A stretch of DNA of 64,000 bases from Escherichia phage naswa, in the sequence record MN850595.1. The stretch is one strand, 5' to 3'. The translations under genes were made by a program, and so were the position numbers. Shown piece by piece: positions 1 to 64,000 of this stretch. How positions within the stretch are numbered: position 1 is the first letter of the stretch; every line of letters begins with the position of its first letter. The notes beneath the pieces were generated by a model. That model did not search any database, had not been told where the DNA came from, and saw only the letters and a program-made list of their open reading frames with translations.

Positions 1-1
1 T

Positions 2-223
2 TTCTTCATTTATGTCAACGATAAGGCTGGATTCTTCCATGACGACGGAGAGTTGCCGTATGAAATCTATGAACTTGTAGAGGCTTGCCATCGTGGAGAT
101 GCGGAGTTGTTTGGCCTACGGCTGAAAAGCGGTAAATTCTTCTATCAAGATGAGTGCATGAATCTTCATAACTTTGTAGAGGGAACTTGCAACGATGGAG
201 AGATTTTGGCACACTACGATTAA
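2..223 (+). CDS. 3' end of a gene entering from upstream of the window (hypothetical protein, partial)
   Basis: Open frame without stops from window start to TAA at 221-223; followed by terminator hairpin. Confidence 0.4.
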   Translation, partial: FFIYVNDKAGFFHDDGELPYEIYELVEACHRGDAELFGLRLKSGKFFYQDECMNLHNFVEGTCNDGEILAHYD

Positions 224-235
224 TTTCTAAGACCT

Positions 236-262
236 CCCCCGCTTCGGCGGGGATTTTCTATT
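236..262 (+). terminator. Rho-independent terminator
   Basis: GC hairpin CCCCGC-ttcg-GCGGGG followed by T-rich run. Confidence 0.55.
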
Positions 263-272
263 TGGAGTCATT

Positions 273-773
273 GTGAAAATTAAGATCTTTGCTATTATTT
301 TGAGCGCACTTTTATCGCTGCCTGTTGTTGCAGCACCAAAACAAAAAGTATATCATACTTGCAAGCCCTCAGATACTAAGGAAAACATTCTGGCATGCAA
401 TATCTACAGGGAGGCTAGAGGGGATGGCACGATGGGTATGCTGGCATCAGGGTTTGCCACACTAAACAGGAAATCTCACCCCAAATACCCAGACACTATA
501 AGAAAGATTGTCTACCAACCTAACCAGTTTTCGTGGACAAACCACGGCAAAACTTTTAAGGTGACAGAAAAAGATTCATGGGATCACGCTAAAAGTCTTG
601 CAAAGATGCTTCTAAAGGTCTATAATAACAACCATGTTGCATACATGGCTATGGACATAACAGGTGGAGCAACACACTACCATACAACCAAAGTACGACC
701 GAAATGGGCAAAAAAGATGCAGAGGACAGCTCAATTCGGGAGTCATATCTACTACAAGGAGCGCAATAAATGA
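273..773 (+). CDS. Secreted cell wall hydrolase, SleB-like (Hydrolase_2 domain)
   Basis: N-terminal signal peptide; motif CNIYREARGDG...LNRKSHPKYPDTIRKIVYQPNQFSW typical of SleB-type hydrolases; GTG start with GGAG RBS. Confidence 0.7.
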   Translation: MKIKIFAIILSALLSLPVVAAPKQKVYHTCKPSDTKENILACNIYREARGDGTMGMLASGFATLNRKSHPKYPDTIRKIVYQPNQFSWTNHGKTFKVTEKDSWDHAKSLAKMLLKVYNNNHVAYMAMDITGGATHYHTTKVRPKWAKKMQRTAQFGSHIYYKERNK

Positions 774-2752
774 TTGTAAACAGTAATGAAACTAAAGCAG
801 TACTAACCGGAAATATGGAGGTCACCAGGGGCTCAATTTCTCTGAACAAAGAGACTTTTGGGCTAATCATTAAAGGGATTTACGAAGATAAGGTGCTGGC
901 AAGCTGCCGTGAACCAATCTTCAATGCTGTGGACTCCCATGTTGAGTCTGGACGGGGTGATGTACCGATCATCATTCACTCTCCTACAGACCTTGAACCA
1001 TACTTCTTTGTGCAGGACGTTGGATTGGGCATGTCGGAAGAGATGGTCCGCAACACTTTCATGAACCTCGGGGAGTCAACCAAGCGCAACAGCAACGCTC
1101 TGGTAGGTAATAAAGGTGTAGGTTCAAAGGCCCCGTTCAGCATGGTGGACACTTTCGATGTGATCAGTGTGCACAACGGTGTTGAAAGCACATATCTGTT
1201 GTTCTTGGATCAGGGTATCCCAAACGTTACCAAGATCCGCGAGCGAAAGACTGAAGAGCACAACGGGGTAAAAGTTCAGTTCCATGTTAAGAAAGAGCAT
1301 GTTCTGAAATATCGCACTGCTATTGCGTCATGCCTACGCTATGCAAAGTTTCCGTTTACCGTTACCGACCCTATGACCAGTAAGATGCTGGAAGGTGACA
1401 AGGTTGAGGCGCAGTATCGCTACGAGAAAGATGGTTGGAAAATGACTATCCTGAAAGGTTATACCAGCTCTGATGAGAGCCGTGTGGTGATGGGACACCA
1501 ACCTTACCGCTCTAAGTTTCTGGAAACATTGACAGACTACCCTGCAATCTGTGTAGAGATCCCTATCGGGGATTGCAATATTAACCCTGGGCGCGAATGG
1601 ACCATAGAGGGGCACGACGATGGTGGATTCCAGGATCGCCTGGAGGCCTTTGTCAAAGAAGGTATACGTCTTCGTGGGGCAGAAGTTGTTGCGGAATTGG
1701 AGACAGCAAAAACATCCTCAGAAGCACGTGAGATGATGAAGAACAGTGGAGTGTTCGGACACATCTTCGGCAAAAACTTTATGTGGAACCGTTGGGAAGA
1801 AACAGGGCTTGGCGACTTAGGCGATTGTGAAATTTTCGCTGGCGGCTTAAATAAAGGCCGCATAGGCTATGCTCGTTACGGAAAGTCGGAGTTCTTACGA
1901 GGTGTATACCTTGTATTTAACGACGGAGACGGCAAATATAACCGAAATAAGTGTAACTACTTAAGCGAGATCACCGGACGCAACGTTTTCTATTGCCGTA
2001 ACACGGATCTGATGGAAGAGTTTAAAGAAGCGGCACACCACCCGTTCTTTGCAGATACGGTCAAATTGTTATCAGAGCTCCCTCGCCGTCCTGTAAAGAA
2101 AGGTGAAACAAAAACTCACTATGAGCCAGGGTATTGGGTTAAAAAACTTGAGAAAGATGGTTACTTCCGTCGTGAGCGTATTACTAAGGCAGAGTTCAAG
2201 AAGATTAAGCACTGCATTCCTTATGAGGGTGATATCCAACGTGGAAGTTGTTGGCTGGGACAGCTAAGTAACATCTACCAGCAAAATTATGACCGTGTGC
2301 GTGCGGCACTCCAGATTCCTGAAGGGGAAGATCTGTACCTGGTATCAGAATCTCGTCTGCTTTGGACTGATCCTGATTGCCAGTATGTTACAGAGAAAAA
2401 TGTGGAACATTTGTTGAAAGAGGACGCCTGGAAATTCTTACTGACTCGCGCAGCAAATGAAACTTCATATGACAGCCTGTATAGACAATTAGGGAAAATT
2501 ATCCCCATGCAAGATTTTGGAAATTATCGGCCACATTTCCACAAGTGGGAAGGTAACACCGCGTGGAAGCACAGTGAGCTAAATCATCGTGCCAAAATCT
2601 TAATCGCCAACCGAGTCAAGTGCGGGAAGGCCTATATTGCAAGATTGGAAAAGAAATATCCACTTTTGAAGCATGTGGGCTTGAAATATTGGGACACTCC
2701 TGCTATGATTGAATACCGTGAACTGATCGACGCAAAGAATAACACCAAATAA
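770..2752 (+). CDS. rIIA: rIIA-like protein (GHKL/HATPase-like N-terminal domain)
   Basis: Motifs VQDVGLGMSEE and GNKGVGSKAPFSMVDTFDVISVHNG align with T4 rIIA N-terminal region; ATGA overlap with upstream gene. Confidence 0.8.
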   Translation: MIVNSNETKAVLTGNMEVTRGSISLNKETFGLIIKGIYEDKVLASCREPIFNAVDSHVESGRGDVPIIIHSPTDLEPYFFVQDVGLGMSEEMVRNTFMNLGESTKRNSNALVGNKGVGSKAPFSMVDTFDVISVHNGVESTYLLFLDQGIPNVTKIRERKTEEHNGVKVQFHVKKEHVLKYRTAIASCLRYAKFPFTVTDPMTSKMLEGDKVEAQYRYEKDGWKMTILKGYTSSDESRVVMGHQPYRSKFLETLTDYPAICVEIPIGDCNINPGREWTIEGHDDGGFQDRLEAFVKEGIRLRGAEVVAELETAKTSSEAREMMKNSGVFGHIFGKNFMWNRWEETGLGDLGDCEIFAGGLNKGRIGYARYGKSEFLRGVYLVFNDGDGKYNRNKCNYLSEITGRNVFYCRNTDLMEEFKEAAHHPFFADTVKLLSELPRRPVKKGETKTHYEPGYWVKKLEKDGYFRRERITKAEFKKIKHCIPYEGDIQRGSCWLGQLSNIYQQNYDRVRAALQIPEGEDLYLVSESRLLWTDPDCQYVTEKNVEHLLKEDAWKFLLTRAANETSYDSLYRQLGKIIPMQDFGNYRPHFHKWEGNTAWKHSELNHRAKILIANRVKCGKAYIARLEKKYPLLKHVGLKYWDTPAMIEYRELIDAKNNTK

Positions 2753-2762
2753 GGAGACAGCT

Positions 2763-3968
2763 ATGATTTTCATCTACGAACATTTCAAAACTCGTAAAGA
2801 AGCACGCGACCGCCGTGCAGAACTTGAGAAGAAGGGTTTCACATGTGCTATTGAGAAAGGTACTACAACATGGACACTGGCAGTAGGTGCCCCAGAGCTG
2901 TTTGATCCTGACCGAGACAGTGTCTGCTATACCCGTGAGGATTTTGAAACCCGCGAAGAGGCCCGTTTATTCCGCTACGGACTGGAAGACAACGGTAAGT
3001 ACGCCATGATCTTAGATTCAGGTGAAGGTTCCGTTAAACGTTGGGGCGTGGTATACCCACTGTGTGTTGTTCACGGTGTGGGGGTCACTGGGGTAGCAAT
3101 CAAGTCAGAAGAACCTTTAGTAGAAGTCAAAGATCCGGTGCTGGAAGTGGTGAGCAGTGTGTCTCAGCAACAGTCTCGAAGCATCGAGCCTTTGGTAGTT
3201 ATTTGCGGGGAACTCCTCCAGATCACCTGCAACGAAGGCATTTTTGAAATTCGCCGCAGCGAAAGTGAGGAAGTTTACCAGAAAGTCTTCGACCATATTT
3301 CTGTTCAGGAATATGATGAGGCAATTGGTGAAATCCTTGTCTGGCTGGAACGCAAGAATGAGTTCACCACACTTGCAGACAACCTGATCATGAAAGATGG
3401 TAAGCTCTACTACTACGGTGTAGAGATGCGATCCACCATTGCAAAGAAAATTGAGGAAGATTATGTAGATGGAACACTGGACGACCGATATGTTAAATTC
3501 CTTGTCCGTCTGCTACGCAACCCGTCTGCAAAATCTGTGAACATGCTCTACGATTTCATGCAGGCTAATGACATCCAGGTTGCAGAAGATGGTCGAATCA
3601 TTTGCTATAAGGGGGTTCAGTTTAACGGGAGCAGGTGGGTGGATTGGCACAGCGGTAAAGTTCCACAATACCAGGGTGCTTTTGTGTCCATGCCTCGTAA
3701 CTTTGTAGAAGATGATCCGGAAGCTGCGTGTTCTTATGGCCTGCACTGCGCCAGCAAAGAGTATGCAGCGGGCTATGGCACTGTAATGATGGTTATGGTT
3801 GACCCTGCGGATGTGGTTAGTGTGCCATACCAACACAACAGTGCTAAGTGCCGTGCATGCCGCTACGAAATAGTAGCAGCACCGGAATCACGCAAAGATG
3901 GCGATCCGATTGAATACGTAGTTGACCGTGATGGTAACATCATCGACATTATCTACGAGGAGGCGTAA
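2763..3968 (+). CDS. rIIB: rIIB-like protein
   Basis: C-terminal region NPSAKSVNMLYDFMQANDIQVAEDG...MPRNFVEDDPEAACSYGLHCASKEY...VDPADVVSVPYQHNSAKCRACRYEIV parallels T4 rIIB; AAGGAGA RBS. Confidence 0.75.
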   Translation: MIFIYEHFKTRKEARDRRAELEKKGFTCAIEKGTTTWTLAVGAPELFDPDRDSVCYTREDFETREEARLFRYGLEDNGKYAMILDSGEGSVKRWGVVYPLCVVHGVGVTGVAIKSEEPLVEVKDPVLEVVSSVSQQQSRSIEPLVVICGELLQITCNEGIFEIRRSESEEVYQKVFDHISVQEYDEAIGEILVWLERKNEFTTLADNLIMKDGKLYYYGVEMRSTIAKKIEEDYVDGTLDDRYVKFLVRLLRNPSAKSVNMLYDFMQANDIQVAEDGRIICYKGVQFNGSRWVDWHSGKVPQYQGAFVSMPRNFVEDDPEAACSYGLHCASKEYAAGYGTVMMVMVDPADVVSVPYQHNSAKCRACRYEIVAAPESRKDGDPIEYVVDRDGNIIDIIYEEA

Positions 3969-5338
3969 TGGAAAAAGGGCAGTATGACGTAGGCACAGAT
4001 GCTGCCCTCATTGCAATCATGAGTGGTGAGAATGTCTTCGTTTCAGGACCTGCAGGTTGTGGGAAGACGTATCTCATCAACATGATCCAGTCAATGTATG
4101 GAGACTCTTGCATAACGGTTGCCCCGACAGGGGTAGCCGCTTTAAACGTTAATGGAGCAACAGCACACCGAACATTCGATCTTGCAGCAGGTGTGAGCAT
4201 GGAGTCGGACTGGACCGCAATAAGGGCAAAAACAGCAAAGCCTTTGAAAAGCAAGGCATTTACCATCCTAATTATCGATGAAATCTCTATGATCCGTGCT
4301 GATAAGTTTATAGAGATGGATAGGAAACTCCGCTTCCTTCGAAAAAATGACAAACCTTTCGGAGGCATACAGGTCATATTGTTTGGCGATTTTTACCAGG
4401 CACCTCCTGTTGTCTCTTCTATGGAGAAGGAAGCCTACTTCAACTTCTACCATACGGACCTGTGTTGCTACACCGAATCTTGGAAAGAGCTTGACCTCCA
4501 CAACATAGCCCTAATAGATCAGTTCCGACAGGAGTCTATTCGATTTGCCACAATGCTTAACTGTGTTCGTGAGGGTCGTCGCATAAAAGAGGTTGTAGCA
4601 GAACTTAATGCTCGCTGTTACAAAGGTGGTGTACCAACAGATGCTCTCACAATTTGCGCCACCAACAAACAAGCAGAGGAAGTAAACAGAAGGTTCTATG
4701 ATGCCATCAACGCCCCAGAGAAGGTATACACTGGTGAAATGAAGGGTAAGTTTCCCTCCACCCTGCCAGTTGAGCAGGAGATGAAGTTGAAAATTGGCAT
4801 GAAAGTTATGATAACCGCCAACGATGTTGACCCGACGCACAAAGTACCTTATTATGTTAACGGAACACGTGCCACAATTGTTAAATTTAAGAACAAGGCG
4901 GTGGTGGTAGAGCTTGAAGATGGAACACAGGTTGACATAGAGCAGAGGTTGTGGGAGAATAACGAGTATAAGCCCTCTCAGAGATACAACATTGCAGAAA
5001 GGAAGATGGAGAAGTTTATAGAGAGGGTAGTGATTGGGTCATACAAGCAACTTCCTCTGAAATCTGGGTACGCCGTAACATCTCATAAAAGTCAAGGACT
5101 TACGCTAGATTGTTACAACCTAGACCTTGGAAAGAACGGAGCTTTCTCTCCTGGGATGACGTATGTCGCTTTGAGTAGAGTTAAGACAATACAAGGAATA
5201 AACTTGTTGCGTCCCCTAAGAGAAGTTGACATTATTGTTGACCCGCGAGTAGTAGAGTTTTACAATACAACATTCCCTGACTTAGACAAAATTGTCAGGA
5301 AAGATTTTGAAACCAGAGCAGAAGAGGGGGACGTATGA
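3968..5338 (+). CDS. Dda-like SF1B DNA helicase (RecD/Pif1-like)
   Basis: Walker A VSGPAGCGKT, Walker B IIDEISMI, C-terminal SHKSQGLTLD motif. Confidence 0.75.
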   Translation: MEKGQYDVGTDAALIAIMSGENVFVSGPAGCGKTYLINMIQSMYGDSCITVAPTGVAALNVNGATAHRTFDLAAGVSMESDWTAIRAKTAKPLKSKAFTILIIDEISMIRADKFIEMDRKLRFLRKNDKPFGGIQVILFGDFYQAPPVVSSMEKEAYFNFYHTDLCCYTESWKELDLHNIALIDQFRQESIRFATMLNCVREGRRIKEVVAELNARCYKGGVPTDALTICATNKQAEEVNRRFYDAINAPEKVYTGEMKGKFPSTLPVEQEMKLKIGMKVMITANDVDPTHKVPYYVNGTRATIVKFKNKAVVVELEDGTQVDIEQRLWENNEYKPSQRYNIAERKMEKFIERVVIGSYKQLPLKSGYAVTSHKSQGLTLDCYNLDLGKNGAFSPGMTYVALSRVKTIQGINLLRPLREVDIIVDPRVVEFYNTTFPDLDKIVRKDFETRAEEGDV

Positions 5339-5676
5339 GTTTGTGGAGAAATATCGTTAACTACGTGTGTGGCAATCCGACTCCTGAAGAGAAGGATGTT
5401 GTGATTCACGATTTTACTAAAAGATCTCGTGAAAAAGATCTACTGCTAACAAAGGTGACTGATAAAGATCCTGCAGTAGGGGACTGGGCAGGTTTTGCGT
5501 TTACATCGGACAAATACACCTTTAACAAAGGTGACTACCTTGTTGTGGATTTTAACGAAGACATTGAGGGTGCTGAACCTTACTATCAAACCCTTATTGT
5601 TGCAGGGTGTGTTAATCTCTCTGCAGGTATGCACAGTTTGATTCTTTTTGAGCTTGACTCTGAAGACCTTGAGTAG
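5335..5676 (+). CDS. Hypothetical protein
   Basis: 113 aa ORF overlapping helicase stop; no recognisable motif. Confidence 0.5.
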   Translation: MSLWRNIVNYVCGNPTPEEKDVVIHDFTKRSREKDLLLTKVTDKDPAVGDWAGFAFTSDKYTFNKGDYLVVDFNEDIEGAEPYYQTLIVAGCVNLSAGMHSLILFELDSEDLE

Positions 5677-5737
5677 TAAGATGTGAGTATAAAGGGGAGG
5701 CACTCCTCCCCACAAAAACTAAGGAGAGCACCAAACG

Positions 5738-7063
5738 ATGAGTAAAACCAAATTAGAACTAACCTGGATAGGTAAAAACGAGCGCAAAAAGTTAGAGCCG
5801 CACATTTTGTTAGAAGATTCTAGCAAGTCTTACCACAGCCAGAAAGTGACCGAAAACGATATTTTTGATAATAAACTGATTTTTGGAGATAACTTATTAG
5901 CATTGAAGGCGCTAGAGCAAGAGTATGCAGGCAAAGTGAAGTGTGTTTACATAGACCCGCCATTCAATACCGGGAGGGCTTTTGAGCACTACGATGATAG
6001 CCTGGAGCATTCCATTTGGCTGGGCTTAATGAGGGATAGGTTAGAAATAATTCGTAATCTTCTAAGTGATGATGGGGTAATATTCGTTCACTTAGATGAT
6101 TGCGAAATGGCGTATTTAAAAGTTTTGATGGACGAGATTTTTGGTCGTGCAAATCAGTTAAATACCATATCGATGACCACAAATTCCCCTTCGGGATTTA
6201 AGGCAACAGGAGCCACAGTTTTCTCCACAGCAAACTTTTTGCTTGTATATGCAAAAGATCGCACCCAGAAACCGCTTAATAAAATCTATATACCTAAAGG
6301 GTACGATACAGGATATAACAAATACCTATTAAACCCGGATGACCATTATAAAAATTGGACGTGGTGCAGTATTGCCGATGCGTTTGCAAAGGCCAATGGC
6401 TATAAGGATGCAAAAGAAGCCAAGAAAAAACTGCCTGACACATTCGATGATGAATTAGCACAATTCGCAATTGATAATGCAGAACGTGTATTTCAATCTG
6501 TTGCAATTGGTGGTGGTGCTAAAATAAAGAGAAAAGAAACTATCGAGAAGTCAAAGAAAGATAGGGATAAGGTTTATGTACATCCAAATGAGGATGTTGA
6601 AGGATTTTATATCGCAAATGGTAGGCAAATGGTCTTTTACTCCAATAGGCTTTTGGAAATTGACGGTGAGATGCAACCTGCGGAACTAATAACTGATGTT
6701 TGGACAGACATTAGTTGGAATGGAATAGCAAATGAAGGCGGCGTTAGTTTCAAAAATGGGAAAAAACCAGAAGCGCTTTTGAAGCGGATTTTCGAAATGT
6801 GTACGCGAGAAGGCGATTTGGTATTGGATTCATTCGGTGGTTCGGGAACTACTGCTGCTGTAGCTCACAAGATGAAAAGACGTTGGATCTCAATCGAGCT
6901 AGGTGATCATTGTCATACCCATATTATTCCGCGCTTGGAAAAAGTGATCGATGGCGAAGATCAAGGTGGTATTTCTAAGTCTGTAAGCTGGCAAGGTGGT
7001 GGTGGCTTCCGTTATTACAAACTCACCCCGGCCTTAGTTGCGAAAGATAAGTCTGATCAATAA
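5738..7063 (+). CDS. DNA methyltransferase, beta-class N6-adenine/N4-cytosine type (Mod-like, orphan)
   Basis: Motif IV DPPFNTG precedes motif I FGGSGTT; HSIWLGLMRDRL region typical of PF01555-type MTases; 5' hairpin plus CA-rich leader and AAGGAGA RBS. Confidence 0.75.
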   Translation: MSKTKLELTWIGKNERKKLEPHILLEDSSKSYHSQKVTENDIFDNKLIFGDNLLALKALEQEYAGKVKCVYIDPPFNTGRAFEHYDDSLEHSIWLGLMRDRLEIIRNLLSDDGVIFVHLDDCEMAYLKVLMDEIFGRANQLNTISMTTNSPSGFKATGATVFSTANFLLVYAKDRTQKPLNKIYIPKGYDTGYNKYLLNPDDHYKNWTWCSIADAFAKANGYKDAKEAKKKLPDTFDDELAQFAIDNAERVFQSVAIGGGAKIKRKETIEKSKKDRDKVYVHPNEDVEGFYIANGRQMVFYSNRLLEIDGEMQPAELITDVWTDISWNGIANEGGVSFKNGKKPEALLKRIFEMCTREGDLVLDSFGGSGTTAAVAHKMKRRWISIELGDHCHTHIIPRLEKVIDGEDQGGISKSVSWQGGGGFRYYKLTPALVAKDKSDQ

Positions 7064-7076
7064 AGAGTACAATCAA

Positions 7077-7382
7077 ATGATGAAACGTTATAAACCATAC
7101 ACTTTTGAAATCGATTTCGAACTTGACGATATGTTCACTGTGGAAGCTCAGGCAGTTGTCCAGTTGCCAGACCCAGAGTGTCGTGATTCTGATGTTGACT
7201 ATTATGGATTTAGACAGATCACTGATGTGCATGTTTACCACAACGGTGAAGAGGTGGACTTCCACCAATTGCCAAACGATATGCGCCACTCAATTTACAA
7301 ACGTGCAGCCCGTGAACTAGAGTCCTATCTGGATGCAGCGACGACAGCAGCTGCATTTGCTGAAGAAGTGGGAGGTTTCTGA
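7077..7382 (+). CDS. Hypothetical protein
   Basis: ORF; start moved to first ATG after MTase stop. Confidence 0.45.
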   Translation: MMKRYKPYTFEIDFELDDMFTVEAQAVVQLPDPECRDSDVDYYGFRQITDVHVYHNGEEVDFHQLPNDMRHSIYKRAARELESYLDAATTAAAFAEEVGGF

Positions 7383-7777
7383 TGATTACAGGTGTGAAGA
7401 TTATCCAATACCACTTAACCAAATTGGAAGATGCTGAAAAAGAGCTTGCAGAAGTTCTAAATAGTGGATATACTTTGCTATCATGCGCCTGCTCAGACAC
7501 CTACGCTGTGTGGACACTTATCCGGAAGGAGGAGCCTGCAGGGATCTTGGTGCCAAACCCTAAGATTATCAGTGAAGTGGATGACTGCTCTCAGGACGGC
7601 CTGTCAGAAGACTGGGAAGCATGGGAAGGTGGTGAAAACCCTGCACCAGGTAAGTGGGTAAAATACAAACTACGTAGCGGTGCACAGCACGCTGGATACT
7701 CTGATAACCTGGACTGGAGTCATTCTTCACCGGAATCATTGGTAAGTGCATATGATATCGTTGCTTTTCAGGAATAA
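7382..7777 (+). CDS. Hypothetical protein
   Basis: 131 aa ORF, start overlaps upstream stop. Confidence 0.5.
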   Translation: MITGVKIIQYHLTKLEDAEKELAEVLNSGYTLLSCACSDTYAVWTLIRKEEPAGILVPNPKIISEVDDCSQDGLSEDWEAWEGGENPAPGKWVKYKLRSGAQHAGYSDNLDWSHSSPESLVSAYDIVAFQE

Positions 7778-7789
7778 GGAGAGAGTGTT

Positions 7790-8272
7790 ATGTCAGATTT
7801 TATGTGGAAAGTAGGTTATGCCTCTCCTGAAATGTGCGAGGCTTGCTTTGTAAAAATAGGCCGCGAGGATATTGACAAAGTGATCTTTAAGTTTCGTGAT
7901 GTATCTGTGATCGGCAACCGAGTGCTTAAGCACTTAAAGAATCTGAAGCTCACCAAAAAGAAGTTCTTCGGACTTTTCGAAGAGAAAGTTGATGCTTGGA
8001 CCCATTGCATTCAGGAAGCTAAATCTCACTACAGTGCTATCGTTACCCCAGAACGGGTAGCCAAGATGGAAGGATTCATCAACAGCACAGAGTTTGAGTG
8101 CCTAAAGGCTGCCCTTAATAGTTATCCAAAGTGCCTCAAACACCTTGACAAGTATGTAGAAAAGGATGGGGAAATGTATCTCACCCTGGACGCATATTAT
8201 GAGATGCAAGAAATTTTAAATTTAGATTTGACATTGGTATCCACCGAGTATACAATAGGTATCCGGGTTTAA
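7790..8272 (+). CDS. Hypothetical protein
   Basis: 160 aa ORF with AAGGAGAGAG RBS. Confidence 0.55.
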   Translation: MSDFMWKVGYASPEMCEACFVKIGREDIDKVIFKFRDVSVIGNRVLKHLKNLKLTKKKFFGLFEEKVDAWTHCIQEAKSHYSAIVTPERVAKMEGFINSTEFECLKAALNSYPKCLKHLDKYVEKDGEMYLTLDAYYEMQEILNLDLTLVSTEYTIGIRV

Positions 8273-8277
8273 CACTA

Positions 8278-8305
8278 GGCCCTGCCCGAAAGGGTGGGGC
8301 TTTTT
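8278..8305 (+). terminator. Rho-independent terminator (hairpin GCCCTGCCC-gaaa-GGGTGGGGC + T5)
   Basis: Perfect GC hairpin followed by TTTTT; same 22-bp hairpin recurs at 18424. Confidence 0.65.
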
Positions 8306-8323
8306 GCATTAGGAGACAGCAAA

Positions 8324-9088
8324 TTGAAATTTATCTACAAAGAACACTACCACAAAGGTGTTGTGTGGAGTCTATTTGACGGGTCTGGTGGTGCAGTCAT
8401 TGACTGGGCAAAAGCTGGGTACCTGTGCCTGTGCTTTAATGCAGAAGGCGCTGATCACGGCAGTTATGCAGAGGTTATAACCGATCATCCCAACATTCAC
8501 TATGTGGATTATTGGATTGACCCATGGTTCCCTCAGGAAACTTTTTGCATGTACCCAGCTCCAGACTTTATTCTTGCATTTCCTCCGTGCACGCATTTAG
8601 CGGTATCAGGTGCTGCACATTTTAAGAAAAAGCTGGCTAAGGACCCTCTGATCCAAATTAATGCCGTAAAGGATGCTCGGGTTGCGGAAGAGCTGGGAGA
8701 GATTTACGATTGCCCGTGGCATGTAGAGAATCCTGTGGGTGTTATGTCCACACTGTGGCGCAAACCTGATTACCGTTTTCATCCTTCTGACTATGGTGGG
8801 TATTTACCGGAGGATGATGTAAACCCTTGGTTTCCTGAATTTATAGCTCCACGTGATGCCTATCCAAAAATAACTTGCGGCTGGATAGGTAATGGATTTA
8901 TAATCCCGCCCACAAAACCTGTCCCGCAAATAGTTGACGCGGTTAGCGGGTATTCTATGCAACACGCCAAGCTGGGTGGAAAGAGTGCAAGAACGAAGAT
9001 GATTCGAAGTCTCACACCACGTGGCTGGGCAAAAGCCGTATTCTTAGCAAACGAGCCTGTAGTAAGGAGCAGAATTAATGGGAAGTAA
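8324..9088 (+). CDS. Putative DNA (cytosine-5)-methyltransferase-like protein, short form
   Basis: Motifs in C5-MTase order: LFDGSGG (I), FPPCTHLAVSG (IV-like PC), HVENPVGV (VI ENV-like); start set to TTG after AGGAGA because track start lies inside terminator. Confidence 0.45.
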   Translation: MKFIYKEHYHKGVVWSLFDGSGGAVIDWAKAGYLCLCFNAEGADHGSYAEVITDHPNIHYVDYWIDPWFPQETFCMYPAPDFILAFPPCTHLAVSGAAHFKKKLAKDPLIQINAVKDARVAEELGEIYDCPWHVENPVGVMSTLWRKPDYRFHPSDYGGYLPEDDVNPWFPEFIAPRDAYPKITCGWIGNGFIIPPTKPVPQIVDAVSGYSMQHAKLGGKSARTKMIRSLTPRGWAKAVFLANEPVVRSRINGK

Positions 9089-11156
9089 ATTTATGGCATC
9101 TGCATACAACCGTTTCGGTGAGCCAAACCCGAAAGCAACTAAGTATAAAAGTGGGGGGAGTGTGAAACGAGACTATCGTGATGAAAAAGAAGTTGAAACT
9201 GTAGAGACTGTTTTAGAAAATACTAAAATTGTCCCTGTCCCACAACAAAATATCGGTCTGATGGCTGCACAATATTTTGGTGTGCGATCAGCATTGTCCC
9301 AAGAAGACGGTGTGACAGTCACTGCAACATATTTCCCATATTACGACCGCTACGGAAATCTGTCTGGTTTCAAAAAGCGTGACTGGACTATTCCTAAAGA
9401 GCAAAGGGGCCATTTCTCCGTTGTTGGCATCGTAAAGGCCAACTCCCAGATGTTTGGTCAAAAGCTGTGTGCATCTTCCAACAACCGTAAGCAGATTAAC
9501 GTTTGTGAGGGAGAAGGTGATGTTATTGCAGCATGGCAGGCTGCATATCAGATACAAGTAAAAGGGATTCTCACCAACGCTAAAGCCCCGGCAAAGGTGA
9601 AGCAGTGGGCTAAAGAGGTCCAGGACGGGATCGACGCAGTTATCAACGGTGGTGATCTGGCAGGAAAACCCTGCCTGCCTTTTGTTGGAATTAACTGTGG
9701 ATGTGCAAACGCAGTAGATACTTTTGCAAACAATGAGAAGTTTATCCGTAGCTATGGAACAGTTGTGCTGGCAATGGATAACGATGCAGCTAACGAGGTA
9801 GAGAAGCAAAAACACGTCATTAAAGGTGTTGAGGCCACGCACAATATCGCAGCATTTTTGATGTCTGATAACGTTTACCACGTAGAATACCCCGGTGAAG
9901 TAAATGACCCTGACGGTGTAAAAGATATCCGAGACATGCTGAAGGCTAAAAAGCTGGAAGATATTGTCAACATGTTCCGGCACCCTGTTAAATATGTGCC
10001 TGATGCTGTGTCGGATTTAGAAGACTTCTCTATCGAGTCTTTGCGGAAAAAGACTTCCAACGGGGTAGATATCAGTGCAGAGTTCCCAAAACTGCAAAAA
10101 ATGCTAAAAGGCTTGCACAAAGGGACACTTGTAATGCTTACAGGTCCATCAGGCGGCGGTAAAACAACCGTGGCTAAAAAACTGGAACACTGTATTGCAA
10201 GATACCTAATGGACCCGACATGCCCGAAGGCCGATGACTATGAAGAGGATGATCGTCTATGCATGATCCATCTTGAGGAGGATCCAGAGGAAGCAATTAA
10301 CTCCTTGTATGCAAACCAGTTAGGGTTTGATGTTAAAGAGTTTGTTGAAGATCCTAGCCAGTTTTTAACTGATCAAGAACACGCAGAGATTCACCAATCA
10401 TGGGCAAAAGCTGGAAAAATCAAAGTGTTCAAACATTTCGGGTCTATTCCGGTGGACGAGTTGATTACCAAGCTTAAGCAAATGGTTTGCCTGTACCATT
10501 GTCGTTATATTGTGCTGGATCACCTGTCCATGGTAATTTCAGGGCTTAATGTTAAGGATGAGCGAAAAGAACTGGACATGGCTATGACCCAACTGGCTGC
10601 GTTTTGTAAGCAGTTTAACGTGTTTATCTTGGTGATCGCTCACCTCAAACGTACAGAGATTGTGCCCCCTAAGGACAAGGATGGTAACCCATTACCTTTC
10701 TGGTATCCTGTGCGAAAAGAGAATTTGCGAGGATCGGCTGGGCTTGAACAGTTGAGTTGGGTAGTCATAGGTGTCGAGGCCGAAGAAATGGTGGATCGTT
10801 CTCGTGGACGTGTCCGTCTGGTAGGTCTTAAAAACCGTCCAGCAAAAACTTTAGGTATTGCTGACACTTTAGTTATGGATCCGCATACAGGTAAGTTCCA
10901 TGATGCCAGTAATTGGTACTGGGACAAAGAAATGCAGATGTTCACAGACGGAGAAGGTGGGGAGGTTGTTTGGAGACCTCAGGCTATGTTTGAGGATCAG
11001 GAGCATGCAGTTGTAGAAACACCTATGGGCAAGGTTGTGGCTGATAAGGTTGTAACACCCACTGTCAAGCCTATTGACACGCAGGAAGACCTCCAATACG
11101 ATGATCCATCCTCTGATCCGGTCCCTGGTTTTGAGGATGATGAAACACCTTTTTAA
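9078..11156 (+). CDS. Primase-helicase (TOPRIM primase domain fused to DnaB-like helicase)
   Basis: TOPRIM-like CEGEGD and MDNDAANE; Walker A LTGPSGGGKTT; DnaB-family helicase motifs; acidic C-terminal tail ending DDETPF. Confidence 0.8.
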   Translation: MGSKFMASAYNRFGEPNPKATKYKSGGSVKRDYRDEKEVETVETVLENTKIVPVPQQNIGLMAAQYFGVRSALSQEDGVTVTATYFPYYDRYGNLSGFKKRDWTIPKEQRGHFSVVGIVKANSQMFGQKLCASSNNRKQINVCEGEGDVIAAWQAAYQIQVKGILTNAKAPAKVKQWAKEVQDGIDAVINGGDLAGKPCLPFVGINCGCANAVDTFANNEKFIRSYGTVVLAMDNDAANEVEKQKHVIKGVEATHNIAAFLMSDNVYHVEYPGEVNDPDGVKDIRDMLKAKKLEDIVNMFRHPVKYVPDAVSDLEDFSIESLRKKTSNGVDISAEFPKLQKMLKGLHKGTLVMLTGPSGGGKTTVAKKLEHCIARYLMDPTCPKADDYEEDDRLCMIHLEEDPEEAINSLYANQLGFDVKEFVEDPSQFLTDQEHAEIHQSWAKAGKIKVFKHFGSIPVDELITKLKQMVCLYHCRYIVLDHLSMVISGLNVKDERKELDMAMTQLAAFCKQFNVFILVIAHLKRTEIVPPKDKDGNPLPFWYPVRKENLRGSAGLEQLSWVVIGVEAEEMVDRSRGRVRLVGLKNRPAKTLGIADTLVMDPHTGKFHDASNWYWDKEMQMFTDGEGGEVVWRPQAMFEDQEHAVVETPMGKVVADKVVTPTVKPIDTQEDLQYDDPSSDPVPGFEDDETPF

Positions 11157-11214
11157 TGTTTAACAAAGAGTGGGAGGGGTAGTACAACCGCCTCCCCTTT
11201 AAGGAGAACTGTAT

Positions 11215-13992
11215 ATGAGCATGTGGTCGTTCGATTTTGAGTCATCCGGTTTGCTGGAAGACCCAGATCTTTATTATCACTGCGGTCTGTTTAAAGAGCT
11301 GAATAAGAACCGTTTTATGCTGTTCCTTCCTCTAAATGACCGCACACACTACTCCGGGGAGGATATAGAAAAGGCTAAGAACTTCATTCTGGCAAAGAAA
11401 ACTCTTTATAAAGATTTTGAAGTTCGCATAGCAGATTTTTCGGAGTTGGAAGGTTGGCTTACAGGCAATTCTGACTGGTCACCAACAGCTTTGAACTGCC
11501 ATAACTGCTACAGTTATGACTTTATGCTGATGGAAAGATTATCCGGTATTCATTTTGATATGTTCCGTGATCCTAAATGCATGGGGACTATCAACGACCA
11601 CCAGGTTAACCTGTTTGATACGTTGGCGATGAGCAGAATCTTGTGGCCTGATCGCCCTTTACCAAAAGGTTGTCCGGACTCTGTATTCAACCCGGTTACT
11701 AAGAAAATGCAGCCTGTTGGTCCTCACGGCCTTATGGCATGGGGCTACGCCCTTGGTAACCAGAAAGTTCAAATTGATGACTGGCGCGATCTTCCGTTGT
11801 GGAAGTATGTGGATCGTGTATTCGAGGACGTTATCATCCAGGAGCTGCTCTGGAAAGAGCTGGTAGCGGAATCAAAAGGCGTATTCTACGGCAAATCTGA
11901 CATGCAGAACTTTATGTACGATCCAGCCAAAGAGAAGCCGAAAGGGTTCAAGAAAATCACCTGGAAGAACGCATTACGCCGAGGCATGCTGCAGCACTTC
12001 CTGATGGAGCTGCAGGCCCGTCAGGGTGTGTATTTCGACATAGATGGGGCTATTGCCTTACGTGACCGTTGCGATGCGTGGATGAAAGAGATCGCTGATC
12101 GTGTTGAACCTCAACTTCCTTTAAAAGAGTTGTCAATGTCTCAGCGGCCCAAGTTCCCTGAAAAGCCGTTTAACCAAGACGGGACAATCTCCAATAATGG
12201 TTGGAAATGGTTAAAAGATAAGCTTGGCTATCCTGTAGACATGAGCGCTTTAGAATTCAAAGCCCCGCCTAAGCGAGCATTTACCTCCACAGGAGATGTC
12301 AGCAAGATGGGGATAAAATGGTGCGAAGAGATGGGCTGCAAAGACCCCGACAAGATGGCTGATTTCTTGAGAGGTTATATTAAGGGCACCTCCACACCAC
12401 AACCTTTACCTAAAGAGCTGATGGATCAGGCAATAAGTGATCTGCAGCAGAAGCGAATGCCTGACTGCAAGATACCTATGAAAATCAGCAATCAGGACGA
12501 CATTAAGCGATACCTGATCAGTGCTGGTTGGCTTCCGACAATGTGGAGAACTAAGGATGTAACTAAGGACAGCAAGAAGAAAGCTCTACCTGATGCAGAT
12601 GTTGATGCACGAGTATATGCATACATGGACGAGCTTTTAGAGTCAGAGTATTGTGACCTAATTATCAACTTCTGGAACAAAACTGATGCTAAGTTTCAGA
12701 CAACAGTGCACAAGTTCCGAAGCTTTCCTAACTCCGAAAGGATTAAAAAGGAAGTGTTCGGGAAAATACGCAGAAAAGCCAGGGCACTTATTACTTCTCC
12801 GCAACTGAAAGATACGTTTGGACACCTATGTCCGAATCTTGAAAAATTGAACGGAGAGATGGCTAAAGATATCGTCTTGTGGTTATCATTGCGAAACCGC
12901 AGATCGGTCCTTGATCCAATCAAGGAGGATAAGGTTGATACTGGTCTTCTTAATCACCCACGTTTGAAGATTGACCATAAGCTTCCTGCTAAAAGCTCTG
13001 GATTAACAAACACTTCCCGACAGAAACACAGTATTTGTGCAAACATGCCTAAACCATCTCCTAAAGTGGTTATGGGTAAAGAGATGCGTAGCTTGTGGGG
13101 TGTTCCTCCTGGATACTTTGAGATCGGTATTGACGGGTCCAACTTAGAGCAGCTTATCGGGGCTTGGGGTGCCTTTGAGTTCGACAACGGCTTGTACTAT
13201 GATGTTGTAAGTAACGGAGACGCACACCAAAACAATGCTGAAGCATATACAAAAGTAGCAGGCAGAGAGGTGTCTCGTAACGACGGTAAACCTATCACGT
13301 ATGGGGTTATGTACGGGGCACAAAAAGATAAAGTTGCAGATATGCTGGATATCTCCCCAGAGTTGGGGCAAAGGGTGATCGATGCACTTTGGGATGCCAA
13401 CCCCGGTCTTAAGGGGCGCAAAGAGGATCTGGAGAAATTCTGGGAAGCAACAGGTAAGAAGTTTATCTACTCTTTTGATGGTCATGCTATCTGGACCCGA
13501 TCTAAACACTCTTTACTTAATGCATACCAACAAAATGGTGGTGCATCGCTGTGTGACTTAGTTGGGATACTCATGCACCACCAAATGGTGAAGCGTGGGT
13601 GGTACGATGAAGGTGTCCGTCGTATTATCTATTACCATGACGAATATCAGCTTCAAGTGCCTGACACACCGAAGTATAAGACTGTGTACACCTTCGACAC
13701 AATTGAAGAACTGGAAGCATTTAAGGCAGAGCAGGAAGCCAAACTTCATGTGTTCGACGGTCATAAGTACAAAAAGGTACGCAAGGATGAGGACGGAAAC
13801 GAAGTGGTTGACAGAGACGGAAACACGGTGTACGATCCTATCCTGAACGATGACGGAAAGCTTGAACTTATCTGGAGCCCTGTGGGTGAAATGGTGGTGC
13901 ATTGCTTCTGGCAAGCTTCTAAAATGATGGGAGTCCCGTTCCAGATCACAGGTGAATACTTGTGTGGTCGTAATTGGGGTGATTGTCACTAA
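11215..13992 (+). CDS. Family A DNA polymerase with 3'-5' exonuclease domain
   Basis: Exo motif FDFESSG near N-terminus; pol A motif B KPITYGVMYGAQ and motif C YYHDEYQ; AAGGAGA RBS. Confidence 0.85.
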   Translation: MSMWSFDFESSGLLEDPDLYYHCGLFKELNKNRFMLFLPLNDRTHYSGEDIEKAKNFILAKKTLYKDFEVRIADFSELEGWLTGNSDWSPTALNCHNCYSYDFMLMERLSGIHFDMFRDPKCMGTINDHQVNLFDTLAMSRILWPDRPLPKGCPDSVFNPVTKKMQPVGPHGLMAWGYALGNQKVQIDDWRDLPLWKYVDRVFEDVIIQELLWKELVAESKGVFYGKSDMQNFMYDPAKEKPKGFKKITWKNALRRGMLQHFLMELQARQGVYFDIDGAIALRDRCDAWMKEIADRVEPQLPLKELSMSQRPKFPEKPFNQDGTISNNGWKWLKDKLGYPVDMSALEFKAPPKRAFTSTGDVSKMGIKWCEEMGCKDPDKMADFLRGYIKGTSTPQPLPKELMDQAISDLQQKRMPDCKIPMKISNQDDIKRYLISAGWLPTMWRTKDVTKDSKKKALPDADVDARVYAYMDELLESEYCDLIINFWNKTDAKFQTTVHKFRSFPNSERIKKEVFGKIRRKARALITSPQLKDTFGHLCPNLEKLNGEMAKDIVLWLSLRNRRSVLDPIKEDKVDTGLLNHPRLKIDHKLPAKSSGLTNTSRQKHSICANMPKPSPKVVMGKEMRSLWGVPPGYFEIGIDGSNLEQLIGAWGAFEFDNGLYYDVVSNGDAHQNNAEAYTKVAGREVSRNDGKPITYGVMYGAQKDKVADMLDISPELGQRVIDALWDANPGLKGRKEDLEKFWEATGKKFIYSFDGHAIWTRSKHSLLNAYQQNGGASLCDLVGILMHHQMVKRGWYDEGVRRIIYYHDEYQLQVPDTPKYKTVYTFDTIEELEAFKAEQEAKLHVFDGHKYKKVRKDEDGNEVVDRDGNTVYDPILNDDGKLELIWSPVGEMVVHCFWQASKMMGVPFQITGEYLCGRNWGDCH

Positions 13993-14041
13993 TGTAAACT
14001 ATCAACACATGGAAGTGTTGTTGAGCAAAGAGGAGACTTTT

Positions 14042-14326
14042 ATGGTAGTAGAACCAACAAAAACATTTACATCCATGACTATTCCTGTTATTATGCAGGT
14101 GGAGTGTGTTCAGGTATCTCAAGTGTGGCCTGGCACCAAAATCCCGACAGGGCCTGATTTCTTTCAGGTTGGCAAAGTGTACAATGTCTGGAAGGCACCA
14201 GATTGTTACCCTTTCATCAAAGATGACCGTGGGATGCTGTGGTATCTTGGAAATGATTTGACACTGCACCTTGGGAATGCTATTATTGCAGTATTCAGAC
14301 TTAACAAGAAGGAGACTGATCAATGA
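14042..14326 (+). CDS. Hypothetical protein
   Basis: ORF; start set to ATG with AGAGGAGA RBS downstream of polymerase stop. Confidence 0.45.
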   Translation: MVVEPTKTFTSMTIPVIMQVECVQVSQVWPGTKIPTGPDFFQVGKVYNVWKAPDCYPFIKDDRGMLWYLGNDLTLHLGNAIIAVFRLNKKETDQ

Positions 14327-14550
14327 CGACTTTGGTTAAAGCTACCTTTGTAGAAGAAAAGATGACAGACCTGTCATTCTTTAAAGAAGGAAAGACCTAC
14401 GAGGTTTATTACGATAAAGCTCGTGCAAATAAAATGATTAAAGACGAGGAAGGGGTTGCCTGGTTTATCTCCCATCTGGCAAACGGTGAGTATCATATCT
14501 ACGGAACCACCCTGCTTGCCAAGTTTGTAGCTGTTGAAGAGGACCTATGA
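14323..14550 (+). CDS. Hypothetical protein
   Basis: 75 aa ORF, ATGA overlap with upstream gene. Confidence 0.5.
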   Translation: MTTLVKATFVEEKMTDLSFFKEGKTYEVYYDKARANKMIKDEEGVAWFISHLANGEYHIYGTTLLAKFVAVEEDL

Positions 14551-14741
14551 AAGTAAAGTATCTGGCTGAGGGTATGAGTAGGTATTTCACCCTTGGTGAA
14601 GAATATTGGCCATTTACAAGCAACGGCGATGTCTACGTGAAAGATAATTTCGGCACGCCATGGTTTTTGCACCCTAACGGGTTAGGGTATTCTATTTATC
14701 GCAGTGCAATGAGCGACACAACCCTTGCAGAGTTTGTATAG
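14547..14741 (+). CDS. Hypothetical protein
   Basis: 64 aa ORF, ATGA overlap. Confidence 0.5.
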   Translation: MKVKYLAEGMSRYFTLGEEYWPFTSNGDVYVKDNFGTPWFLHPNGLGYSIYRSAMSDTTLAEFV

Positions 14742-14751
14742 AGGAGGTAGA

Positions 14752-15123
14752 ATGTTAGTAAAAGGTACTCACACAGTCAAACAACGTATCGAAGTTGAGA
14801 TCGATGACTGCGAGCTGAAGCATATTTTACGGTCATGTTCCAACGTTTTGCTCCTTAGTATTCTCCAGGAGCGAGCGGAGAACGAGTTCTTAAATGCACT
14901 GGCAGGCCGCCCTGGTGATTTCTGTGTGCGTAAGCGTGGTGACAACAAGTCATGGCTGTGGGAGATAGACGCAGAATGGGATTACCATAAAAATGAGGGT
15001 ATAGATGAACCTATTCGTGAATTGACGGACAACGAGGTTCAGATGTACAATGAAGTTTGTCAGTGGGCAAAAAGTCAACAAACTTATCTTGATCCTTGGT
15101 GGATGATCGAAAATAGTCGTTGA
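14752..15123 (+). CDS. Hypothetical protein
   Basis: ATG preceded by GAGGAGG RBS; stop lies inside -35 of next promoter. Confidence 0.5.
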   Translation: MLVKGTHTVKQRIEVEIDDCELKHILRSCSNVLLLSILQERAENEFLNALAGRPGDFCVRKRGDNKSWLWEIDAEWDYHKNEGIDEPIRELTDNEVQMYNEVCQWAKSQQTYLDPWWMIENSR

Positions 15124-15199
15124 CAGGAAGTAAGATTAGATATAAGATGCTTCACACAAACAGAGCGTTGATTGTTTAACACTTAAGGAGACCGCTAAG

Positions 15200-15454
15200 A
15201 TGAAAATTACTCTGAAGCCAGAATGCGTTGAAAATGACCGAGCTTTTAAAGATTGCACAATCGGTGCAATTTATGAAGCAGAGTTTTGTGAGAACCCTTT
15301 GGTAAAAGCCCTTCTGGAAGAAGGAGCTCCTCTATCACAGGAAGAGCTTGATGAGTTGGAAAACTCAGCACAGTGCCTTACCTTTAAAGATGATGAAGGA
15401 GACTCTGTCTGGTGCACTGTTAATGAAGTAGTTTTTGTAAAACCTGAACATTAA
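15200..15454 (+). CDS. Hypothetical protein (paralog of 15518-15790)
   Basis: AAGGAGA RBS; shares KPxxxExDxAFxDCT and KDDxGD motifs with next gene. Confidence 0.55.
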   Translation: MKITLKPECVENDRAFKDCTIGAIYEAEFCENPLVKALLEEGAPLSQEELDELENSAQCLTFKDDEGDSVWCTVNEVVFVKPEH

Positions 15455-15457
15455 TGC

Positions 15458-15486
15458 TTGACAACAGTCATAGGGCCTACTATAAT
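15458..15486 (+). promoter_or_regulatory. Sigma70-like promoter (TTGACA-17-TATAAT)
   Basis: Perfect consensus hexamers with 17 nt spacer; -10 sits inside inverted repeat TAGGGCC/GGCCCTA. Confidence 0.6.
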
Positions 15487-15517
15487 GGCCCTATCAAAAC
15501 GAAAGGGGACCACAGCA

Positions 15518-15790
15518 ATGACCAAACAATATCAACGAATTAAAGCCAAGGTTAAGCCAGACTATCTGGAGAAGGACTCTGCTTTTCGGGACTGCACAGC
15601 TGACAAAGTTTACACAGGGGCCGTCCTGTTGAACGATGAACTTGAAGTAGATATTCTGGGTAAAGAGGCCACTATTAAGGACGACCAAGGCGATTATGTT
15701 TGCTGCACCACACGTGAGCTAGAAATCTTAGAATACTTCGGTGAAATCTTCACCTCTCTTGATGATTACTTAGATGATGAGGAAGCGTGA
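15518..15790 (+). CDS. Hypothetical protein (paralog of 15200-15454)
   Basis: Start moved to ATG downstream of promoter; RBS AAAGGGGA. Confidence 0.55.
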   Translation: MTKQYQRIKAKVKPDYLEKDSAFRDCTADKVYTGAVLLNDELEVDILGKEATIKDDQGDYVCCTTRELEILEYFGEIFTSLDDYLDDEEA

Positions 15791-16179
15791 TGAAAAATAT
15801 TTGGGATATCGATATCTTTGAAGCCTCTAAGCTTGATGGTGCTGATGGAGTGATTATGGTGTCTGATGGCAAAGCAACACTAACTTCCGGAGATATCATC
15901 TATGCCTTGGACGAGCTGGCGCTTCTGAAATCTACCGGTAACACTTTAGAGGAGCGTCTTCAAGGCTTCGCCTTCAAAGAAGGCACAAATACCGCCATGA
16001 TGTGCACCACACGGACAGTTCAAGTTGGTAACGGTGTCTATATGATCATTGCTGTGTGTCCTAAATTCAGCAACGTCAACAAAGATGATGCTGACGCTGT
16101 CAACGATGTGGTTGTTCTCTTCGTGGGTGACGCTATGGCAGATCTGATGAATGCAGGAGAAGCAGCAAATGAAGACTGA
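15787..16179 (+). CDS. Hypothetical protein
   Basis: 130 aa ORF, overlapping start/stop. Confidence 0.5.
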   Translation: MMKNIWDIDIFEASKLDGADGVIMVSDGKATLTSGDIIYALDELALLKSTGNTLEERLQGFAFKEGTNTAMMCTTRTVQVGNGVYMIIAVCPKFSNVNKDDADAVNDVVVLFVGDAMADLMNAGEAANED

Positions 16180-16471
16180 AAACATCACCCCCGCAGGGTT
16201 CTTAAAAGTATACCGTGAACTGCTATATACTACAGAGGACAGTGTTCTAGAGTATCCAGAATATCTTTTGCTGTATAAGTATCTGCAGGAGGCTGGTGAA
16301 AATCTGCCAGTTAGTGCAGAAGGTGGTCCGAACTGGATATACAGCGCATGGAGAAAGGTTGACATTCTCCCAGATCCAGGTAAAGATATGGTAGTTTGGC
16401 AGCTTATCAACAACATTGGGATTCCAATCTTTGATGAAGCTGTTAAAATCTATTTTGAACTTGACGATTAA
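16169..16471 (+). CDS. Hypothetical protein
   Basis: Start set to ATG after GCAGGAGA RBS. Confidence 0.45.
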   Translation: MKTENITPAGFLKVYRELLYTTEDSVLEYPEYLLLYKYLQEAGENLPVSAEGGPNWIYSAWRKVDILPDPGKDMVVWQLINNIGIPIFDEAVKIYFELDD

Positions 16472-16488
16472 TATCAGGAGACCTTAAG

Positions 16489-16734
16489 ATGACTGAAGTA
16501 GTTGCTCGCGCAGGACAGAAAGTACGTTGTGTTGAAGTAGGTTTTGGTGGCAAAGGGTGTCAAAACTTGACTCAAGGTAAGGAATACGCTGTTATTTCTG
16601 GTGGTGGCGACGAAAGTATTGTGTTCGAGGGCCACATCCTGGATGCTGAAAACTTTGAAATCTTTGACGACGATGGGGATCCGATCACCTGCCTGCTGGA
16701 CGGGAATTGGGGAACTTTCGAAGTGATTGGCTAA
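16489..16734 (+). CDS. Hypothetical protein
   Basis: 81 aa ORF with AGGAGA RBS. Confidence 0.5.
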   Translation: MTEVVARAGQKVRCVEVGFGGKGCQNLTQGKEYAVISGGGDESIVFEGHILDAENFEIFDDDGDPITCLLDGNWGTFEVIG

Positions 16735-16817
16735 CAAATACCTATTGTAATTTGCAGAAGGGGATGCTAAAATAGTGTCTCCTTCTATGTTGTTCAAATA
16801 AAATCGGAGATTCCATA

Positions 16818-17183
16818 ATGGAACAAATGAACGATCAAGCGTCGGTTGCGATGAACGAGCAAGAACAACCTCAAGAATTTTTCTTAGGGTTAAGTAAAGA
16901 TCAAGTGTCTCTTCTGCTAGTGCTTTCTTCTTTCATGGGAAGACTTCAGGAGCTCACACAACAACCAGAGGCTGAACAATTATTTCAAGCTCTGCGTGAA
17001 GAAGAAAAATATCGTCGTTTGGACTATGCCTTAGGTTGGGTAGCTCAACAACGAGATATGCTGATGGCCCTCTCTGGGACCACAAGTTTTGCAATGGGGC
17101 TGTTGGCTCAAGTTCAGGACAAATTAATTCAAGCAGGGTTTGCACACACGGCAAACACTAACGAAGAACAAGGAGACAAATAA
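16818..17183 (+). CDS. Hypothetical protein
   Basis: 121 aa ORF with GGAGA RBS. Confidence 0.5.
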   Translation: MEQMNDQASVAMNEQEQPQEFFLGLSKDQVSLLLVLSSFMGRLQELTQQPEAEQLFQALREEEKYRRLDYALGWVAQQRDMLMALSGTTSFAMGLLAQVQDKLIQAGFAHTANTNEEQGDK

Positions 17184-18409
17184 TGAGCGTTATTCAACAA
17201 TTCGCTAACCCGATGAATCCGCGTGAAACTGTTTTACTGGCTCACGGCATGATTAAACGTGTCAGCATCAAGCCTATCAAAGGTGCTGATCCTACAACAG
17301 GTATTAAAACCACTGTGTGGCAAGGTAAGAAAATTGAATCCAGCCACACCATCTCTTTACTGATTTCTGAACTGGATTCCTCTGATAACCTGCTTCAAGG
17401 TGGTGAAGAAGTTTGGATCAGCATGGGTGATAAGCTGCTTAAACCTGGTCATCAAGACTCTGTCTCTGTTAAAATTGATGACAAGTGGGAAACCGTAACG
17501 CCGGGATGGATCGTAAATATCCCTTTGAAGGCAAACGAGCATAACGGTAAGACCTATTACAAAGGCTCACTGGCTAAGATGGTCAAGCTGGGTGCAGGAG
17601 AGGCTCCAGCAGCGACTCAGCAGCAAAAACAGCAACAAGGTGCACAATCACAAGGCCAGAAGCAGAAACCTCAGCAGAATGCCAATCAGGACGTTTTACG
17701 CATCTATGGCGATGTGACTCAGATTGTTGGCAACGTGGTTACTGTTAATGACCACAAGATTGGCGAAGGTGCTATGGTTGTAACTGATGAGCAGCTTAAA
17801 GACCTGGTGGTAGGTGGTCGTGTTGCAGCCATTGTTGACAAAGACACCGGAAACATTATCAGTGGTTTCAAAGCCTACCCCCCTAAGGCAGAGAACGGCA
17901 CTCAAGGCTCCGGTGGCAAGCGTAAATCCTCTTACGACCCTATCGGTGTGGAAACGGGGCATAGCATCAATGCGTTGCAGATCATCCTGGATCGCGGGTT
18001 TAAGGTAGACGACCCACTGGGCGTGGCTAAAACACTGCACGTAGTCACCATTGAGCTTAAGAAAGAGTATGCTCAAGCCACCAACCGAACTGAAGATGAA
18101 GTAGGTGCCAGTGTCGGTAATGCGGTGTTGAACGCTTGTCGCCGTATTGACAAGAAAACGAAAGTTGATGATTTTGCAGCGGCAATTACTGCAGAAGCAA
18201 AAGATGTCTTGACTAATCTGGCTGAACCGTTGTACGATTGGATCAAGAACGGTGCTGGGTCAACTGACTATCAAGAACCCCAGGCTGCCAAACAGGAAGC
18301 AGCTCCACAGCAAAACACTGTAGACGCTCCTCCTGTAAATGATGAGGAAGATGACCCAATGGATCAGAATCCAGCACAGTATACCTTTGATGATGACATC
18401 CCTTTTTAA
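17183..18409 (+). CDS. SSB-like protein with Q-rich linker and acidic C-terminal tail (putative single-stranded DNA-binding protein)
   Basis: C-terminus DDDIPF matches the conserved SSB tail; Q/G-rich flexible linker; location in replication module; N-terminal fold not recognisable by eye. Confidence 0.45.
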   Translation: MSVIQQFANPMNPRETVLLAHGMIKRVSIKPIKGADPTTGIKTTVWQGKKIESSHTISLLISELDSSDNLLQGGEEVWISMGDKLLKPGHQDSVSVKIDDKWETVTPGWIVNIPLKANEHNGKTYYKGSLAKMVKLGAGEAPAATQQQKQQQGAQSQGQKQKPQQNANQDVLRIYGDVTQIVGNVVTVNDHKIGEGAMVVTDEQLKDLVVGGRVAAIVDKDTGNIISGFKAYPPKAENGTQGSGGKRKSSYDPIGVETGHSINALQIILDRGFKVDDPLGVAKTLHVVTIELKKEYAQATNRTEDEVGASVGNAVLNACRRIDKKTKVDDFAAAITAEAKDVLTNLAEPLYDWIKNGAGSTDYQEPQAAKQEAAPQQNTVDAPPVNDEEDDPMDQNPAQYTFDDDIPF

Positions 18410-18423
18410 CATCTAGTTAACAT

Positions 18424-18453
18424 AGCCCTGCCCGAAAGGGTGGGGCATTTTTG
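18424..18453 (+). terminator. Rho-independent terminator (same hairpin as 8278)
   Basis: GCCCTGCCC-gaaa-GGGTGGGGC followed by ATTTTT. Confidence 0.65.
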
Positions 18454-18471
18454 TATAAGGAGATCTGAAAA

Positions 18472-18888
18472 ATGACATTAGAAGATATCATTGTTAAGCC
18501 TGAGAACTATGACCAATACAACCTGTCAACTCAATCTGTAGACCTTGGATGCGCCACGGTCAGTGCGTGGCTGGTTAACGGAAAAGAGCTGGATAAATGC
18601 TTAGAAGCTCACATGTCTATTAACAAGTTTCTGGATGAAAATACTCACTGGCTTGAGGGTGCAGGCGTATATGCTTCATGGTTGGATAGTATGGGATTCG
18701 ACTACCAATCTGAAGAGGGGTGGTGGAGCTATTTAGCTATCTGTCCAGAGACGCTACAATGCTTCATGAAATATTCTGAAGATTTGGAGTACCGGGCGGT
18801 GGTTGATAGTGCTATTGCCCGTTATAGCCGTAAACCTTTTTCCCACGACATTAAAACTGTGGAAGAATTTGTTGAAGTTTTCTGTTGA
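18472..18888 (+). CDS. Hypothetical protein
   Basis: 138 aa ORF with AAGGAGA RBS. Confidence 0.5.
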   Translation: MTLEDIIVKPENYDQYNLSTQSVDLGCATVSAWLVNGKELDKCLEAHMSINKFLDENTHWLEGAGVYASWLDSMGFDYQSEEGWWSYLAICPETLQCFMKYSEDLEYRAVVDSAIARYSRKPFSHDIKTVEEFVEVFC

Positions 18889-18984
18889 CACAGATTGAAA
18901 GGTGTGCAATTATAACTTCATAGAACGGGAGGACGTGATGAACGAAGAAAACTGGGATGTATAACTAACAGGAGGCCACTGCCC

Positions 18985-19182
18985 ATGATTTATCGAATCC
19001 GTGTAAGAGAAGATGCACCAGGCTGTTACTTTGACTGGCGTGGGTGGTGGTTTATCCACCCAATGGATGGACTCACAGATAGAATGCTGGATGCTGCCCT
19101 TTACACAGATACCGACATAGAATATAATCTCTATCTGAAGGACGGTATAGATAACGGCCTGTTTGAAGCAATTCCTGTGTAA
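18985..19182 (+). CDS. Hypothetical protein
   Basis: 65 aa ORF with AGGAGG RBS; short uORF upstream. Confidence 0.45.
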   Translation: MIYRIRVREDAPGCYFDWRGWWFIHPMDGLTDRMLDAALYTDTDIEYNLYLKDGIDNGLFEAIPV

Positions 19183-19250
19183 GAGACTGTGATAGCTATG
19201 TTTTATGATCTTCCTGTAGCGCCACCACCTGTTGAACCAGGAGAACTAAG

Positions 19251-19676
19251 ATGATCTATGAAATGCCAAAACTGATTCGTGACGATGCCCAAAACGCTCA
19301 CACCATTATTATGGGCAAACGCATGGATATTATTTGTCATAAAGATTTCTGGGAAGGAAGTTACTTCACAGAGTATTTTGGTAAACTGGACAATGGTCTG
19401 CTGATCCAGTTCTACACCGATGCGGAAAACAACATTCCCTGGGAGTTCGAAACTGAAGATGTCCATAAACTTTTCACCTTCCTCGGTATTAAGGTTAAGG
19501 CCAAGTTTGAAGAAGGTGAGTGCGACGATTGTGGATTTTATGAGGTAACAGATTTCTACCTTCCTAGCGGTAAGAACCTTTACTATGAAAGCCACTTCGG
19601 TAACTCCAATATGCCACAGTGCTGGACTGAGTTTTTTGAAATTGCGGAAGAGGAGCTGGCTTACCGTGATTATTGA
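19251..19676 (+). CDS. Hypothetical protein
   Basis: 141 aa ORF with GGAGAA RBS. Confidence 0.5.
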   Translation: MIYEMPKLIRDDAQNAHTIIMGKRMDIICHKDFWEGSYFTEYFGKLDNGLLIQFYTDAENNIPWEFETEDVHKLFTFLGIKVKAKFEEGECDDCGFYEVTDFYLPSGKNLYYESHFGNSNMPQCWTEFFEIAEEELAYRDY

Positions 19677-20124
19677 TACTGTAGAGGGAGATTTAATCTC
19701 CCTTTTTAAGAGCGGTGCTGGTCACCTGATCCACGGTTGTAACTGCTTCCACACAATGGGCAAGGGTATAGCAAAACAGATTGCCCGTGAGTTTCCTCAA
19801 GCACTGTCAGCCGACAAAGAGACTAGATACGGTTGCCTAAGTAAACTGGGTGCGTTCTCCCGATGGGAGCACTTATCTCCGATAGGTATTGTCTACGGAA
19901 TCAATCTATATACCCAGTTCTACCCAGGACCTAATGCTGAGTATTTCTCAATCCTGAAAGGCTTTGAGCTAGTCAATGAAGTATTCAGCGGATCGACTTT
20001 ACCATTCTACATCCCTAAGATCGGGTGCGGCATAGGCGGTTTGAAGTGGGAACACGTAGAGGACGTTATTAACCTTGCCACTTTCGACATAGATATTGTC
20101 GTGGTGGAGTACAAAAAGTGTTGA
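19666..20124 (+). CDS. Macrodomain protein, TARG1/OARD1-like (putative ADP-ribose/O-acyl-ADP-ribose hydrolase)
   Basis: HGCNCFHTMGKGIAKQI and IPKIGCGIGGLKWEHV resemble TARG1 motifs HCISEDCRMGAGIAV and MPRIGCGLDRLQWENV; GTG start after GGAAGAGGAG RBS. Confidence 0.7.
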   Translation: MIIDTVEGDLISLFKSGAGHLIHGCNCFHTMGKGIAKQIAREFPQALSADKETRYGCLSKLGAFSRWEHLSPIGIVYGINLYTQFYPGPNAEYFSILKGFELVNEVFSGSTLPFYIPKIGCGIGGLKWEHVEDVINLATFDIDIVVVEYKKC

Positions 20125-20375
20125 CGACCATCTTCTGAGGTGATATAGTTTCCACGACAACTAAGAGAGGAGAGCACTGTGGAGACTAAAATCTTAATTC
20201 TTGCTGTGGTAGATACAACCGAAGGAGCTATATTCGAATCTGCAGGAGGGTATTTCTACCTACCATACGGAAAAAGAACTTCCGAGCCAAGTAAAGATTC
20301 AATCCTCAAAGTGTTCCCGTGTGCTTTCTGGCTGGAGATTTTGGTATAAGATTGCAGAGGATTTGGGAGAGAATT

Positions 20376-20570
20376 ATGAGAAACAAGAAAGAACTTTACT
20401 CCGGTGAGTGGATCAACGATCAACAGGTGGGAGAGGTAACCTGCTTCCGATGTTTTACCAGGTACAATCTTAAAACTGCACCAAAAAGTGTTCCAAAGAC
20501 TGACGGTTACTACATAAAAGAACCTCATTGCCCAAAATGTAAATGCCGATTGTACTGGAGCAATCTGTAA
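20376..20570 (+). CDS. Small zinc-ribbon protein
   Basis: CxxC...CxxC pattern (CFRCF...HCPKCKC); ATG with GGGAGAGA RBS. Confidence 0.45.
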   Translation: MRNKKELYSGEWINDQQVGEVTCFRCFTRYNLKTAPKSVPKTDGYYIKEPHCPKCKCRLYWSNL

Positions 20571-20574
20571 GAGG

Positions 20575-20602
20575 TTGACATCTGAAAACTGCAGTGTATA
20601 AT
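20575..20602 (+). promoter_or_regulatory. Sigma70-like promoter (TTGACA-16-TATAAT)
   Basis: Consensus hexamers upstream of 20634 ORF. Confidence 0.55.
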
Positions 20603-20633
20603 ATACGCATAAACTAACAGAGGGTGATGTATT

Positions 20634-20825
20634 ATGGTAATTTTTAACCGGGATGGTATCATAGTTAGACAGCACCCGTTCCTTGAATACTATCAAATTG
20701 AGCAATGGTGCTACGGGGATTGCAGTCACTCCTATGGGCAAAGTTGGGGATATCGTACAGTTTTTGAATCCACAGACCTTGACAAAGTAAAACAGAAAGT
20801 TTTAGAACTTCTTAACAACAAGTGA
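20634..20825 (+). CDS. Hypothetical protein
   Basis: 63 aa ORF downstream of consensus promoter. Confidence 0.4.
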   Translation: MVIFNRDGIIVRQHPFLEYYQIEQWCYGDCSHSYGQSWGYRTVFESTDLDKVKQKVLELLNNK

Positions 20826-20835
20826 GTATCGTGCC

Positions 20836-21168
20836 ATGGTAACATTGGAAAGACGTAAAGCTATTGCCGCCACACTGGCAGACATCTTTTGGGATTGTAA
20901 TTTAAAATCTACCCGAAATTGTGGTGCATCTGTAGATGTATTATTCCCACGGCCTACTATTGTTGCAATGGGCAACCTGCTCGATGTGGTATATGGAGCA
21001 TGGGACAAGGAAGGTGGATTCTATATCTGGCAACCTGACTACGGGACTTGGAAAGAGGTTAGTGGTTCTTCGGACTTCACTCCTGCAGTGGCTAAAATGG
21101 ATGGCTGGAAAATCTATGTCGGTAACGACATGGAACTGAAAGGCGAAATTGTTTACTGGTTACCTTAA
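20836..21168 (+). CDS. Hypothetical protein
   Basis: 110 aa ORF. Confidence 0.5.
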   Translation: MVTLERRKAIAATLADIFWDCNLKSTRNCGASVDVLFPRPTIVAMGNLLDVVYGAWDKEGGFYIWQPDYGTWKEVSGSSDFTPAVAKMDGWKIYVGNDMELKGEIVYWLP

Positions 21169-21189
21169 GAAAGTCCAGGAGATAAAGTT

Positions 21190-21435
21190 ATGAACAAAGG
21201 GTGGACATTTGTAGACGGCGTTAAAAACATGCCTCTAGGAAAGTATATTGTAGCCATGGCAGATGAGAATGGCAAGGTTGATTTCGGAGTTTGCGAGGTT
21301 GTTCTTGCAGGATCTGGTGACTATGCTCACAAAACTGGGATAATTAACGGTCATTTCTACTTTGATTACAACCCTGTTGTGGCGTATATGGCTATGCCAG
21401 AGTTCGAGCTCCCAAAGGAAGGTGCAGATGTTTAA
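21190..21435 (+). CDS. Hypothetical protein
   Basis: 81 aa ORF with AGGAGA RBS. Confidence 0.5.
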   Translation: MNKGWTFVDGVKNMPLGKYIVAMADENGKVDFGVCEVVLAGSGDYAHKTGIINGHFYFDYNPVVAYMAMPEFELPKEGADV

Positions 21436-21625
21436 GCTTAAATCTGCATGGAACATCGCTGTGGGGGACGAGATCCGTATCCCAGGTGGAAAGACCATTA
21501 TGAAAATATCTCGTATCGAGTACGAAGGTGATCGTGTATTTCATATCTTTGCAGAAGATGGTCGAGAAATTTATATACAGGCAGGCTCTCACATCTATAT
21601 TCGTAAGAAAGGGGAGGACAAATGA
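21428..21625 (+). CDS. Hypothetical protein
   Basis: Start set to ATG after GAAGGTG; overlaps upstream stop. Confidence 0.45.
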   Translation: MFKLKSAWNIAVGDEIRIPGGKTIMKISRIEYEGDRVFHIFAEDGREIYIQAGSHIYIRKKGEDK

Positions 21626-21951
21626 CAGAGATCATCATTTCAACTGCAGGGTATGTATTCCTGACAATCATTGCGCTGGCTATTCTGGTGGCGGTGTATG
21701 GATTTGTTATCCTTCCTATTCTTGAGACATTTAGTTTGTGTCGGTGTTGGAGAAAAGCTTACGGTCCACAACCATGGAAGGACTGGCCCCACCTGGTGCG
21801 CTTAGCGTTCTCTTATGCTTACGATCACTCCAGTAGTGCATGCATAACCGGATACCACGCCCACAACTGGAGCTGGGAAGGGTTGAGGAAATGGAATGTT
21901 ACAAAGACCATACCTCTGCGCATGTACAAACCTAAAAACAAAGACAACTGA
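21622..21951 (+). CDS. Hypothetical membrane protein
   Basis: N-terminal hydrophobic helix; ATGA overlap. Confidence 0.5.
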   Translation: MTEIIISTAGYVFLTIIALAILVAVYGFVILPILETFSLCRCWRKAYGPQPWKDWPHLVRLAFSYAYDHSSSACITGYHAHNWSWEGLRKWNVTKTIPLRMYKPKNKDN

Positions 21952-21984
21952 TACTTGAAAATTCCTGGCATATCAAGTATAAGG

Positions 21985-22450
21985 GGGATTTCTAAAATGG
22001 ATTTCCTCCTTTTGATATTTCACCGGGCTGGATATTTTAAAATTCTTAGAAAATCAGAAAATGGATCGAAAACTAAAATGGATTTTTCAGAGTAGGCGCG
22101 ACAAGCTGAATAGCTCATCCTATCGTTTGCACCATATTCCAGACCACCATTATAGATTTCCCACACATGCTAACCTCCCTCTACTAGAACTTCCTCCACT
22201 TACCCTTGACCTTCTATGGTAACAATCTAACCACTATCTTGAAGTTGCGGTGCAGCTTTCCAGGTACTCGATCTACTTTTCATTTCAGGGCTTGGATTTT
22301 CTGAAAATTTTTCTCGATAAATTTCTCAGTACTCGATCTGTTTTTCGTTTTCTGAATCGGATTTTCTGGAAATCGTTCCGGATCTCGACCTGAAATTTTT
22401 GGGGACGAAATCTATTTTTCGTTTTCAGAAATGGATTTTTAAAATTTCTA
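21985..22450. repeat. Iteron-like direct repeats (AAAATGGATTT units) plus ~55-bp tandem repeats
   Basis: At least four AAAATGGAT(T/C) units and two to three copies of a GTACTCGATCT...GGATTTTCTG unit. Confidence 0.6.
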
Positions 22451-22916
22451 TATGGGAATATTTTATGGGGCACTGTTTTATAGGAAATTGTTACGGAGGG
22501 TAATTAGCATGCTAATTAAATTTATTAAATGCGAGGGATTCTTATTTAGAATTTTGAATGATAATTATTCTCGTTTGCAGAATAACGGGCAGGCCCGGTG
22601 ATTGTCTCCCGGCCCCTGCTGCCCCGGCTTGTTATTATAGTATCACACAGGACAAAGAAGGCAAGGATTTTTTGCATAAATTTTTAAATGATAATGATAA
22701 CCGTTCTCATTTTATGAAGCGCCCATCCCCGGTGGTTGTCTCCCCCGTCACCGGTGCCTGCCGTCCTTTCGATAGGTATATTATGCCGCCTGGCGGGGCC
22801 GCTGTCAACACTTTTCAAAAAATTTTTCTAACCTGATGCGCTAACCGTTGCAACCTGGCGGGGCCAGCCTGGCAGGTCCGCACTATAAAGTAAACAGCTA
22901 CAGAAGAGGTACAAAA

Positions 22917-23075
22917 ATGAAAGGTAATGCTACTCGCCTGGGAAATGTAGTGATTAATGATACGGAAGCTATCGCCCTGGTTGAAAAGGTTATGGCGGGA
23001 GCGTTGGAACATAAAGAAGAGTACGAAAAAATGGTGGTTAACCTGGCGGGGGGCGGCAGGTGGATTCTATCATAA
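22917..23075 (+). CDS. Small hypothetical protein
   Basis: ATG with AGAAGAGG RBS downstream of TATAAAGTAAAC-type promoter element. Confidence 0.4.
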   Translation: MKGNATRLGNVVINDTEAIALVEKVMAGALEHKEEYEKMVVNLAGGGRWILS

Positions 23076-23094
23076 AAATAATTTAAAATAGTCG

Positions 23095-23123
23095 TTGACA
23101 ACAAGGTTAATCATGGTATTATT
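23095..23123 (+). promoter_or_regulatory. Sigma70-like promoter (TTGACA-17-ATTATT)
   Basis: Consensus -35, reasonable -10; track ORF start coincides with -35 so true start taken downstream. Confidence 0.45.
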
Positions 23124-23172
23124 ACCCTACAAGGTGAACAACACCGCACTAACCAGTAAAGAGGATAAATTT

Positions 23173-23370
23173 ATGAACGCATACGGGATCAAAGTACGTC
23201 GCAACACTCGCCAGGTGGTCACCAATCAAGTGATTTGCCGGGTGGATGTAACCATCAACAACGGGCAAGGCCTTTATAAATTTCGTCGCGGTCATAGCTA
23301 TACCCTGCAACAGCTTAATCGTTGCGCCCTGACAAAAGGTCAGATCAACCACTGGTTTAATAAAAAATAA
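23173..23370 (+). CDS. Small hypothetical protein
   Basis: ATG with AAAGAGGA RBS. Confidence 0.45.
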   Translation: MNAYGIKVRRNTRQVVTNQVICRVDVTINNGQGLYKFRRGHSYTLQQLNRCALTKGQINHWFNKK

Positions 23371-23373
23371 GTA

Positions 23374-23402
23374 TTGACATACAGTCCGACACCAAATACA
23401 CT
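23374..23402 (+). promoter_or_regulatory. Sigma70-like promoter (TTGACA-17-TACACT)
   Basis: Consensus -35 and spacing; followed by CA-rich leader. Confidence 0.5.
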
Positions 23403-23434
23403 AAAAGCACAAAAGACACTAAGAGGATAAAATC

Positions 23435-23833
23435 ATGAAAACCACTACCTTTAATTTTGATAATGCAGACTTTTCTTTTTCTGATGTCAAGAACTGCCGC
23501 CGTGATCGTGGATTTTACAAGGCTTATAATCTGGTGGGCCTGGACGATGACAATAATTTGCACGAAGTAGCTGAGATCCGGTATTATGCCGCCGCCAGCG
23601 GGAACACTCACTACTGCGTGTTTTGGATTCACGACAACAAGAACAATAAGTACGGTTATACTGGCGGCAAGGCGAGCGGTCACGGTTACGATAAAGCTAA
23701 CGCAGCACTTGAGAGCGCATTAAATGCTATGGGGATCACTGCCGACGGCTGGATCTACGAAGAAGAGTTTTTGTCGGCACTTGCTGACCACCTGGGCTAT
23801 AAAAAACACATTGTAACATGCGCCCACGAATAA
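23435..23833 (+). CDS. Hypothetical protein
   Basis: 132 aa ORF with AAGAGGA RBS and own promoter. Confidence 0.55.
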   Translation: MKTTTFNFDNADFSFSDVKNCRRDRGFYKAYNLVGLDDDNNLHEVAEIRYYAAASGNTHYCVFWIHDNKNNKYGYTGGKASGHGYDKANAALESALNAMGITADGWIYEEEFLSALADHLGYKKHIVTCAHE

Positions 23834-23915
23834 AAATCATTGACACGCTGCAAAATTTAAGTAAACTAGACACAAAAGGCGGGAATGTTTCCCGCCAGCA
23901 CAAAGGAAAAAGATC

Positions 23916-24311
23916 ATGAATAAGAACGTACGCCGCATCATGAACGAACTGGCAAACGATGAAAAAATTATTGATATGCATTTGGTCAACATTTGCCGCC
24001 GTTGTGTAACATATAACAACCGCGCCGCAAAAGCGCGTGAGATGAACGCAAAAGGCACCTTAAAGCCCTTTCAGGTGGTTGTAAAATCTATAACTAGCGC
24101 AGCAGGCCAGGCGCAGGACCACAACAACGAGAGCGCTAATATTGATCCGTCTTACGTAATGAAACGGATCCGGACTTGCAAGAATAAAGAGCAGGTATAT
24201 AACGTCATAGATTGGCTGGACTCCCTGGGCGATGTGGTTTACAATAGGTTTTCTGCAGCTATCGAGATCCAGCTTGACAGATTGGACGGGAAAGTACTAA
24301 AAACTTATTGA
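23916..24311 (+). CDS. Hypothetical protein
   Basis: 131 aa ORF; leader hairpin GGCGGGAA-TGT-TTCCCGCC then CA-rich tract and RBS. Confidence 0.55.
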   Translation: MNKNVRRIMNELANDEKIIDMHLVNICRRCVTYNNRAAKAREMNAKGTLKPFQVVVKSITSAAGQAQDHNNESANIDPSYVMKRIRTCKNKEQVYNVIDWLDSLGDVVYNRFSAAIEIQLDRLDGKVLKTY

Positions 24312-24315
24312 GTTT

Positions 24316-24358
24316 ATTTTTAGATGGCCTTGACACCAGGGCCATCAATAAAGTAAAC
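24316..24358 (+). promoter_or_regulatory. Conserved ~45-bp promoter module, copy 1
   Basis: TTATTTTTAGATGGCCTTGACACCAGGGCCATCAATAAAGTAAAC; -35 TTGACA inside 7-bp inverted repeat GATGGCC/GGCCATC. Confidence 0.55.
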
Positions 24359-24391
24359 TAACCACAGTTGAGCGGAAAAGGGGGCTTAAAG

Positions 24392-24511
24392 ATGAGCACT
24401 ACACGCCAGCACACAAAGGTAACCATCATCGTTTGCATCATTGGGTACATCCTGGCGCAAATGTTGATGGGTAGCGCCAACGGTGTCGCAAAATTTTTCT
24501 TAAACTTTTAA
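24392..24511 (+). CDS. Small membrane peptide (39 aa), not in ORF track
   Basis: ATG after GGGGG RBS downstream of module promoter; hydrophobic core VTIIVCIIGYILAQMLMG. Confidence 0.35.
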   Translation: MSTTRQHTKVTIIVCIIGYILAQMLMGSANGVAKFFLNF

Positions 24512-24512
24512 T

Positions 24513-24540
24513 TGACAAGCTAACTTAAATCGATATAATA
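24513..24540 (+). promoter_or_regulatory. Sigma70-like promoter (TTGACA-16-TATAAT)
   Basis: Consensus hexamers upstream of 24591 gene. Confidence 0.55.
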
Positions 24541-24590
24541 AGCACATAAACGGGAAAACTTCCCAGAACACACAAAAGGAGAAAAACACC

Positions 24591-24932
24591 ATGACTACTA
24601 TGACCGCCTCAGAAAAAGCTATGCAGATCGCTGAACTGAAAAAACAGATCGCAGACCTTGAGAATAAGATCGATAACTTTGAAATCGACGAGGACAAGTA
24701 CGACGAAAACTATGATGAATGGTTAGACGAGATCTACGGCGAAATTATGATCGGAAACATTTCTTTTCTTCCGTCGCGTATCCTCAAGGAGCTAGATCCT
24801 ATCGCTTACCGCTGCGGATTTAGCGACTACATCGACAGCCTGGATATTGAGGACGATGAAGAATACCAGGAATTACAGACAGAGTTAGAAGAAGCAAAAG
24901 AAGAGCTTGCGGAGCTGGAAGAAAACGAGTAA
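24591..24932 (+). CDS. Highly acidic small protein (possible DNA mimic)
   Basis: 113 aa, Asp/Glu-rich throughout; own promoter and AAGGAGA RBS. Confidence 0.55.
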   Translation: MTTMTASEKAMQIAELKKQIADLENKIDNFEIDEDKYDENYDEWLDEIYGEIMIGNISFLPSRILKELDPIAYRCGFSDYIDSLDIEDDEEYQELQTELEEAKEELAELEENE

Positions 24933-24933
24933 G

Positions 24934-24976
24934 CTTATTTTTAGATGGCCTTGACACCAGGGCCATCAATAAAGTA
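24934..24976 (+). promoter_or_regulatory. Conserved ~45-bp promoter module, copy 2
   Basis: Near-identical to 24316-24358. Confidence 0.55.
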
Positions 24977-25021
24977 AACTTTATACTGTTAACACTGAAC
25001 TAATGCATAGGAGTTAAAACC

Positions 25022-25267
25022 ATGGCAGCACTAATCACCAAATATTATGCCCCTACCAACACCAAAAGCGCCCGTATCATGGTAAAAGGCTTCGGACGTA
25101 AAAAGGTGTACACCTGGGATTATGCCTTAGACACGGAAGACAACTACACCAACGCAATGACCGATTTTATTAATGAACTAAATAAGCAGATCTTGACAAG
25201 TTATAAAGTGACCGATATTGCTTATATAGGTGAAGGCGGGATCTGTTTTGTAGGCATTGTGAAATAG
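25022..25267 (+). CDS. Hypothetical protein
   Basis: 81 aa ORF with AGGAG RBS. Confidence 0.5.
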   Translation: MAALITKYYAPTNTKSARIMVKGFGRKKVYTWDYALDTEDNYTNAMTDFINELNKQILTSYKVTDIAYIGEGGICFVGIVK

Positions 25268-25310
25268 TTATTTTTTCGGTGGTCCTGGTTGCAGGGCCAT
25301 CTATAAAGAT
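25268..25310 (+). promoter_or_regulatory. Promoter module, diverged copy
   Basis: T-run, GGTCCTG/CAGGGCC inverted repeat around TTGCAG, then CTATAAAGATAAT. Confidence 0.4.
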
Positions 25311-25341
25311 AATTTATTAACACCATGAAAGGAGAAAGTAC

Positions 25342-25695
25342 ATGATCAGCGGGGCAAGTTTTATTATTGGCGCTATTGCTACGGCTTTAATTGTAAATAA
25401 GATCCAGGATAAAAAGGAAAGAGGAAGTACCGCCCTTGCAGAATATCCATTTTGGGCATTCAACGATAACGAAGATTATATTATAAAGTATAAAAATAAA
25501 GAAGGTGACCAAGTAACACCGCGACCGATCCCGGCTTACAAAATGCAGGAAACACTATACCGCCTGGAGGCGGGAGGCGCAAAAATTGTAGACTTTTGGG
25601 GATACGACCACACAGATCAGGAAGTTATAAAGCGCCGTATCCGGGCTATTCAGGCCAATATTGAAGTTAGCAAGGGGGGAATATATGAAAATTAA
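25342..25695 (+). CDS. Hypothetical membrane-anchored protein
   Basis: N-terminal TM helix; GGAGA RBS. Confidence 0.5.
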   Translation: MISGASFIIGAIATALIVNKIQDKKERGSTALAEYPFWAFNDNEDYIIKYKNKEGDQVTPRPIPAYKMQETLYRLEAGGAKIVDFWGYDHTDQEVIKRRIRAIQANIEVSKGGIYEN

Positions 25696-25882
25696 TTTCG
25701 AGAAAATTGTAAAGCGCCCTCATGATTCCGAAGAGCTGCCAGAACGCCGCCAGCGTAACAATAAACTGAATAAGCCAAAAAGGTTTGGGAAGATCTGGCG
25801 TAATCATTATGATCGTAAATTGCCCGGCCTACTTTTGGAACGTGAACGACAGGCAGAACGATACCGCCATAAAGACAAATAA
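25685..25882 (+). CDS. Small basic protein
   Basis: Lys/Arg-rich 65 aa; GGGGGA RBS; followed by terminator. Confidence 0.4.
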   Translation: MKINFEKIVKRPHDSEELPERRQRNNKLNKPKRFGKIWRNHYDRKLPGLLLERERQAERYRHKDK

Positions 25883-25890
25883 CAACCAAC

Positions 25891-25918
25891 GCCCCGCCAT
25901 TGTGCGGGGCTTTTTATT
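25891..25918 (+). terminator. Rho-independent terminator
   Basis: GCCCCGC-cattgt-GCGGGGC followed by TTTTTATTT. Confidence 0.65.
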
Positions 25919-26063
25919 TCTATCCTACGAATAGCGCCCCTGGTTGGCCCCACAAACGCCACAAAAGCCCCTACCTATGCAATCCCCTTTCTTGACCTGA
26001 AAACAACGTCTAGGGCCGTTTTATGGCGTTAAAAATATTATTGACAGTGATTTTATTCAAAGC

Positions 26064-26092
26064 TTGACACCTTGGAATAGTCCGGATATACT
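26064..26092 (+). promoter_or_regulatory. Sigma70-like promoter (TTGACA-17-TATACT)
   Basis: Consensus hexamers; second TTGACA lies 20 bp upstream. Confidence 0.5.
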
Positions 26093-26123
26093 AACCACAT
26101 CAAAGCAAGAAGGAGTAAACGCC

Positions 26124-26384
26124 ATGCGTAAATTAAAAAATTTTGATAAAGTAGATGTTGTCCTGAATAATTTTTACTACTGCAATAATAAAGCCGTTTG
26201 GTGGCGTGATAGTTCCACCGATAAAGTTAAAGCGCGCTTTCTCCAGGGGCACTGGCAAGGCCGCCCAGTGATTAAAATCTTAGGGCAATTGGTAGCGTTT
26301 AAAAATTGCCACCGTGTTGACGACGTTGAAGATATTTTGAACATTTTACGCCACAATAATTTAAAAAATAGTGTTGACAAGTAA
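26124..26384 (+). CDS. Hypothetical protein
   Basis: ATG after AAGGAG RBS. Confidence 0.5.
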   Translation: MRKLKNFDKVDVVLNNFYYCNNKAVWWRDSSTDKVKARFLQGHWQGRPVIKILGQLVAFKNCHRVDDVEDILNILRHNNLKNSVDK

Positions 26385-26401
26385 GCCTCAATAAGTATAC
26401 T
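26374..26401 (+). promoter_or_regulatory. Sigma70-like promoter (TTGACA-16-TATACT)
   Basis: Consensus hexamers overlapping end of upstream gene. Confidence 0.5.
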
Positions 26402-26458
26402 TAAACACACAGGCGGGAAAACTTCCCGCCACTAACAAAGAAAATAGGAGAAAATATC

Positions 26459-27082
26459 ATGACCACCGTTAACATTACTACAGGTTACAATTTATCTTTC
26501 GACGTGCTGACCGACGAACAAAAAGAAAAAGCCGTTGAAATGGTCCGCGAAAGAGAAGAACACAGCGGGGATAATTTTTTTGCAGAAAGTGTAATTGAAT
26601 ACTATAAAGAATATGTTTTTCCAGAGTATGGCCTTGAAGATACCGAAGTACATTGGTCAGGCTTTTGGTGCCAGGGTGACGGCGCGTCAATCAGTGCGGA
26701 AAACGTGGATTTAGAAAAATTCTTGCGTAAAGTAAAGGCCCTGACCAAGTTCCGATCAATTCGTCACTTGTTCGGCACAATGCACGATGGCGAGCTATCC
26801 GCAAGTGTTGAGCGTGATCCATATAGCCGCTATAGTCACGAAAACACTGTAAGCGGGTACATCGATACTACATGGCTAGACCTGACCGCCAAACAAGAAA
26901 ATAAAGTGGAAGATCTGGAAGAGCTGATCACCGAGACGGTACGGGAGCTATCCCGCAAGGTTTACGTAGACCTGGAGGAGGCCTATCTTGAGCAATTTAC
27001 CGCCGAAAACTTGATCGGCCTTATCGAGGCAAATGATTGGCGGTTTGATGTGGATGAGCATGGCGAGATGAGTTTTTCATAA
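26459..27082 (+). CDS. Hypothetical protein (largest of the early small-gene array, 207 aa)
   Basis: Leader hairpin GGCGGGAA-AAC-TTCCCGCC then CA-rich tract and AGGAGA RBS; no recognisable motif. Confidence 0.55.
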   Translation: MTTVNITTGYNLSFDVLTDEQKEKAVEMVREREEHSGDNFFAESVIEYYKEYVFPEYGLEDTEVHWSGFWCQGDGASISAENVDLEKFLRKVKALTKFRSIRHLFGTMHDGELSASVERDPYSRYSHENTVSGYIDTTWLDLTAKQENKVEDLEELITETVRELSRKVYVDLEEAYLEQFTAENLIGLIEANDWRFDVDEHGEMSFS

Positions 27083-27171
27083 ATAAAGTGTTGCAATAAT
27101 CTAAAAACCTGCTATATTAAAACTCAAGGGGCAAGACGTTTGCCCCCACACAAAACAAAGAGGAAAACATC

Positions 27172-27552
27172 ATGAAAAACACTACTAAAGCTATTGACAC
27201 CGTCATGTTTAACCTGGTTACATTCCGTGAAGATATGAAAGATCTTCCTCGTGAAACAGTGTGCGACCATATCGAAAACTATCGCAAACTAATCAAAGAG
27301 TTGCCTTTAAAACGTGATCAATATGCGGCTAACGCCATGCTTAATGCCATGATCAAAAAGATGATCCAGTGTGATTTAACCCTGGCCTATGATTATGCAG
27401 GCGGTCGTTTTGCAGTATACAATCAGCCCGTGCCCGGTATGAGCACCACCGAAGAATTGCACGCGCTCAATCTAAAACAAGACGTGTGGGATAGTATGCC
27501 TCGCGTGGTGGTATGGGTAGAAAGCGGAAAGATTTACGGCGATAATTTTTAA
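27172..27552 (+). CDS. Hypothetical protein
   Basis: 126 aa ORF with own promoter, leader hairpin and AAGAGGA RBS. Confidence 0.55.
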   Translation: MKNTTKAIDTVMFNLVTFREDMKDLPRETVCDHIENYRKLIKELPLKRDQYAANAMLNAMIKKMIQCDLTLAYDYAGGRFAVYNQPVPGMSTTEELHALNLKQDVWDSMPRVVVWVESGKIYGDNF

Positions 27553-27616
27553 TCAGGTAGCAGGCGGCATATTTGCCGCCTTATTGTTAATCAGAACTGT
27601 AAAAGAGGTACATAGA

Positions 27617-27988
27617 ATGGAATTTATTATTTTGGCTGTATTTGTTGCCTTGTTCAACGCCTGGATCGCTGGCAAGATGGGTAGATCCGCCTTTTTATGG
27701 TTTATTATATCTATTTTCCTGGGGGTGGTTGCAACTATTGTACTTGTTATCCTTGCAATTGTTGACAAGGGGAATAATAGAAAGGGTAAAGTATTTTCAG
27801 ACCTGTACGACGCTCAAACGTTTGTCAACGCCTATTATAGTGATCTTCCAGTCTCCCTACGCTGCAGCCTGGCACAACAAGTTTTCGATGAGGCTAAAAC
27901 CAGAGATCAAGCCCATGAGATATGTTTAACTGAGGCGGATCGCCTATTTGAGAGGAATAGAAAATATGTGGGCCAACCGTTTAAATAA
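27617..27988 (+). CDS. Hypothetical membrane protein
   Basis: Two predicted TM helices; ATG after AAGAGG RBS. Confidence 0.5.
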   Translation: MEFIILAVFVALFNAWIAGKMGRSAFLWFIISIFLGVVATIVLVILAIVDKGNNRKGKVFSDLYDAQTFVNAYYSDLPVSLRCSLAQQVFDEAKTRDQAHEICLTEADRLFERNRKYVGQPFK

Positions 27989-28187
27989 TGCCACATTAAT
28001 TAATCCCTTTAGTGAAGATTTGAAGCCAGCCGCCTGGCGTGATGGATTCAATAACGAACGCTTTATTTTCAAGCCTGATCTTGAGGAATTTTATAACAAT
28101 GGATCGAACAACGACAGAGATAATTTTTCTTGTGGTGTGCGTAGTGATGGTACTCCTGGGGGCCATTGTAAACCACGTCACTACTAA
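27966..28187 (+). CDS. Hypothetical protein
   Basis: ATG after GAGAGGAA; overlaps upstream gene end. Confidence 0.4.
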   Translation: MWANRLNNATLINPFSEDLKPAAWRDGFNNERFIFKPDLEEFYNNGSNNDRDNFSCGVRSDGTPGGHCKPRHY

Positions 28188-28207
28188 CAGGGGGAAAGGG
28201 GGAGACG

Positions 28208-28327
28208 ATGACACCCAAGGATAAGCCCCGCACCGATAAGGCGCGCCGTGTTATGGTATGGCTTGAGATCATCGCCCTTGAAATATTGTTAGGGGTAGGG
28301 ATGTACTTTATCGCTGTAAGTAACTAA
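28208..28327 (+). CDS. Small membrane peptide (39 aa), not in ORF track
   Basis: ATG after GGGGGAG RBS; hydrophobic C-terminal half; followed by terminator. Confidence 0.35.
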   Translation: MTPKDKPRTDKARRVMVWLEIIALEILLGVGMYFIAVSN

Positions 28328-28330
28328 GAA

Positions 28331-28360
28331 CGGCCCCCCGATCATGGGGGCCTATCTTTT
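28331..28360 (+). terminator. Rho-independent terminator
   Basis: GGCCCCC-cgatcat-GGGGGCC followed by T-rich tract. Confidence 0.6.
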
Positions 28361-28464
28361 AAAAAAATTCTTCCGGGGTGTTGCAATCCGGTCCGGAATG
28401 TGGATAATAACAATCAACGGGGAGCTAATCCCCACCACCACAAAAACCAGAAAGGAGAAACAAA

Positions 28465-28665
28465 ATGAGCAACAATATCCGCGTTATTAACTTCAAAAAA
28501 GAAGAAAAAATTGCCGTGCTGATTGACGGTCAAGAAATCTTCAAGGGCGACTATGAAGATCATCAAACGGCGATTAGTATCACTCGCGTGATTGGTTACC
28601 ATAATTTTTACCCCCAAGGCGCTGAGGCAGCGGTTAAACGAATCAAAGAGATTGTAGGCCTGTAA
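28465..28665 (+). CDS. Hypothetical protein
   Basis: 66 aa ORF; leader hairpin, CA-rich tract, AAGGAGA RBS. Confidence 0.5.
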   Translation: MSNNIRVINFKKEEKIAVLIDGQEIFKGDYEDHQTAISITRVIGYHNFYPQGAEAAVKRIKEIVGL

Positions 28666-28667
28666 AA

Positions 28668-28710
28668 TTTATTTTTAGATGGCCTTGACTCCAGGGCCAT
28701 CAATAAAGTA
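28668..28710 (+). promoter_or_regulatory. Conserved ~45-bp promoter module, copy 3
   Basis: TTATTTTTAGATGGCCTTGACTCCAGGGCCATCAATAAAGTAAAT, one mismatch in -35. Confidence 0.5.
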
Positions 28711-28759
28711 AATTTAAACCCTGTTAAAAATACCACGCAGTTAACAAGGAGTGATAGAC

Positions 28760-29059
28760 ATGTTTATCCAGGCTAATAATCTTTATTTCTTTGATGGTCA
28801 GATCGTAGACGGCGTGGAGGTGGAAATCACCGGGTGCCCTGGCGGTCAGGTTATGACTTTTCGGAATAATGCCTTTGATGATTCTCATATCGTTATGAGA
28901 ATGGAAGTTAGTAAGCTGGATGACAAGAAAACACTTATCGACTATTCCGTCAAAGATCATCCAGACTACCACATGATCTATGGTGATTTGTGCATTGTTG
29001 ACCGTGACAAGGTTGGCGGCATTGTGATCGCTATTGTGAACGATGTTTTCTCAAACTAA
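28760..29059 (+). CDS. Hypothetical protein
   Basis: ATG after AAGGAG RBS. Confidence 0.5.
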   Translation: MFIQANNLYFFDGQIVDGVEVEITGCPGGQVMTFRNNAFDDSHIVMRMEVSKLDDKKTLIDYSVKDHPDYHMIYGDLCIVDRDKVGGIVIAIVNDVFSN

Positions 29060-29076
29060 TTTCAGCAGGTAATTTT

Positions 29077-29427
29077 ATGAAAGTAAAACTATATTACCTT
29101 AATGAGCTTAACCCCCTTGCCCAGGTCCGCGCCCTGGCTAATACCTTGATTTGTGAGAAATCTGTATATTGTGTTGAGCTTAACGCCATGCGTGAACGTC
29201 TCAAAGGTGGTTACTTTGACATCCATGCTGCAATCAACGGCCTGAATATAGAATTTATCCGCTTACGTAACAGCCGCCAGAATCTGGCAAGAATGGAACA
29301 AGATCCGGCCCACCTTCGTAAGCTGGTTATTGAAAATCATCTGATGTTTAATGCCGATGGTGATTATTACCATTTTCACCGTAAACGCTGGTACCGTAGC
29401 GGCAATATAGGAAAGAATGCAAAATAA
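29077..29427 (+). CDS. Hypothetical protein
   Basis: 116 aa ORF. Confidence 0.5.
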   Translation: MKVKLYYLNELNPLAQVRALANTLICEKSVYCVELNAMRERLKGGYFDIHAAINGLNIEFIRLRNSRQNLARMEQDPAHLRKLVIENHLMFNADGDYYHFHRKRWYRSGNIGKNAK

Positions 29428-29462
29428 GGCCCCTGGCAGGGCCTGCAGCGATATAATCACAT

Positions 29463-29496
29463 AAAGGCTATGCGGTTGCATAGCCTTTATTATTTT
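29463..29496 (+). terminator. Rho-independent terminator
   Basis: 11-bp stem AAAGGCTATGC-ggtt-GCATAGCCTTT followed by ATTATTTT. Confidence 0.65.
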
Positions 29497-29633
29497 GGCG
29501 TTACAGCGGCCCCCAAGGCGCTTAAAAAATTTTTAAAGAAGTACTTGCATCAAGTCCTACAATATGGATAATAAAGGGTGTCGGGGGGCGGTGAGGCCTC
29601 CAATCATTAACCGGATAGATAGGAGTTAAAACC

Positions 29634-29918
29634 ATGGCTATTGTTACCGTTGGCGATGTAGTGGAAATGGAAGCAAAATACTTAAAAGCGGGTATGCATA
29701 TCCTACGCAACGATCTTGAACTAGTCCTGACAATGGTTGACTATAACCCAGGGCAAGATTATCCAAGCATCGACTACTTTTTTGAGTATGTTGATGAAGA
29801 GTTGAAAGAGGATGAGGCCTATTGCGGTGAGTTCTGCAATTTCTTTTGTCCTGATGAGGTTGTAAAGGTTATCTATCAACCTGGCGTACCTTTCCCGCTG
29901 CACGCTATCAATAAATAA
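29634..29918 (+). CDS. Hypothetical protein
   Basis: 94 aa ORF with AGGAG RBS and upstream promoter-like TTGCAT/GATAAT. Confidence 0.5.
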   Translation: MAIVTVGDVVEMEAKYLKAGMHILRNDLELVLTMVDYNPGQDYPSIDYFFEYVDEELKEDEAYCGEFCNFFCPDEVVKVIYQPGVPFPLHAINK

Positions 29919-29981
29919 ACCTGGTGGGGCCGAAAAGGCCCCCTCCTGAAACTATGAAAAAATAAAGAGAGGTAAATCATC

Positions 29982-30215
29982 ATGATGGAACAAATTAAAC
30001 GCGCTGAGTCTATTAATGGCAATGTGATCTATTTTGTCAGCAAAAACGAAAAAGGCGTACCATATGCGGCGGTAATAGTACAACCTGACGGCGATTATTG
30101 GTTTACTGTATACGGATCTTATTCTTTCGGGCGTCCGGTTCATGATAGAATTTTGAAAGTAGCAAATCCGACCGGGAAAAATATCACAGCAGAAAAATTT
30201 TTTGAAAATAGTTGA
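29982..30215 (+). CDS. Hypothetical protein
   Basis: 77 aa ORF with AGAGAGG RBS. Confidence 0.5.
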   Translation: MMEQIKRAESINGNVIYFVSKNEKGVPYAAVIVQPDGDYWFTVYGSYSFGRPVHDRILKVANPTGKNITAEKFFENS

Positions 30216-30239
30216 CATGACCATATAAGACTGTAATAT
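30212..30239 (+). promoter_or_regulatory. Sigma70-like promoter (TTGACA-16-TAATAT)
   Basis: Consensus -35 overlapping upstream stop codon. Confidence 0.5.
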
Positions 30240-30291
30240 ATAAATCAAAGGGGGGCAACAAGCCCCACCAACCACAAAGAGGATAAAAATC

Positions 30292-30471
30292 ATGGCTATT
30301 ATTGCAAAGACTGAGATCGTAGGCTTAGATTCTATTCTCCTCGCATATGAGGAAGCTATAGAAATGTATGTGGTTTCCTATGGTGAGTATATTCGTGAAT
30401 ATAAATCTATTGATCTGGCTTTTGAATGTTATATTCGCCAGGTAAATAAAGCATATGATGATTATCGTTAA
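30292..30471 (+). CDS. Small hypothetical protein (59 aa), not in ORF track
   Basis: ATG after AAAGAGGA RBS, leader hairpin GGGGGC-aaca-GCCCC. Confidence 0.45.
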   Translation: MAIIAKTEIVGLDSILLAYEEAIEMYVVSYGEYIREYKSIDLAFECYIRQVNKAYDDYR

Positions 30472-30477
30472 AATAGT

Positions 30478-30505
30478 TTGACAACAATTACAAATCGGGT
30501 AGAAT
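30478..30505 (+). promoter_or_regulatory. Sigma70-like promoter (TTGACA-16-TAGAAT), paralogous module 1 of 3
   Basis: Consensus hexamers; downstream leader GTATTTCGTAGGGCGG shared with the 30970 module. Confidence 0.5.
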
Positions 30506-30556
30506 GTATTTCGTAGGGCGGCAATGATGCCGCTCACAACTAAAAGAGAGATCATC

Positions 30557-30751
30557 ATGGCGCTTAAAAAACTAACAAGCAATACTCGTTGGGATGAAAT
30601 CGACGGGGAAGTTTACATTTTTGCCCGTAAACCAGGGGATCAAAAATGGTCAAAGGCTTTTACTTGCCATCCTGCAACAATAGATCTGATAAAAAGTCAA
30701 GGACTACGTGAAGCAGTAGCAAGAAGTTTACTGATCCCTTGTAAAAATTAG
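30557..30751 (+). CDS. Small hypothetical protein
   Basis: ATG after AAAGAGAG RBS. Confidence 0.45.
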   Translation: MALKKLTSNTRWDEIDGEVYIFARKPGDQKWSKAFTCHPATIDLIKSQGLREAVARSLLIPCKN

Positions 30752-30752
30752 T

Positions 30753-30780
30753 TTGACAACAGTCAACAATCTGGTAAAGT
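30753..30780 (+). promoter_or_regulatory. Sigma70-like promoter (TTGACA-16-TAAAGT), paralogous module 2 of 3
   Basis: AGTTTGACAACA shared with module 1. Confidence 0.5.
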
Positions 30781-30828
30781 GTACTACATAGCGCGGGAAT
30801 ACTTCCCGCCATTAATGAGGGTAATTTA

Positions 30829-30966
30829 ATGAAAACTTTCAACGCAACAGCCTCGACAATTGGTTATATTATTACAGTACAAGCCGTGGATCTGGTAGCA
30901 GCAGCAAACAAGATTAAAAAGATGATTCCGCCAGGTAGTGAATTTTCCGTTTGGGAAGTAAAATAA
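30829..30966 (+). CDS. Small hypothetical protein (45 aa), not in ORF track
   Basis: ATG after TAATGAGGGTA RBS context shared with next gene. Confidence 0.4.
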   Translation: MKTFNATASTIGYIITVQAVDLVAAANKIKKMIPPGSEFSVWEVK

Positions 30967-30969
30967 ATC

Positions 30970-30997
30970 TTGACAATAGTTTATTACTTGATAGACT
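30970..30997 (+). promoter_or_regulatory. Sigma70-like promoter (TTGACA-16-TAGACT), paralogous module 3 of 3
   Basis: Consensus -35; leader duplicates that of module 1. Confidence 0.5.
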
Positions 30998-31049
30998 GTA
31001 TTTCGTAGGGCGGGGCAATAAGGCAACGCCCATTAATGAGGGTAGAATC

Positions 31050-31154
31050 ATGTTAGAGAAAATTTTCACGGTTGTAGTAGTTGGCCTGGCATTATCGGTT
31101 GGAGTGGTTGCAACTATGGCTAACATGATCCTATCTTCCCACGGTATCGGTTAA
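31050..31154 (+). CDS. Small membrane peptide (34 aa)
   Basis: ATG after AATGAGGGTAGAA RBS; single hydrophobic helix. Confidence 0.35.
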   Translation: MLEKIFTVVVVGLALSVGVVATMANMILSSHGIG

Positions 31155-31164
31155 GGTGAATCAA

Positions 31165-31380
31165 ATGATCACGAATAAGACAGGTAAAACAGAATTTTTA
31201 CGCGGCTTGCAAATAGGTAAGCCTGAGATCTGGCATTGCACTAAAACACCACGTGACGAAATGAAAGACTTCACCGCCACGCTGCAACGGGTAAAGATAT
31301 CCATCACGCAGAAAAAGGCCTTGATAGTGGTGGAAGGTGAGATCCCTCAAACCGTTGTTATAGTTGAGCGTACAGCATAG
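31165..31380 (+). CDS. Hypothetical protein
   Basis: ATG after AAGGTG RBS. Confidence 0.45.
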   Translation: MITNKTGKTEFLRGLQIGKPEIWHCTKTPRDEMKDFTATLQRVKISITQKKALIVVEGEIPQTVVIVERTA

Positions 31381-31471
31381 TTTAATTTATAGCGATACCT
31401 GAAAATTAACCAATAAATCATAAACAGGCGGTTACCGCCGCCTTAAACGTAGCAGAAAGAGGCTAGACACA

Positions 31472-31756
31472 ATGAAAAAGATGATCGCAGTAGTTGCCCT
31501 GGTTGTTGGACTTAATGCGCCTGTAATGGCTAAAGAGCTGGCAAAAGAGGTTAATCTAACGGATATCCATGCCGTCAATAAAATCGGGGTTACTTATCGC
31601 TTATGCCTTGCCGCTAAAACTTTTAATGACGGCACAACAGAGTACTACGGATTCGAGGGTATCCGGTGCGGTGAGCTTGCTCGCGACCTTAAGGAAGATC
31701 CAGACCTGGAAGATCTGCCCATCACCGTAAACGGTAAAGCTTACGTAAACCGTTAA
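31472..31756 (+). CDS. Small secreted protein (signal peptide)
   Basis: N-terminal MKKMIAVVALVVGLNAPVMA signal peptide; AGAGG RBS; leader hairpin GGCGG-tta-CCGCC. Confidence 0.55.
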   Translation: MKKMIAVVALVVGLNAPVMAKELAKEVNLTDIHAVNKIGVTYRLCLAAKTFNDGTTEYYGFEGIRCGELARDLKEDPDLEDLPITVNGKAYVNR

Positions 31757-31905
31757 CCGTGAAAAAGATAATCATTACCTTGGGGATTGTGGCGGGATCG
31801 CTGGCGCTCTTTCCCCTTATGGTTAGATATGTGCTGATCAGTATTGTCCTGGTGGTCAGTGATCTACTAGAAACGGTTGGCACCTTGTTTTAAAGAGCGA
31901 TAAAA

Positions 31906-32097
31906 ATGAATGTTGAACAAGTTAGAAAGGTATTGGCGGTACTGCGTTATCATAATCATAGAAAGGTCATAGACGATCCTGATTATGTTGATTCAAGTCT
32001 GGAAGAGGATACACTACAAGCCATAAGTAACATGCAAGAATTGCTAAAGCGCATGACAGAGAAAAACCGACCGGACTACATAGGCGAAAAAATATAA
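31906..32097 (+). CDS. Hypothetical protein
   Basis: 63 aa ORF, weak RBS. Confidence 0.4.
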   Translation: MNVEQVRKVLAVLRYHNHRKVIDDPDYVDSSLEEDTLQAISNMQELLKRMTEKNRPDYIGEKI

Positions 32098-32225
32098 TCC
32101 TTATTAACTAGAAAACAGGGCTTGCAATGGTCCTGTTTTTTGTTATACTTATTACACGGCAGGCACCTGGCGACGGGGGGAGACAATCACCGGGCCTGCC
32201 TGTCATATAAGAACTATAAAAACCG

Positions 32226-32254
32226 TTGACATCTGCCAGGTGGTGGGGTAACAT
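32226..32254 (+). promoter_or_regulatory. Sigma70-like promoter (TTGACA-17-TAACAT)
   Basis: Consensus -35 and spacing. Confidence 0.45.
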
Positions 32255-32308
32255 TTATCTTGAAGGGGCAAAAGTGCCCACACAACAACCAGAAGAGAGG
32301 AAAACATT

Positions 32309-32581
32309 ATGTCAAGCTGGATTAATCAAGAAGTCGAATCACGTTTTAATGCTATTTGGGATCTCATCGAAAAAGAGGACGGAACATCAAGCCCTTATCT
32401 CAATAATCTTGAATTCCATTTCGTGGAAGCGATGAACGCAGAACATGATCACGAAGGTGGTGCGGATGAGTTCGCTAAAGGGTATGGCTTCAACAATGCC
32501 AACGAAATGATCGAGGCGGTTGTACTCCAGGCTGAGGAAGATTATCAATTAAAAACGCTTGAATTCTGCCGCCGTAAGTAA
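32309..32581 (+). CDS. Hypothetical acidic protein
   Basis: 90 aa ORF; leader hairpin GGGGCA-aaag-TGCCC, CA-rich tract, AGAGAGGAAAA RBS. Confidence 0.5.
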   Translation: MSSWINQEVESRFNAIWDLIEKEDGTSSPYLNNLEFHFVEAMNAEHDHEGGADEFAKGYGFNNANEMIEAVVLQAEEDYQLKTLEFCRRK

Positions 32582-32641
32582 TAAGATAATGACACGGGCC
32601 AAAAGGCCCACTAATCAGAACCACACAAAGAGAGAAAGAAA

Positions 32642-32860
32642 ATGACAACCCGTAAAATTAAAGTTGTTTGCATTGAATCGACTGGGGGCGCTTTTGTAGT
32701 TGGTCAGGAATATAATGCGGTTTTAATGGGTACGGATTGGAAGGTTAAAGGCCTTAATGGTTACGAGTACGGCACTACTTGCGGCTTGCGTGGTCGAATC
32801 GGATACGTGAGTTTAGACAATAAAGAAAAATTTGTTTTCGACACCGTTGTGAGTAAATAG
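32642..32860 (+). CDS. Hypothetical protein
   Basis: 72 aa ORF; leader hairpin GGGCC-aaaa-GGCCC then CA-rich tract. Confidence 0.5.
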   Translation: MTTRKIKVVCIESTGGAFVVGQEYNAVLMGTDWKVKGLNGYEYGTTCGLRGRIGYVSLDNKEKFVFDTVVSK

Positions 32861-32938
32861 CATGAATTGCTAAAGACTGATCTGCGAACTGCTGTATTAT
32901 CAACTAATCAAAACGAACCGCATAAAGAGGAAAACATC

Positions 32939-33202
32939 ATGAAACGTCTGGATCAGCTTAAATTAGTTCAGTACATGGCCTACAGAATTCTTGAAGTCCA
33001 AAAAGGTAGCAAAAAAGAGGTTTGCGAGAAAGCTTATAAGATCTTTACTCGCAAAAAAGATGACTGGATGCTACGCCAGACCAAAAAATCCGATATCCTG
33101 GGGTACCTGGAAGAAGAGATCCGGCTTGAAGAACAAGAAGAGATCCGCCGCAGTGAGGCAGATTATCAGGCAGCTTGGGAAAACTGGATGAGCAACAAAT
33201 AA
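32939..33202 (+). CDS. Hypothetical protein
   Basis: ATG after AAAGAGGAAAA RBS. Confidence 0.5.
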   Translation: MKRLDQLKLVQYMAYRILEVQKGSKKEVCEKAYKIFTRKKDDWMLRQTKKSDILGYLEEEIRLEEQEEIRRSEADYQAAWENWMSNK

Positions 33203-33268
33203 TACAACAAGTTACGGTCAGGGGGGTAATAAAGCCCCTTGATCACATAAAAATTATGCTATCCCTGG

Positions 33269-33297
33269 TTGACAGGGATCGGCAGTTTTGCTATATT
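33269..33297 (+). promoter_or_regulatory. Sigma70-like promoter (TTGACA-17-TATATT)
   Basis: -35 embedded in inverted repeat ATCCCTG/CAGGGAT. Confidence 0.5.
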
Positions 33298-33346
33298 CTT
33301 TTTTGAAGGGGAGTTGTAAGAAAATTAACTAAGAGGTAAAAACACC

Positions 33347-33766
33347 ATGAACATTAAATCTAATAATCCGGCATATAGCTTTGATAACGCTTTTTGTCAC
33401 GGTCCGGCGGCGAAAGGATTCGAAATCGATGGTAAACTAATTATTGTCAATGTTGACGGGGAAGAGGTTGCAGTATATCCGGTGGCAGACGTTAAAAGCC
33501 GTCTACAATGCCGCATGGATGTTACCGCCTATCAGCTTGATCCGGTCCGCATAGTTGCCCTGGTCCTGGAAGAAGAAATTAAAGCCATGCACCATAGCAA
33601 CAGATTTATTGGTGACGCGCAGGATAATATGAAAGTATGCCGCCATAAAGTTAATGAAGTGCTTAAAGAGTACGGCTATAAAGATCTTATGATCAAACGC
33701 GAGGAAAAATTCCGCTACCGTAACGACCTGGCAAATCGGATTTTTGAAATATACGAATCATTATAA
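33347..33766 (+). CDS. Hypothetical protein
   Basis: 139 aa ORF with AAGAGG RBS; last gene of plus-strand block. Confidence 0.55.
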   Translation: MNIKSNNPAYSFDNAFCHGPAAKGFEIDGKLIIVNVDGEEVAVYPVADVKSRLQCRMDVTAYQLDPVRIVALVLEEEIKAMHHSNRFIGDAQDNMKVCRHKVNEVLKEYGYKDLMIKREEKFRYRNDLANRIFEIYESL

Positions 33767-33783
33767 TTTTTTAACTGAATTAT

Positions 33784-33810
33784 CAAGGGGCTTAGGCCCC
33801 TTTCTTTTTG
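33784..33810 (+). terminator. Rho-independent terminator
   Basis: AAGGGGC-tta-GCCCCTT followed by TCTTTTTG. Confidence 0.6.
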
Positions 33811-34429
33811 TCTGCTCTTCCCCCCCTACCATAAACGGCCCTACCTGGCAAGTGGAATAATTGACGAGCCATCAATCCCACACACTGTACAAATATACAT
33901 GGAAAATAACTATTGCATAATTTTTCATTGTGTGGTAGCAAGGCCATTTTTACCCGTTTTACCTTCCAAAATTGCACGTAATGCCGCTATTGCACAAATT
34001 TTAACCTGATGCACATCTCCAATATCTTGTCAACAACTAAAAATCTTTATAAGTCATGCACTTACATAACCACAAAAGCGTGTTCTACGTGAAAAATCGA
34101 GTATAACTATAGCCGCCAGATCTCAGAATTTACGTACGCTCACCAGTCTATAGCCTGCTAAGTATTTATTCCAACCATAGAATAACGGAATAGTCAATAC
34201 CTGCATAAAATAATTATTCGTGTAAACTGCATAACATAAATCGGCTAGGATGTCAACATTTTTCGTAAACAGCTCGAAATTATAACGGTGAGTTATAATA
34301 AACAGAGAAATCTTTAGTCGTCTAATGTTTACTGTACATTACTATACTGACTGGAATCATTAGATGACTAAGAGAAAGATAAGAAATCATTAACAATGCA
34401 ATTGTTTTATTCGTAACAATAAGGCAACT

Positions 34430-34680
34430 ATGCAAACGAATGGCATGGCGCGACGGAGTCGCGACATAATATAAAAGCAGTAACCATCACCCCCGTGATA
34501 GTTTGTCTGCAAACTATTAATCAGATCATAGTTGCCTTGTATTTAGTTAATCATGACATAACAAGCAGGGCAACTATAGATCTGCTAATAGTTGCCCTGC
34601 TTTTATATTATGTCATGCTAATTATAATCAGTGCGATTATTGTCATGTATAATTATTGTCATGCAAACGAATGGCATGGC
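34430..34680. repeat. 20-bp direct repeat ATGCAAACGAATGGCATGGC (34430-34449 and 34661-34680) flanking a nested ~64-bp palindrome (34553-34616)
   Basis: Exact 20-bp repeat 231 bp apart; ATGACATAA...GCAGGGCAACTAT-10 nt-ATAGTTGCCCTGC...TTATGTCAT; ATTATTGTCATG also repeated. Confidence 0.6.
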
Positions 34681-34692
34681 TGATTATCGGTG

Positions 34693-34788
34693 TGTAAACA
34701 GTCAATCATGTAAATGGTTAGCATGTGAACAATCAGGAATGTAAACAATCCAGTGTGTAAACTAATAGGTGTGTAAAAGTGTCATGTT
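34693..34788. repeat. Six tandem iterons with 16-bp periodicity (core TGTAAAC)
   Basis: TGTAAAC/TGTAAAT/TGTGAAC units starting at 34693, 34709, 34724, 34740, 34756, 34772. Confidence 0.65.
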
Positions 34789-36265
34789 GTGTCAGTTAGG
34801 TCACATTATGTCAGACAAGTTTTTCTCCTCTTTGTCAAGTGCTGCATGAAAAATTTACAAGCTTGTATGGTAGCATTTTTGCGGCCCTGTTTACATTCAG
34901 GAGTGTATGTATAATCCTTGGTGTGTGGGCGTTTAGACGTCTAGACGGTTGGAAGTATGCAGGTCAATATCTAATCTATTGGCTGCTAACTATATCCCAC
35001 ACAAATGATAAGAAATATAATTGTTATATGCGTAAACTGTAACTCATGTTATCAATCCCTGTATGTATCGCCAGTGGTGCGCATAATGGGTATTATGTTA
35101 AATTGCCCGTAATGATAACTATTCTCACAATGATAGGTATTCTCATTCACCCCCACAAGATAGGTTGCAAATGTTGTGCCACTGTGTGAACGGCCTAGCC
35201 TATTAATTTGCCTCACTGCCTTGATATTTGAGAATTGTTATAAGAATGAGAAGTATTCCCATTTCGTCCGCCTGGCAGCACTCCAGTCGCTACCGGCTCC
35301 TGACAGGGCAGCTCTCCTGTAGGTCAGGTCAAAATCGTGGTAGAATTGGGCCTATTCAGATATTTCTGGCTGACTCTTCAGGTCTGTGTGAGAAAAGCCA
35401 ACCTTTCCGGCGGCGGGGAGGGGTCAATTAAAAAATTTACGTGGTGTATGAAGCGCTCTTCAGGTAAGGCAGGTATTATGTGATGAAACCCTCTTCAGGC
35501 AATGATATTTGTGGGTGTGATATTTGCTGGAAAGCCAGATATGACGGGACTCCCGGCGGGGCAGGGGTAGTACAGACAGGGAAAATATGGGGGATGTAGT
35601 TGGGGAAATTGATCAGGCAGGTAGAGTATGGAATATGTTACAAGTATGTTAAATATGGAGGTTGAATATCTGCAGGATTTGTGTGTAAAATCAAAGACTT
35701 AAGTGGTGTTGTGGTATTTTCTATAAATAATTCAAGTTTAATAGGTAATATTTGTCTCTATCCACTTTGTGTGGTAAACAGATTCAGATGAAATTGGTTT
35801 ACAAGTGTATACATAATATACAAATTAAAGATACAAGAAACCCCCCTCCCCCTTCGGCTACCATTCACCTTTTCCTCTGACTGGTACTTAAACACTTATT
35901 CAGACTCTTCAGGTTATCACCCATATATCATATGGCAGTGACTGGTGTCCTCCGGCCCCTCTTTCGTCACCCGTCCGCTTCGCCATGCTAATGCCATAGC
36001 CAATGGTTCGGTTGTTCACCCTGTTCACTCAGGTGTATCTCCATACCCCTTCAAACCGAAGAGAACAGAAAACCCGAATTACTCGGTAAAAGAAAAGAGA
36101 AGAACTTAATTTTATCAGGATAGGCAAGAATGTCAAGGCATGACTGCTCACTAAACAAGCAAACAGTCATGTGTGGTAGGTAAGTGATTGTGGTGGTAGG
36201 AAATTTAGTTGAAAGATGTGTTATAGGTGCGCTTCCAGCACTTTAGCCGGGCAGCTAATTGTGTG

Positions 36266-36481
36266 TCAGTCTAGCGGTTCATCCTCTACTTCACTGAAAT
36301 CAATGTTCATGGTCTCTTCCCAACCATCGATCTCAGCACAAGAGTGGAGTTCTTTAGGGTTTACTCCCAAAGCCTCAGCAACAGAGTCTATATTTAACAC
36401 CTCTGGCAGGTATGATTCATCGAATTCAAGGTAAATCAGGCCACGAGTGTTGTCAGCTCCACCAAATATCTCTATCTTCAT
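36266..36481 (-). CDS. Small acidic protein
   Basis: 71 aa Asp/Glu-rich ORF; last gene of minus-strand block. Confidence 0.45.
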   Translation of the reverse strand: MKIEIFGGADNTRGLIYLEFDESYLPEVLNIDSVAEALGVNPKELHSCAEIDGWEETMNIDFSEVEDEPLD

Positions 36482-36602
36482 AAAATCTCCTCTGGGAATG
36501 AGAGTGTGAACAGGGTTTTATACGTTCCAATGCACAAGAATTATACACGTTTGCCTCTTCAGGCCATGCTTTAGCATGAGGAACCTGTGTGGGCTCGGTG
36601 CT

Positions 36603-36815
36603 TCATAGTCTACCACCTCTGAACTCTTCGTGCTCAGGCATAATAGAGAACCAGATATCTACGATGTCCTCCCACGTCAGGTCATCAGCCTCAGGATCTG
36701 TCTGGGACGAAGATGAAGAGTCCTCAGAATCTAAGTTTCCCTCTTTAACTGGCTCATCCAAGGGACATATGGTCACTCCTTCGGATGTCTCTTCAGATGC
36801 ATGTGTGTTGATCAT
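36603..36815 (-). CDS. Small acidic Ser/Asp/Glu-rich protein
   Basis: 70 aa ORF, ATGA overlap with upstream small ORF. Confidence 0.45.
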   Translation of the reverse strand: MINTHASEETSEGVTICPLDEPVKEGNLDSEDSSSSSQTDPEADDLTWEDIVDIWFSIMPEHEEFRGGRL

Positions 36816-36913
36816 GTTCCACCCGTGAGTATTCCGGCAACAGCCGCTATGGAAGTAATGATCATCAGGATCACCACTAAAACTTCAGACAATGTTCTCA
36901 TTGTGTATTCCAT
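36812..36913 (-). CDS. Small membrane peptide (33 aa), not in ORF track
   Basis: ATG after GGAGAA RBS and CA-rich leader downstream of consensus promoter; hydrophobic LVVILMIITSIAAVAGIL. Confidence 0.4.
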   Translation of the reverse strand: MEYTMRTLSEVLVVILMIITSIAAVAGILTGGT

Positions 36914-36933
36914 ATTCTCCAAACTGTGTGTGG

Positions 36934-36962
36934 ATACTATCACGGGAGCGGTAATGTGTCAA
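36934..36962 (-). promoter_or_regulatory. Sigma70-like promoter on minus strand (TTGACA-17-TAGTAT)
   Basis: Reverse-complement consensus hexamers upstream of small ORF at 36913. Confidence 0.5.
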
Positions 36963-37119
36963 CAGCAACGCCGCGAGGGTTTGGTTAAAATCCGAGCGTA
37001 TGGTGATTTGGGTCAAAACGGACGTGCGTTCTCGCTACGCTCGAAAGAGAGACTTGTTTGTAGAAAGCTCTTAAACGCTCTGTAACGAGATTATCTGTCC
37101 AAGGTATGCAATCGTGCAC

Positions 37120-37150
37120 CAAATAAAGAAAAGGACGCCACAGAGCGTCC
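37120..37150 (-). terminator. Rho-independent terminator (minus strand)
   Basis: GGACGC-loop-GCGTCC hairpin followed on minus strand by TTTTCTTTATTT. Confidence 0.55.
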
Positions 37151-37175
37151 TAGGTGTCTTAAATTTGATATTTTG

Positions 37176-37487
37176 CTATACCCATGAGGGCTTATCAAGG
37201 TTGGAGTAGCTGAAAGGTGTCAAAAGGTGACTGTCAAAATCCCTCAAACTATCCAAATCTTTTTCCTCGTCCTGACACCATCTGTGCCTACATTTATTGT
37301 TGTAGTGCATAGAATGCATAGCGTTCTGCAACTTAACAGGTACAAGTGATTCAGGAGTAGATAGTATTGTTGGGTATGCCAGAACCACCTCAAACAGTGG
37401 AAACACATCGAAACTAAAGTCTACCTCTGCAGAGGTTGATGGCATGTAGGAGTATTTAGCCGCCTTTGTAGACATAATCCACCTCAC
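37176..37487 (-). CDS. Hypothetical protein
   Basis: 103 aa ORF. Confidence 0.5.
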   Translation of the reverse strand: MRWIMSTKAAKYSYMPSTSAEVDFSFDVFPLFEVVLAYPTILSTPESLVPVKLQNAMHSMHYNNKCRHRWCQDEEKDLDSLRDFDSHLLTPFSYSNLDKPSWV

Positions 37488-37810
37488 ACAGGTTTGATAA
37501 TACCTTTACCGAATAACTCTTCGTATCTAATCTTATCCGGATCCCACTCCTGGATAATTTCGAAGACAATATCCAACCCAGGGATAATCACTTCTCCAGT
37601 GTCAAGTTTGGCAAGAACAAAACCAGAAGGTTGAATGGTTTCCCAGTTACGACGATTGGAATAGAAGACCTCAAAAATATCACCGACCTTGATCTGTTGA
37701 TCAAGATGTTCAAGATTCTCTTTCATATAGACGCAGCGGATTTTTCGTGCAGGCCATAGACCGCCTGCATCACGCTCATTCAATTCTTTTACAGTGATTG
37801 GTATACCCAT
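37484..37810 (-). CDS. Hypothetical protein
   Basis: 108 aa ORF with GAAGGAGA RBS. Confidence 0.5.
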   Translation of the reverse strand: MGIPITVKELNERDAGGLWPARKIRCVYMKENLEHLDQQIKVGDIFEVFYSNRRNWETIQPSGFVLAKLDTGEVIIPGLDIVFEIIQEWDPDKIRYEELFGKGIIKPV

Positions 37811-37830
37811 CTCAAATCTCCTTCATAGAT

Positions 37831-37857
37831 AGTAAAAAGAGGGGCCCAAGCCCCTCT
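37831..37857 (-). terminator. Rho-independent terminator (minus strand)
   Basis: AGAGGGGC-ttgg-GCCCCTCT hairpin followed on minus strand by TTTTACT. Confidence 0.55.
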
Positions 37858-37865
37858 CTTTGTCA

Positions 37866-38171
37866 TTATTCTACAGAGCGTTTGAACAGAATGTCTGCCT
37901 CAGACATGTGCTCAACCTCTTCTTCGATTTTAGCGCGACGTTTTTCAGCCTCATAGCGAATATCGAACTCGGTAGCCACCAGAGATTTGATGAATTTAGG
38001 AGAATACAGGTGATCCTGCTTCTCAACGAGAATGATATCCTTAATGGCATCTTTCAGATCTTTAATCTGAAGTTGGAGTTCTACCAGTTCTTCGATTGTT
38101 TTGCGAAGGCGATCACGCTCTGCAGTGTCAGAAGGAAGAGAGGTGAACAGTTCAACTTTAGATTTAGCCAT
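37866..38171 (-). CDS. Hypothetical coiled-coil protein
   Basis: 101 aa, heptad-like charged repeats; AAGGAGA RBS. Confidence 0.5.
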   Translation of the reverse strand: MAKSKVELFTSLPSDTAERDRLRKTIEELVELQLQIKDLKDAIKDIILVEKQDHLYSPKFIKSLVATEFDIRYEAEKRRAKIEEEVEHMSEADILFKRSVE

Positions 38172-38199
38172 CGTAAGAGTCTCCTTATGTTGTTTTAAA

Positions 38200-38451
38200 T
38201 TAACGTTCTACAAAAATACCGTTCAGTTCAATAACCAGGAATTTCTGGTCTTCACTATCGTCTCGTGCCAGCACCTCACAGACGTATCGGTCATCCCCAT
38301 CATCATCGCAGTCAAATACAAGACTGAGGACTTTATCATGGTAAACCTTCGCCACTACCGCCTCGTAAGTATTGCCGATTGTGAATCCAAGATAATCTCC
38401 GATGCATTTGACAACAACATGGTCTCCAGCATTTAAGTCAATCTTCGTCAT
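38200..38451 (-). CDS. Hypothetical protein
   Basis: Start set to ATG (MTKIDL) after AAGGAG RBS. Confidence 0.5.
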   Translation of the reverse strand: MTKIDLNAGDHVVVKCIGDYLGFTIGNTYEAVVAKVYHDKVLSLVFDCDDDGDDRYVCEVLARDDSEDQKFLVIELNGIFVER

Positions 38452-38578
38452 TACTGCGCTCCTTGGGTAATAATACTGTATGTAAAACTTTAACCAGAGA
38501 TGTGAATAACGCCCCAAAACACACCGATAGCGCTAAAACAGACAAGGCCATCATTAAAGCTTCAGTAAAATCAGTCAT
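38438..38578 (-). CDS. Small membrane peptide (46 aa), not in ORF track
   Basis: ATG after AGAGGTGAGG; TM-like ALMMALSVLALSVCFGALF; overlaps next gene start. Confidence 0.3.
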   Translation of the reverse strand: MTDFTEALMMALSVLALSVCFGALFTSLVKVLHTVLLPKERSNDED

Positions 38579-38606
38579 TCCTCACCTCTTGTTAGTCACT
38601 ATACTA

Positions 38607-38870
38607 TCATTTATCCTTGTCGTCAAGAACTTTTTTAAATCTTTCAGGGATATCTCCCGTTCTTAGATAGTTCATGACCTCGCAAGGTTCCCACTTGAAT
38701 TTCTTACAGAGCAGGGCGGCTGAGATTGTTTCATTGCGAAAAGAAAGGATATTAATATCCCATTCTGAGAACCCCAACTTCCGAAGGGTAGCTACAGAAA
38801 TCCTCACCGCAACCCAGCAGCAAAAACATGCAACAAACGCCACTGCTATAACCCACATCAGGATGTTCAT
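38607..38870 (-). CDS. Hypothetical membrane protein
   Basis: N-terminal TM helix; GAGGTG RBS. Confidence 0.5.
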   Translation of the reverse strand: MNILMWVIAVAFVACFCCWVAVRISVATLRKLGFSEWDINILSFRNETISAALLCKKFKWEPCEVMNYLRTGDIPERFKKVLDDKDK

Positions 38871-38959
38871 ACAAGCACCTCACTGAAATACAAGACACAG
38901 TGTTAAGGTTACTGACCAGCAAATAATTAGCAGGACCATTGCAACCTTGGCAAGATTTA

Positions 38960-39247
38960 TCATAGTGCCTCTAAGATTTCATATCCTTCAGGTCGAAATA
39001 CAAGCCACTCCGTGGCTCCGTTTGGTCGATACGCTTTATACAGAACAACCTGATCTCGGCACATGCACATGGCTACATAGTTTTCATCCACACCTGCAGC
39101 CTGCATTGCAGCTTCTTCTCCGGCAACTGCTTTGCTTACAACCTCCTTAGTAGGCAGGTGTGCGATCAGCTCGTCACCATCATTAATTCCAAAATGGCTG
39201 AGTTCTCCATTGGTATCTTTAATCTTAATCTTAACCAGATCTTTCAT
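38960..39247 (-). CDS. Hypothetical protein (possible divergent member of paralog family A)
   Basis: 95 aa; C-terminal EGYEILEAL resembles family A C-termini. Confidence 0.5.
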   Translation of the reverse strand: MKDLVKIKIKDTNGELSHFGINDGDELIAHLPTKEVVSKAVAGEEAAMQAAGVDENYVAMCMCRDQVVLYKAYRPNGATEWLVFRPEGYEILEAL

Positions 39248-39576
39248 TAGTCTTCCTCCAGGTTCAAAGGCCCTAAGATTTCATATGCCAGATTAGAAGT
39301 TACCAGAGGGTCTTCTGCATCTTTAGTATTATACCACCCGTGAATAACCAGAGTCCCACTCTGTTTCATATCTAACTGGAACTGTTCTGCAGTTTCCTCA
39401 TCCATCTCTAAGATCTCCATAAGGTACTTGATGTTAGGAAGGTATGCAGCTGTTACAGTTCCCTCCACCAAACCTTCGGGCCAACCTACATCCGGATGAC
39501 AAGTAGGAACCAGATTAGTCAGCTTAATAGTGTACGCTTTTTCTGCACGAGCCTTCAGTAACGGGTCAATCTTCAT
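39247..39576 (-). CDS. Hypothetical protein (possible family A member)
   Basis: 109 aa; MKI N-terminus, VIHG core, AYEILG C-terminal motif. Confidence 0.5.
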   Translation of the reverse strand: MKIDPLLKARAEKAYTIKLTNLVPTCHPDVGWPEGLVEGTVTAAYLPNIKYLMEILEMDEETAEQFQLDMKQSGTLVIHGWYNTKDAEDPLVTSNLAYEILGPLNLEED

Positions 39577-39926
39577 TATTCGTCCTCCTCTTCGGTGCCT
39601 GCTTCCAGTAATAAGTTAAGAATATCTTCTGCACAAGGTTCATAGAACTCTTGGCCTTCATTATCGATGATTTTGTAGTCATCTCCACGAATAATCAGGG
39701 GATCACTCTCAAAATTATCGAGACCTTTAACAACGACAACACGATCGATTGCCATCATTGTAAGAACTTTATCGACATCTTCCTCTGCTACACCATACTG
39801 CAGCAGAATGTCTTTGGTAGGAGGAACAGCATCCACCACAACGCCGTTACCAAAACCTTCTGGAAGTTTAGCTAAAATATCTTCCGGAACCACATTCACA
39901 TCAAAACCGGTAATTTCTACTTTCAT
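39576..39926 (-). CDS. Paralog family A small protein
   Basis: MKVEITG N-terminus, VVVVKGLD core, acidic C-terminus. Confidence 0.5.
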   Translation of the reverse strand: MKVEITGFDVNVVPEDILAKLPEGFGNGVVVDAVPPTKDILLQYGVAEEDVDKVLTMMAIDRVVVVKGLDNFESDPLIIRGDDYKIIDNEGQEFYEPCAEDILNLLLEAGTEEEDE

Positions 39927-40187
39927 TTACAGCACCTCTTCGTCAACTACTTCATAAAAATGGCCTGGGATTGCAATAGCGTTCTCACCTTCACCTACAA
40001 ACACAGTTCCGTCAAGAATCAACATCATAAGAATTTCTGTAATATCCTCTTCCGGAACGTTGCCAAAACCTTTAATCAGCTCGTAGGTTGGAATATTTAC
40101 CTCTAAGATGTCACCATCTTTAGAACGGAAATCAACACCGTCCTGAATCTCTGCCGTTTCAAGGTTTTTCAACTTAATCTTCATCAA
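39927..40187 (-). CDS. Paralog family A small protein
   Basis: MMKIKL N-terminus; C-terminal FYEVVDEEV. Confidence 0.5.
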   Translation of the reverse strand: MMKIKLKNLETAEIQDGVDFRSKDGDILEVNIPTYELIKGFGNVPEEDITEILMMLILDGTVFVGEGENAIAIPGHFYEVVDEEVL

Positions 40188-40263
40188 TCGGTCTCCTGTC
40201 TTGTTAAGATGAAGGTATTATTTCACACAGGGTTGGCGTTGTCAACACCTGTGTGCAAGAAAA

Positions 40264-40659
40264 TTACTGAAACAGTGCGGATAAATTACCTTCTGGTGGG
40301 AACTTATCTGCCAAAAACGGTGTTAGCACAGTAGCCTTCTGAAGATCTGGGGTCCACTCGTTGTTCAGAACATCCCAGTAGTACGCAATGTTGCTGTGTG
40401 GGTGCCGCATTACGAACTTTTTCCCTTCGTAGTCATCTGAAACCTCTACAGAAGAAATAACAACAGAATCTTCAAGGGTTTCTTCATAGAAAGATCCGCC
40501 TTCAAATTTCCAACGAGATGCAAGAGCCCCTGCCTTGAACGCTGCAGATAACGGACTGTCGGCAAGAACATACATTTCTTGCACTCTGTCGCTGCGATCT
40601 TTGCTTCTTACGTTGTATACAGTATCTGAGCTATACTCAACACGGTATAGGCTTACCAT
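40264..40659 (-). CDS. Paralog family B protein
   Basis: Shares FVMRHPHSNIAYYWDVLNNEWTP with 42471-42869 (FVIVHPDSRVKHYWNARTKTWTP). Confidence 0.55.
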   Translation of the reverse strand: MVSLYRVEYSSDTVYNVRSKDRSDRVQEMYVLADSPLSAAFKAGALASRWKFEGGSFYEETLEDSVVISSVEVSDDYEGKKFVMRHPHSNIAYYWDVLNNEWTPDLQKATVLTPFLADKFPPEGNLSALFQ

Positions 40660-40991
40660 TACCGCACCTCCTCAATAACTTCCACATCTGAACCCACCAC
40701 AAATGCAAAAGGACAGGTTTCATGAAAGACATCCGGATCTCCGCCAAGCTTGCTAACAATTTCTCCACCACTAATAAACACAAGCTCACCGATATTCATC
40801 AGATTGCTGAAATAGTACCCATAATGATTAAAGAATGCAGCAGGGTCAGGTAGACTAGTAGCCTCAAGCACTACATCGGTTGAGGTTACTTTCTTATCAT
40901 AACCTCTCGCCTTTTGAGATGCAAGATCTGCAGAATCCTCAGGAGACCGGAGATGCACAGGAATTGTTTCACCAATAAAGCGTACTTTCAT
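40659..40991 (-). CDS. Paralog family A small protein
   Basis: Start taken at MKVRFIGE; core LVFISGGE; C-terminal DVEVIEEVR. Confidence 0.5.
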   Translation of the reverse strand: MKVRFIGETIPVHLRSPEDSADLASQKARGYDKKVTSTDVVLEATSLPDPAAFFNHYGYYFSNLMNIGELVFISGGEIVSKLGGDPDVFHETCPFAFVVGSDVEVIEEVR

Positions 40992-40995
40992 ATTA

Positions 40996-41259
40996 TCACC
41001 CAACAACCATAGCTTCAAAAGGAGTCATGAACGAATAAACGGCATCATCATCTGCTTCAGGGAATGCTCCCAAAGACTTCATGTCTGAGCCCTTGACAAA
41101 TACAAGGTTTTGATCAAAAGCTTCTTGGGGGTCAATCCGATACATATTTCGTAGAATATTACTTACCTCCTCATCAAGAGGTGAGTATGCTGTGCACGTT
41201 TTTCCGATCAAGCTTTGAGAATCAGGGTATCCACCTGAAGTTTTAAAATAAACAATCAT
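40996..41259 (-). CDS. Paralog family A small protein
   Basis: Core LVFVKGSDMKSLGA matches family motif. Confidence 0.5.
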   Translation of the reverse strand: MIVYFKTSGGYPDSQSLIGKTCTAYSPLDEEVSNILRNMYRIDPQEAFDQNLVFVKGSDMKSLGAFPEADDDAVYSFMTPFEAMVVG

Positions 41260-41350
41260 ATAATATCACCTCTGGTAAGAGATTGGGATTCCTTTCCCAC
41301 AAATAATTACAAATCTTACTTAGCGAGGAAGTATGCTAATCCAAGCAGGA

Positions 41351-41620
41351 TTATTCCTCTACAATCTCATACACATCAGGAGTTACAATCAACTCTTCTC
41401 CATTACCAGGTGCAACAAACACCACCAAACCCTCAGGTGTGTGCTTTTTAGCCATCTCGATAACATCTTCTCGCAGAGCTGGCTCCATCAGATCAAAACC
41501 TTCACCCAGGGCATCACGAACCACCTTCATATAGTCCACTGGTTGTGCTTCAACAATCATGCCTTCAACCAGACCACAATTTTTGTCTGCCAGCTCAGTT
41601 TTGAATAATTTAATTTTCAT
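41351..41620 (-). CDS. Paralog family A small protein
   Basis: MKIKLF N-terminus; C-terminal DVYEIVEE. Confidence 0.5.
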   Translation of the reverse strand: MKIKLFKTELADKNCGLVEGMIVEAQPVDYMKVVRDALGEGFDLMEPALREDVIEMAKKHTPEGLVVFVAPGNGEELIVTPDVYEIVEE

Positions 41621-41646
41621 TTAGAGGTCTCCTCAATTATTTGATA

Positions 41647-41748
41647 TTAATAGCCGTAACCTAACACATTAACTACAACTGCGATTGCAAACATAATTTC
41701 AAAGCATGCAATCTCTACATTTGGGACTAATTTCTTAATCACACCCAT
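41647..41748 (-). CDS. Small membrane peptide (33 aa), not in ORF track
   Basis: ATG after GAGGTG RBS just downstream of hpf; hydrophobic FEIMFAIAVVVNVLGYGY. Confidence 0.35.
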   Translation of the reverse strand: MGVIKKLVPNVEIACFEIMFAIAVVVNVLGYGY

Positions 41749-41757
41749 TGTAGCACC

Positions 41758-42078
41758 TCATTCTCCAAAGTCAATCTTTACTTTGCCTTTCCCCTTACCT
41801 TTCTTTCCACCGCATTTAGCCAGCTGACGTGCTGCAACATCTACCATACGGTCAGTTGCCTCGTAAGCATCACTGCCTTTAGCCTTGGCAATAACTTCTT
41901 TTCCAGAATTGTCAAAAATGAACGCCATAACTTCCTGGTGATCATTTTCAACTTTTACACTCACACGTGCATAGTTAACAGAGGGATGTAAACGCTCCAG
42001 CTTGGACATTTTGCGGGAAATAAAAGATACCATACCTTCTGTGATTTCTACATTGTTGCCAGTGATTTCAATTTGCAT
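41758..42078 (-). CDS. hpf: Ribosome hibernation-promoting factor homolog (HPF/RaiA family)
   Basis: MQIEITGNNVEITEGM...LERLHPSVNYARVSVKVE parallels bacterial HPF N-terminus MQLNITGHNVEIT; AAGGA RBS. Confidence 0.8.
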   Translation of the reverse strand: MQIEITGNNVEITEGMVSFISRKMSKLERLHPSVNYARVSVKVENDHQEVMAFIFDNSGKEVIAKAKGSDAYEATDRMVDVAARQLAKCGGKKGKGKGKVKIDFGE

Positions 42079-42162
42079 AACGTGTTCCTTTTAAGGAAGA
42101 GGGAATAACTATCTCTCTTTGAAAACAATGATACTAAATCTGAAGCGTTGTGTCAACAGTTT

Positions 42163-42453
42163 TTACAGCTTGTTGTCGATAGTTTTTAAAATATCCACAG
42201 CAAGATCTGCCATTTTTCGAACATACTCTGCAAACTCAACAGGATCCTTGATCAAAGAATTCACAGGGTCGTACCCTAGAGCGTTTAAAATGGCTGCAGC
42301 ATCTACAACCTTCTCATCATTTGCGAAGATCTCTCCGTCAAACTTGTAGGTCCATTTTGAGTCAACCTTAGCAGAGCAGGGTTTGTCCATGCTTGTTACA
42401 CCATCGTCTTTAAACTCTCCTGCGTTATCAATATTTAGAATTAAATCCATCAT
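42163..42453 (-). CDS. Hypothetical protein
   Basis: 96 aa ORF. Confidence 0.5.
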   Translation of the reverse strand: MMDLILNIDNAGEFKDDGVTSMDKPCSAKVDSKWTYKFDGEIFANDEKVVDAAAILNALGYDPVNSLIKDPVEFAEYVRKMADLAVDILKTIDNKL

Positions 42454-42470
42454 GGTGACACCTCACTGTT

Positions 42471-42869
42471 TCAGTTTAGCTTTTCTTCAACAACCCCATA
42501 ACTTGGGGCAGAGTCAAGAGCTTTCTGGTTTAAAAGTGGCGTAGCAGAATCTGCAAACGGTGTCCAAGTTTTTGTTCTGGCATTCCAGTAATGCTTCACT
42601 CTGGAATCTGGATGCACTATAACAAAAACTTTTTCACTTGTCAACACATTAATTTCTTCTACACCCTTGCTGATAATTTCTCCGTCATAGCCCCCAGTCT
42701 GGTATCCTTCGTACCAGGTTCTTGCATAGGCATAGCCAGCCTGCCAGCATGCAGCCTCCTCCGAGGTGGAGACTACGTAGAAGTCTTTCTCAAATTCCGG
42801 AATACGCCCTTGCTTTACGCTCCAAGCTCCGCGAATTTTCATTGTTACTTTGAAAAGCTTGTTCTTCAT
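42471..42869 (-). CDS. Paralog family B protein
   Basis: Shares conserved C-terminal block with 40264-40659. Confidence 0.55.
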   Translation of the reverse strand: MKNKLFKVTMKIRGAWSVKQGRIPEFEKDFYVVSTSEEAACWQAGYAYARTWYEGYQTGGYDGEIISKGVEEINVLTSEKVFVIVHPDSRVKHYWNARTKTWTPFADSATPLLNQKALDSAPSYGVVEEKLN

Positions 42870-42870
42870 A

Positions 42871-43125
42871 CTACCGCTCTACAATCTCTACATCTGTTCC
42901 TACACCGAAGGCATAGTAATGTTCTTCCCCAAAGTAATACTTGGGGACACCCGCTTTGATCAGATCTAACCCGCGAATAAATACCACACCGTGTGATACA
43001 GTGGAATGCTTCTGACGCACAGGATCGTTGTCAGGCAACCATTCAAAGTACACCGCAGGTACAACCTTTCCCTTCAGGAAGGATTGTCCCAAGTAGACGT
43101 TAGAATCAAGAATTTTAACCTTCAT
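42871..43125 (-). CDS. Paralog family A small protein
   Basis: MKVKIL N-terminus, VVFIRGLDLIKAG core, DVEIVER C-terminus. Confidence 0.55.
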   Translation of the reverse strand: MKVKILDSNVYLGQSFLKGKVVPAVYFEWLPDNDPVRQKHSTVSHGVVFIRGLDLIKAGVPKYYFGEEHYYAFGVGTDVEIVER

Positions 43126-43342
43126 TCTCGTCCTCCACTATCTCTACATCCTCACCAAGGGCAAAGTTGTAGGTCCACTGGCTGTCAAAGCAGTCCTGAG
43201 ATGCACCAGCGGCAATAAGATCTGCACCTTTTATTTTTAAAAGGTCAGGATAATCTTCGTTAGGGATAGCGGTAAACACTTTCCCCACTAAGGGCTCCTG
43301 ACCAATATAGAAGCTTGAATCTAAAACTTTAACTTTCATCAA
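43115..43342 (-). CDS. Paralog family A small protein
   Basis: MKVKVL N-terminus, LLKIKGADLIAAG core, DVEIVED C-terminus. Confidence 0.55.
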   Translation of the reverse strand: MMKVKVLDSSFYIGQEPLVGKVFTAIPNEDYPDLLKIKGADLIAAGASQDCFDSQWTYNFALGEDVEIVEDENEG

Positions 43343-43626
43343 CGGTCTCCCTCAGGCGGTTGTGGGACGTAAACACTGTTACGAATATCGTCAGCAGTGT
43401 AGTAATAAGTGGTTCCAACCCTATCTCGGGCTGCAATGTACTCTGCTATACCAGCAAGTGCCATTGATTTGGTGGCGTATCTTCCCCACTCGTTAGCTCC
43501 CCAGTAGAATTTAGACCAGTAGGGAATAAGACCGAACAAATATACCTTTTGACGAACTTCCCAGTAAGTGCCTTTTCCGACAAGTTTAAACTCTACTTCA
43601 CTACTGTTAATCTTTTTCATTATCAA
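43339..43626 (-). CDS. Hypothetical protein
   Basis: 95 aa ORF, ATGA overlap. Confidence 0.5.
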   Translation of the reverse strand: MIMKKINSSEVEFKLVGKGTYWEVRQKVYLFGLIPYWSKFYWGANEWGRYATKSMALAGIAEYIAARDRVGTTYYYTADDIRNSVYVPQPPEGDR

Positions 43627-43919
43627 TCTCCCTCTACCGTGGTCGGATTGTCAGTAAGAAATTGAGCATTGGCTGGAGGCACGCCTGACATTTTCCACAC
43701 AACCATAAGTTTATAACCAGGCACTCTATTAAGTGCAGATCGAGTAGAGTTTGTGCACGTATACTTTCGCTTTCCAAACCCGTTCTCCATCATAATCCAG
43801 TACCCAGTATCTTTGTCACCAGGTATCGGTAGACCACCTTCATCAACCCACTGAATTGACCACGGCACGATGGCTACAGCTTTATATTTAAACTTTTTAA
43901 ACCACTCAAAAAGTTTCAT
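43623..43919 (-). CDS. Hypothetical protein
   Basis: 98 aa ORF. Confidence 0.5.
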   Translation of the reverse strand: MKLFEWFKKFKYKAVAIVPWSIQWVDEGGLPIPGDKDTGYWIMMENGFGKRKYTCTNSTRSALNRVPGYKLMVVWKMSGVPPANAQFLTDNPTTVEGD

Positions 43920-44014
43920 AATTCAGCCCCGCATAGACATAATCACTATAAACAGGCAAACAATGAATCCGAATGCCACGCCACCCATAAACGTTAATAT
44001 TGATGCAATCATAG

Positions 44015-44200
44015 TCAATCAGCCTCGCCTGGCAACTCTTCTACCTTAACATGCCGAAAAGTGTTACCGTAATGGTTGATCCATGACATCAGCTCACTTT
44101 CTTGCTCTTCCTCTGGGATGAACTCTCGAATACTGACAAGTTTTAAGAAAACCCAATCACAATCTGCACCCATTCTACCAGACAGACAATAGTGCTTCAT
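44015..44200 (-). CDS. Hypothetical protein
   Basis: Start set to ATG after GGGAGGG RBS. Confidence 0.4.
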   Translation of the reverse strand: MKHYCLSGRMGADCDWVFLKLVSIREFIPEEEQESELMSWINHYGNTFRHVKVEELPGEAD

Positions 44201-44219
44201 AAAAACCCTCCCGCCCGGT

Positions 44220-44414
44220 TTAGAATATTGCTTCTTCCATTGCGCCTGAGAGCAACAAAGAGGTGATCTGGCTAACATTCATCTCAGACTCTACTTCCTC
44301 CCCTTTGAAAGGTTCGCGGCAGAATAGGACTGTTTCAGGACTTTTACTTCGAACAATATAATACAAATCATTCAATGTGTTGTAGTAATAAGTGTTAAAA
44401 CGTAAGTTTTTCAT
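44220..44414 (-). CDS. Hypothetical protein
   Basis: 64 aa ORF. Confidence 0.4.
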   Translation of the reverse strand: MKNLRFNTYYYNTLNDLYYIVRSKSPETVLFCREPFKGEEVESEMNVSQITSLLLSGAMEEAIF

Positions 44415-44698
44415 TTTCTAGTCCTCTTCTTAGATTTTTGGGGAGAAACGCTTTCTGCAATACGAGACAGACGTTCTTCTGAAGCCTTACCTACTCCAGG
44501 TTTTTTGAGTGGATTATCTTTATGACCACAATCCAACTGGATATTGGATACCTCTCCAACTTTGTAAGTCAATTCTAGCAAAAGGTTGTCGTCCTTGTCA
44601 AATGTTTTTACGATAAATTTTTTATCGTTCTCCTGAACTTCATATCTGGTACCTGCAGTATACAGCATGGTGCCATCAGCATAGGATATCCAAATCAT
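44411..44698 (-). CDS. Hypothetical protein
   Basis: 95 aa ORF, ATGA overlap. Confidence 0.5.
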   Translation of the reverse strand: MIWISYADGTMLYTAGTRYEVQENDKKFIVKTFDKDDNLLLELTYKVGEVSNIQLDCGHKDNPLKKPGVGKASEERLSRIAESVSPQKSKKRTRK

Positions 44699-45042
44699 TG
44701 AGCCTCCTTTTGCTGCAACAGCATTAACTCTTTGTTAGAAATCTTTACTGCTGTTTTTATTGTTCCATCTTCACGAAACCACGACCAGAACTCTACAGTG
44801 TCACCACTATCAAGTAAAGCATGCCCATGGTAAAAATCTTTGTCCTTAGACAGTTTCTCATCTATATCTGCATCAACACATTCGTGATCCATAGCATTTT
44901 GCCTGAACGCATCGGTTATGCCAATGCACGCCTTGCTCTCAAGACTGGTATATCCGATATCTTTTAATTCAGTTTCCCAAGTCCAGTACCCTATAAAAGC
45001 TAAAACAGCTACCCACAGTAATAACGTTTTAATCTTTGGCAT
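44695..45042 (-). CDS. Hypothetical exported or membrane-anchored protein
   Basis: N-terminal hydrophobic signal-anchor LLLWVAVLAFIGYW. Confidence 0.5.
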   Translation of the reverse strand: MPKIKTLLLWVAVLAFIGYWTWETELKDIGYTSLESKACIGITDAFRQNAMDHECVDADIDEKLSKDKDFYHGHALLDSGDTVEFWSWFREDGTIKTAVKISNKELMLLQQKEAQ

Positions 45043-45104
45043 TCTCTCTACCTCTTTCTTAGTTTATTTCACTATGGCACATCCTTTGTGCCATATCTCA
45101 ACTA

Positions 45105-45575
45105 CTACTTAAATAGTAGTTCAAAATAGTGCAAAATTAACAGAAGTTGAACTACACCTAGTGCAACGGCGAGTATGTTAATCTTAGAATCGAAAAACTT
45201 CTTAACTTTTACTCTAAAAGGTTCCTTAATGTCCTTTACGATCCTATCTATAGATGACCTCATATCTCTGATTACCATCCTGAACATTAAAGACGGATGC
45301 TCCCCCATCTCTGTAACGGAATCGAAAACATACTCTCTTCGGTCATAAGGGCCGCCAGCTCTGCGTATTAACCTCTCCACAGAGACCTCGAACGTCACAC
45401 CTGTAACGTAATCATCTATAACAAGTCGTGACGGGTCTTTACCTTTACTATCAAGAGGTATCAAAGTTATCTTTCCAGATTTTGTTAAAATTTCCCCTTT
45501 TTCAAGCAAGGTGTACCAATGCTCTCTGCCAAGACTGTTGAGGCACGTTTTTACATATTTAACAAACATCGTCAC
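45105..45575 (-). CDS. Hypothetical protein with C-terminal TM helix
   Basis: 156 aa; hydrophobic C-terminus ILAVALGVVQLLLIL. Confidence 0.5.
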   Translation of the reverse strand: MTMFVKYVKTCLNSLGREHWYTLLEKGEILTKSGKITLIPLDSKGKDPSRLVIDDYVTGVTFEVSVERLIRRAGGPYDRREYVFDSVTEMGEHPSLMFRMVIRDMRSSIDRIVKDIKEPFRVKVKKFFDSKINILAVALGVVQLLLILHYFELLFK

Positions 45576-45757
45576 CCCTCATCGCACGTCTGATATAACC
45601 ACTCTATAAAATCTTGATACCATTCGCCCTCTGAGCGCTCCGTAGGCCAATAATCTTCACCCTCTCGTGCATTAAAATCTGAGTATTCAACTTTCCACTC
45701 CTTTACCAGCTCGTGGAGAAGGTTTTCAGCCTGCTCTAAAGATTTATTTTTTACCAT
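45572..45757 (-). CDS. Hypothetical protein
   Basis: Start set to ATG after AAGGAGA RBS. Confidence 0.45.
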   Translation of the reverse strand: MVKNKSLEQAENLLHELVKEWKVEYSDFNAREGEDYWPTERSEGEWYQDFIEWLYQTCDEG

Positions 45758-45976
45758 TGCTGTCTCCTTTTTCAAGATAGTTATACATCAGAACTGCACC
45801 ACCTAAGATGGCTACCAGTAACAATACCCCAGATAGCATCTCAATAAACATGGCTTGAAACACTGGAAGGCCTCCCTAAATTAACGCACCATTTTAAATA
45901 CATGCTCTTTTCCCATAAAGGTGCCTGGCTAAGATCTGCGTAGAACGCAATCTCTTTAAGAACAGTATAAACAGTT

Positions 45977-46213
45977 TTAGGTGCGGTCTCCATCCCTACC
46001 CTCCTTTTTCTCCTTACGGATATTCTTGTAGTAATCAACCAGGCACATTATCACGATGAAGATAACAACAGGCCAAAAAGGTGCAGCAGTGATGATGGTG
46101 ATAAAATCATCAAACTTCACCCTTCGTCTGGACACGATGCATACACCTGTCAAGAATACCGCTGTTATAACGGACATTACCAGGTAACCTATTAGCACAA
46201 CATTTATACTCAT
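45977..46213 (-). CDS. Hypothetical membrane protein
   Basis: Two TM-like segments; AAGGGAGGA RBS. Confidence 0.5.
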   Translation of the reverse strand: MSINVVLIGYLVMSVITAVFLTGVCIVSRRRVKFDDFITIITAAPFWPVVIFIVIMCLVDYYKNIRKEKKEGRDGDRT

Positions 46214-46243
46214 TGGTCCTCCCTTTGTAGGTTAAATTGTATA

Positions 46244-46777
46244 CTACAAATGGCAACTGAGGGTGTCAAGAAAATTATCCCGTTCTTTCTCAGAGTTTTC
46301 ATGGGTGTAGCTGAAAAACATATCGAGAATAACCTTATTGATATATTCCAGCTCCTCTGTGTTCAGATGCTTAGCAGGATCTACAATGACATCCCAAATA
46401 TCATACAGACCACACTCATGATACCCATAACGCCACTCAATTGTCAAGCTGAGCGGCAAATCTTTACCGTCACAAACAACCTTCCATCTACATATGTTGG
46501 TATCTGGTCGTATCTGTGCACGGTACACCTGTACAAAATCCAATTTGAATTTGAGGTACTCGTCATACAATTTAAGCACAAAGCTCTCGATTTGTGGAGA
46601 CACTTTTGCAGCAAACTGTGCGTATTTGTACTTGCACTGGATGATCTTTCTGCGTTTTGCAGTTAAATTTTTTGCCGCCAGTTGTTCTTCAGTGTATCTC
46701 CACCTACGATCAACAAACGCAACAGGGTCTTTGTCCCCATAGAGGTCTTCCCAGTTAATCAGAAGCATACCTGTCAC
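46244..46777 (-). CDS. Hypothetical protein
   Basis: 177 aa ORF. Confidence 0.55.
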   Translation of the reverse strand: MTGMLLINWEDLYGDKDPVAFVDRRWRYTEEQLAAKNLTAKRRKIIQCKYKYAQFAAKVSPQIESFVLKLYDEYLKFKLDFVQVYRAQIRPDTNICRWKVVCDGKDLPLSLTIEWRYGYHECGLYDIWDVIVDPAKHLNTEELEYINKVILDMFFSYTHENSEKERDNFLDTLSCHL

Positions 46778-47007
46778 TCCTCCACAACTTCAAGGCCTTT
46801 ACCGCCTCGCTCTGGCAGATTACTTAAAGATAGGTAATACATATAATCAGGAGAGATCCTGCCAGACTCTGCACCTGCAGCTAGTAAATCCTTCCCTTTA
46901 ACCAGGACAACATTCTCGTTTGCAGATAGCCGTTTTGCTTCCACAATTTTACCAACACAGTCAACCAAGGAAGGGTACCCTAAATCTGTAAGAAATTTAA
47001 CTTTCAT
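46774..47007 (-). CDS. Paralog family A small protein
   Basis: MKVKFL N-terminus, VVLVKGKDLLAAG core, GLEVVEE C-terminus. Confidence 0.55.
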   Translation of the reverse strand: MKVKFLTDLGYPSLVDCVGKIVEAKRLSANENVVLVKGKDLLAAGAESGRISPDYMYYLSLSNLPERGGKGLEVVEE

Positions 47008-47046
47008 GCTACCTCCTGCTTCTACCGTCCCTGGTAAGATAAATTA

Positions 47047-47448
47047 TTACTGAACAGAGCGCGGGGCTAGGAAGGATAACTCTTCTAAAGAGAAGATTTC
47101 ATTTCCTACCACCCAAGTTGCTGGATCATCTGGGTCAACAGGCTGGATAATCATTACCTCATCCGCCTCGCACACACGTTTCCCACCTATAGTAGCGGAG
47201 TCAGCCACTAGCATACGAGGCTCTTCAGAAATGCACAGGTAACCTCCTCGGCCCACTGTTCCTTCCACAGGATCCTGCCCTTTGACCACAATGAATACCT
47301 TCTCTCCTGTGGCGATATTACTTTGCACACTAACAGTTTGACCAACTTTAGATGTACCGATCTTGGTGGCTTCAAACATTAAATCCCGAATTACTGTTGC
47401 ATAGTTGCCGGACACTTTCTTACCTTCTTTAGTAATCTCAATCTTCAT
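47047..47448 (-). CDS. Hypothetical protein (possible extended family A member)
   Basis: MKIEIT N-terminus and KVFIVVKGQD core. Confidence 0.5.
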   Translation of the reverse strand: MKIEITKEGKKVSGNYATVIRDLMFEATKIGTSKVGQTVSVQSNIATGEKVFIVVKGQDPVEGTVGRGGYLCISEEPRMLVADSATIGGKRVCEADEVMIIQPVDPDDPATWVVGNEIFSLEELSFLAPRSVQ

Positions 47449-47720
47449 AATCTAGGCTCCTTAAATGAATCTATGTAATCAATTAAATCCCAAGCATCGC
47501 GATGGGCTGTCAGAGGGTATACTTCTCCGAGAGGGATCATAGCAATAAGTCTATCAAAAACCCAGTCTGGACGCAACATTTTATGGTGATATTCCCACTC
47601 ACCTTCCACAGATTTTTTCTGAGTGATCAGGATCTCTGTGTAGTGTTTCGACTGTCTTGAGTAGATTGAAAATGACTTGTACATAAATGACCCCCTCTTG
47701 TTGAAAACAACAATACACAA
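47445..47720 (-). CDS. Hypothetical protein
   Basis: 91 aa ORF. Confidence 0.5.
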   Translation of the reverse strand: MCIVVFNKRGSFMYKSFSIYSRQSKHYTEILITQKKSVEGEWEYHHKMLRPDWVFDRLIAMIPLGEVYPLTAHRDAWDLIDYIDSFKEPRL

Positions 47721-48005
47721 CTACCAGGTTACTGTCAAGTAGGCAACCGTATTATTTTTCTCTGGGGAGATGCCAACAACATCTACCTGCAGACCTCCTG
47801 CCCTTAAATCTCCAACAATGTGCGGGAAGTAATCTGAGAGATGCGATGGTAGATTTATCGAAAATCCGCACCCCAGAAAGCCTGCTAACGCTTTATTTTG
47901 TATCTCCCCTACAATCGCATCATAAATAGAGTTAAGCTCGTCAGGAAGCGTTACAGGACGTTTTAGCGCTAACTGGTGTAATTTGTCCTTAGCACTCATT
48001 TTCAT
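47721..48005 (-). CDS. Hypothetical protein
   Basis: Start set to ATG with ATGA overlap on methyltransferase stop. Confidence 0.45.
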   Translation of the reverse strand: MKMSAKDKLHQLALKRPVTLPDELNSIYDAIVGEIQNKALAGFLGCGFSINLPSHLSDYFPHIVGDLRAGGLQVDVVGISPEKNNTVAYLTVTW

Positions 48006-48535
48006 TTCAGGTCTACCTCTGGAGGTGCCAACCACATAAATGGCGGCAAGTCTAAACGGTTTTTCTTATCCCAGACAAAATATGCATATGCTTGCCCGTC
48101 AGTTCTGCCATTTGATTGAAAAGATGGACGCTTAGATATTGTGATCACAGTGGTAGGTGCATTATCAAGCCACCATTCAAATCTGGCTTTGCTTTCCAGA
48201 AAATTAAGACGCAAAAGCATAATAACTACGTCAGCATCTTTCAACGCCTTGTCTACAAACTCACGAGCCAAACTGTATGGTGGGTTGGTGATAATACAGT
48301 CAACATGGTTGTATTCTGTATTCAGATAGTCAACACCTTCTTGGATTTCTCCCCATGCAGATCCTAACGGCATACGTGAGTAGAACACACCTGAGGCACT
48401 ATTCCTGCAAGGCTCTAAATAGGTCCAGTCTTCTGGGAACGGAATAAGGTCATACAGCCCTTCTGCACACCACTCCGGTGTCACATACTCATCGTAAGCG
48501 TTACGTTGTTCATCAGGTTTTCTAGCACAAGTCAT
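48002..48535 (-). CDS. Small DNA N6-adenine methyltransferase-like protein (NPPY motif)
   Basis: Catalytic-type motif IITNPPY; GGAGA RBS; follows ClpP-like terminator. Confidence 0.6.
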   Translation of the reverse strand: MTCARKPDEQRNAYDEYVTPEWCAEGLYDLIPFPEDWTYLEPCRNSASGVFYSRMPLGSAWGEIQEGVDYLNTEYNHVDCIITNPPYSLAREFVDKALKDADVVIMLLRLNFLESKARFEWWLDNAPTTVITISKRPSFQSNGRTDGQAYAYFVWDKKNRLDLPPFMWLAPPEVDLK

Positions 48536-48550
48536 GCAAATCTCCAGATC

Positions 48551-48576
48551 ATAAAAGCCCTCCGAAGAGGGCTTTA
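48551..48576 (-). terminator. Rho-independent terminator (minus strand)
   Basis: AAAGCCCTC-ttcg-GAGGGCTTT hairpin followed by TTTTAT on minus strand. Confidence 0.6.
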
Positions 48577-48586
48577 GAATTAATGT

Positions 48587-49636
48587 TTAAGCTTCTTCGA
48601 CAATTCCTGCACCCAGGATTTTTTCATTGAGCTCTTTTGCTGTTTTAATAATATTGTCCACCAGACGCTTGCGAGTCTTATCTTTTACCTTAACCTCTTC
48701 ACCGCCGTTCAGGGTTGTCTTCAATTGGGACAGAATGTCTTGAAGTTCAACGACAGAGAATCGCTGCAGATCTTCTGAAGTAATCTCACTCAGGGCAATT
48801 CTGACGGTCTCGCCACTTTCCATCTGCAGATTCAGGAACACAGTGTGAACATCACCTTTCGAACCACCCGCTTTTGCAGATTCAACAGCATGAACTAACT
48901 CATCTAAAGATGTGCACTGGTGAATCTCCGGAAGACCTGCTTCACCTAACACGCCTTCTTCATCACCTTTTGCCAGAAGCTTTTTCGGTTTTTGTCCGTT
49001 CTGGATGCGTTGTATGTTGCCTTCATCCAGAATAATAGCTCCAGTGCGTGCTGCCAGCTCTTCTCCGTCCAACCACACTTCGCCACCAGCTGTGATGGAT
49101 GCGATCTCATCTTCTGTCAGCACCCCACCGTAGTATTTTTCGATCAGGCGTTCAAAACGTTTTTTCCAGTAGCTGACCTGAGTATTCATGTTCACACCGT
49201 TACCATAAGTGCCACCTTGATAGTAGTGGAACATAAACTCTGTGTCCGGAGCCACAGTACGTTCTTTACAACCAAGCCATAAGATTGTTCCAGCAGAGCA
49301 GCACATCCCTTCAGCATGTGCAACAACGCTTGCCTGAGACTCTCGGAATGCCTGCAGATAAGCCATTGCAATGTGCACGCAACCCCCAGGGCTATTGATG
49401 ATCACCCGAATGCTTTCTTCCGGCTGAGCCATACGGATCGTCTGCAGACGAGACATATGATCTTGTAAGTCTTCCAAATCGTCGATATAAAGAACGTGGT
49501 CAACAACAGGTGTTGGGTAGCTGTATGTTTCCATGATACCGCCCGGCATACCAAACATTTTATTACTCATAGGTTCGAAACCGTTCTGTTTTTCTTTCAT
49601 GCCGTGTACCATGGTTCTGCGAGGTGTTAAATTCAT
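48587..49636 (-). CDS. ClpP-like serine protease with ~150 aa C-terminal extension
   Basis: INSPGG motif, Ser in GMCCSAG, His in FMFHYY; AAGGA RBS. Confidence 0.7.
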   Translation of the reverse strand: MNLTPRRTMVHGMKEKQNGFEPMSNKMFGMPGGIMETYSYPTPVVDHVLYIDDLEDLQDHMSRLQTIRMAQPEESIRVIINSPGGCVHIAMAYLQAFRESQASVVAHAEGMCCSAGTILWLGCKERTVAPDTEFMFHYYQGGTYGNGVNMNTQVSYWKKRFERLIEKYYGGVLTEDEIASITAGGEVWLDGEELAARTGAIILDEGNIQRIQNGQKPKKLLAKGDEEGVLGEAGLPEIHQCTSLDELVHAVESAKAGGSKGDVHTVFLNLQMESGETVRIALSEITSEDLQRFSVVELQDILSQLKTTLNGGEEVKVKDKTRKRLVDNIIKTAKELNEKILGAGIVEEA

Positions 49637-49696
49637 GAGAAATCCTTAATATTGGAAGTTGAAAGCTATTTATTTAAACCTGATTCACATTTACCT

Positions 49697-50008
49697 TTAT
49701 TTAGCAATCACTATGGAATACTTACGATTGTCAGAAGCATCACAACTCAATGATTGCCAGTCTACCACATACCACGTATCATTGTCAACAATTACTTTAT
49801 CGCCTGTTCTGTAGCAAGTGCTGCTTTCAATAATTCGAGACTCGATAAAGAATCTGTGTCGGCGCTCACGTAGCAACGCTAAGTTAATTATATTACCACC
49901 GCTGTCCTTGGTCCACACATTCTTGGATCCCTTATTTGCCAAAATTGTCTCGCCGTTATAGACAAACAGGCAGTATATTTTATTCAGTTTCTCTTGTATT
50001 GTAGCCAT
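49697..50008 (-). CDS. Hypothetical protein
   Basis: 103 aa ORF downstream of minus-strand consensus promoter. Confidence 0.5.
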   Translation of the reverse strand: MATIQEKLNKIYCLFVYNGETILANKGSKNVWTKDSGGNIINLALLRERRHRFFIESRIIESSTCYRTGDKVIVDNDTWYVVDWQSLSCDASDNRKYSIVIAK

Positions 50009-50036
50009 ACTGTCCTTCTCTCTGTTTTGTCCGATA

Positions 50037-50065
50037 ATAATATCTAAAGCTTACCTATTTGTCAA
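50037..50065 (-). promoter_or_regulatory. Sigma70-like promoter on minus strand (TTGACA-17-TATTAT)
   Basis: Reverse-complement consensus hexamers. Confidence 0.55.
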
Positions 50066-50109
50066 CAACTGTTTTAGATATTTAAGGGTGGAATAACCAC
50101 CCTTCTGTA

Positions 50110-50898
50110 TTACTCGGAAACAGGGGTCCAAATATGATTTGCACGATCCTCAATAAGATTGAGTGCGATTTGACGACCCAACCCGGAACGAACGACATCG
50201 TCTGGACTATCAAAGCTGATCATTCCAACCTCAGGATCTGGATGACGAGTAAAGAAATCCGTCACCCATGCAAGGCCAGATTTACCAGGGATGTCACGTT
50301 GGCTATTATCACCCATAATTACAAGGGTGGCTTGATCAGAGATCCTTGTGATAATTGACAACATTTCTTCAGGGTTAGTTTGCTGTGCCTCGTCAATCAG
50401 GACAAAGCATCGCTCATCGAAACTACGACCACGAATGCTTTCAACTTCACAAATCTCGATACGACTGTTCTGACCGTCTCCCAGCATTGCGGCAAAAGCA
50501 CCTTTGCCAACACGACGACAAATCGTGTCCATCATGCTTCGAAGATAGGGCCACAGTTTCTGCATTGCATTTCCGGGTTTAAATCCTGAAGTCTTTCCTG
50601 TCTGGACGTAAGGACGTGCAACAATGATCTTATCAATCTCGTTCTTACGCAGAAGATCACCTGCATATGCAGATGCCATAAATGTCTTACCGGATCCAAA
50701 CACACCGTTTACAATAATAATCTTACGTGACCCTAGATAATCAAGATACTTTTGCTGCTTCTTATTCATTGGTCGGAGAGCTGGAGCGGTGTGCTCTCTT
50801 TCGTCAGCAAATTTCTCAGCAGCCTTACGCAGGCGATCAGATTTGCGAGCCTCTCTAGCTTCATCACGCATGCGTTTTGTTTCTTTAGCTCGACCCAT
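50110..50898 (-). CDS. phoH: PhoH-like ATPase
   Basis: Walker A GVFGSGKT, VLIDEAQQ, MGDNSQRDIP motifs; AAGGAG RBS. Confidence 0.8.
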   Translation of the reverse strand: MGRAKETKRMRDEAREARKSDRLRKAAEKFADEREHTAPALRPMNKKQQKYLDYLGSRKIIIVNGVFGSGKTFMASAYAGDLLRKNEIDKIIVARPYVQTGKTSGFKPGNAMQKLWPYLRSMMDTICRRVGKGAFAAMLGDGQNSRIEICEVESIRGRSFDERCFVLIDEAQQTNPEEMLSIITRISDQATLVIMGDNSQRDIPGKSGLAWVTDFFTRHPDPEVGMISFDSPDDVVRSGLGRQIALNLIEDRANHIWTPVSE

Positions 50899-50936
50899 GT
50901 TGGGACTCCTTTCAGATTGAGATGTGCCAAGTACTT

Positions 50937-51287
50937 TTACTGCAACAGTTTTTCAATAGCCGCTTCCATGCTGCTTGCAACAGCCTGAACTCGGATATTC
51001 ATCTCTTCTTGGTGGATCAGCTCCTTAAGCTCTTTAATGGTAAATTCTTTAGAGAAACCTTCCACCATAATCTTGTGCAAGGCTTCTTGCGTGTCTACTT
51101 GCAAGAACTTTTCCAGTTTGTTGGCAGAGGCTTCTAAATCAGCCCGAATACGAGGGTCATCTGTGCGATTCAGCATTAGGCGTAAGCCATCAAGATTAGT
51201 AGAAATAGCATCTGCATGTTGAGTAACTAACCGTGGCAAAATGAGATCTACAAACTTATTAGCCAAATCGATACGTTCTTGTGTCAC
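50937..51287 (-). CDS. Hypothetical alpha-helical protein
   Basis: 116 aa ORF, GTG start overlapping upstream small ORF stop. Confidence 0.5.
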   Translation of the reverse strand: MTQERIDLANKFVDLILPRLVTQHADAISTNLDGLRLMLNRTDDPRIRADLEASANKLEKFLQVDTQEALHKIMVEGFSKEFTIKELKELIHQEEMNIRVQAVASSMEAAIEKLLQ

Positions 51288-51397
51288 TGTTGCACCCCCT
51301 CTTCATCTTCATGATGTTTCTTTTCACGCTTGTGTTTTTTCTTAAGCTCAAGCGCAATCTCTTTCTTGTACGCCTTCTTCAAGGCTTTTTTAGCCAT
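51284..51397 (-). CDS. Small lysine-rich basic peptide (37 aa), not in ORF track
   Basis: ATG 5 nt after GAGGAGGTG RBS, downstream of consensus promoter; MAKKALKKAYKKEIALELKKKHKREKKHHEDEEGVQQ. Confidence 0.4.
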   Translation of the reverse strand: MAKKALKKAYKKEIALELKKKHKREKKHHEDEEGVQQ

Positions 51398-51426
51398 TTG
51401 GCACCTCCTCTGCTTTCATTACGACA

Positions 51427-51456
51427 ATTATAACCGACTTAACAAAGCTTTGTCAA
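51427..51456 (-). promoter_or_regulatory. Sigma70-like promoter on minus strand (TTGACA-18-TATAAT)
   Basis: Reverse-complement consensus hexamers just downstream of nrdG. Confidence 0.55.
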
Positions 51457-51459
51457 CGA

Positions 51460-51933
51460 TTAGTCAACCTGAACCCAACCATCTGCTACCTTTTTAAACA
51501 TTCTTTGGTTATCACTGCCTCTAAAGGGTTTTTTGGTGGGGTTATCTTTTTCGTACTTACCGTCCATAATGTAATCAACACTATCTTTAATGTAATCGGG
51601 GACTTCTTCAAACAAATACCCTGTGTACACCCAGATAGTTTTTGTGTTGCCGAAGTGTTCACGGATAGCGCGAATGATCGAGTACATACCATCAATATTG
51701 TAAGGCGCTAAAGGTTCGCCACCGCATAATGTAACGCCAGTAATGTGTTTCGGCTCTATAGAGTGAAGTATACTCTCAATAGTGTCATTTGTTAACGGTT
51801 CCCCTTTAGCTGGTGACCAAACACTTTTGTTTTGGCAACCGACGCAGTGATGTGGGCAACCAGAACAGAACACCGTTGTCCTAATGCCTGGGCCGTCAAC
51901 CATGCTACACTCTATAATATTAACAACATTCAT
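51460..51933 (-). CDS. nrdG: Anaerobic ribonucleotide reductase activating protein (radical SAM)
   Basis: DGPGIRTTVFCSGCPHHCVGCQN motif. Confidence 0.8.
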   Translation of the reverse strand: MNVVNIIECSMVDGPGIRTTVFCSGCPHHCVGCQNKSVWSPAKGEPLTNDTIESILHSIEPKHITGVTLCGGEPLAPYNIDGMYSIIRAIREHFGNTKTIWVYTGYLFEEVPDYIKDSVDYIMDGKYEKDNPTKKPFRGSDNQRMFKKVADGWVQVD

Positions 51934-52166
51934 TCCTTATCCTCTTTTAGGTAAGGATATTCAGGCCCACAATAAGCTCTATCCAAGAAAACAGCTTCTT
52001 CCCCTCTGGAATCAGTAGATCTATAATACCCATCACCATGGTAACTAACGAACCAGTGGCACCCATCATCGCTTTCTACTGTTGTGGCTCTGTCCGAATG
52101 AAAGATAATTTCGTAATCCTTACCGAATGTAAACCATCTGTTAGCTTTTACACAGACACCTATCAT
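51930..52166 (-). CDS. Hypothetical protein
   Basis: 78 aa ORF, ATGA overlap with nrdG. Confidence 0.45.
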   Translation of the reverse strand: MIGVCVKANRWFTFGKDYEIIFHSDRATTVESDDGCHWFVSYHGDGYYRSTDSRGEEAVFLDRAYCGPEYPYLKEDKE

Positions 52167-52317
52167 AAGGAACCTCTCTTCTGTGATGTGCTTCTATTCA
52201 AGATAAACCTATAAAAGTCCATTTGATGAAGCCGTATAACTTTTTATACTTACGCTTCAGTGCTAACAATTTTATCTTGATTTTCTTGATAGATTTCCGC
52301 ATTTCGACCCCTTATGC

Positions 52318-52434
52318 TTATAAGTACTCCGCATCGCATTCAGGGCAATGCCAAATAAAATCGTCCAGTGCCTTGCACCAACGAAGATTGCAACGACAAC
52401 CACACTTGCAAATTTTATAAATACCTGATGACAT
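52318..52434 (-). CDS. Small Cys-rich zinc-ribbon peptide (38 aa), not in ORF track
   Basis: ATG after GGAGG RBS; CKCGCRCN...CPEC pattern. Confidence 0.35.
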   Translation of the reverse strand: MSSGIYKICKCGCRCNLRWCKALDDFIWHCPECDAEYL

Positions 52435-52486
52435 ACTGCACCTCCTTAGTTAATAGCATGTTTAAGATATGCATATCTTTCTACAA

Positions 52487-53419
52487 TCATTTACCACAAA
52501 TCTTCTTGTATACCTCTTCTACCGTGTCAAACACTTCAGGCCTGTAGTAGAAAAACTCAGTGCTACCGTCAAATTTTACAGGAAAGTTTATTTTATACTT
52601 GCTCAAGGCCTTATGCACAGATTTTTCTAAATCTACCATGTTTTGAGTTGATCCGCTCCATGTTTTTACTACGTGAAGAGTGTGGACACCTGCGCCAGAT
52701 TTACGAGCACTGTTAAGCACCTCATTTTTCCTCCTGTGCATTTTAACGCATACACCGATTTTCATAAGTGTTGGCACTTCTAAGTCATCAACCATAATGT
52801 AGAGTTTACCGTACTCATGAGATAAGAATCCATTTTGTGCGCATTTACAGCAGCCACGACCACTTTTTAGGTTATTAGGTTTAGCAGACCACTTATACCT
52901 ACAAATTTTGCACCTACATTGCACTTTTGTGTTATCATTGGCAATTTTCTCTAATATTTCTATGTCTGGGTTGGCTTTGTGGATAATTGCAGCGTGCTCC
53001 TTATGGGTTAACGCTTGACTTTTCCCACGTCTTAAGTCATAGCACTCTGGGCAGCCGTTTCTTTGGTATAAGTGGTTTTCAGGGTATTGTTCAAACACAC
53101 CGTGTTCAGGGCAAACAATTTTTACAGGCGTTCTCATGTTCGCATATTTGACTAATGAGTAATCGTACTTGTCCCCATGAACAGCCATAGCCTCTTTTAT
53201 GAACTCTTCAGTGTTCTTTTTCGCTGACCCACCACACCTTGGACAACCATGATTCTTGAAAGCATGTGCCACAGGGGTTTGCCAGAACTCACCGTGCTCA
53301 GGACAAATTATACACACAGGTGTCTTGTTGTTTTTATACTCCACTTTGAAGTAATCATATTTGTCACCATGTATAGTCTGAGCTTTTTCTATAAACTCTT
53401 CGGTTGTTAGTCTTCTCAT
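52487..53419 (-). CDS. Putative homing endonuclease-like protein (tandem zinc-binding modules + T5orf172-like C-terminal domain)
   Basis: Three repeats of IHGDKYDY...CPEHGxFxQxP..H....GCPxC; C-terminal KIGVCVK...GSTEFF resembles T5orf172 domain; sits between nrdD and nrdG. Confidence 0.5.
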   Translation of the reverse strand: MRRLTTEEFIEKAQTIHGDKYDYFKVEYKNNKTPVCIICPEHGEFWQTPVAHAFKNHGCPRCGGSAKKNTEEFIKEAMAVHGDKYDYSLVKYANMRTPVKIVCPEHGVFEQYPENHLYQRNGCPECYDLRRGKSQALTHKEHAAIIHKANPDIEILEKIANDNTKVQCRCKICRYKWSAKPNNLKSGRGCCKCAQNGFLSHEYGKLYIMVDDLEVPTLMKIGVCVKMHRRKNEVLNSARKSGAGVHTLHVVKTWSGSTQNMVDLEKSVHKALSKYKINFPVKFDGSTEFFYYRPEVFDTVEEVYKKICGK

Positions 53420-53532
53420 TACCAGACCAGACCCTTCCGCTATTCACTTTATATTGCATACTATAGAAAAGAGGAATAGAAGTCAATAAAAACAAAAAAA
53501 AATGAGAGCATCCTTGCTCTCCACCTCTTTCC

Positions 53533-55671
53533 TTATTTACTCAACGGACAACAGTCTACATTCCCAACATGTTTAACACGTTCGATAACCTCTGCTTGTT
53601 TACCTGTGTTATACGGCCTACTGTTCGGGCTGGAGAGATAGCCAGACACTCTTCGGATCACTGAGATATATTGTTCATCGTGGCATCCGCACGCAGGGCA
53701 GCAGAACCCTTTAGCTGTTGCACTGAACTCACCAGAGAAACCACACTTGAGACATTTATCCACAGGTTGGTTAATACCAAAATACATAATGTGTTTATAC
53801 CCGAAGTCAACAAGAGCCTCTAAAGCATCAAGGTTGTTTTTCAGGTTAGGTGTCTCTACGTATCCGATGTTGCCACCGGAGGAGATCATAGCAAAACCTT
53901 CCTCATACTCCCACTTATCAAAAGGAGAGCTATTGATCCATACTGGCTGATGGAAACTGTTGGTGAGATATTCATGCTCGTGCTTTAACACTTCTGGATA
54001 TTCACGATCCAGACAGGTTGCAGCTTTATAGCATAGACTCTCAGAAGGAGTGCCGTACAAGCTAAATGCTAGTCTACTTTCCTTCTTGTATCGCTCACAA
54101 GCATCTCTCATGTGCTGAAGGATTCCAAGAGCTAAAGCCTTGTCACCTTCTCTGCCCAAAATCTGACAGGTTTCATACACACCAATGTACCCAATGCTGA
54201 TGGAAGCGTACCCGTCATAGAAGAGTTTATCAATACTTTCTTCAGGATCCAGGCGAGCAAGAGCGCCTTCACACCACATGATGGGGTTCTGCCCTGCCTT
54301 TGTTCCTTTTAGACGGTTAACCCTTACAAGGTGAGCCTCGTATGCAAGATCCAAGTATTCGTCAAGAACTGCAAAGAAATCAACACCTTCCGTCTTAGCT
54401 TTTGCCGCAATCATTGGCAGGTTAAGGCTAACAACGCCTAAGTTAAATCTGCCAAGGTATTTCTCCTCGCCTGTTTCCAAGTCATTGTATTTGCTAAGAA
54501 AACTCCTGCAACCCATGCTAGTTACTTTGCCATCTGTCGAGCCTGTCACTTTTCTATTTAGTGGTACAGATACGAAGTCAGGATAGATACGTTCTGCACA
54601 GCATTCCAGAGCTAATCGTTTCAAATCATAGTTAGGATCCCCAGGGTTCATGTTGACACCCTCTTCCAGGAAGAACAGCACTTTAGGGAACACAGGTGTG
54701 ATACGTTCTTCACCAAGACCCATTTTGTGGACTTTCAGGTAGTTTTTGGTAATCATTCTACCAAAGACCGAGGTATCCAGTCCTAAACTCAATGTGATGA
54801 ATGGAGTTTGCCCGTTGACAGAAGTTAACGTGTTGATTTGATAGAGCAAAGTCTGCATGCTGTCAAATACGTCTTTATCTGTCATTTGCATTGCAACAGT
54901 TTCAGCATCCGGCAACCAATGTTCCTGGCAAAATTTAAGGTTCTTCTCATAGGTTGCTTCAGCATACTGTGCCAGATAATGATCAATATGGCTCATAGTC
55001 TGACCACCATATTGAGCACTAGCTACCGCACTAGAGATTTGGCTAAGGATTGTTGTTGCAACCCCTATTGACTTCGGCTTACTGACATGGGCGTTACCAA
55101 TGTTGAATCCGTTTTCCAACATATCTGGATAATTTACCAAACAACAGTTTGTTAACGGACTGATCAAGTAGTCAAGATCATGCACATGGATGAATCCTTT
55201 ATTGTGCTCTTCGGAGACACGGTCTGGCAGGATCTGTGTTGATGCAAGGTGTTTGCTAAGAATACCTGCAAGCAGGTCGCGATGAGTGTGTACATGATTA
55301 GTAGGCTTATTTGCGTTTTCTTTTGTAAATTCATCACAAGTTCGATCCAAGAAGCCACTAATATCTGCAAGCAGTTTTCCACCTGCCTCTCTGTTATTAT
55401 CTCTTGTCTGTCTATACTGGATGTATTCTCTGGCTGCACATTTTAAACCCATATCCATAAGAGCATCTTCAACAAGGATATGGATATTTTTTACAGAGAT
55501 CGTGCACTGGTCGGTTGGTAGATTGTTAGCAACAACTTCATTAACCGCGCAGGCGATCCGGTAAGCTTCTTCTTCAGTATGTCCAGACTCAAGTAAGGCG
55601 GACTCTGCCGCCTTGATCACCTTAATTCCGTTATAGAACTCTTCTCTACCGTCCCGTTTTACAACTTTCAC
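53533..55671 (-). CDS. nrdD: Anaerobic ribonucleoside-triphosphate reductase (class III)
   Basis: N-terminal ATP-cone MKVVKRDGREE; C-terminal Cys cluster CLKCG...CCPACGC and glycyl-radical region RRVSGY. Confidence 0.85.
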   Translation of the reverse strand: MKVVKRDGREEFYNGIKVIKAAESALLESGHTEEEAYRIACAVNEVVANNLPTDQCTISVKNIHILVEDALMDMGLKCAAREYIQYRQTRDNNREAGGKLLADISGFLDRTCDEFTKENANKPTNHVHTHRDLLAGILSKHLASTQILPDRVSEEHNKGFIHVHDLDYLISPLTNCCLVNYPDMLENGFNIGNAHVSKPKSIGVATTILSQISSAVASAQYGGQTMSHIDHYLAQYAEATYEKNLKFCQEHWLPDAETVAMQMTDKDVFDSMQTLLYQINTLTSVNGQTPFITLSLGLDTSVFGRMITKNYLKVHKMGLGEERITPVFPKVLFFLEEGVNMNPGDPNYDLKRLALECCAERIYPDFVSVPLNRKVTGSTDGKVTSMGCRSFLSKYNDLETGEEKYLGRFNLGVVSLNLPMIAAKAKTEGVDFFAVLDEYLDLAYEAHLVRVNRLKGTKAGQNPIMWCEGALARLDPEESIDKLFYDGYASISIGYIGVYETCQILGREGDKALALGILQHMRDACERYKKESRLAFSLYGTPSESLCYKAATCLDREYPEVLKHEHEYLTNSFHQPVWINSSPFDKWEYEEGFAMISSGGNIGYVETPNLKNNLDALEALVDFGYKHIMYFGINQPVDKCLKCGFSGEFSATAKGFCCPACGCHDEQYISVIRRVSGYLSSPNSRPYNTGKQAEVIERVKHVGNVDCCPLSK

Positions 55672-55946
55672 TTTTTCTCTCCAAAACCATTCTTAACAAA
55701 AGAGATGAAATCGTCGGCACCGCCTATATGGACACTGTCAAGATCGCTTTCTAAGAAGATCTGCGGCAACGTTCTGGGGACAATTGGACTGCACTTCTCA
55801 ATAAGCTCTTCTTTTGTGTAGCCCTCGCCAAGTGTCTTATATACAAAAGGCAGACCTTTGCTGATTGCAAATTCTTTTGCTCTGACACAATGTGGGCAGT
55901 TATCCTTACCGTAAATGATGATGAAAAAAGATTTTTCGCAGCTCAT
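55668..55946 (-). CDS. Glutaredoxin-like protein
   Basis: CPHC active-site motif in IIIYGKDNCPHCVRAKEF; GGGAG RBS. Confidence 0.7.
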   Translation of the reverse strand: MSCEKSFFIIIYGKDNCPHCVRAKEFAISKGLPFVYKTLGEGYTKEELIEKCSPIVPRTLPQIFLESDLDSVHIGGADDFISFVKNGFGEKK

Positions 55947-55949
55947 ATA

Positions 55950-57038
55950 TTAAAACTCCCAAATTTCTTCTTCAGCGTCGTTAACAGTTGTGTTGACGCG
56001 GTAGTCAGTGTTCGACATTTCTTGGTTCGCCGTCTGTTGTAATGAAGGTTTCATCCACACCTGCATAAACGGTAGCGGGTCCTTTGTTGGCGGCACAAAG
56101 TCTTTGTCGATGTCGTAGTAATCATAAATCGGTGAGCAGTTATAGTCAACCCACTCTTTAAGCAACGGTGAGTTAAGACCTATAATCGCTCTTCCTTCGC
56201 TGAAAATATAGTCACTCCAACCGTACTCTTTGGTTCGTACTTCATCAAGAATCTCTTTTAACTCCCCCTTTATCTCAAGGAAGCTTTTCTCCCATGCGGG
56301 ATCATTAAGCAAGATATCAATGATGGCAAAATCACCTTTCGAATGTAGCATTTCGTCAAGCATGATTTTTTGAACAAGCTGCGCCACCTGAACAAAGATA
56401 CCCTGTTCAGCTACTGCGAAAGTGCATGCAAAACTTGCAATAAACTCAATACTTTCCAGAGCTAAAAGCGCAAAAAGCGCTCTAAGAATGCATTTCCGCA
56501 CAATATCTTCTTCAACACTAGAAGGATCCAGGCGGTATTTTGCACCAATAACCTCAAGCTCTTGCATGTATTTGACAATAACGCCGGATCTGCTCAGAAC
56601 GTTTTGGTTTTCCTGAATCTCTTCTATAATCTCACGGGCATTGGGGAGGCATTGTCTAACAATCTCTGAGTAAGTTAGTGCGTGAAGAACTTCAATCTCT
56701 GACTGTTTCATCAATAGAGTGAAAAGCTCACTATTAGTGATGAATGGTGAAAAGAGGCAGATGATCGATCTTGCCGCAACGCTATCAGCCTCCCATTGCC
56801 ACATCAAGGTCTGCACCATCACGTCATAAGTTGACTTTGAGCATGTTACAAAATCTGAAATAGATTGCGACAAATCCACTTCATCCTCTGCCCAATCTTG
56901 CTCTTTTTGTTTTTTGTATAGTTCAAACAGTTGTGGATATTTTTTGTTGATAGAGTCGTACATACCCATTTGCTGTCCCAGAAACAGCGGATAGTCACCA
57001 GTTTTATGAGCGGTGTTCTCAGCATTAAATACAGCCAT
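55950..57038 (-). CDS. nrdB: Ribonucleotide reductase small (beta) subunit, class I
   Basis: Length and ferritin-like fold signature; start set to ATG after AGAGG RBS downstream of nrdA hairpin. Confidence 0.8.
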   Translation of the reverse strand: MAVFNAENTAHKTGDYPLFLGQQMGMYDSINKKYPQLFELYKKQKEQDWAEDEVDLSQSISDFVTCSKSTYDVMVQTLMWQWEADSVAARSIICLFSPFITNSELFTLLMKQSEIEVLHALTYSEIVRQCLPNAREIIEEIQENQNVLSRSGVIVKYMQELEVIGAKYRLDPSSVEEDIVRKCILRALFALLALESIEFIASFACTFAVAEQGIFVQVAQLVQKIMLDEMLHSKGDFAIIDILLNDPAWEKSFLEIKGELKEILDEVRTKEYGWSDYIFSEGRAIIGLNSPLLKEWVDYNCSPIYDYYDIDKDFVPPTKDPLPFMQVWMKPSLQQTANQEMSNTDYRVNTTVNDAEEEIWEF

Positions 57039-57049
57039 TATTCTACCTC

Positions 57050-57070
57050 TAAAATGGGGCCGAAGCCCCT
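57050..57070 (-). terminator. Intercistronic hairpin or attenuator between nrdA and nrdB (minus strand)
   Basis: GGGGC-ttcg-GCCCC followed by ATTTT on minus strand. Confidence 0.45.
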
Positions 57071-57076
57071 TTAAAA

Positions 57077-59392
57077 TTATAGTGCACAGCTTTCGCAATA
57101 CGGATCTTCAACTGAACTATCTGCAATCAAAGGATAGTTCTTTCTGGTTTCATCTTCAGCCTGTTTCTTGGCATGAAGTTCCTCTGCCAAGGAGTCACCA
57201 GCACCAACCCTAGAGTTTAAATAATACCATGTCTTCATCCCGAATTTAGTGGCACGGATAAGGTACCCTAACTGCTCCTTCATTGAAATTTTACCATCTT
57301 TCAACTTGGTGTAGTCTATGTATAAATCCGCGCTGATTGCCTGACCTGTGAATTTTTGAATCACGGCATACATATCGATCATGTCGTTAGTATCAACGTC
57401 CCAAGCCGAGGTGTAATACTCTTTCAACTCATCATAGTCAGGAACGATAAACAGCACCTGCCCTTGTGGCGACTTTTTAAAGATAATGTGCTCACGGACA
57501 GGATAAACCCCGTTAGTGGTGTTTGTTGCCAGCGAAGAGCTTTCATTAGGCATATATGCTTCAAGAACGCTATTACGTAGCCCACCATTCTCAATGATTT
57601 CTTTACGTAACCCTTCCCAATCCTGTTTAAGAGAAGGATCTTTCACCACGCTATCGACCTCTTTGTTATAGGTGTCGATTGGTAACCAACCTTCTGGATA
57701 TTTTGTTTTATGCATCCACTCGCAGACACCACGCTCTTTTGCCAACCGTAAACTTGCCTTATGCAAGCTGTAGCTGTGAAGTTCTGCAAGATCGTGAACA
57801 AGCTGTTTACTTTCAGGAGACCCGTAAGTAACCTTATGGCTGGCAATAAAATGTGCAACATTGGTAAGGCCAACCCCGATGGATCTGCGTTTTTTAACTG
57901 TGCTTTCCATATTTTCATACGGATATGTCATGATTTCCATAACATTGTCAATCATAAGCACCGTATAGTATGCAACATCCTCATACTCCTCTGGAGTAAC
58001 CCTCCCAGCTACAAGAGATGACAGGAAGCACAATGCAACCTCACCATCATCAACATCGTACTTGAAGATATTACGCATATCTGAATAGCCTTTTGTCGGG
58101 AGGGCTATTTCTGCACACAGGTTGCTTGAATAGATCACATCTTTAAAAGGTGTATGTCTATTCATCTCATCTGTCCAGTATACGTACAGCCTTCCCACCT
58201 CAGTACGCTGCGTGATCAGCTCAACAGCAAGATCTCTAGCCCGGATCCATGTCTTAGGAATACTGTCATCTTTAGCAATACGCTCAACCTCTGCATCGAA
58301 CTCCTCCATAGACATGGTGAAGATACCCTCATGCAGTTGAGGAGCGTGCTTATAAGAAACAAGCATCCAATCTAAATTCTTAGCCACACGGTTGATAAAC
58401 GACCTATTAATACCGATGGAGTAGTCCATGGTGTTGATTCTTTTTGAAGCAACAGTCATAGGGTTTCTCAAACGGATTAGCTCATCAATCTGCGGGTCCA
58501 GTGCAAGGAATGATACTGTTGCAGAACCGCCACGTGATTGTTGTCTGTTCTCCTTAACACCAGCATCAATACCTCGATAATATGGAATCTTACCCATGTG
58601 TTTAATAGTGTTACCGCGAACACCATCACCTGCAGATCTTGATGATAAATAGTAGCCGATACCTGCTTGGTTAACCGTCATTGTGTACGCAACTTCACGT
58701 GCCACACCAATAGATTTTGCTGTATCGTCAGCTTTTATTACACAACAAGATGCATACCCTGTCTTACCTGTGCGCAGCCCGTTTAAGTACGGTGTCGGGG
58801 CATTGATCTTTAAGTCGGACAGATAAGTGTATAATTTTACAACATCGTTGATACGACGTTCTTTCGGCATATTCTTCATGACAGCCATTGCTATCCCCAT
58901 AAACATCATCTGGGGAGATTCAAACAAGGTGTCTTTAAGAGTATCCTTGATCCCGTATTTGTCGCGAAACTGTTTAAGGACTGCATAGCCATAACCGAGA
59001 TCTTTACTGTGGTCAATAACAGCGTCTAAAGTGTTTAGCTCGGTAAAGCTATATCCCATATCCTCCCAATACCCTTTCTCAACCATGTCGTTGTAAAATG
59101 ATGGTAAGGAAGGGATCTTTGTAAACCCTCCAAAAGCCTCTTTATAAATCTGACCAATAAGAACACGACCAGCCATACGGGAATGTGCTTCGTCTTTACG
59201 GCTAACACAGGAGTCTATGATAGCTTGGTTAACTTCTTTGGTTGTACATCCATCATACAGTCGTTTGTATGCATCCAGTGCAATATGTGACCAATTGCCG
59301 TTACCGTCGTCACCGAAAATAGCTGCCTTATTTAAACGTTCTGGATCGAATGCCACTTCACATCCGTTGCTTTTAATTACCTTGGTGATCAA
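57077..59392 (-). CDS. nrdA: Ribonucleotide reductase large (alpha) subunit, class I
   Basis: ATP-cone start ITKVIKSNG; active-site region SSNLCAEIALPT; C-terminal CESCAL; TTG start after GGAGGAAG RBS. Confidence 0.85.
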   Translation of the reverse strand: MITKVIKSNGCEVAFDPERLNKAAIFGDDGNGNWSHIALDAYKRLYDGCTTKEVNQAIIDSCVSRKDEAHSRMAGRVLIGQIYKEAFGGFTKIPSLPSFYNDMVEKGYWEDMGYSFTELNTLDAVIDHSKDLGYGYAVLKQFRDKYGIKDTLKDTLFESPQMMFMGIAMAVMKNMPKERRINDVVKLYTYLSDLKINAPTPYLNGLRTGKTGYASCCVIKADDTAKSIGVAREVAYTMTVNQAGIGYYLSSRSAGDGVRGNTIKHMGKIPYYRGIDAGVKENRQQSRGGSATVSFLALDPQIDELIRLRNPMTVASKRINTMDYSIGINRSFINRVAKNLDWMLVSYKHAPQLHEGIFTMSMEEFDAEVERIAKDDSIPKTWIRARDLAVELITQRTEVGRLYVYWTDEMNRHTPFKDVIYSSNLCAEIALPTKGYSDMRNIFKYDVDDGEVALCFLSSLVAGRVTPEEYEDVAYYTVLMIDNVMEIMTYPYENMESTVKKRRSIGVGLTNVAHFIASHKVTYGSPESKQLVHDLAELHSYSLHKASLRLAKERGVCEWMHKTKYPEGWLPIDTYNKEVDSVVKDPSLKQDWEGLRKEIIENGGLRNSVLEAYMPNESSSLATNTTNGVYPVREHIIFKKSPQGQVLFIVPDYDELKEYYTSAWDVDTNDMIDMYAVIQKFTGQAISADLYIDYTKLKDGKISMKEQLGYLIRATKFGMKTWYYLNSRVGAGDSLAEELHAKKQAEDETRKNYPLIADSSVEDPYCESCAL

Positions 59393-59619
59393 TTTGCTTC
59401 CTCCACTTCATCAACGTATTTATCAAGGCAGGTATCAGTATCTTGCTGGATAAAGGTATCCTCTTCTACAGAGATATTTATAATTTTGCCTGTATACTCG
59501 TCATAATAAACATCATCATACATTTTAATATCGTTTGTCAGGCCGTTGAACCAAAGCCAACCAACATACTCTGACCGACTTGCAAAACCAAGATCCTTCC
59601 ACTTGGAGTTATGACTCAT
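59389..59619 (-). CDS. Hypothetical protein
   Basis: Start set to ATG after AAGGTGGTGA RBS. Confidence 0.45.
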   Translation of the reverse strand: MSHNSKWKDLGFASRSEYVGWLWFNGLTNDIKMYDDVYYDEYTGKIINISVEEDTFIQQDTDTCLDKYVDEVEEAN

Positions 59620-59629
59620 CTTCACCACC

Positions 59630-60130
59630 TTAGCTTTCAATACCGAATAATTTTTCCAGGCGATGCAGATCTTCAAAATTGAAAGGTTCATCAACAATAT
59701 GAATATCTTCAGCCTTTTCAGATTGTTTTGTATACTTTCTTACATTAACACGATCCTCTACAGGAATATCATACGGAAGATCTTGAACAAGCATTGCCTC
59801 ACCAGGTGCTTTATCCACATCTAAAATATCTACACCGTTATACATTTGCGGGTATCTAAAGTCTGCACGCATGACACCAGCAAATACATCTGCCTTTCGA
59901 TAATGTGTTGGCTTATTTTTGCATCGAACGTTTTTTCCACGAAGAACATCAATACTTTTTAAATCAAACCCTACGGCAAAGAGTGCAGCTCGGAGACCGT
60001 TTCGTGTGCGAACGTTAAACCCGGGAACGGTAGATAGGAAATCCAAAGTAACTGAAATAAATGTCTTTTTAGGAATCATAACATTACTCATATCTGTCTC
60101 CATTTCTGGCTCACCAACAAAGTGAGCCAT
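59630..60130 (-). CDS. Hypothetical protein
   Basis: 166 aa ORF. Confidence 0.5.
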   Translation of the reverse strand: MAHFVGEPEMETDMSNVMIPKKTFISVTLDFLSTVPGFNVRTRNGLRAALFAVGFDLKSIDVLRGKNVRCKNKPTHYRKADVFAGVMRADFRYPQMYNGVDILDVDKAPGEAMLVQDLPYDIPVEDRVNVRKYTKQSEKAEDIHIVDEPFNFEDLHRLEKLFGIES

Positions 60131-60189
60131 TATTATAGATTATCTAATACTATTAGTCAACACAAAAGTTACCTATCGCTGTGATAGGA

Positions 60190-61173
60190 TTAACCTTTTA
60201 CGAAGTGGTTATTAAGCAGTTGTCTGTGCTGAACCCACCCACAAAAGTTGGCAGACCAGAATTTACCATCACGGTCTTGATGGGTTACACCTTCCTGCCA
60301 AGTACTGATGTCTTGTGTGATTTCACATGAAGACAGGTAGTAGTTTAAACGTTCCATTGCGTTATCGTGATCCATAGGTGTTGCCTGGTGCTCGTAAGGG
60401 CTTGCATGAATACGATCCCCACCAATCAATTTTTTAGCCACACTGTCTGCCTTTTCAAACGTGCTGTCAATATTTCGATAAGATACTTGTGCACAGCAAC
60501 TAGCACTGATAGACAGAGCTTCTTTAGTATCGAGAATGCAGAGCTTTCCTTCTGTGTCACGTACAGCGTAGTTAAACTCCCCGTCCAAATAAACGTGCTC
60601 TACATATGGAGTGTGCCATTGACCCGGTTTAAGGATTTCAGGAGTGCTATTCACAAGAGCCTCCCACATACAATTAGCTAACATCTGAATCGTAGGATCC
60701 GCATCGTGCCAGCAACGGAGGTGGAAAAAATTATTCCACTCGGTGCTTGTTACAACTGTTTTCATGCGCTGAAAAGGCTCCACTAAGCGGTTACATACTT
60801 GCTTATGGTAACCAGCAAGGGCAAACTTCTCTGCATGCCAAGCGGCGTTTTTTGCAGCTTCTTTCCAAAACTCTTCCGGAGTTAGCTCCATATCAGTGTA
60901 CTCTACACGGATCTTTTGATCGTGTTCCCCACCATCTTCCATTCCTCGCTTATTTACACCGAAGCGAACTGGCATTGCCGGATTCTCCACAATCTGTTGC
61001 AGCATCTTTCCGACAGGCACTGCACGGGAAGACATGGCGTTTCGGCTGAACACTCGGTGCGTCATAAGCTCTGAGTGAATAATTCGAGGATACTCTAGCT
61101 CAAAAGTGGTGATGCGCTTACCTTTCTCGGAAATGCTGTCAGCAATGATCTTTGCAGTGCACAGTTTTAGCAT
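60190..61173 (-). CDS. ThyX-family (flavin-dependent thymidylate synthase-like) protein with C-terminal extension
   Basis: FELEYPRIIHSELMTHRVFSRNAMSSRA aligns with the ThyX RHR...S.R signature (first Arg replaced by Thr); AAGGAGAG RBS. Confidence 0.6.
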   Translation of the reverse strand: MLKLCTAKIIADSISEKGKRITTFELEYPRIIHSELMTHRVFSRNAMSSRAVPVGKMLQQIVENPAMPVRFGVNKRGMEDGGEHDQKIRVEYTDMELTPEEFWKEAAKNAAWHAEKFALAGYHKQVCNRLVEPFQRMKTVVTSTEWNNFFHLRCWHDADPTIQMLANCMWEALVNSTPEILKPGQWHTPYVEHVYLDGEFNYAVRDTEGKLCILDTKEALSISASCCAQVSYRNIDSTFEKADSVAKKLIGGDRIHASPYEHQATPMDHDNAMERLNYYLSSCEITQDISTWQEGVTHQDRDGKFWSANFCGWVQHRQLLNNHFVKG

Positions 61174-61373
61174 TATTTAGCTCTCCTTGTCTTAATTTTG
61201 GAAATTTCGTCTGGGTTTATGTTGGCCTTAAATGCAAGGTATCTGTTGAACATATCGGAGCACATGTCTTGGGTGATCCTGGAGGCATACACCAGCTTAC
61301 CTCCCAGATCATACACCTCTAGCCAGTCACCGTATCTGACTACAGGATCGCCACCTTTAGAACATCTGCCCAT
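61173..61373 (-). CDS. Hypothetical protein
   Basis: 66 aa ORF. Confidence 0.45.
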   Translation of the reverse strand: MGRCSKGGDPVVRYGDWLEVYDLGGKLVYASRITQDMCSDMFNRYLAFKANINPDEISKIKTRRAK

Positions 61374-61374
61374 T

Positions 61375-61968
61375 TCAAATACCTTCTAAAAACTTTCCTA
61401 TTTTATACCAGCTATTAGCGGTATAGTCAACACTGACCTTTAACTCCTCAAATTGCTCATAAGGCGTATCTTTTAGGATTTTAATAACTTCAGGGCGTGA
61501 AGCGAATTGGTTCAGGTATTCATGCCTGTCGTCAATTATAACATCTACAGCCACATTTCCCTTGAAATGCGTGGCGTAGAAGCCGTGACCCTGGGTGTGA
61601 TCGTCCAGATCCATAAAATCACTAGTCCAACGCTTTAAGAACCTTGATTTAGATGCAAGGTGACCTTTCTTGCATACCGAGATAAATGCAAGCTTGTGAC
61701 CACGAGCCACCAAATCTTTCATAACCTCAATAGCCCCATCTTCAGGCTTAAGAAAGTCGTAGAGGAACGGGTCACTCCAGAAATCAAAAGGCCCTATGAT
61801 GTTTTCTTTGGGGCGATCAGGCCAATACTTTGACAGATCGTAATACATTAACCCATTAGAAGGTTTAGTGACTGTCTTACTGGCTGGACCATATAAACGC
61901 TCCAACCACTCCCACCATGCTGTTCCTGAATCTACCAGTGTCAAATCTACATCAATACCGATTAACAT
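61375..61968 (-). CDS. HAD-superfamily hydrolase, putative 5'(3')-deoxyribonucleotidase
   Basis: N-terminal DxDxT motif IGIDVDLTLVD. Confidence 0.45.
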   Translation of the reverse strand: MLIGIDVDLTLVDSGTAWWEWLERLYGPASKTVTKPSNGLMYYDLSKYWPDRPKENIIGPFDFWSDPFLYDFLKPEDGAIEVMKDLVARGHKLAFISVCKKGHLASKSRFLKRWTSDFMDLDDHTQGHGFYATHFKGNVAVDVIIDDRHEYLNQFASRPEVIKILKDTPYEQFEELKVSVDYTANSWYKIGKFLEGI

Positions 61969-62579
61969 TCTTCTTGGGCCTCTTTAGCATCAATATACTT
62001 GCACACAATCTCCGATGCACATTCCCAAGGTGCACCTTCAGGGTTTACAACATCGAACTCAATTCCTTTTATTCCGTTCTTTTCCAGACTTAGATAGGTT
62101 CTGGAATCATTTCCCCAGTCATATCCGACACGGTGAATACGGAACAACAACAGATCTCCACCTGTGCTGTACGCGTACTCGCTAAGGCATGCCAGCTCCT
62201 CTTTGAATCCACCATCGGAGTAAACAACAACCCCTTTACCTTTAGGGAAATCTTTCTTCAAAGATGCGACTGCGGCTTTACCGAAAGCATCTTCACCAAA
62301 GATAGGTTTAATCAGATTTTCACTACAATGGATCATCCATTCTCGCGGAGAAACATGCTTACCGTCTATCATTAAGAAAGGGCAAGGCTCTTCTTTGTAG
62401 TGGCGGTCATAAAGTGCATTCCAGAGTTGAGGAGTTACACCAGCTGCCTTAATTGCCACACTGAAGAGCATCTCCTTAACCTCACGGTGGTGTGAGTTAG
62501 GAATAGCTTCCAACAAGAGATCTGCAATGTGATCCTTACCACTGCTGGGTGGGGCGTTAAGAACAATAATATCCATCAA
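61962..62579 (-). CDS. Deoxynucleoside monophosphate kinase-like protein
   Basis: P-loop-like APPSSGKDHIADLL resembles T4 gene 1 dNMP kinase GVKRSGKDTTADFI. Confidence 0.55.
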   Translation of the reverse strand: MMDIIVLNAPPSSGKDHIADLLLEAIPNSHHREVKEMLFSVAIKAAGVTPQLWNALYDRHYKEEPCPFLMIDGKHVSPREWMIHCSENLIKPIFGEDAFGKAAVASLKKDFPKGKGVVVYSDGGFKEELACLSEYAYSTGGDLLLFRIHRVGYDWGNDSRTYLSLEKNGIKGIEFDVVNPEGAPWECASEIVCKYIDAKEAQEEC

Positions 62580-62779
62580 AAACCTCCGTGGTATTCTTCA
62601 ACTGCATCAATAATACTTTTACACTTATCTACCAGCTCGTTAGCCACTACAGCATCGTCTTCCCAAACAGCTTCCTCGATCTGATCAAGCAATGATCGCA
62701 TCTTACCCATCATTTCTGGGATAAAGTCTTCTGAAAAGCTGTCTGGAATTGTTAACTTTAGTGTCATTGCGTTCTCCAA
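62576..62779 (-). CDS. Hypothetical acidic protein
   Basis: 67 aa ORF, ATGA overlap. Confidence 0.45.
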   Translation of the reverse strand: MENAMTLKLTIPDSFSEDFIPEMMGKMRSLLDQIEEAVWEDDAVVANELVDKCKSIIDAVEEYHGGF

Positions 62780-62794
62780 TCATACTATGCGTTA

Positions 62795-63253
62795 TTAGAA
62801 GTTTGTTTTTACACGTCCCTTTTCATCAACCTCGTTGTTGGCTAGAAGCGTTACAAAGTCTGTGAAACGGACATGAAGAACTCTTTTCTTATCAAGGTAT
62901 CCTAAAGCCACCCCTGAGAAATTTAGCATCAAAGGGGCTAAAGAAGCTCTGGCACTGAAATGCTGTTGTTCTACCCTTCCAACACCCTTAGTGTAGGATG
63001 GGTTAAGATTGTAAGTTCTGAATCCCAGTTTTGTTGGAGCTTTAGAATTAAAAACAACTTTATAGCGTTTCTTACTCAACTTATGCTCCAGGATAAGCAT
63101 TCCCTTATCACCCTTGATAAGTTGAAAATCTGTAAAGTGCTCTTTTAATACGAAAGGTAGTGCCAGTCCCATCGCCTGCCCCCTTTGTACCGCTGTCTCA
63201 CCAAAAGCTTTTGCATCAGTAAGTTCTTTGGTCAAGTCTATGCTTTTGATCAT
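62795..63253 (-). CDS. Hypothetical protein
   Basis: 152 aa ORF overlapping methyltransferase 3' end. Confidence 0.45.
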   Translation of the reverse strand: MIKSIDLTKELTDAKAFGETAVQRGQAMGLALPFVLKEHFTDFQLIKGDKGMLILEHKLSKKRYKVVFNSKAPTKLGFRTYNLNPSYTKGVGRVEQQHFSARASLAPLMLNFSGVALGYLDKKRVLHVRFTDFVTLLANNEVDEKGRVKTNF

Positions 63254-64000
63254 ACCTAGTCTCCAAAATGTATTGTAGTTCTTTCTTACCTATACTCTTC
63301 ATTCCGGCAGTCTTACCTGCTTCTTCTTGAAAAGAAGAATAGCATTCAGCAAACACTCTGTCAACACCGTCAACTAAAGATTTTATGAAATATGTTGATT
63401 CTTCAGATTTTGGGTCATCCTCCCCCAATACTTTTCCAGCATTATACCCAACACGTCTTACACAGAAGTCGTAGTCATCTGGAGTGCTAAAAGAAAATAA
63501 CTTATTCTCCCCAATCTCTACAGGATCCCTGTTGCACGCCTTTTTCTCCCAAATTTGGAAAACACACGGCACGTCATAAGGTTTGCCATTAAGTAGAAAC
63601 GAGTTCTTAGGGCACCTTTCACTGTAGACAAGGTGCATAGACATGTCCAGTTTGTTTGCAAAAAATATTTTTTCAAATGTCCGTGGCAAGATGAAGGCTA
63701 TAGCCCCTCCAAGCTCTAGCAATGATGCACAATGGTTAAAGAATTTGCAAGCTAAAGATGAATTCTTGCCAAATGGTGGGTTACCTATGAAGACATCTGC
63801 CTTGGGATGCACCTCCAAGAAGTTTGCCTGAATGCACGGTGTTGGTCCTTCAAATTCAGGATCTGGTACCAGATCGTAAGACAATATCTCTGAAAATAGT
63901 TTTGAAAAAGAACCCCTTCCAGCAGAAGGCTCAACGTATGCACAATTTCCATACTTATCTTTTACTTTACCAACAAGATATTCTGCATACTCAGGGTTTG
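63216..64000 (-). CDS. DNA N6-adenine methyltransferase (gamma-class), 5' end beyond window
   Basis: Open frame continues without stop to window edge; motif I EPSAGRGSF lies upstream of track start and precedes motif IV NPPF. Confidence 0.6.
   Translation of the reverse strand, partial: NPEYAEYLVGKVKDKYGNCAYVEPSAGRGSFSKLFSEILSYDLVPDPEFEGPTPCIQANFLEVHPKADVFIGNPPFGKNSSLACKFFNHCASLLELGGAIAFILPRTFEKIFFANKLDMSMHLVYSERCPKNSFLLNGKPYDVPCVFQIWEKKACNRDPVEIGENKLFSFSTPDDYDFCVRRVGYNAGKVLGEDDPKSEESTYFIKSLVDGVDRVFAECYSSFQEEAGKTAGMKSIGKKELQYILETRYDQKHRLDQRTY

Follow-up and report, generated by a model that had tools for sequence, protein, structure and literature searches.

What is a dense cluster of repeats and palindromes doing in a long non-coding stretch of a phage genome, at the place where two gene blocks converge? 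The window analyzed here, 64,000 nucleotides of Escherichia phage naswa (MN850595.1), is part of an rV5-like coliphage genome (genus Vequintavirus), that of a 137-kb myovirus, and a preliminary description of the window singled out the interval 34425-34795 as a candidate replication origin or packaging site. Few coliphages are isolated as often as the rV5-like phages, which are also candidates for use in therapy and biocontrol; their genome ends have been reported inconsistently (as terminal repeat, as circularly permuted, as headful), and most records are opened at arbitrary points. We argue, with modest confidence, that the flagged cluster flanks, in unique sequence, one end of a genome of the kind that carries short exact direct terminal repeats, and would therefore form part of the concatemer-junction processing region, a putative function whose main alternatives are weighed below.

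Setting of the cluster

The gap that separates the converging gene blocks (33767-36265, about 2.5 kb) corresponds to the box marked 'non-coding' on the rV5 genome map (PMC3606486). That it lacks a credible ORF, as first described, is borne out by the present analysis: the longest ORF in the gap encodes 67 amino acids, the single ORF that spans the flagged region has indels in relatives, some of them not a multiple of three, and no conserved ORF was found inside the gap. A scan of positions 33000-37000 for Rfam families, with E values up to 1, returned nothing, and the window contains no tRNA genes. The five genes nearest the gap gave zero matches in Pfam, and the PHROG families to which they are assigned have no known function; the window does not include the terminase genes, and a search of IMG/VR with the 71-aa protein that flanks the gap recovered only 3 loci. 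The switch in GC skew coincides with the change in transcription direction, a tie that the authors of the rV5 genome likewise drew (PMC3606486).

Two further observations concern the gap as a whole. The motif TGTRTGGTAR was considered as a general phage promoter and set aside, as the gap holds four of its five copies in the window and genes elsewhere are not preceded by it. An ultra-conserved block at 35817-36166 folds in an ordinary way (z = -1.0) and is found only in the genus Vequintavirus.

Genome ends

Where the ends of relatives have been determined, their virion DNA starts at window position 35272 and, read along the minus strand, ends at 34814, with a 459-bp direct terminal repeat (DTR) at both ends, these positions being those of the close relatives Gotham, HdK5, EdH4, ECP2309 and bov10K2 and not of naswa itself. 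The Gotham record carries identical annotated repeats at 1-459 and 136567-137025, the 459-nt prefix of HdK5 exactly equals its suffix, and both repeats map to window 35272..34814 with 95.6-97.5% identity; the EdH4 and ECP2309 records end at the same base, and those of bov10K2 and bov25_3 start at the same base. Repeats of 458/459 bp had already been published for HdK5, EdH4 and Gotham, the last with fixed, non-permuted ends (PMC7471380), and related large myoviruses have terminal repeats of 342-514 bp, among them the 514-bp repeat of the Klebsiella phage KPP-1, which was defined by coverage and PhageTerm (PMC9862379); other papers call vequintaviruses circularly permuted or headful. Two sources of boundary information were discarded: the deposited ends of the phi92-like phage BME3 hold N's and a duplicated segment and are therefore unusable for defining boundaries, and the 'repeat_region' of pangalan, nomo, magaca and Alma, a candidate for the terminal repeat, covers only the 18-bp tandem repeat at 35111-35145. 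Searches by blastn with the DTR and with the array segment gave matches only in the genus Vequintavirus.

The window carries a single DTR copy, that is, a collapsed junction, as a replicated concatemer junction would. Because the DTR of the relatives occupies 34814-35272, the flagged interval ends 19 nt before the genome end; and because their virion ends map to 34814 and 35272, the array within it adjoins the terminase cut site. Both mapped ends show two-fold symmetry, the cut falling within TGTCA|GACA at the array-side end and within GCC|TGGC at the other (Table 1), and the arrays adjoin the first of these. The two landmarks provide a simple rule for orienting rV5-like genomes and for restoring a missing repeat copy. 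Inside the repeat, a third copy of the 18-bp box is present at 35245-35261, and the repeats of KPP-1 and BME3 contain similar boxes.

Table 1. Features of the junction region (window coordinates; a dot marks features given without strand).
Feature	Position	Strand	Remarks
20-bp direct repeat, copy 1 (ATGCAAACGAATGGCATGGC)	34430..34449	+	left edge of palindrome block; invariant in 16 aligned genomes
Large nested palindrome, perfect 18-nt outer arms (34463-80 / 34597-614)	34463..34614	.	200-351 nt beyond DTR end
Hairpin then T-run, terminator-like	34482..34503	-	
~68-bp hairpin, perfect 15-bp core (34563-77 / 34588-602), 10-nt loop, then T-run	34549..34616	+	
AT-rich variable spacer	34617..34660	.	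insertions in relatives, some a GC-rich hairpin
20-bp direct repeat, copy 2 (ATGCAAACGAATGGCATGGC)	34661..34680	+	its TGCAAAC in phase (31 nt) with first heptamer
Six-unit array, 15-16 bp units, core RYGTRAAYART	34691..34781	+	2-12 copies in relatives
Four (T)GTCA cores, spacing 10/9/10 bp (about one helical turn)	34780..34813	+	end exactly at mapped terminus; 3-7 copies in relatives
9-bp palindrome TGTCAGACA holding mapped end	34809..34817	.	cut between 34813 and 34814; invariant in relatives
Direct terminal repeat (459 bp)	34814..35272	-	virion orientation 35272 down to 34814; PMC7471380, PMC6563267
Inverted array unit (TGTAAACAG) within DTR	34887..34895	-	roughly mirrors array across cut
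Two tandem 18-bp palindromic boxes (reverse strand AATGAGAATAnnTATCATT) within DTR	35111..35145	.	
7-bp palindrome GCCTGGC holding other mapped end	35270..35276	.	cut between 35272 and 35273
~33-bp unit (CAGCACTCCAGTCG... / CAGCTCTCCTGTAG...) just beyond other DTR boundary	35276..35341	+	1-3 copies in relatives

Phased arrays beside the cut

The preliminary description listed six TGTAAAC-type iterons at a period of 15-16 bp, and all six are where it placed them: the heptamers start at 34693, 34709, 34724, 34740, 34756 and 34772, with spacings of 16, 15, 16, 16 and 16. The longest comparable chain in 300 dinucleotide shuffles of the whole window had three members and arose once, versus the six observed, and the extended motif is roughly 14 times denser in the gap than in the rest of the window (P = 1.3e-4). 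When 67 units from 11 distinct arrays are compared, flank positions that played no part in choosing the units are informative (62 of the 67 have T at +8), and the spacer positions are near random. Conserved cores among randomized spacers point to selection on the unit cores, and the array units thus look like selected binding sites, a putative assignment drawn from sequence comparison.

The heptamer array continues without a break, as far as 34813, into a second series that was absent from the earlier account, and this four-member GTCA chain is the only one longer than two in the window. Proceeding outward from the cut, the order is GTCA cores, heptamer array, second 20-bp repeat and then the 200-bp palindrome block. 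The iterons are conserved in relatives in some respects and not in others: the core, the phasing and the cut-proximal unit are kept, with the phasing and the last GTCA unit beside the cut invariant, and the number of heptamer units is not, ranging from 2 to 12.

This range shows that copy number is not critical, as a tolerated minisatellite would also show, and it counts against a packaging role. The corresponding alternative, which we consider unlikely, holds that the arrays are slippage minisatellites tolerated near DNA ends, with no role in packaging, and that the palindrome block is a mere two-way terminator or insulator. The highly variable copy number of the array is what this explanation would predict, but the retention of unit cores while the spacers were randomized argues for selection, and the last GTCA unit and the cut-site palindrome do not vary. 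Its second half depends on the palindromes.

The palindrome block and the AT-rich spacer

Two structural claims had been made for this part of the cluster. The perfect 20-bp direct repeat is an exact match at 34430-34449 and 34661-34680, and we estimate that about 0.002 such pairs would arise by chance in 64 kb; the '~64-bp palindrome' corresponds to the hairpin of ~68 bp at 34549-34616, which extends from perfect 15-nt arms. The block as a whole (34417-34620) has a folding z of -9.9 as DNA and of -9.5 and -9.95 as RNA on the two strands, none of 200 shuffles folds as well, and its conservation is 99-100% as against 76-95% in its neighbors. A MITE-like insertion with the 20-bp repeats as its target-site duplication was rejected as the source of this arrangement, in that the inverted arms are not terminal (they stand 13 and 46 nt from the repeats) and 20 bp is very long for such a duplication. 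In the papers searched we found no account of the arrays that flank the repeat, of the phased GTCA series, of the palindromes at the cut sites or of the conserved palindrome block.

Termination of transcription is a function that the block could serve, since each strand has a hairpin of the intrinsic-terminator type, with a T-run behind it (plus strand, 34563-34602; minus strand, 34503-34482). The Murica and Alma records label the first of these a terminator, and the authors of the rV5 paper had anticipated terminators between genes 163 and 164 (PMC3606486). As the sole function, however, termination fits less well: the last plus-strand gene already has a strong terminator at 33785-33802, near-invariance over 200 bp exceeds what a terminator needs, and in the equivalent palindrome of KPP-1 no T-run follows the outer stem.

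Between the block and the second 20-bp repeat lies the least conserved stretch of the gap (34617-34660), which has received GC-rich insertions in rV5, Murica, AlexBoehm and ev158. This bears directly on the replication origin, in which the heptamers would be iterons for a phage initiator, the AT-rich stretch would be the unwinding element and the palindromes would aid loading, perhaps as an origin at the genome end that is used late or for rolling-circle replication. The architecture fits: direct repeats recur regularly, their core is conserved and their spacers vary freely, and AT-rich sequence and strong palindromes adjoin them. In ICP1, which has one of the DNA polymerases most closely homologous to that of rV5, marker frequencies show a late replication peak at one genome end. 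We nevertheless judge an origin to be quite unlikely. An unwinding element would have to reside in the very stretch that is conserved least and interrupted by GC-rich sequence, the iteron number varies from 2 to 12, none of the five nearest flanking genes is initiator-like in its Pfam or PHROG assignment (although an initiator may be encoded elsewhere), and the skew switch follows the direction of transcription; nor does an origin explain why the array runs unbroken into the mapped terminase cut site. Of the two functions first offered for this locus, packaging or terminus has gained strong positional support from the ends of relatives at 34814 and 35272, and the origin has gained no specific support.

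How the elements might act

Because the repeats and palindromes are directly beside the physical DNA end and outside the 459-bp repeat, they most likely help to cut and package the genome, a role that comparable arrays may have in T7, rather than serve as an origin. Terminase, through its small subunit or an accessory protein, would be positioned by binding to the phased GTCA cores and to the RYGTRAAYART units of 15-16 bp, and would then cut within the neighboring palindrome TGTCA|GACA. The palindrome block that lies a further 200-350 nt outward and is invariant would act as a DNA structure; by forming a snap-back hairpin or a cruciform it may prime the copying of the repeat, or make it possible, and so, as has been suggested for T7, leave every excised genome with a repeat copy at each end. 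Stopping both converging transcription units would be a compatible second role for the block.

A bolder version of this packaging scheme makes the palindrome block and phased arrays a dedicated module for duplicating the terminal repeat, in which a nick or cruciform would yield a snap-back primer, synthesis would proceed through the arrays and the 459-bp repeat, and the cut at TGTCA|GACA would follow; a late origin at the genome end might be linked to the module as well. We offer the module as an unlikely conjecture. If it were true, the KPP-1 palindrome would provide the hairpin model of short-terminal-repeat regeneration, long a matter of debate, with its first comparative evidence from beyond the T7 group.

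Location at a physical end also invites an explanation in terms of DNA entry or end protection, with the cluster as a pause signal during ejection or as a platform for a protein that guards the incoming end. The terminal repeat of T5 includes an injection-stop region, and in naswa the cluster adjoins the physical end and its dense repeats and palindromes are specific to that region; against this, we found no pointer to two-step DNA entry for rV5-like phages, and we regard the explanation as very improbable.

For the engineering and rebooting of these phages the elements matter, because synthetic genomes made without them may not package.

Comparison with known systems

The closest resemblance is to T7, which likewise has a short exact direct terminal repeat (160 bp in T7) that must be duplicated during packaging and a strong inverted repeat near the junction. 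As read from the T7 sequence, an array of the heptamer CCTAAAG with a period of 12-14 bp stands right after the 160-bp repeat and again before the right-hand copy; these flanking short-repeat arrays are called 'SRL/SRR'. Their function is, to our knowledge, unproven, and the analogy therefore conveys resemblance and not mechanism. The differences are considerable: T7 is a 40-kb podovirus and naswa a 137-kb myovirus; motif, period (15-16 bp) and repeat length (459 bp) differ; the naswa heptamer array is one-sided, with the ~33-bp unit on the other side, and is joined by the second, 10-bp-phased GTCA series adjoining the cut; and the naswa genes converge on the ends, whereas the leftmost annotated T7 promoters (phiOL, A1, A2) are just inside the left end. 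For duplication of the T7 repeat a hairpin intermediate has been reported (summarized in PMC4281155). The arrays and palindrome of naswa, an architecture that recurs in another genus, provide a second and evolutionarily distant system for the question that T7 poses, namely how terminase recognizes a single-repeat junction and how the repeat is duplicated.

KPP-1 illustrates this recurrence. Its repeat boundaries can be aligned with those of naswa, an alignment of ends that only 4 of 2000 shuffles match, and an unrelated palindrome (z = -10.6), as strong as that of naswa and comparably placed, is located 309-514 nt beyond the end of its repeat. KPP-1 differs in having one similar unit only in place of a multi-copy heptamer array, and the array is therefore not required across the subfamily.

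In lambda cos (cosN with the R-sites of cosB) and in pac sites of the SPP1/P22 type, repeated short elements are found beside a cleavage site with partial two-fold symmetry, and the small terminase subunit is presumed to bind the repeats and thereby position the nuclease. The repeats of naswa adjoin a symmetric mapped end, and the same positioning logic is presumed, with putative terminase binding; in contrast, the product is a direct terminal repeat rather than cohesive or headful-permuted ends, and the junction is distant from the terminase genes, as the BASEL records, which open at the small-terminase gene or operon, have it at ~92-95 kb.

With iteron origins such as lambda ori and plasmid oriV the naswa cluster shares regularly spaced direct repeats with a conserved core beside AT-rich DNA. 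It departs from them in having no recognizable initiator among the five nearest genes and an AT-rich element that is not conserved, and in an array that varies from 2 to 12 copies among close relatives and ends at the site where terminase cuts.

Probable genome ends within the non-coding gap

The interval flagged in the preliminary description (34425-34795) is housed in a 2.5-kb stretch, 33767-36265 (the gap), flanked by converging gene blocks; that it lacks a credible ORF is borne out, since relatives carry indels there, some not a multiple of three, that leave no ORF conserved. The gap has 121 matching phage records (90-99% identity), each of them rV5-like (Vequintavirus). Eighteen to nineteen records labelled "Campylobacter phage" (MG0656xx, e.g. 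MG065659, MG065653) match at 78-96%, level with the rV5-like matches; mislabelled hosts or contaminated samples are the probable cause. The rV5 genome paper (PMC3606486) draws the gap as a "non-coding" box, defines no origin, and ascribes the skew change there to transcription direction, an account with which the skew profile of the window is consistent.

Several relatives' records open or close within the gap at identical bases. The Gotham record annotates repeats at 1-459 and 136567-137025, and the 459-nt prefix of HdK5 is exactly its suffix; on the window's minus strand the two repeats align to 35272..34814, with 95.6-97.5% identity. EdH4 and ECP2309 terminate at the base equivalent to 34814, and bov10K2 and bov25_3 begin at the base equivalent to 35272. 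From this correspondence we infer that naswa's own ends would fall at 34814 and 35272; the end positions rest on records and publications. The terminal repeat is present once in the window, which is thus a collapsed, junction-like representation. With a repeat boundary at 34814, the flagged interval spans 19-389 nt beyond the repeat and belongs to the unique sequence that, in the virion, comes after the left repeat copy.

Most Vequintavirus database entries start at an arbitrary point and lack the second repeat copy. Some announcements describe vequintaviruses as circularly permuted or headful (PAC) and others report fixed 458/459-bp terminal repeats; differences in library method could lie behind these conflicting assignments. 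Short terminal repeats also occur in other large myoviruses of the wider group (BME3, 342 bp; Jab, 475 bp). Both the non-coding gap (2013) and the terminal repeats (2019, 2020) have been described in print; in the literature searched, no account came up of the arrays beside the repeat, the GTCA series with its phasing, the palindromes at the cuts or the palindrome shared across genera.

Phased arrays beside the cut

Features around the terminal repeat (window coordinates; a slash marks the cut)
Feature	Position	Remarks
First 20-bp repeat	34430	opens palindrome block
Inverted repeat, 18-nt perfect arms	34463-34480 / 34597-34614	
Inverted repeat, 15-nt perfect arms	34563-34577 / 34588-34602	extends to ~68-bp hairpin, 34549-34616
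AT-rich variable spacer		between palindrome block and second 20-bp repeat
Second 20-bp repeat	34661	outward of array; its TGCAAAC in phase with array
Six heptamer units, 15-16 bp apart	34693, 34709, 34724, 34740, 34756, 34772	outward of GTCA cores
Four GTCA cores	34781, 34791, 34800, 34810	spacing 10, 9, 10; last one at cut
Cut	34813/34814	within palindrome TGTCA/GACA; invariant in 16 aligned genomes
Inverted array unit	34887-34895	inside terminal repeat; roughly mirrors array across cut
Cut	35272/35273	within palindrome GCC/TGGC; invariant in 16 aligned genomes
~33-bp unit	35276-35341	just beyond the repeat's other boundary

The six TGTAAAC-type heptamers of the preliminary description are present as a chain of six; 300 dinucleotide-preserving shuffles of the full window, scored with one mismatch and 15-16 bp spacing, gave a best chain of three, and that once. 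The extended array motif is ~14x denser inside the gap than elsewhere in the window (P = 1.3e-4), and the four-GTCA chain is the window's sole chain longer than two. Relatives keep the heptamer core, the phasing (15-16 bp for the heptamers, 9-11 bp for the GTCA cores) and the final GTGTCAG/ACAAG, but copy number varies (2-12 heptamer units, 3-7 GTCA cores).

The 67 units of 11 distinct arrays give the consensus RYGTRAAYART; positions unused in unit picking are nevertheless informative (T at +8 in 62/67), and the 4-5 spacer positions are close to random. Because unpicked positions are informative and spacers near random, the pattern points to selection on the unit core and not to recent tandem duplication. 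The segments immediately outside the repeat boundaries are the gap's most variable parts (0.76-0.85 and 0.68 in the 16-genome alignment), the array-side variability consisting of copy-number differences. Relatives have the ~33-bp unit one to three times (once in pangalan, rV5, Murica and slur16; three times in JeffSchatz); its copy number varies too, so variable-copy repeats lie on both flanks of the terminal repeat.

The palindrome block

Inspection of 33000-36500 together with a repeat finder recovered every element of the preliminary description, among them the perfect 20-bp direct repeat (ATGCAAACGAATGGCATGGC), and the palindrome given preliminarily as ~64 bp proved to be a ~68-bp hairpin grown from the 15-nt inner arms. 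Segment 34417-34620 folds with z of -9.5 to -9.95 as DNA or RNA on either strand, with 0/200 shuffles as good. Over 34417-34616 the 16-genome gap alignment is conserved at 97-100% per 50-nt bin, the changes being scattered single substitutions and one 33-nt insertion, found only in rV5 at the position equivalent to 34559. A ~30-nt GC-rich hairpin insertion (GAAACACCCGAAGGGGTGACC...) sits in the AT-rich spacer, at the equivalent of 34620, in rV5, Murica, AlexBoehm and ev158. The motif GGCAACTAT or GCAAACTAT occurs six times in both orientations within the conserved block, over 34421-34597 (34421, 34499, 34509, 34528, 34569, 34589), its copies building the inner palindromes; the 20-bp repeat includes a similar half-site, GCAAACGAAT.

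Since two hairpins of the block carry T-runs, one of them labelled a terminator by the Murica and Alma records, the block may double as a two-way terminator. A terminator role alone, with the arrays as simple minisatellites, is unlikely: a strong terminator exists already at 33785-33802, near-invariance spans 200 bp, no T-run follows the palindrome of Klebsiella phage KPP-1, and array cores are conserved against random spacers.

Other elements in and near the gap

A stretch of ~350 nt (35817-36166) is essentially invariant, at ~100% across the 16-genome alignment and 97-100% across 118 records. It contains a strong minus-strand promoter of sigma-70-like type (36136..36109, TTGACA-16-TAAAAT with TG), followed downstream, heading to the terminal repeat, by a hairpin and T-run (36086..36074). 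The stretch has no Rfam match and its folding is not unusual (z = -1.0); it could hold a so far unrecognised leader or non-coding RNA.

In three lineages that are otherwise unalignable, palindromic boxes AATGAGAATAnnTATCATT / TGATAAnnnTTATCA occur within or next to the terminal repeat: at window 35111-35145 and 35245-35261, at 4712-4737, 5242, 5300 and 5444 of the KPP-1 DNA record (L006), and in the BME3 repeat. With up to three mismatches there are 24 matches in the window against 5.4 expected, six of them in 34616-35243. The boxes resemble the enterobacterial Fur-box consensus and are candidate targets of a conserved protein. The gap has four copies of TGTRTGGTAR, all on the plus strand (33929, 34864, 35768, 36170; spacings 935, 904 and 402 nt), with one further copy in the 64 kb and 0.4 expected. 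Five plus-strand copies of CTCTTCAGG lie in or beside the gap (35374, 35456, 35491, 35905, 36555), against 0.5 expected for the whole window, and a related copy lies within the KPP-1 repeat (L006, ~4400).

Interpretation and comparison with T7 and KPP-1

The best-supported reading of the flagged cluster is a concatemer-junction processing region, as suggested by adjacency, phasing, conservation pattern and T7 precedent. The arrays would serve to position terminase or an accessory protein, and the palindrome would be a DNA structure that may take part in repeat regeneration. Of the original proposal of an origin or packaging site, packaging is favoured by the end that, as mapped in relatives, adjoins the cluster, and the origin has gained no specific support. 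An origin here is unlikely: in ICP1, whose polymerase is related, a late peak of replication is seen at one end of the genome, but in naswa the AT-rich element is not conserved, heptamer copy number varies freely, no initiator-like member was found among the five genes nearest the gap, which lack Pfam hits and belong to PHROG families of unknown function, and skew tracks transcription direction. The repeats and hairpins beside the terminal repeat help to orient and engineer rV5-like genomes, and offer a second system, besides T7, for studying terminal-repeat duplication.

In the T7 sequence, ~12 heptamers of CCTAAAG type, repeating every 12-14 bp, stand directly after the 160-bp repeat, and a shorter array lies ahead of the right-hand repeat copy; short-repeat arrays beside the terminal repeat are common to T7 and naswa. 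The T7 repeat must be duplicated, and a hairpin intermediate has been observed, according to a secondary source (PMC4281155).

KPP-1 (Vequintavirinae, Mydovirus) has a 514-bp repeat, identified by coverage and PhageTerm, in its convergence gap (PMC9862379). Its boundaries align with those of naswa (GGTGCTA/GACGGACAG vs GCTGCCA/GGCGGACG; CTTGACAAGGAGAGAGAATTGTGTT/ vs CTTGACAAAGAGGAGAAAAACTTGTC/), the end alignment being equalled by 4/2000 shuffles and the start alignment by 53/2000. An unrelated ~206-nt palindrome (z = -10.6) lies 309-514 nt past the KPP-1 repeat end, compared with 200-351 nt in naswa; unlike naswa, KPP-1 has one heptamer-like unit only and no multi-copy array. The palindrome architecture is therefore cross-genus, and the multi-copy array specific to genus Vequintavirus.

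Follow-up and report, generated by a model that had tools for sequence, protein, structure and literature searches.

Three families of small accessory proteins in a Vequintavirus locus: a predicted SH3-like barrel in two families and a host-specific requirement for one gene block

A 6-kb stretch of 'hypothetical protein' genes in Escherichia phage naswa resolves into three defined families of small accessory proteins, with a fold predicted for two of them. According to published transposon data, a block of three of these genes is dispensable on K-12 and needed on the uropathogenic isolate CFE311. We propose, with a probability of roughly one half, that the gene set encodes diversified, host-specific binding proteins devoted to counter-defence or host takeover. 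The analysis concerns positions 38960-47448 of the window, which is the whole stretch of 64,000 nucleotides studied (record MN850595.1). The source is an rV5-like Vequintavirus with 99.4% identity to phage magaca; rV5-like phages are candidate agents for therapy and biocontrol with a broad host range, and a large share of their genes lacks an assigned function.

Gene Content and Conservation of the Locus

All of the predicted ORFs are present at their coordinates on the minus strand and correspond to annotated coding sequences both in magaca and in over 110 further Vequintavirus genomes, as the initial annotation had assumed. Twelve of them are accessory genes of the families described here (five in family A, five in family B and two in family 2), and a whole-genome census detected no further copies of these families in the rest of the phage genome. 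One-to-one orthologues in a distant relative share 29-74% identity, and pairwise dN/dS is 0.0-0.4, indicating purifying selection; the twelve ORFs are genuine, conserved genes under such selection. The gene order A, A, family 2 is seen twice in the locus, and partial natural deletions of the region occur in the phages Bas54, Bas59 and L003. ClpP-like, PhoH-like and methyltransferase genes share the strand of the accessory genes.

These genes had previously been described as one family of nine to eleven members with a common central motif. The paralogous expansion is real, and its members fall into two sequence families of five, A and B; the motif KG-x-DL-x-x-AG is specific to family A and is absent from family B, also in its (K/R)G-x-D-L-x-x-AG form. 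Family A comprises the following genes:

46774..47007, minus strand: 77 aa; rV5 gp122, bas54_0166; phrog_5009 E = 8e-36; leave-one-out HMM E = 9e-7
43115..43339, minus strand: 74 aa; rV5 gp135, bas54_0159; phrog_5009 E = 4e-37; modelled
42871..43125, minus strand: 84 aa; rV5 gp136, bas54_0158; 42% identity to 43115 (E = 2e-15); phrog_5009 E = 4e-27
40996..41259, minus strand: 87 aa; rV5 gp142, bas54_0152; leave-one-out HMM E = 5e-4; phrog_5009 E = 1e-4
40659..40991, minus strand: 110 aa; rV5 gp143, bas54_0151; BLASTP E = 3e-4 to 43115 and 4e-4 to 42871; leave-one-out HMM E = 2e-5

Pairwise BLASTP within this family yields E values between 2e-15 and 5e-3 and, when each member in turn is omitted from the profile, the omitted one is always the top non-training match among the 468 six-frame ORFs of the window (E from 1e-15 to 5e-4, the best decoys having E >= 0.28). 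The match to phrog_5009, a family of unknown function with the satellites phrog_13920, 13661, 11868, 12359, 12155, 12457 and 12794, is end-to-end for 46774, 43115 and 42871 and weak and partial for 40996; neither 40659 nor any family B member matches it at E <= 0.01. Proteins of the phrog_5009 type are also found in the lambdoid phages mEp554 and mEp013 and make up 39 clusters in a library of 1.8 billion proteins; among the rV5-type proteins, 46774 is the one closest to P0032 of a lambdoid prophage, at about 41% identity. In lambdoid phages and prophage-like contigs, one of which carries three copies, the family A relatives lie among small accessory genes, flanked either by recombination/resolvase genes and lysis genes or by recombination genes and an integrase gene. 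The gene at 42871 is a divergent allele (dS 0.8-1.0 against Bas57 and Bas54, dN/dS 0.15-0.20), truncated in the distant relative L003 and deleted in Bas59.

Family B consists of very acidic proteins with a helical insertion:

41351..41620, minus strand: 89 aa; rV5 gp141, bas54_0153; modelled
39927..40184, minus strand: 85 aa; rV5 gp145, bas54_0149; leave-one-out HMM E = 7.5e-5; pI 4.1, net charge -13
39576..39926, minus strand: 116 aa; rV5 gp146, bas54_0148; leave-one-out HMM E = 4e-5; pI 4.1, net charge -21
39247..39576, minus strand: 109 aa; rV5 gp147, bas54_0147; weakest member, leave-one-out HMM E = 0.014, top non-training match
38960..39247, minus strand: 95 aa; rV5 gp148/149, bas54_0146; leave-one-out HMM E = 7.5e-5

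The same leave-one-out search retrieved each omitted member as the top non-training match among the 468 six-frame ORFs (E from 4e-5 to 1.4e-2; best decoys, E 0.5-2). The remaining genes relevant here are the two of family 2, the ribosome hibernation factor (HPF) homologue and one ORF outside the families:

42471..42869, minus strand: family 2, 132 aa; rV5 gp137, bas54_0157; BLASTP E = 2e-9 to 40264; phrog_7379
40264..40659, minus strand: family 2, 131 aa; rV5 gp144, bas54_0150; phrog_7379
41758..42078, minus strand: HPF homologue of the short HPF/RaiA type, 106 aa; PF02482 E = 4e-15
47047..47448, minus strand: ORF outside the families, 133 aa; phrog_5748

The initial annotation had recognized both the second family, of which 42471 has been lost from L003 and Bas59, and the HPF homologue, and both hold. 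The ORF at 47047, previously counted in the large family, does not belong to it, being missed by the A and B HMM profiles and having hhalign scores at noise level. PHROGs splits the twelve genes over ten families with no function, and captures neither the wider family A, nor family B, nor a possible link between the two.

Predicted Fold and Relationship of Families A and B

None of the three families had a match in searches of Pfam, NCBIfam and PDB sequences; in Pfam, the negative result holds for the ten A and B proteins at E <= 0.1 and for a diverse set of 30 family A proteins at E <= 1. Membership by sequence in KOW (PF00467) or canonical SH3 (SH3_1 and relatives) was rejected, in the absence of a Pfam match and of a significant PDB sequence match.

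AlphaFold2 models of 43115 (family A) and 41351 (family B), with pLDDT of 89.8 and 91.0, respectively, match small beta-barrels of the SH3/KOW/PsaE type, the closest known folds being the Sho1 SH3 domain (2vkn_A), the Spt5/NusG KOW domain (4zn3_A), PsaE (8z11_e) and the retroviral integrase C-terminal domain (6tju). At the fold level, both models agree with the definition of the SH3-like small beta-barrel, a five-stranded, highly bent antiparallel barrel with a core of some 50-60 residues that superposes on solved SH3, KOW or PsaE structures. The family A model places the conserved G-x-(D/E)-L-I-x-x-G-(A/G) segment in a helix after strand 3, and the family B model would have the same type of barrel with three helices inserted between strands 2 and 3, the site at which the length variation of family A falls. 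The best structural match to the 41351 model in BFVD is the orthologue of 38960.

A distant relationship between families A and B, by common ancestry, is probable, on evidence that is suggestive only. In profile-profile comparison by hhalign they align with a probability of 17-35% (P = 4e-4 to 1.5e-3), the alignment being confined to about 29 columns at the N-terminus, with a score of 22.5 against 9.0 +/- 2.0 in column shuffles, none of 150 shuffles reaching 22.5. Against the family A profile, the family B members rank 1, 3, 11, 14 and 37 among 118 genes (Mann-Whitney P = 3e-4), and the reverse test gives P = 0.035. HMMER detected no significant A-B match, and Foldseek with the family B model retrieved no family A proteins. 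It is hardly credible that the whole similarity is meaningless, the members being unrelated small ORFs that have no more in common than an initial MK and a C-terminus that is hydrophobic and acidic: many member-to-member comparisons are indeed insignificant, as is HMMER between A and B, and PHROGs places most members in separate families, but the recovery of every member in the leave-one-out searches, the confident models with the same fold, and the profile-profile and rank tests that bring A and B nearer to each other than to other phage genes all speak against it. Within the families, this reading is largely refuted.

Promoters and Transcription

The locus had been called a tightly packed operon. 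The packing is evident, many genes of the interval abutting or overlapping, whereas a single operon is contradicted by at least three strong sigma-70-type promoters inside the region:

42128..42156, minus strand: before the HPF gene (rV5 P144); TTGACA-17-TATCAT, 11/12 matches
41747..41774, minus strand: promoter-like site; TTGACT-16-TACAAT, extended -10, 10/12; consensus match only
40217..40245, minus strand: before the four-gene family B run (rV5 P150); TTGACA-17-AATAAT, extended -10, 11/12

Two of them are annotated as promoters in the rV5 record NC_011041, P144 at the same relative position and P150. The site at 41747..41774 lies upstream of a small ORF and of 41351, 40996, 40659 and 40264. 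The genes are probably transcribed by the host RNA polymerase as short operons from several sigma-70 promoters, and the promoter consensus suggests that the accessory genes may be expressed early.

Host-Dependent Requirement in Published Transposon Data

The HIDEN-SEQ preprint (10.1101/2025.11.20.689424) reports transposon insertions in phage Bas54 on K-12 and on CFE311; the host comparison is with CFE311 alone, as the sheet labelled CFE303 duplicates the CFE311 table. Ten of the twelve genes have Bas54 orthologues with 98-100% identity; for 43115 and 42871 the values are 92% and 80%, respectively. On K-12, all twelve tolerate insertions, nine being classified as Non-essential and bas54_0151-0153 as Intermediate. 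On CFE311, the mean count falls to 0.0 in three adjacent genes, bas54_0152 (40996; log2FC -7.16, adj. p 0), bas54_0151 (40659; log2FC -6.17, adj. p 0) and bas54_0150 (40264; log2FC -6.77, adj. p 0), and insertions are depleted in bas54_0157 (42471; log2FC -2.14, adj. p 0); bas54_0146-0149, 0154-0156, 0158, 0159 and the more distant 0166, the orthologue of 46774 that is non-essential on K-12, are unchanged (10.1101/2025.11.20.689424). These data from others show that the block 40996-40659-40264 (A-A-family 2) is dispensable on K-12 and needed on CFE311, where the paralogue 42471 is partly needed. Strong polarity is disfavoured because insertions in bas54_0158, just upstream of bas54_0157, are not depleted; if insertions in bas54_0152 and bas54_0151 were polar onto bas54_0150, only family 2 might be needed. 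Seven of the ten A and B genes have no phenotype in the available conditions. The authors of the preprint neither followed up nor discussed bas54_0150-0152 (10.1101/2025.11.20.689424), and a published, host-specific phenotype can now be linked to named genes.

Proposed Function and Alternative Explanations

In the proposed mechanism, the products of families A, B and 2 would act as stoichiometric binders that neutralize or redirect host proteins, the likeliest targets being immunity components that differ between strains, and the variable strand 2-3 loop together with the number of paralogues would supply different specificities. A precedent is bas54_0140 (37176-37487 of the window), a validated counter-defence gene against DS-28 that lies 2.8 kb downstream in the same orientation (10.1101/2025.11.20.689424). 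Like the MoxR ATPase bas54_0063, also directed against DS-28, it comes from the same genus and screen, is non-essential on K-12 and is strongly depleted on CFE311; it has no sequence relationship to the accessory families. Broad anti-restriction is excluded as the counter-defence role because Vequintavirinae are unusually sensitive to restriction-modification (BASEL).

The CFE311 requirement could instead stem from a difference in host factors or physiology. Accordingly phrased, the genes would be host-adaptation factors unrelated to immunity, tuning transcription, proteolysis, metabolism or envelope and mattering only in some strains, which we regard as unlikely. Conditional essentiality is not by itself diagnostic of immunity, genes for tail fibres, helicase and nucleotide metabolism also change in requirement in the same CFE311 screen (10.1101/2025.11.20.689424), bas54_0151-0153 are already Intermediate on K-12, and the co-oriented ClpP-like, PhoH-like and methyltransferase genes would fit such a role; however, bas54_0140 and the MoxR ATPase from this very screen have demonstrated activity against a cloned defence system, natural isolates without the region remain viable, as is typical of arms-race accessory genes, and the homologues in temperate phages are likewise found among small accessory genes. 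Quite improbable is that family B, and perhaps some of family A, are nucleic-acid mimics, acidic decoys blocking DNA-binding host nucleases or restriction enzymes, although their net charge of -6 to -21, their pI of 4.1-4.8 and the acidity of their helical insertions and C-terminal tails would suit this role.

The HPF gene is a physical neighbour of the A and B genes, none of whose products matches PF02482, and the earlier description had implied a functional tie to it. In such a reading, the SH3/KOW-like barrels would bind ribosomes or ribosomal proteins, and the families would modulate translation together with HPF; we consider this very unlikely, and the tie itself is not borne out. KOW RNA-binding and ribosomal proteins are typically basic, whereas eight of the ten A and B proteins have a pI of 4.1-4.8 and a net charge down to -21. 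Moreover, the Pfam KOW match is absent, the HPF gene is served by a promoter of its own, and family A homologues occur in other phages without HPF. Finally, HPF is non-essential on K-12 and its insertions are neutral on CFE311 (log2FC -0.53), where the A-A-family 2 block is required (10.1101/2025.11.20.689424).

Returning to host-specific binders, a bolder and tentative version, which we hold to be possible rather than probable, is that A and B form one unrecognized superfamily of phage 'binder' proteins, an SH3-like barrel with a hypervariable strand 2-3 loop or insertion diversified by duplication against different host immunity proteins, and that the twice-repeated A-A-family 2 cassette is a new multi-component counter-defence module, its copy at 40264-41259 defeating a barrier in CFE311. 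If the variable-loop idea is true, an SH3-like scaffold would join the known repertoire of small phage inhibitors, and the families would point to a barrier in CFE311; the 40996-40659-40264 cassette is hypothesized to determine host range or to act in counter-defence when the host is a clinical E. coli strain, which can be tested directly.

Virion Proteins and Database Labels

A virion role, which the initial annotation had named as a finding that would overturn it, was rejected: no member has a structural PHROG or Pfam match and all tolerate insertions on K-12. The only gene of the interval labelled 'structural' (45105-45575) lies outside families A, B and 2. The text of the rV5 paper names no A, B or 2 member among virion proteins and names gp133 (43623-43919), a non-member; in the GenBank record of rV5, the label 'virion structural protein' is given to gp128.

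Several GenBank records label 41351 'sigma 54 modulation factor' (HPF-type). Its assignment as a ribosome hibernation factor/S30AE protein was rejected, as it has no PF02482 match and its model is a beta-barrel with inserted helices. The HPF fold is alpha/beta, with the order beta-alpha-beta-beta-beta-alpha. Since that match is absent and the predicted barrel is not the HPF fold, the label is an annotation error.

Organization of the region and annotation of its genes

The 8.5-kb interval around the gene for a ribosome hibernation factor homologue (HPF, 41758-42078, minus strand) shares 99.4% identity with Escherichia phage magaca and more than 90% with over 110 other rV5-like Vequintavirus genomes. 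All genes of the interval are carried by the minus strand, in agreement with a switch in GC skew at about 35 kb, and nearly all are annotated as 'hypothetical protein' in the deposited records; they are named here by their window start coordinates. Rfam returned no RNA families in 33-48 kb. Eighteen 'Campylobacter phage' records (MG0656xx) give C. jejuni as the host and match this region of an E. coli Vequintavirus at 92% identity or more; their host labels look doubtful.

The HPF homologue recognized among the small ORFs by the initial annotation is genuine (PF02482, E = 4e-15). A second gene, 41351-41620 (minus strand), is labelled 'sigma 54 modulation factor' in several GenBank records, that of magaca among them, so that these hold two genes of that name; it has no S30AE match in Pfam, its predicted fold also differs, and the label looks like a propagated annotation error. 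The interval had been described as one tightly packed operon. The packing is real, with many genes abutting or overlapping, but a single operon is contradicted by three strong internal promoters.

Internal sigma-70-type promoters
42128-42156, minus strand: upstream of HPF; coincides with P144 of the rV5 reference
41747-41774, minus strand: upstream of 41351-40996-40659-40264; strong consensus-type match
40217-40245, minus strand: upstream of the run of four genes 39927-38960; coincides with P150 of the rV5 reference

E. coli-type promoters are described throughout the rV5 genome (rV5 paper); no transcriptome of a Vequintavirus infection was found in the literature.

Two families of five small proteins and a separate pair

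Paralogy was assessed by all-against-all BLASTP of 32 local proteins and by leave-one-out profile searches against the 468 six-frame ORFs of the window, each of at least 40 aa.

Paralogous pairs detected by BLASTP
Family A, 43115-42871: E = 2e-15
Family A, 43115-46774: E = 2e-6
Family A, 40659 with 43115 and with 42871: E = 3-4e-4
Family A, 40996-46774: E = 5e-3
Family B, 39576-39927: E = 1e-3 (weaker)
Family B, 39247-39576 and 38960-39927: E about 0.06 (weaker)
Family 2, 40264-42471: E = 2e-9

The left-out member was the best match outside the training set in every case, both for family A (46774, 43115, 42871, 40996 and 40659; E from 1e-15 to 5e-4) and for family B (41351, 39927, 39576, 39247 and 38960; E from 4e-5 to 1.4e-2), with decoys at E of 0.28 or above; the existence of two families of five is therefore well supported. 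The paralogous expansion originally proposed thus stands, but the single family of 9-11 members splits into A and B, and the central (K/R)G-x-D-L-x-x-AG motif, thought to be common to all, is a feature of A only. Neither profile picks up ORF 47047, a phrog_5748 protein, and it drops out, while the second, two-member family (family 2, 42471 and 40264) holds, both proteins falling in phrog_7379. In PHROGs, 46774, 43115 and 42871 are taken by phrog_5009, which 40996 matches weakly, and each remaining candidate has a family of its own. The order A, A, family 2 is present twice, as 43115-42871-42471 and as 40996-40659-40264.

Scanning of the whole window and of magaca (30-103 kb) revealed no further members of A, B or family 2. 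Sequence and profile searches of Pfam, NCBIfam and PDB gave nothing for the three families, which are absent from Pfam and NCBIfam and appear in PHROGs as separate families of unknown function. The DUF7399 carrier P0087 was considered as a relative and set aside, being a chimera of an unrelated N-terminus and the C-terminus of 39247 that is uninformative on the family. Three other small ORFs, 15200-15454 (plus strand), 36266-36481 (minus strand) and 14547-14741 (plus strand), start with MK(I/V)x(I/L/Y), and the first two show a B-like layout of two strands, an acidic helical stretch and further strands. All three repeatedly came at the top of the noise against the A and B profiles (HMM, hhalign), not significantly, and might represent additional, divergent SH3-like proteins.

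Predicted fold and the relationship between A and B

AlphaFold2, run on alignments of paralogues and orthologues, gave confident models for 43115 (family A; pLDDT 89.8) and 41351 (family B; pLDDT 91.0).

Elements of the predicted structures
43115 (A): strands 2-5, 21-26 and 33-37; short helix 38-43; long loop; strands 56-61 and 65-69
41351 (B): strands 2-5 and 22-27; three helices within 30-60; strands 66-69, 76-79 and 84-88

In the A model the short helix 38-43 is the conserved G-x-DLI-x-x-G element. The length variation of family A (42871, 40996, 40659) falls between strands 2 and 3, and the helical insertion of B occupies exactly this site.

The evidence on whether the two families have a common origin is mixed. 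HMMER detected no significant similarity between A and B, and hhalign aligned them with P = 4e-4 to 1.5e-3 over only about 29 N-terminal columns, the score (22.5) exceeding those of all 150 column-shuffled controls (9.0 ± 2.0). Of the window's 123 putative genes, 118 lie outside family A; ranked by the A profile, the five B members take places 1, 3, 11, 14 and 37 among these (P = 3e-4), and the test in the opposite direction gives P = 0.035. Foldseek of the B model against BFVD provided no link to A, returning only a B paralogue (the top match, an orthologue of 38960, prob 1.00) and weak SH3-like phage proteins. From the profile and rank tests, the shared predicted fold and the co-location, we consider common ancestry of A and B probable, at about two chances in three, though unproven.

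Evolution and distribution

A contig from a distant relative (Logan contig L003) preserves the gene order and has a one-to-one orthologue, 29-74% identical, for each of the five B genes, for four of the A genes and for one of the family 2 pair; its copy of 42871 is truncated, and 42471 has been lost from it. This correspondence points to paralogues that, judged by sequence comparison, are old and individually maintained. Diversifying selection, which the initial annotation had suggested looking for, was not seen: pairwise dN/dS is 0.0-0.4 throughout the four genomes compared (the window against Bas57, Bas54 and L003). The gene 42871-43125 (minus strand) shares only 80-82% identity with the orthologues in Bas54 and Bas57 (dS 0.8-1.0, dN/dS 0.15-0.20), whereas its flanking genes are 98-100% identical (dS about 0.1), and it looks like an old alternative allele swapped in by recombination.

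The accessory region is plastic. Bas54 naturally lacks 43623-45105; in Bas59 a deletion has left 46244 fused to the final 33 codons of 42471 and has eliminated two family A genes plus one of family 2; and in L003 the family 2 gene is separated from the B run by an additional gene, PF27050 (Phage_P22_Y8K6). The central part of the accessory region holds the orthologues of rV5 gp133 (43623-43919, minus strand), which is among the predominant proteins in virion mass spectrometry (rV5 paper), and of gp128 (45105-45575, minus strand), which the rV5 record labels 'virion structural protein' (phrog_7821); Bas54 has neither.

Word-indexed homologue searches retrieved almost exclusively rV5-type orthologues, and B and family 2 were seen in rV5-type phages only. 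The family A profile found just 39 clusters among 1.84 billion representative proteins (E up to 1e-3), mostly stand-alone proteins of 63-86 aa; in a few, the domain is present two or three times in tandem or is followed by an unrelated C-terminal extension. Relatives of A occur in 20 of 5,426 complete E. coli genomes and in the lambdoid coliphages mEp554 and mEp013, where they lie among small genes with recombination/Holliday-resolvase genes on one side and lysis genes on the other. In prophage-like IMG/VR contigs they are flanked by recombination genes and the integrase, and in one of these contigs three copies follow one another. A relationship between 46244-46777 (minus strand), next to 46774, and the lambdoid neighbour gene of mEp554 (4726-5001) was rejected, the common YxYHECG heptapeptide being too short to be significant.

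Host-dependent requirement and possible function

Bas54 (phage MaxBurger) has been subjected to saturating transposon mutagenesis (HIDEN-SEQ preprint, 10.1101/2025.11.20.689424; the source of all insertion data below), and its orthologues are 98-100% identical for 10 of the 12 window genes (43115, 92%; 42871, 80%). On K-12, bas54_0146-0150, 0155 (HPF), 0157-0159 and 0166 are classed as 'Non-essential' and bas54_0151-0153 as 'Intermediate', with 69-73% of TA sites hit. On the uropathogenic strain CFE311 the picture changes for a few genes, while bas54_0146-0149, 0154-0156, 0158, 0159 and 0166 are unchanged.

Insertion counts on CFE311 relative to K-12
bas54_0150 (40264, family 2): insertion mean 0.0, log2FC -6.77, adj. 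p 0
bas54_0151 (40659, family A): insertion mean 0.0, log2FC -6.17, adj. p 0
bas54_0152 (40996, family A): insertion mean 0.0, log2FC -7.16, adj. p 0
bas54_0157 (42471, family 2): log2FC -2.14, adj. p 0
bas54_0153 (41351, family B): log2FC -2.78, not significant

According to these preprint data, at least the A-A-family 2 cassette 40264-41259 is needed on a clinical strain. Polar effects may operate within 0152-0151-0150; insertions in 0158, however, fail to reproduce the 0157 effect, which counts against strong polarity, and the preprint authors argue against widespread polarity. Their text makes no mention of bas54_0150-0152 or 0157. In Extended Data Table 8 (sheets Data S6/S7), 'resampling_K-12_vs_CFE303' repeats the CFE311 sheet in its command line (B54_2_311) and values; the CFE303 comparison is therefore apparently missing, and one clinical strain, CFE311, is assessed.

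The most economical reading is that A, B and family 2 are accessory proteins, dispensable in the laboratory, that matter only in particular hosts, and binding of host proteins by a small, robust SH3-like scaffold would be their probable mode of action. Three observations make counter-defence the most likely purpose of the set: a validated counter-defence gene lies nearby, genes have been lost in natural isolates, and the temperate-phage homologues sit in an accessory context. The neighbour is bas54_0140, which, with bas54_0063 (MoxR), was the only gene validated against the predicted system DS-28 of CFE311; its orthologue (37176-37487, minus strand, 99% identical) shares the strand of the cassette, from which it lies 2.8 kb downstream, and falls outside all the families, so it was discarded as a B member. 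A non-immune role in host adaptation is a serious rival to counter-defence. A functional tie to the neighbouring HPF or to ribosomes is unlikely, since most of the proteins are acidic (eight of the ten in A and B have a pI of 4.1-4.8, and net charges in family B run from -6 to -21), HPF has its own promoter and differs from the cassette in the transposon screen, and family A homologues occur elsewhere without HPF. A virion role is not supported for any of the three families.

Expansion of small accessory proteins on a common fold is already familiar in virulent phages. What is new is the particular set of families, which are not described in the rV5 genome paper or in the BASEL paper, together with their predicted fold, the repeated cassette and the connection with a host-specific requirement.

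Outside the interval, the strand-switch intergenic region (about 34200-36000) contains clusters of direct and inverted repeats around ATAGTTGCC (for example 34414-34432, 34527-34545, 34563-34577 and 34588-34605) and has no Rfam match. Its 2-kb Bas54 counterpart tolerated zero transposon insertions (10.1101/2025.11.20.689424), and the repeat region might serve as an origin or as a regulatory hub.

Follow-up and report, generated by a model that had tools for sequence, protein, structure and literature searches.

A genus-specific HPF/YfiA-family core gene of Vequintavirus phages that may compete with host ribosome hibernation factors

The window analyzed here, a stretch of 64,000 nucleotides of Escherichia phage naswa (MN850595.1), comes from a Vequintavirus, i.e., an rV5-like coliphage; its 2-kb segment 41000-43000 is 100% identical to the Vequintavirus Escherichia phage magaca (MN850612.1). 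On the minus strand, a 106-codon open reading frame (ORF) runs from ATG to TGA at 41758..42078 and encodes a protein starting with MQIEITGNNVEIT. Its translation matches exactly the protein sequence quoted in an earlier interpretation of the same DNA made from its letters alone (hereafter the sequence-only reading). The product is 97% identical to the rV5 protein YP_002003641, and the gene is surrounded by small phage genes without Pfam matches. The elements of the locus that are used below are the following:

41758..42078, minus strand: hpf-like coding sequence, 106 aa plus stop, ortholog of rV5 gp139 / ORF144
41812..42078, minus strand: folded HPF/YfiA domain, residues 1-89, predicted with AlphaFold2 and Foldseek
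41761..41811, minus strand: Lys/Gly-rich C-terminal tail, residues 90-106, GGKKGKGKGKVKIDFGE, predicted to be disordered by AlphaFold2
42128..42156, minus strand: sigma70-type promoter, TTGACA-17 nt-TATCAT, with 11 of 12 consensus matches, 50 nt upstream of the ATG (promoter scan)
42086..42090, minus strand: Shine-Dalgarno-like AAGGA, 7 nt before the ATG (read from the sequence)
41647..41748, minus strand: 33-aa hydrophobic ORF, MGVIKKLVPNVEIACFEIMFAIAVVVNVLGYGY, 9 nt after the hpf stop codon
41747..41774, minus strand: putative internal promoter, TTGACT-16 nt-TGcTACAAT, with 10 of 12 matches and an extended -10 (promoter scan)

The phage HPF gene is already known, as it has been annotated since the rV5 record and was published and tested once, in 2019. 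Records label its orthologs variously as "sigma 54 modulation factor", "ribosome-associated translation inhibitor RaiA", "ribosome hibernation factor", or "hpf". An 89-aa neighbor that some records also call "sigma 54 modulation factor" was considered as a second HPF and rejected, as it has no family support. Many of the small acidic neighbors of hpf appear to be paralogous, which was confirmed for three pairs only.

Membership of the protein in the HPF/YfiA family is close to certain, because its HMM scores pass curated cut-offs and because its predicted fold and its nearest relatives point the same way. Pfam PF02482 (Ribosomal_S30AE) matches residues 3-89 on positions 1-83 of the 88 in the model, with 56.7 bits (E=4.2e-15) for a gathering score of 23.7 bits, and TIGR00741 (HPF/YfiA family) gives 56.8 bits for a cut-off of 40.9. 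An HMM search against this family was the check proposed by the sequence-only reading, and the protein passes both curated thresholds. The best sequence matches in the PDB are the E. coli HPF chains 2rql, 4v8h, and 6h4n (E ~1e-15, residues 1-90), RaiA being far weaker (E ~0.02). We built an AlphaFold2 model on 82 homologs, which has a mean pLDDT of 82.7, reaching ~90 across residues 1-89, and a predicted beta-alpha-beta-beta-beta-alpha topology (b1 2-8, a1 14-30, b2 34-44, b3 47-56, b4 61-68, a2 71-89). The top Foldseek matches in the PDB, 4hei, 2rql, and 6h4n (HPF of V. cholerae and E. coli), have TM scores of 0.86-0.94 and rmsd of 1.1-1.6 Å, and all 35 best matches are HPF/RaiA/pY proteins, either in ribosome complexes or as free hibernation factors. 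The claim that the phage encodes an HPF/RaiA homolog is thus upheld by PF02482, TIGR00741, the predicted fold, and the nearest relatives, and the likeness to bacterial HPF that had been noticed at the N-terminus is real and spans the whole domain. The C-terminal dimerization domain of long HPFs (~60 residues after a linker) was not found in the 106-aa protein.

Judging from the scores, equivalence to E. coli HPF or to RaiA specifically is not secure. The short HPF equivalog (NCBIfam NF007780) scores 65.2 bits, under its cut-off of 125, and the RaiA equivalog (NCBIfam NF007654) scores 22.8 bits, under its cut-off of 158. The RefSeq name of rV5 gp139, "ribosome-associated translation inhibitor RaiA", is therefore a family-level label only.

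The sigma70-type promoter upstream of hpf is annotated as P144 in rV5 and is conserved in all orthologs. It is one of a repeated family of promoters, since the CTGTTGACA-N17-TAnnnT motif occurs 8 times in the window, for 0.4 expected. According to the authors of the rV5 genome, the long block of small genes that includes hpf is one transcription unit with many sigma70 promoters. We dropped a candidate regulatory hairpin in the 5' leader of hpf, whose fold is no better than that of shuffled sequences (z=-0.57) and whose stem is not conserved among orthologs. An Rfam scan of positions 41300-42500 revealed nothing meaningful (top match RT-17, E=0.72).

The sequence-only reading had also placed a 33-aa membrane peptide immediately downstream of hpf. 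There is indeed a conserved hydrophobic ORF at this place, but it is only putatively coding, given its unusually low synonymous variation. The ORF has a GAGGTG Shine-Dalgarno sequence overlapping the hpf stop and a 19-residue hydrophobic stretch (residues 11-29, mean Kyte-Doolittle 2.27). It matches phrog_15151 (E=3.7e-26) and is found in 117 phage records, all of them Vequintavirus and always adjoining hpf. Even L004, the most divergent ortholog, has preserved the reading frame, with a different N-terminus. The ORF is absent from the sister lineage L005, where its place is taken by a spacer of 83 nt that contains a promoter-like element of its own. Only 5 of its 33 codons have variable third positions, versus 164 of 356 in the flanking genes (Fisher p=4e-4), where this variability ranges between 41% and 50% among four genes, and ~70 nt of the region are nearly invariant. 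The putative internal promoter overlaps both the end of hpf (the codons for I-D-F) and the ATG that starts the 33-aa ORF; nine orthologs share an invariant -35, and two of these have a perfect TATAAT as their -10. Compared with shuffled sequences, the region shows somewhat better folding (z=-2.1 in sense and -2.6 in antisense), its variation being too low for covariation. The scarcity of variable third positions, the conserved promoter-like site, and the folding scores indicate that, beyond the peptide, the nucleotides themselves are constrained; the region might serve the downstream gene as a leader or promoter.

To place hpf among its relatives, we used a word-indexed protein search, which gave 5 matches, all from close phage relatives, and an exhaustive HMMER search of 1.84 billion cluster representatives, which reached the cellular relatives. 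In the latter, the single other cluster above 50% identity is P0004 (66%), an uncultured and syntenic sister phage lineage whose DNA aligns to that of Vequintavirus over one third of 8 kb with 73-80% identity. The next best matches are enterobacterial short HPFs, with 38-44% identity. Hence, the phage clade appears as a long isolated branch stemming from gammaproteobacterial hpf. A search of IMG/VR returned 2 related loci only.

The distribution of the gene among phages is narrow. Around 118 phage records carry an ortholog, with at least 93% amino-acid identity, and the hpf region is present in 118 records, to be compared with 120 Vequintavirus-level records having the unrelated marker nrdD. 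We searched ~157 records from related genera, whose NrdD has 60-80% identity, and did not find hpf in them. With E. coli HPF as a query, 129 of the 50,697 phage records have any member of the family, Vequintavirus accounting for ~117 of them. We compared nine rV5-like orthologs, for which dN/dS ranges between 0.023 and 0.16 in every pair with at least 10 substitutions (dS up to 0.71), and the variable sites comprise 36 third positions for 14 first or second positions. These patterns indicate a core gene that is specific to the genus and held under strong purifying selection, neither a recent nor a decaying acquisition. An ancestor of Vequintavirus seems to have captured a gammaproteobacterial hpf, which would have been retained since as a core gene. 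We also considered that the ORF might be a pseudogene or have arisen by chance, which was rejected given the dN/dS values and the conservation across the genus.

We then compared the residues of the protein with those of 79 cellular homologs, using a contact list from cryo-EM of HPF- and YfiA-bound ribosomes (bioRxiv 10.1101/2025.10.07.680626). The near-invariant residues of the fold (G7, A64, D70, Y72, D76, and Q85) are kept. Six of the nine basic positions, defined as K/R in at least 76% of the cellular homologs, are also kept: K23, K26, R29, R84, K88, and K92 correspond to K23, K26, Q29, R83, K87, and K91 of E. coli, where R83 contacts m4C1402 (bioRxiv 10.1101/2025.10.07.680626). The remaining three, R17, K80, and K89 in E. 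coli, became V17, V81, and G90 in the phage protein. They are K/R in 86%, 90%, and 94% of the cellular homologs, respectively, and the same study counts K80 and K89 as strictly conserved residues by which alpha-2 contacts rRNA. P0004 is also non-basic at these positions (V, T, and S), which suggests that the three losses are ancestral and stable in the phage clade. The phage protein further carries a one-residue insertion in the beta3-beta4 turn and the substitutions Y30L, T53F, and H55F; in cellular HPFs, Y30, T53, and H55 contact A790, m2G966, and the C-terminus of uS9 (same study). These counts suggest an altered binding to the ribosome but are not a proof of it. The contact residues of RaiA vary considerably across species (PMC13122176), and residue bookkeeping is thus a poor predictor of affinity in either direction.

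Past the folded domain, the tail GGKKGKGKGKVKIDFGE has 17 residues, of which 6 are Lys and 6 are Gly, just as the lysine/glycine-rich C-terminus had been described from the letters. In the AlphaFold2 model, pLDDT is below 50 for residues 91-106. The core domain alone has a pI of 6.1, and the whole protein, with its tail, a pI of 9.0. The tail is kept in the rV5-like phages with small in-frame changes in length, and the sister lineage P0004 has a different basic tail. The tail of RaiA is reported to overlap the RMF site and to counter the dimerization driven by RMF and HPF.

As the gene in the window is orthologous to rV5 gp139, the published facts on the rV5 "viral HPF" apply to it. Mizuno et al. 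(2019, Nat Commun 10:752; PMC6375957) listed the rV5 protein among virus-encoded ribosomal proteins, reported that it clusters with gammaproteobacterial HPFs, and proposed that it may compete with the host HPF, preventing dimerization. When expressed in E. coli, the protein was detected by mass spectrometry (MS) in the crude extract and not in purified 70S or 100S, and the abundance of 100S was unchanged (PMC6375957). In this protocol, cells were harvested at OD600 = 1, and ribosomes were pelleted through 500 mM NH4Cl for 20 h, followed by a gradient of 18 h. We re-read the data of this study and found the following spectra:

Crude extract, viral-HPF cells (Data 5): RaiA 6, HPF 4, RMF 9, viral HPF 2-5
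Washed ribosomes, bS21 cells (Data 2): RaiA 1, HPF none, RMF none, viral HPF not applicable
Washed ribosomes, bL12 cells (Data 3): RaiA 6, HPF none, RMF none, viral HPF not applicable
Washed ribosomes, viral-HPF cells (Data 4): RaiA, HPF, RMF, and viral HPF all none

The depth of the MS analyses was comparable, since S14 has 6 spectra in Data 3 and in Data 4. The published negative on ribosome binding is uninformative, lacking a working positive control, because the host HPF and RMF were also lost from the washed ribosomes even if they were in the extract. A lack of ribosome association had been named in the sequence-only reading as an outcome speaking against its proposal. The rV5 ortholog was nominally off the washed ribosomes, but so were the host HPF and RMF, and its absence implies only that its binding is less salt-stable than that of RaiA, not that it fails to bind. 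Among the washed preparations, RaiA is missing only from the ribosomes of viral-HPF cells, yet it is present in their extract. This is a weak hint that fits competition for a shared site: it comes from one shotgun MS sample, in which the probability of observing no RaiA spectrum lies between 0.002 and 0.47, depending on the reference sample. We found no discussion of RaiA or RMF in the main text of the study (PMC6375957), none of phage HPF in the BASEL paper, and, by exact-phrase and related searches of the available literature, no functional work on phage HPF after 2019.

We tentatively propose a mechanism of weak occupancy of the ribosome and competition with host factors, to which we give, as a whole, a probability of about 0.45. 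That the phage protein binds ribosomes at all is, taken separately, somewhat more likely than not. The host RNA polymerase would transcribe hpf early in infection, a timing that we infer from the promoter only. The protein would then bind vacant host 30S or 70S in the decoding channel (A/P-site region), like HPF and RaiA, by means of the kept contacts K23, K26, R29, R84, K88, and K92. Its affinity would be weakened and its binding salt-labile, because three otherwise conserved basic contacts, R17, K80, and K89 of E. coli, are missing. The flexible poly-lysine tail might in part make up for this loss and, by analogy with the tail of RaiA, would run toward the mRNA-exit/RMF side. The phage protein would compete with the host RaiA and HPF, and indirectly with RMF, for the decoding site, and idle ribosomes would be kept as protected and quickly reusable 70S monomers, rather than as 100S dimers or tight RaiA complexes. 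Such a function has a rationale because host dormancy responses to infection raise RMF, as was reported for infected cells under anti-phage dormancy in the DRT2 study. Some points stand against competition. The lost basic contacts, together with T53F, H55F, and Y30L, could mean that binding is lost and not just weakened. An occupant of the decoding site would also inhibit the translation of the phage unless its off-rate is high, which we assume. Finally, the sole experiment on ribosome association, with the rV5 ortholog, was negative, though uninformative.

Several other roles must be weighed against weak competition. The protein might be an anti-hibernation factor, i.e., a weak and fast-exchanging mimic of HPF and RaiA that evicts or excludes RaiA, prevents the formation of 100S by RMF and HPF, and restores translatable ribosomes. 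We regard this as conceivable but rather unlikely. If true, it would counter a dormancy based on translation arrest in starving, cold-shocked, or defense-induced cells, the lost basic contacts and the RaiA-like tail would be adaptations and not decay, and the loss of RaiA in Data 4 relative to Data 2, 3, and 5 would be the first sign of it in an experiment. A role as ribosome shield overlaps with the competition model and places the benefit on protection instead of competition with host factors: by occupying the decoding site of idle ribosomes, the protein would guard 16S rRNA against host RNases (RNase R, RNase II, YbeY) or abortive-infection toxins once host rRNA synthesis stops, saving the pool for late phage synthesis. 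The host HPF, RaiA, and RMF directly block the entry of ribonucleases into the ribosome, according to a published account (PMC7913689), and the phage gene has kept the fold and the main alpha-2 contacts, has an early host-type promoter, and, in a phage that is strictly lytic, evolves under strong purifying selection. However, the host already supplies HPF and RaiA, and a weak, salt-labile binder would protect ribosomes worse than they do, and we find a shield unlikely. We are similarly doubtful of neofunctionalization, where the HPF fold would be kept, ribosome binding gone, and the fold and poly-lysine tail would bind another RNA or protein, e.g., a transcript of the phage or of the host, or a host factor for which HPF is the usual ligand. 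The rV5 protein was in the extract and was not recovered with ribosomes, three of the nine conserved basic positions were lost in both phage lineages, T53, H55, and Y30 became hydrophobic, both equivalog cut-offs were missed (65 vs 125 and 23 vs 158 bits), and the clade is long and isolated. The acidity of the core domain alone (pI 6.1, for 9.0 in the whole protein, the basicity coming from the tail) goes in the same direction. Yet the negative on ribosomes is not diagnostic, since that preparation had lost the host HPF and RMF as well, and R84 is kept (R83 in E. coli, contacting m4C1402) along with K88, K92, K23, K26, and R29. The gene context, with neighbors lacking Pfam matches, suggests no other partner.

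The two remaining explanations fare worse. A classical hibernation promoter would act with the host RMF to turn 70S into inactive 100S, shutting off host translation. This would be in line with the nearest cellular relatives being enterobacterial short HPFs, which act with RMF, and with the window variant retaining the GNNVEIT loop of E. coli HPF. But no effect of the expressed rV5 ortholog on 100S could be discerned (in cells at OD600 = 1), the 11-residue extension resembles RaiA, whose tail is reported to antagonize the dimerization driven by RMF and HPF (PMC13122176), and silencing ribosomes generally would silence the phage as well. We consider this role quite improbable. The suggestion of the sequence-only reading that a phage copy could dimerize host ribosomes is disfavored for related reasons, namely the unchanged 100S, the RaiA-like extension of the tail, and the lack of the dimerization domain of long HPFs. 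Its other two suggestions, silencing or protecting the ribosomes, which like dimerization were put forward as possibilities only, are kept as candidates. The single argument for a modulation of sigma-54-dependent host transcription is the legacy label "sigma 54 modulation factor", a historical name still present in many records. The family is now seen as ribosome-binding, the structural matches are all ribosome complexes or free hibernation factors, and neither rpoN nor any sigma-54-related gene is found nearby, leaving this role with a negligible probability.

The interest of this gene is that phage genes acting directly on the host ribosome are rare, with HPF-family genes in ~0.25% of the phage records, mostly Vequintavirus. 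How lytic phages handle ribosomes that hibernate, when the host is not growing, matters for phage therapy of dormant bacteria, and phage hpf is a tractable entry to this question: it is a small gene, its phages can be grown on E. coli K-12, and mutants of the host in hpf, raiA, and rmf are available. What is said on the role of phage HPF during infection consists of proposals. The present analysis adds that hpf is a constrained core gene across the genus, that it has a near-consensus sigma70 promoter, that it combines a stable pattern of contact losses with the gain of a poly-lysine tail, and that the published negative on ribosome binding came without a working positive control. The constraint, the contact losses, and the missing control together justify repeating the biochemistry at low salt.

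The closest known system is the ortholog in rV5 (gp139 / ORF144; YP_002003641, ABI79209), where the position, the promoter, and the downstream 33-aa ORF are the same as in the window. The two alleles differ slightly, since that of the window has 106 aa, with GNNVEIT (an extra Asn in the b1-a1 loop), R22, and V34, whereas that of rV5 has 105 aa, with GNVEIT, H22, and A34. The closest cellular relative is E. coli HPF (YhbH; 2rql, 4v8h, 6h4n), which has 41-44% identity and the same single-domain fold. Both proteins have the alpha-2 contacts R83, K87, and K91 and the alpha-1 contacts K23 and K26 (E. coli numbering). On the other hand, E. coli HPF ends 11 residues short of the phage protein, the extra part being the Lys/Gly tail, and it is encoded in the rpoN operon (rpoN-hpf-ptsN), whereas the phage gene lies outside such an operon and has its own sigma70 promoter.

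E. coli RaiA (YfiA, protein Y; 4v8i, 1n3g) shares the fold and the family of binding sites, with only 21-23% identity to the phage protein. Both RaiA (...RRAATSVKDANFVEEVEEE) and the phage protein (...KGKGKVKIDFGE) extend past the length of HPF, with tails that start basic and end acidic/aromatic. They differ in that RaiA stayed on ribosomes after the wash with 500 mM NH4Cl and the phage (rV5) protein did not. Finally, Cronobacter phage GAP32 and Xanthomonas jumbo phage XaC1 are independent captures of the HPF family by large lytic phages, with ~23% identity to the rV5-type protein. The HPF of XaC1 keeps all three basic contacts that were lost in Vequintavirus, having Lys at the positions of R17, K80, and K89, and it carries a long acidic tail.

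The orthologs of hpf, the HPF/YfiA-family gene of this phage, carry in-frame length polymorphisms at two places, codon 8 (window 42055-42057) and the tail (41761-41811). Asn8, in the b1-a1 loop, is carried by the window gene and by 21 records at >=99% identity, and is missing from hpf of the type phage rV5 and of most other orthologs, which are 105 aa long. In the tail, the number of Gly-Lys repeats differs among orthologs: the YN3 protein has 103 aa and the most divergent rV5-like ortholog, L004, contains GKGKGKGK.

Published mass spectrometry data include the rV5 protein expressed in E. coli (Mizuno et al. 2019, PMC6375957, Supplementary Data 2-5). In washed ribosomes, host RaiA was represented by 1 spectrum when cells expressed the viral bS21 and by 6 when they expressed the viral bL12. 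[quoted passage not shown] Host HPF and RMF were missing from all three washed preparations (bS21, bL12, viral HPF). The authors left this RaiA, HPF and RMF pattern without comment.

Several records, e.g., OR062528 and MT884009, name the true hpf "ATP-dependent protease La Type I", and the label "sigma 54 modulation factor" is attached in magaca, nom, and other records to a different gene:

41351-41620, minus strand, 89-aa gene

This label goes back to an annotation of APCEc02. We rejected it, as the gene lacks any Pfam match and the name looks like a misannotation propagated from the adjacent gene. Additionally, 18-24 "Campylobacter phage" records (MG0656xx; C2, C12, A147, and others), with Campylobacter jejuni as the stated host, share 95-97% identity with E. 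coli rV5-like phages over hpf, the hydrophobic 33-aa ORF downstream of it, and nrdD. Most likely, these assemblies are mislabelled or contaminant.

The small-gene block surrounding hpf includes three paralogous pairs, none of whose genes has a Pfam match:

40264-40659 and 42471-42869, both minus strand, 28% identity (BLASTP E = 8e-10)
42871-43125 and 43115-43339, both minus strand, 42% identity (BLASTP E = 1e-15)
43115-43339 and 46774-47007, both minus strand, 31% identity (BLASTP E = 8e-7)

Further away lies an uninterrupted nrdD, 100% identical in nucleotide sequence to that of phage inoa:

53533-55671, minus strand, anaerobic ribonucleotide reductase, 712 aa

In several relatives the match to nrdD is split in 2-3 pieces across ~3 kb and homing endonucleases are annotated, suggesting a polymorphism of intron- or intein-type insertions.

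Allowing one mismatch, we found 8 copies of the extended promoter motif CTGTTGACA-N17-TAnnnT in the window, against 0.4 expected from shuffles:

36934-36965, 42128-42159, 42616-42647, 50037-50068, and 63336-63367, minus strand, motif matches
11071-11102, 18882-18913, and 32223-32254, plus strand, motif matches

These copies are consistent with a genome-wide family of strong promoters of the host type.

Two overlapping features lie at and beyond the 3' end of hpf:

41647-41748, minus strand, 33-aa ORF, near-absence of synonymous variation in 9 orthologs
41747-41774, minus strand, conserved promoter-like site TTGACT-16-TGcTACAAT

Among the 9 orthologs, 5 of the 33 third positions vary in the ORF, versus 164 of 356 in the flanking genes (p=4e-4), and ~70 nt of the region are nearly invariant. 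[quoted passage not shown] The scarcity of synonymous changes, the inverted repeat, and the promoter-like site together suggest that the region may be a leader, promoter, or RNA element, instead of or besides encoding a peptide. In the uncultured sister lineage L005, the 33-aa ORF is absent from the spacer between hpf and the next gene (L005 4313-4395). This spacer has AAACTGTTTACA-17-TACACT followed by the hairpin CTGTAG-TACA-CTACAG, and its AAACTGTTTACA-17-TACACT is similar to AAACTGTTGACA of the sigma70-type promoter upstream of hpf.
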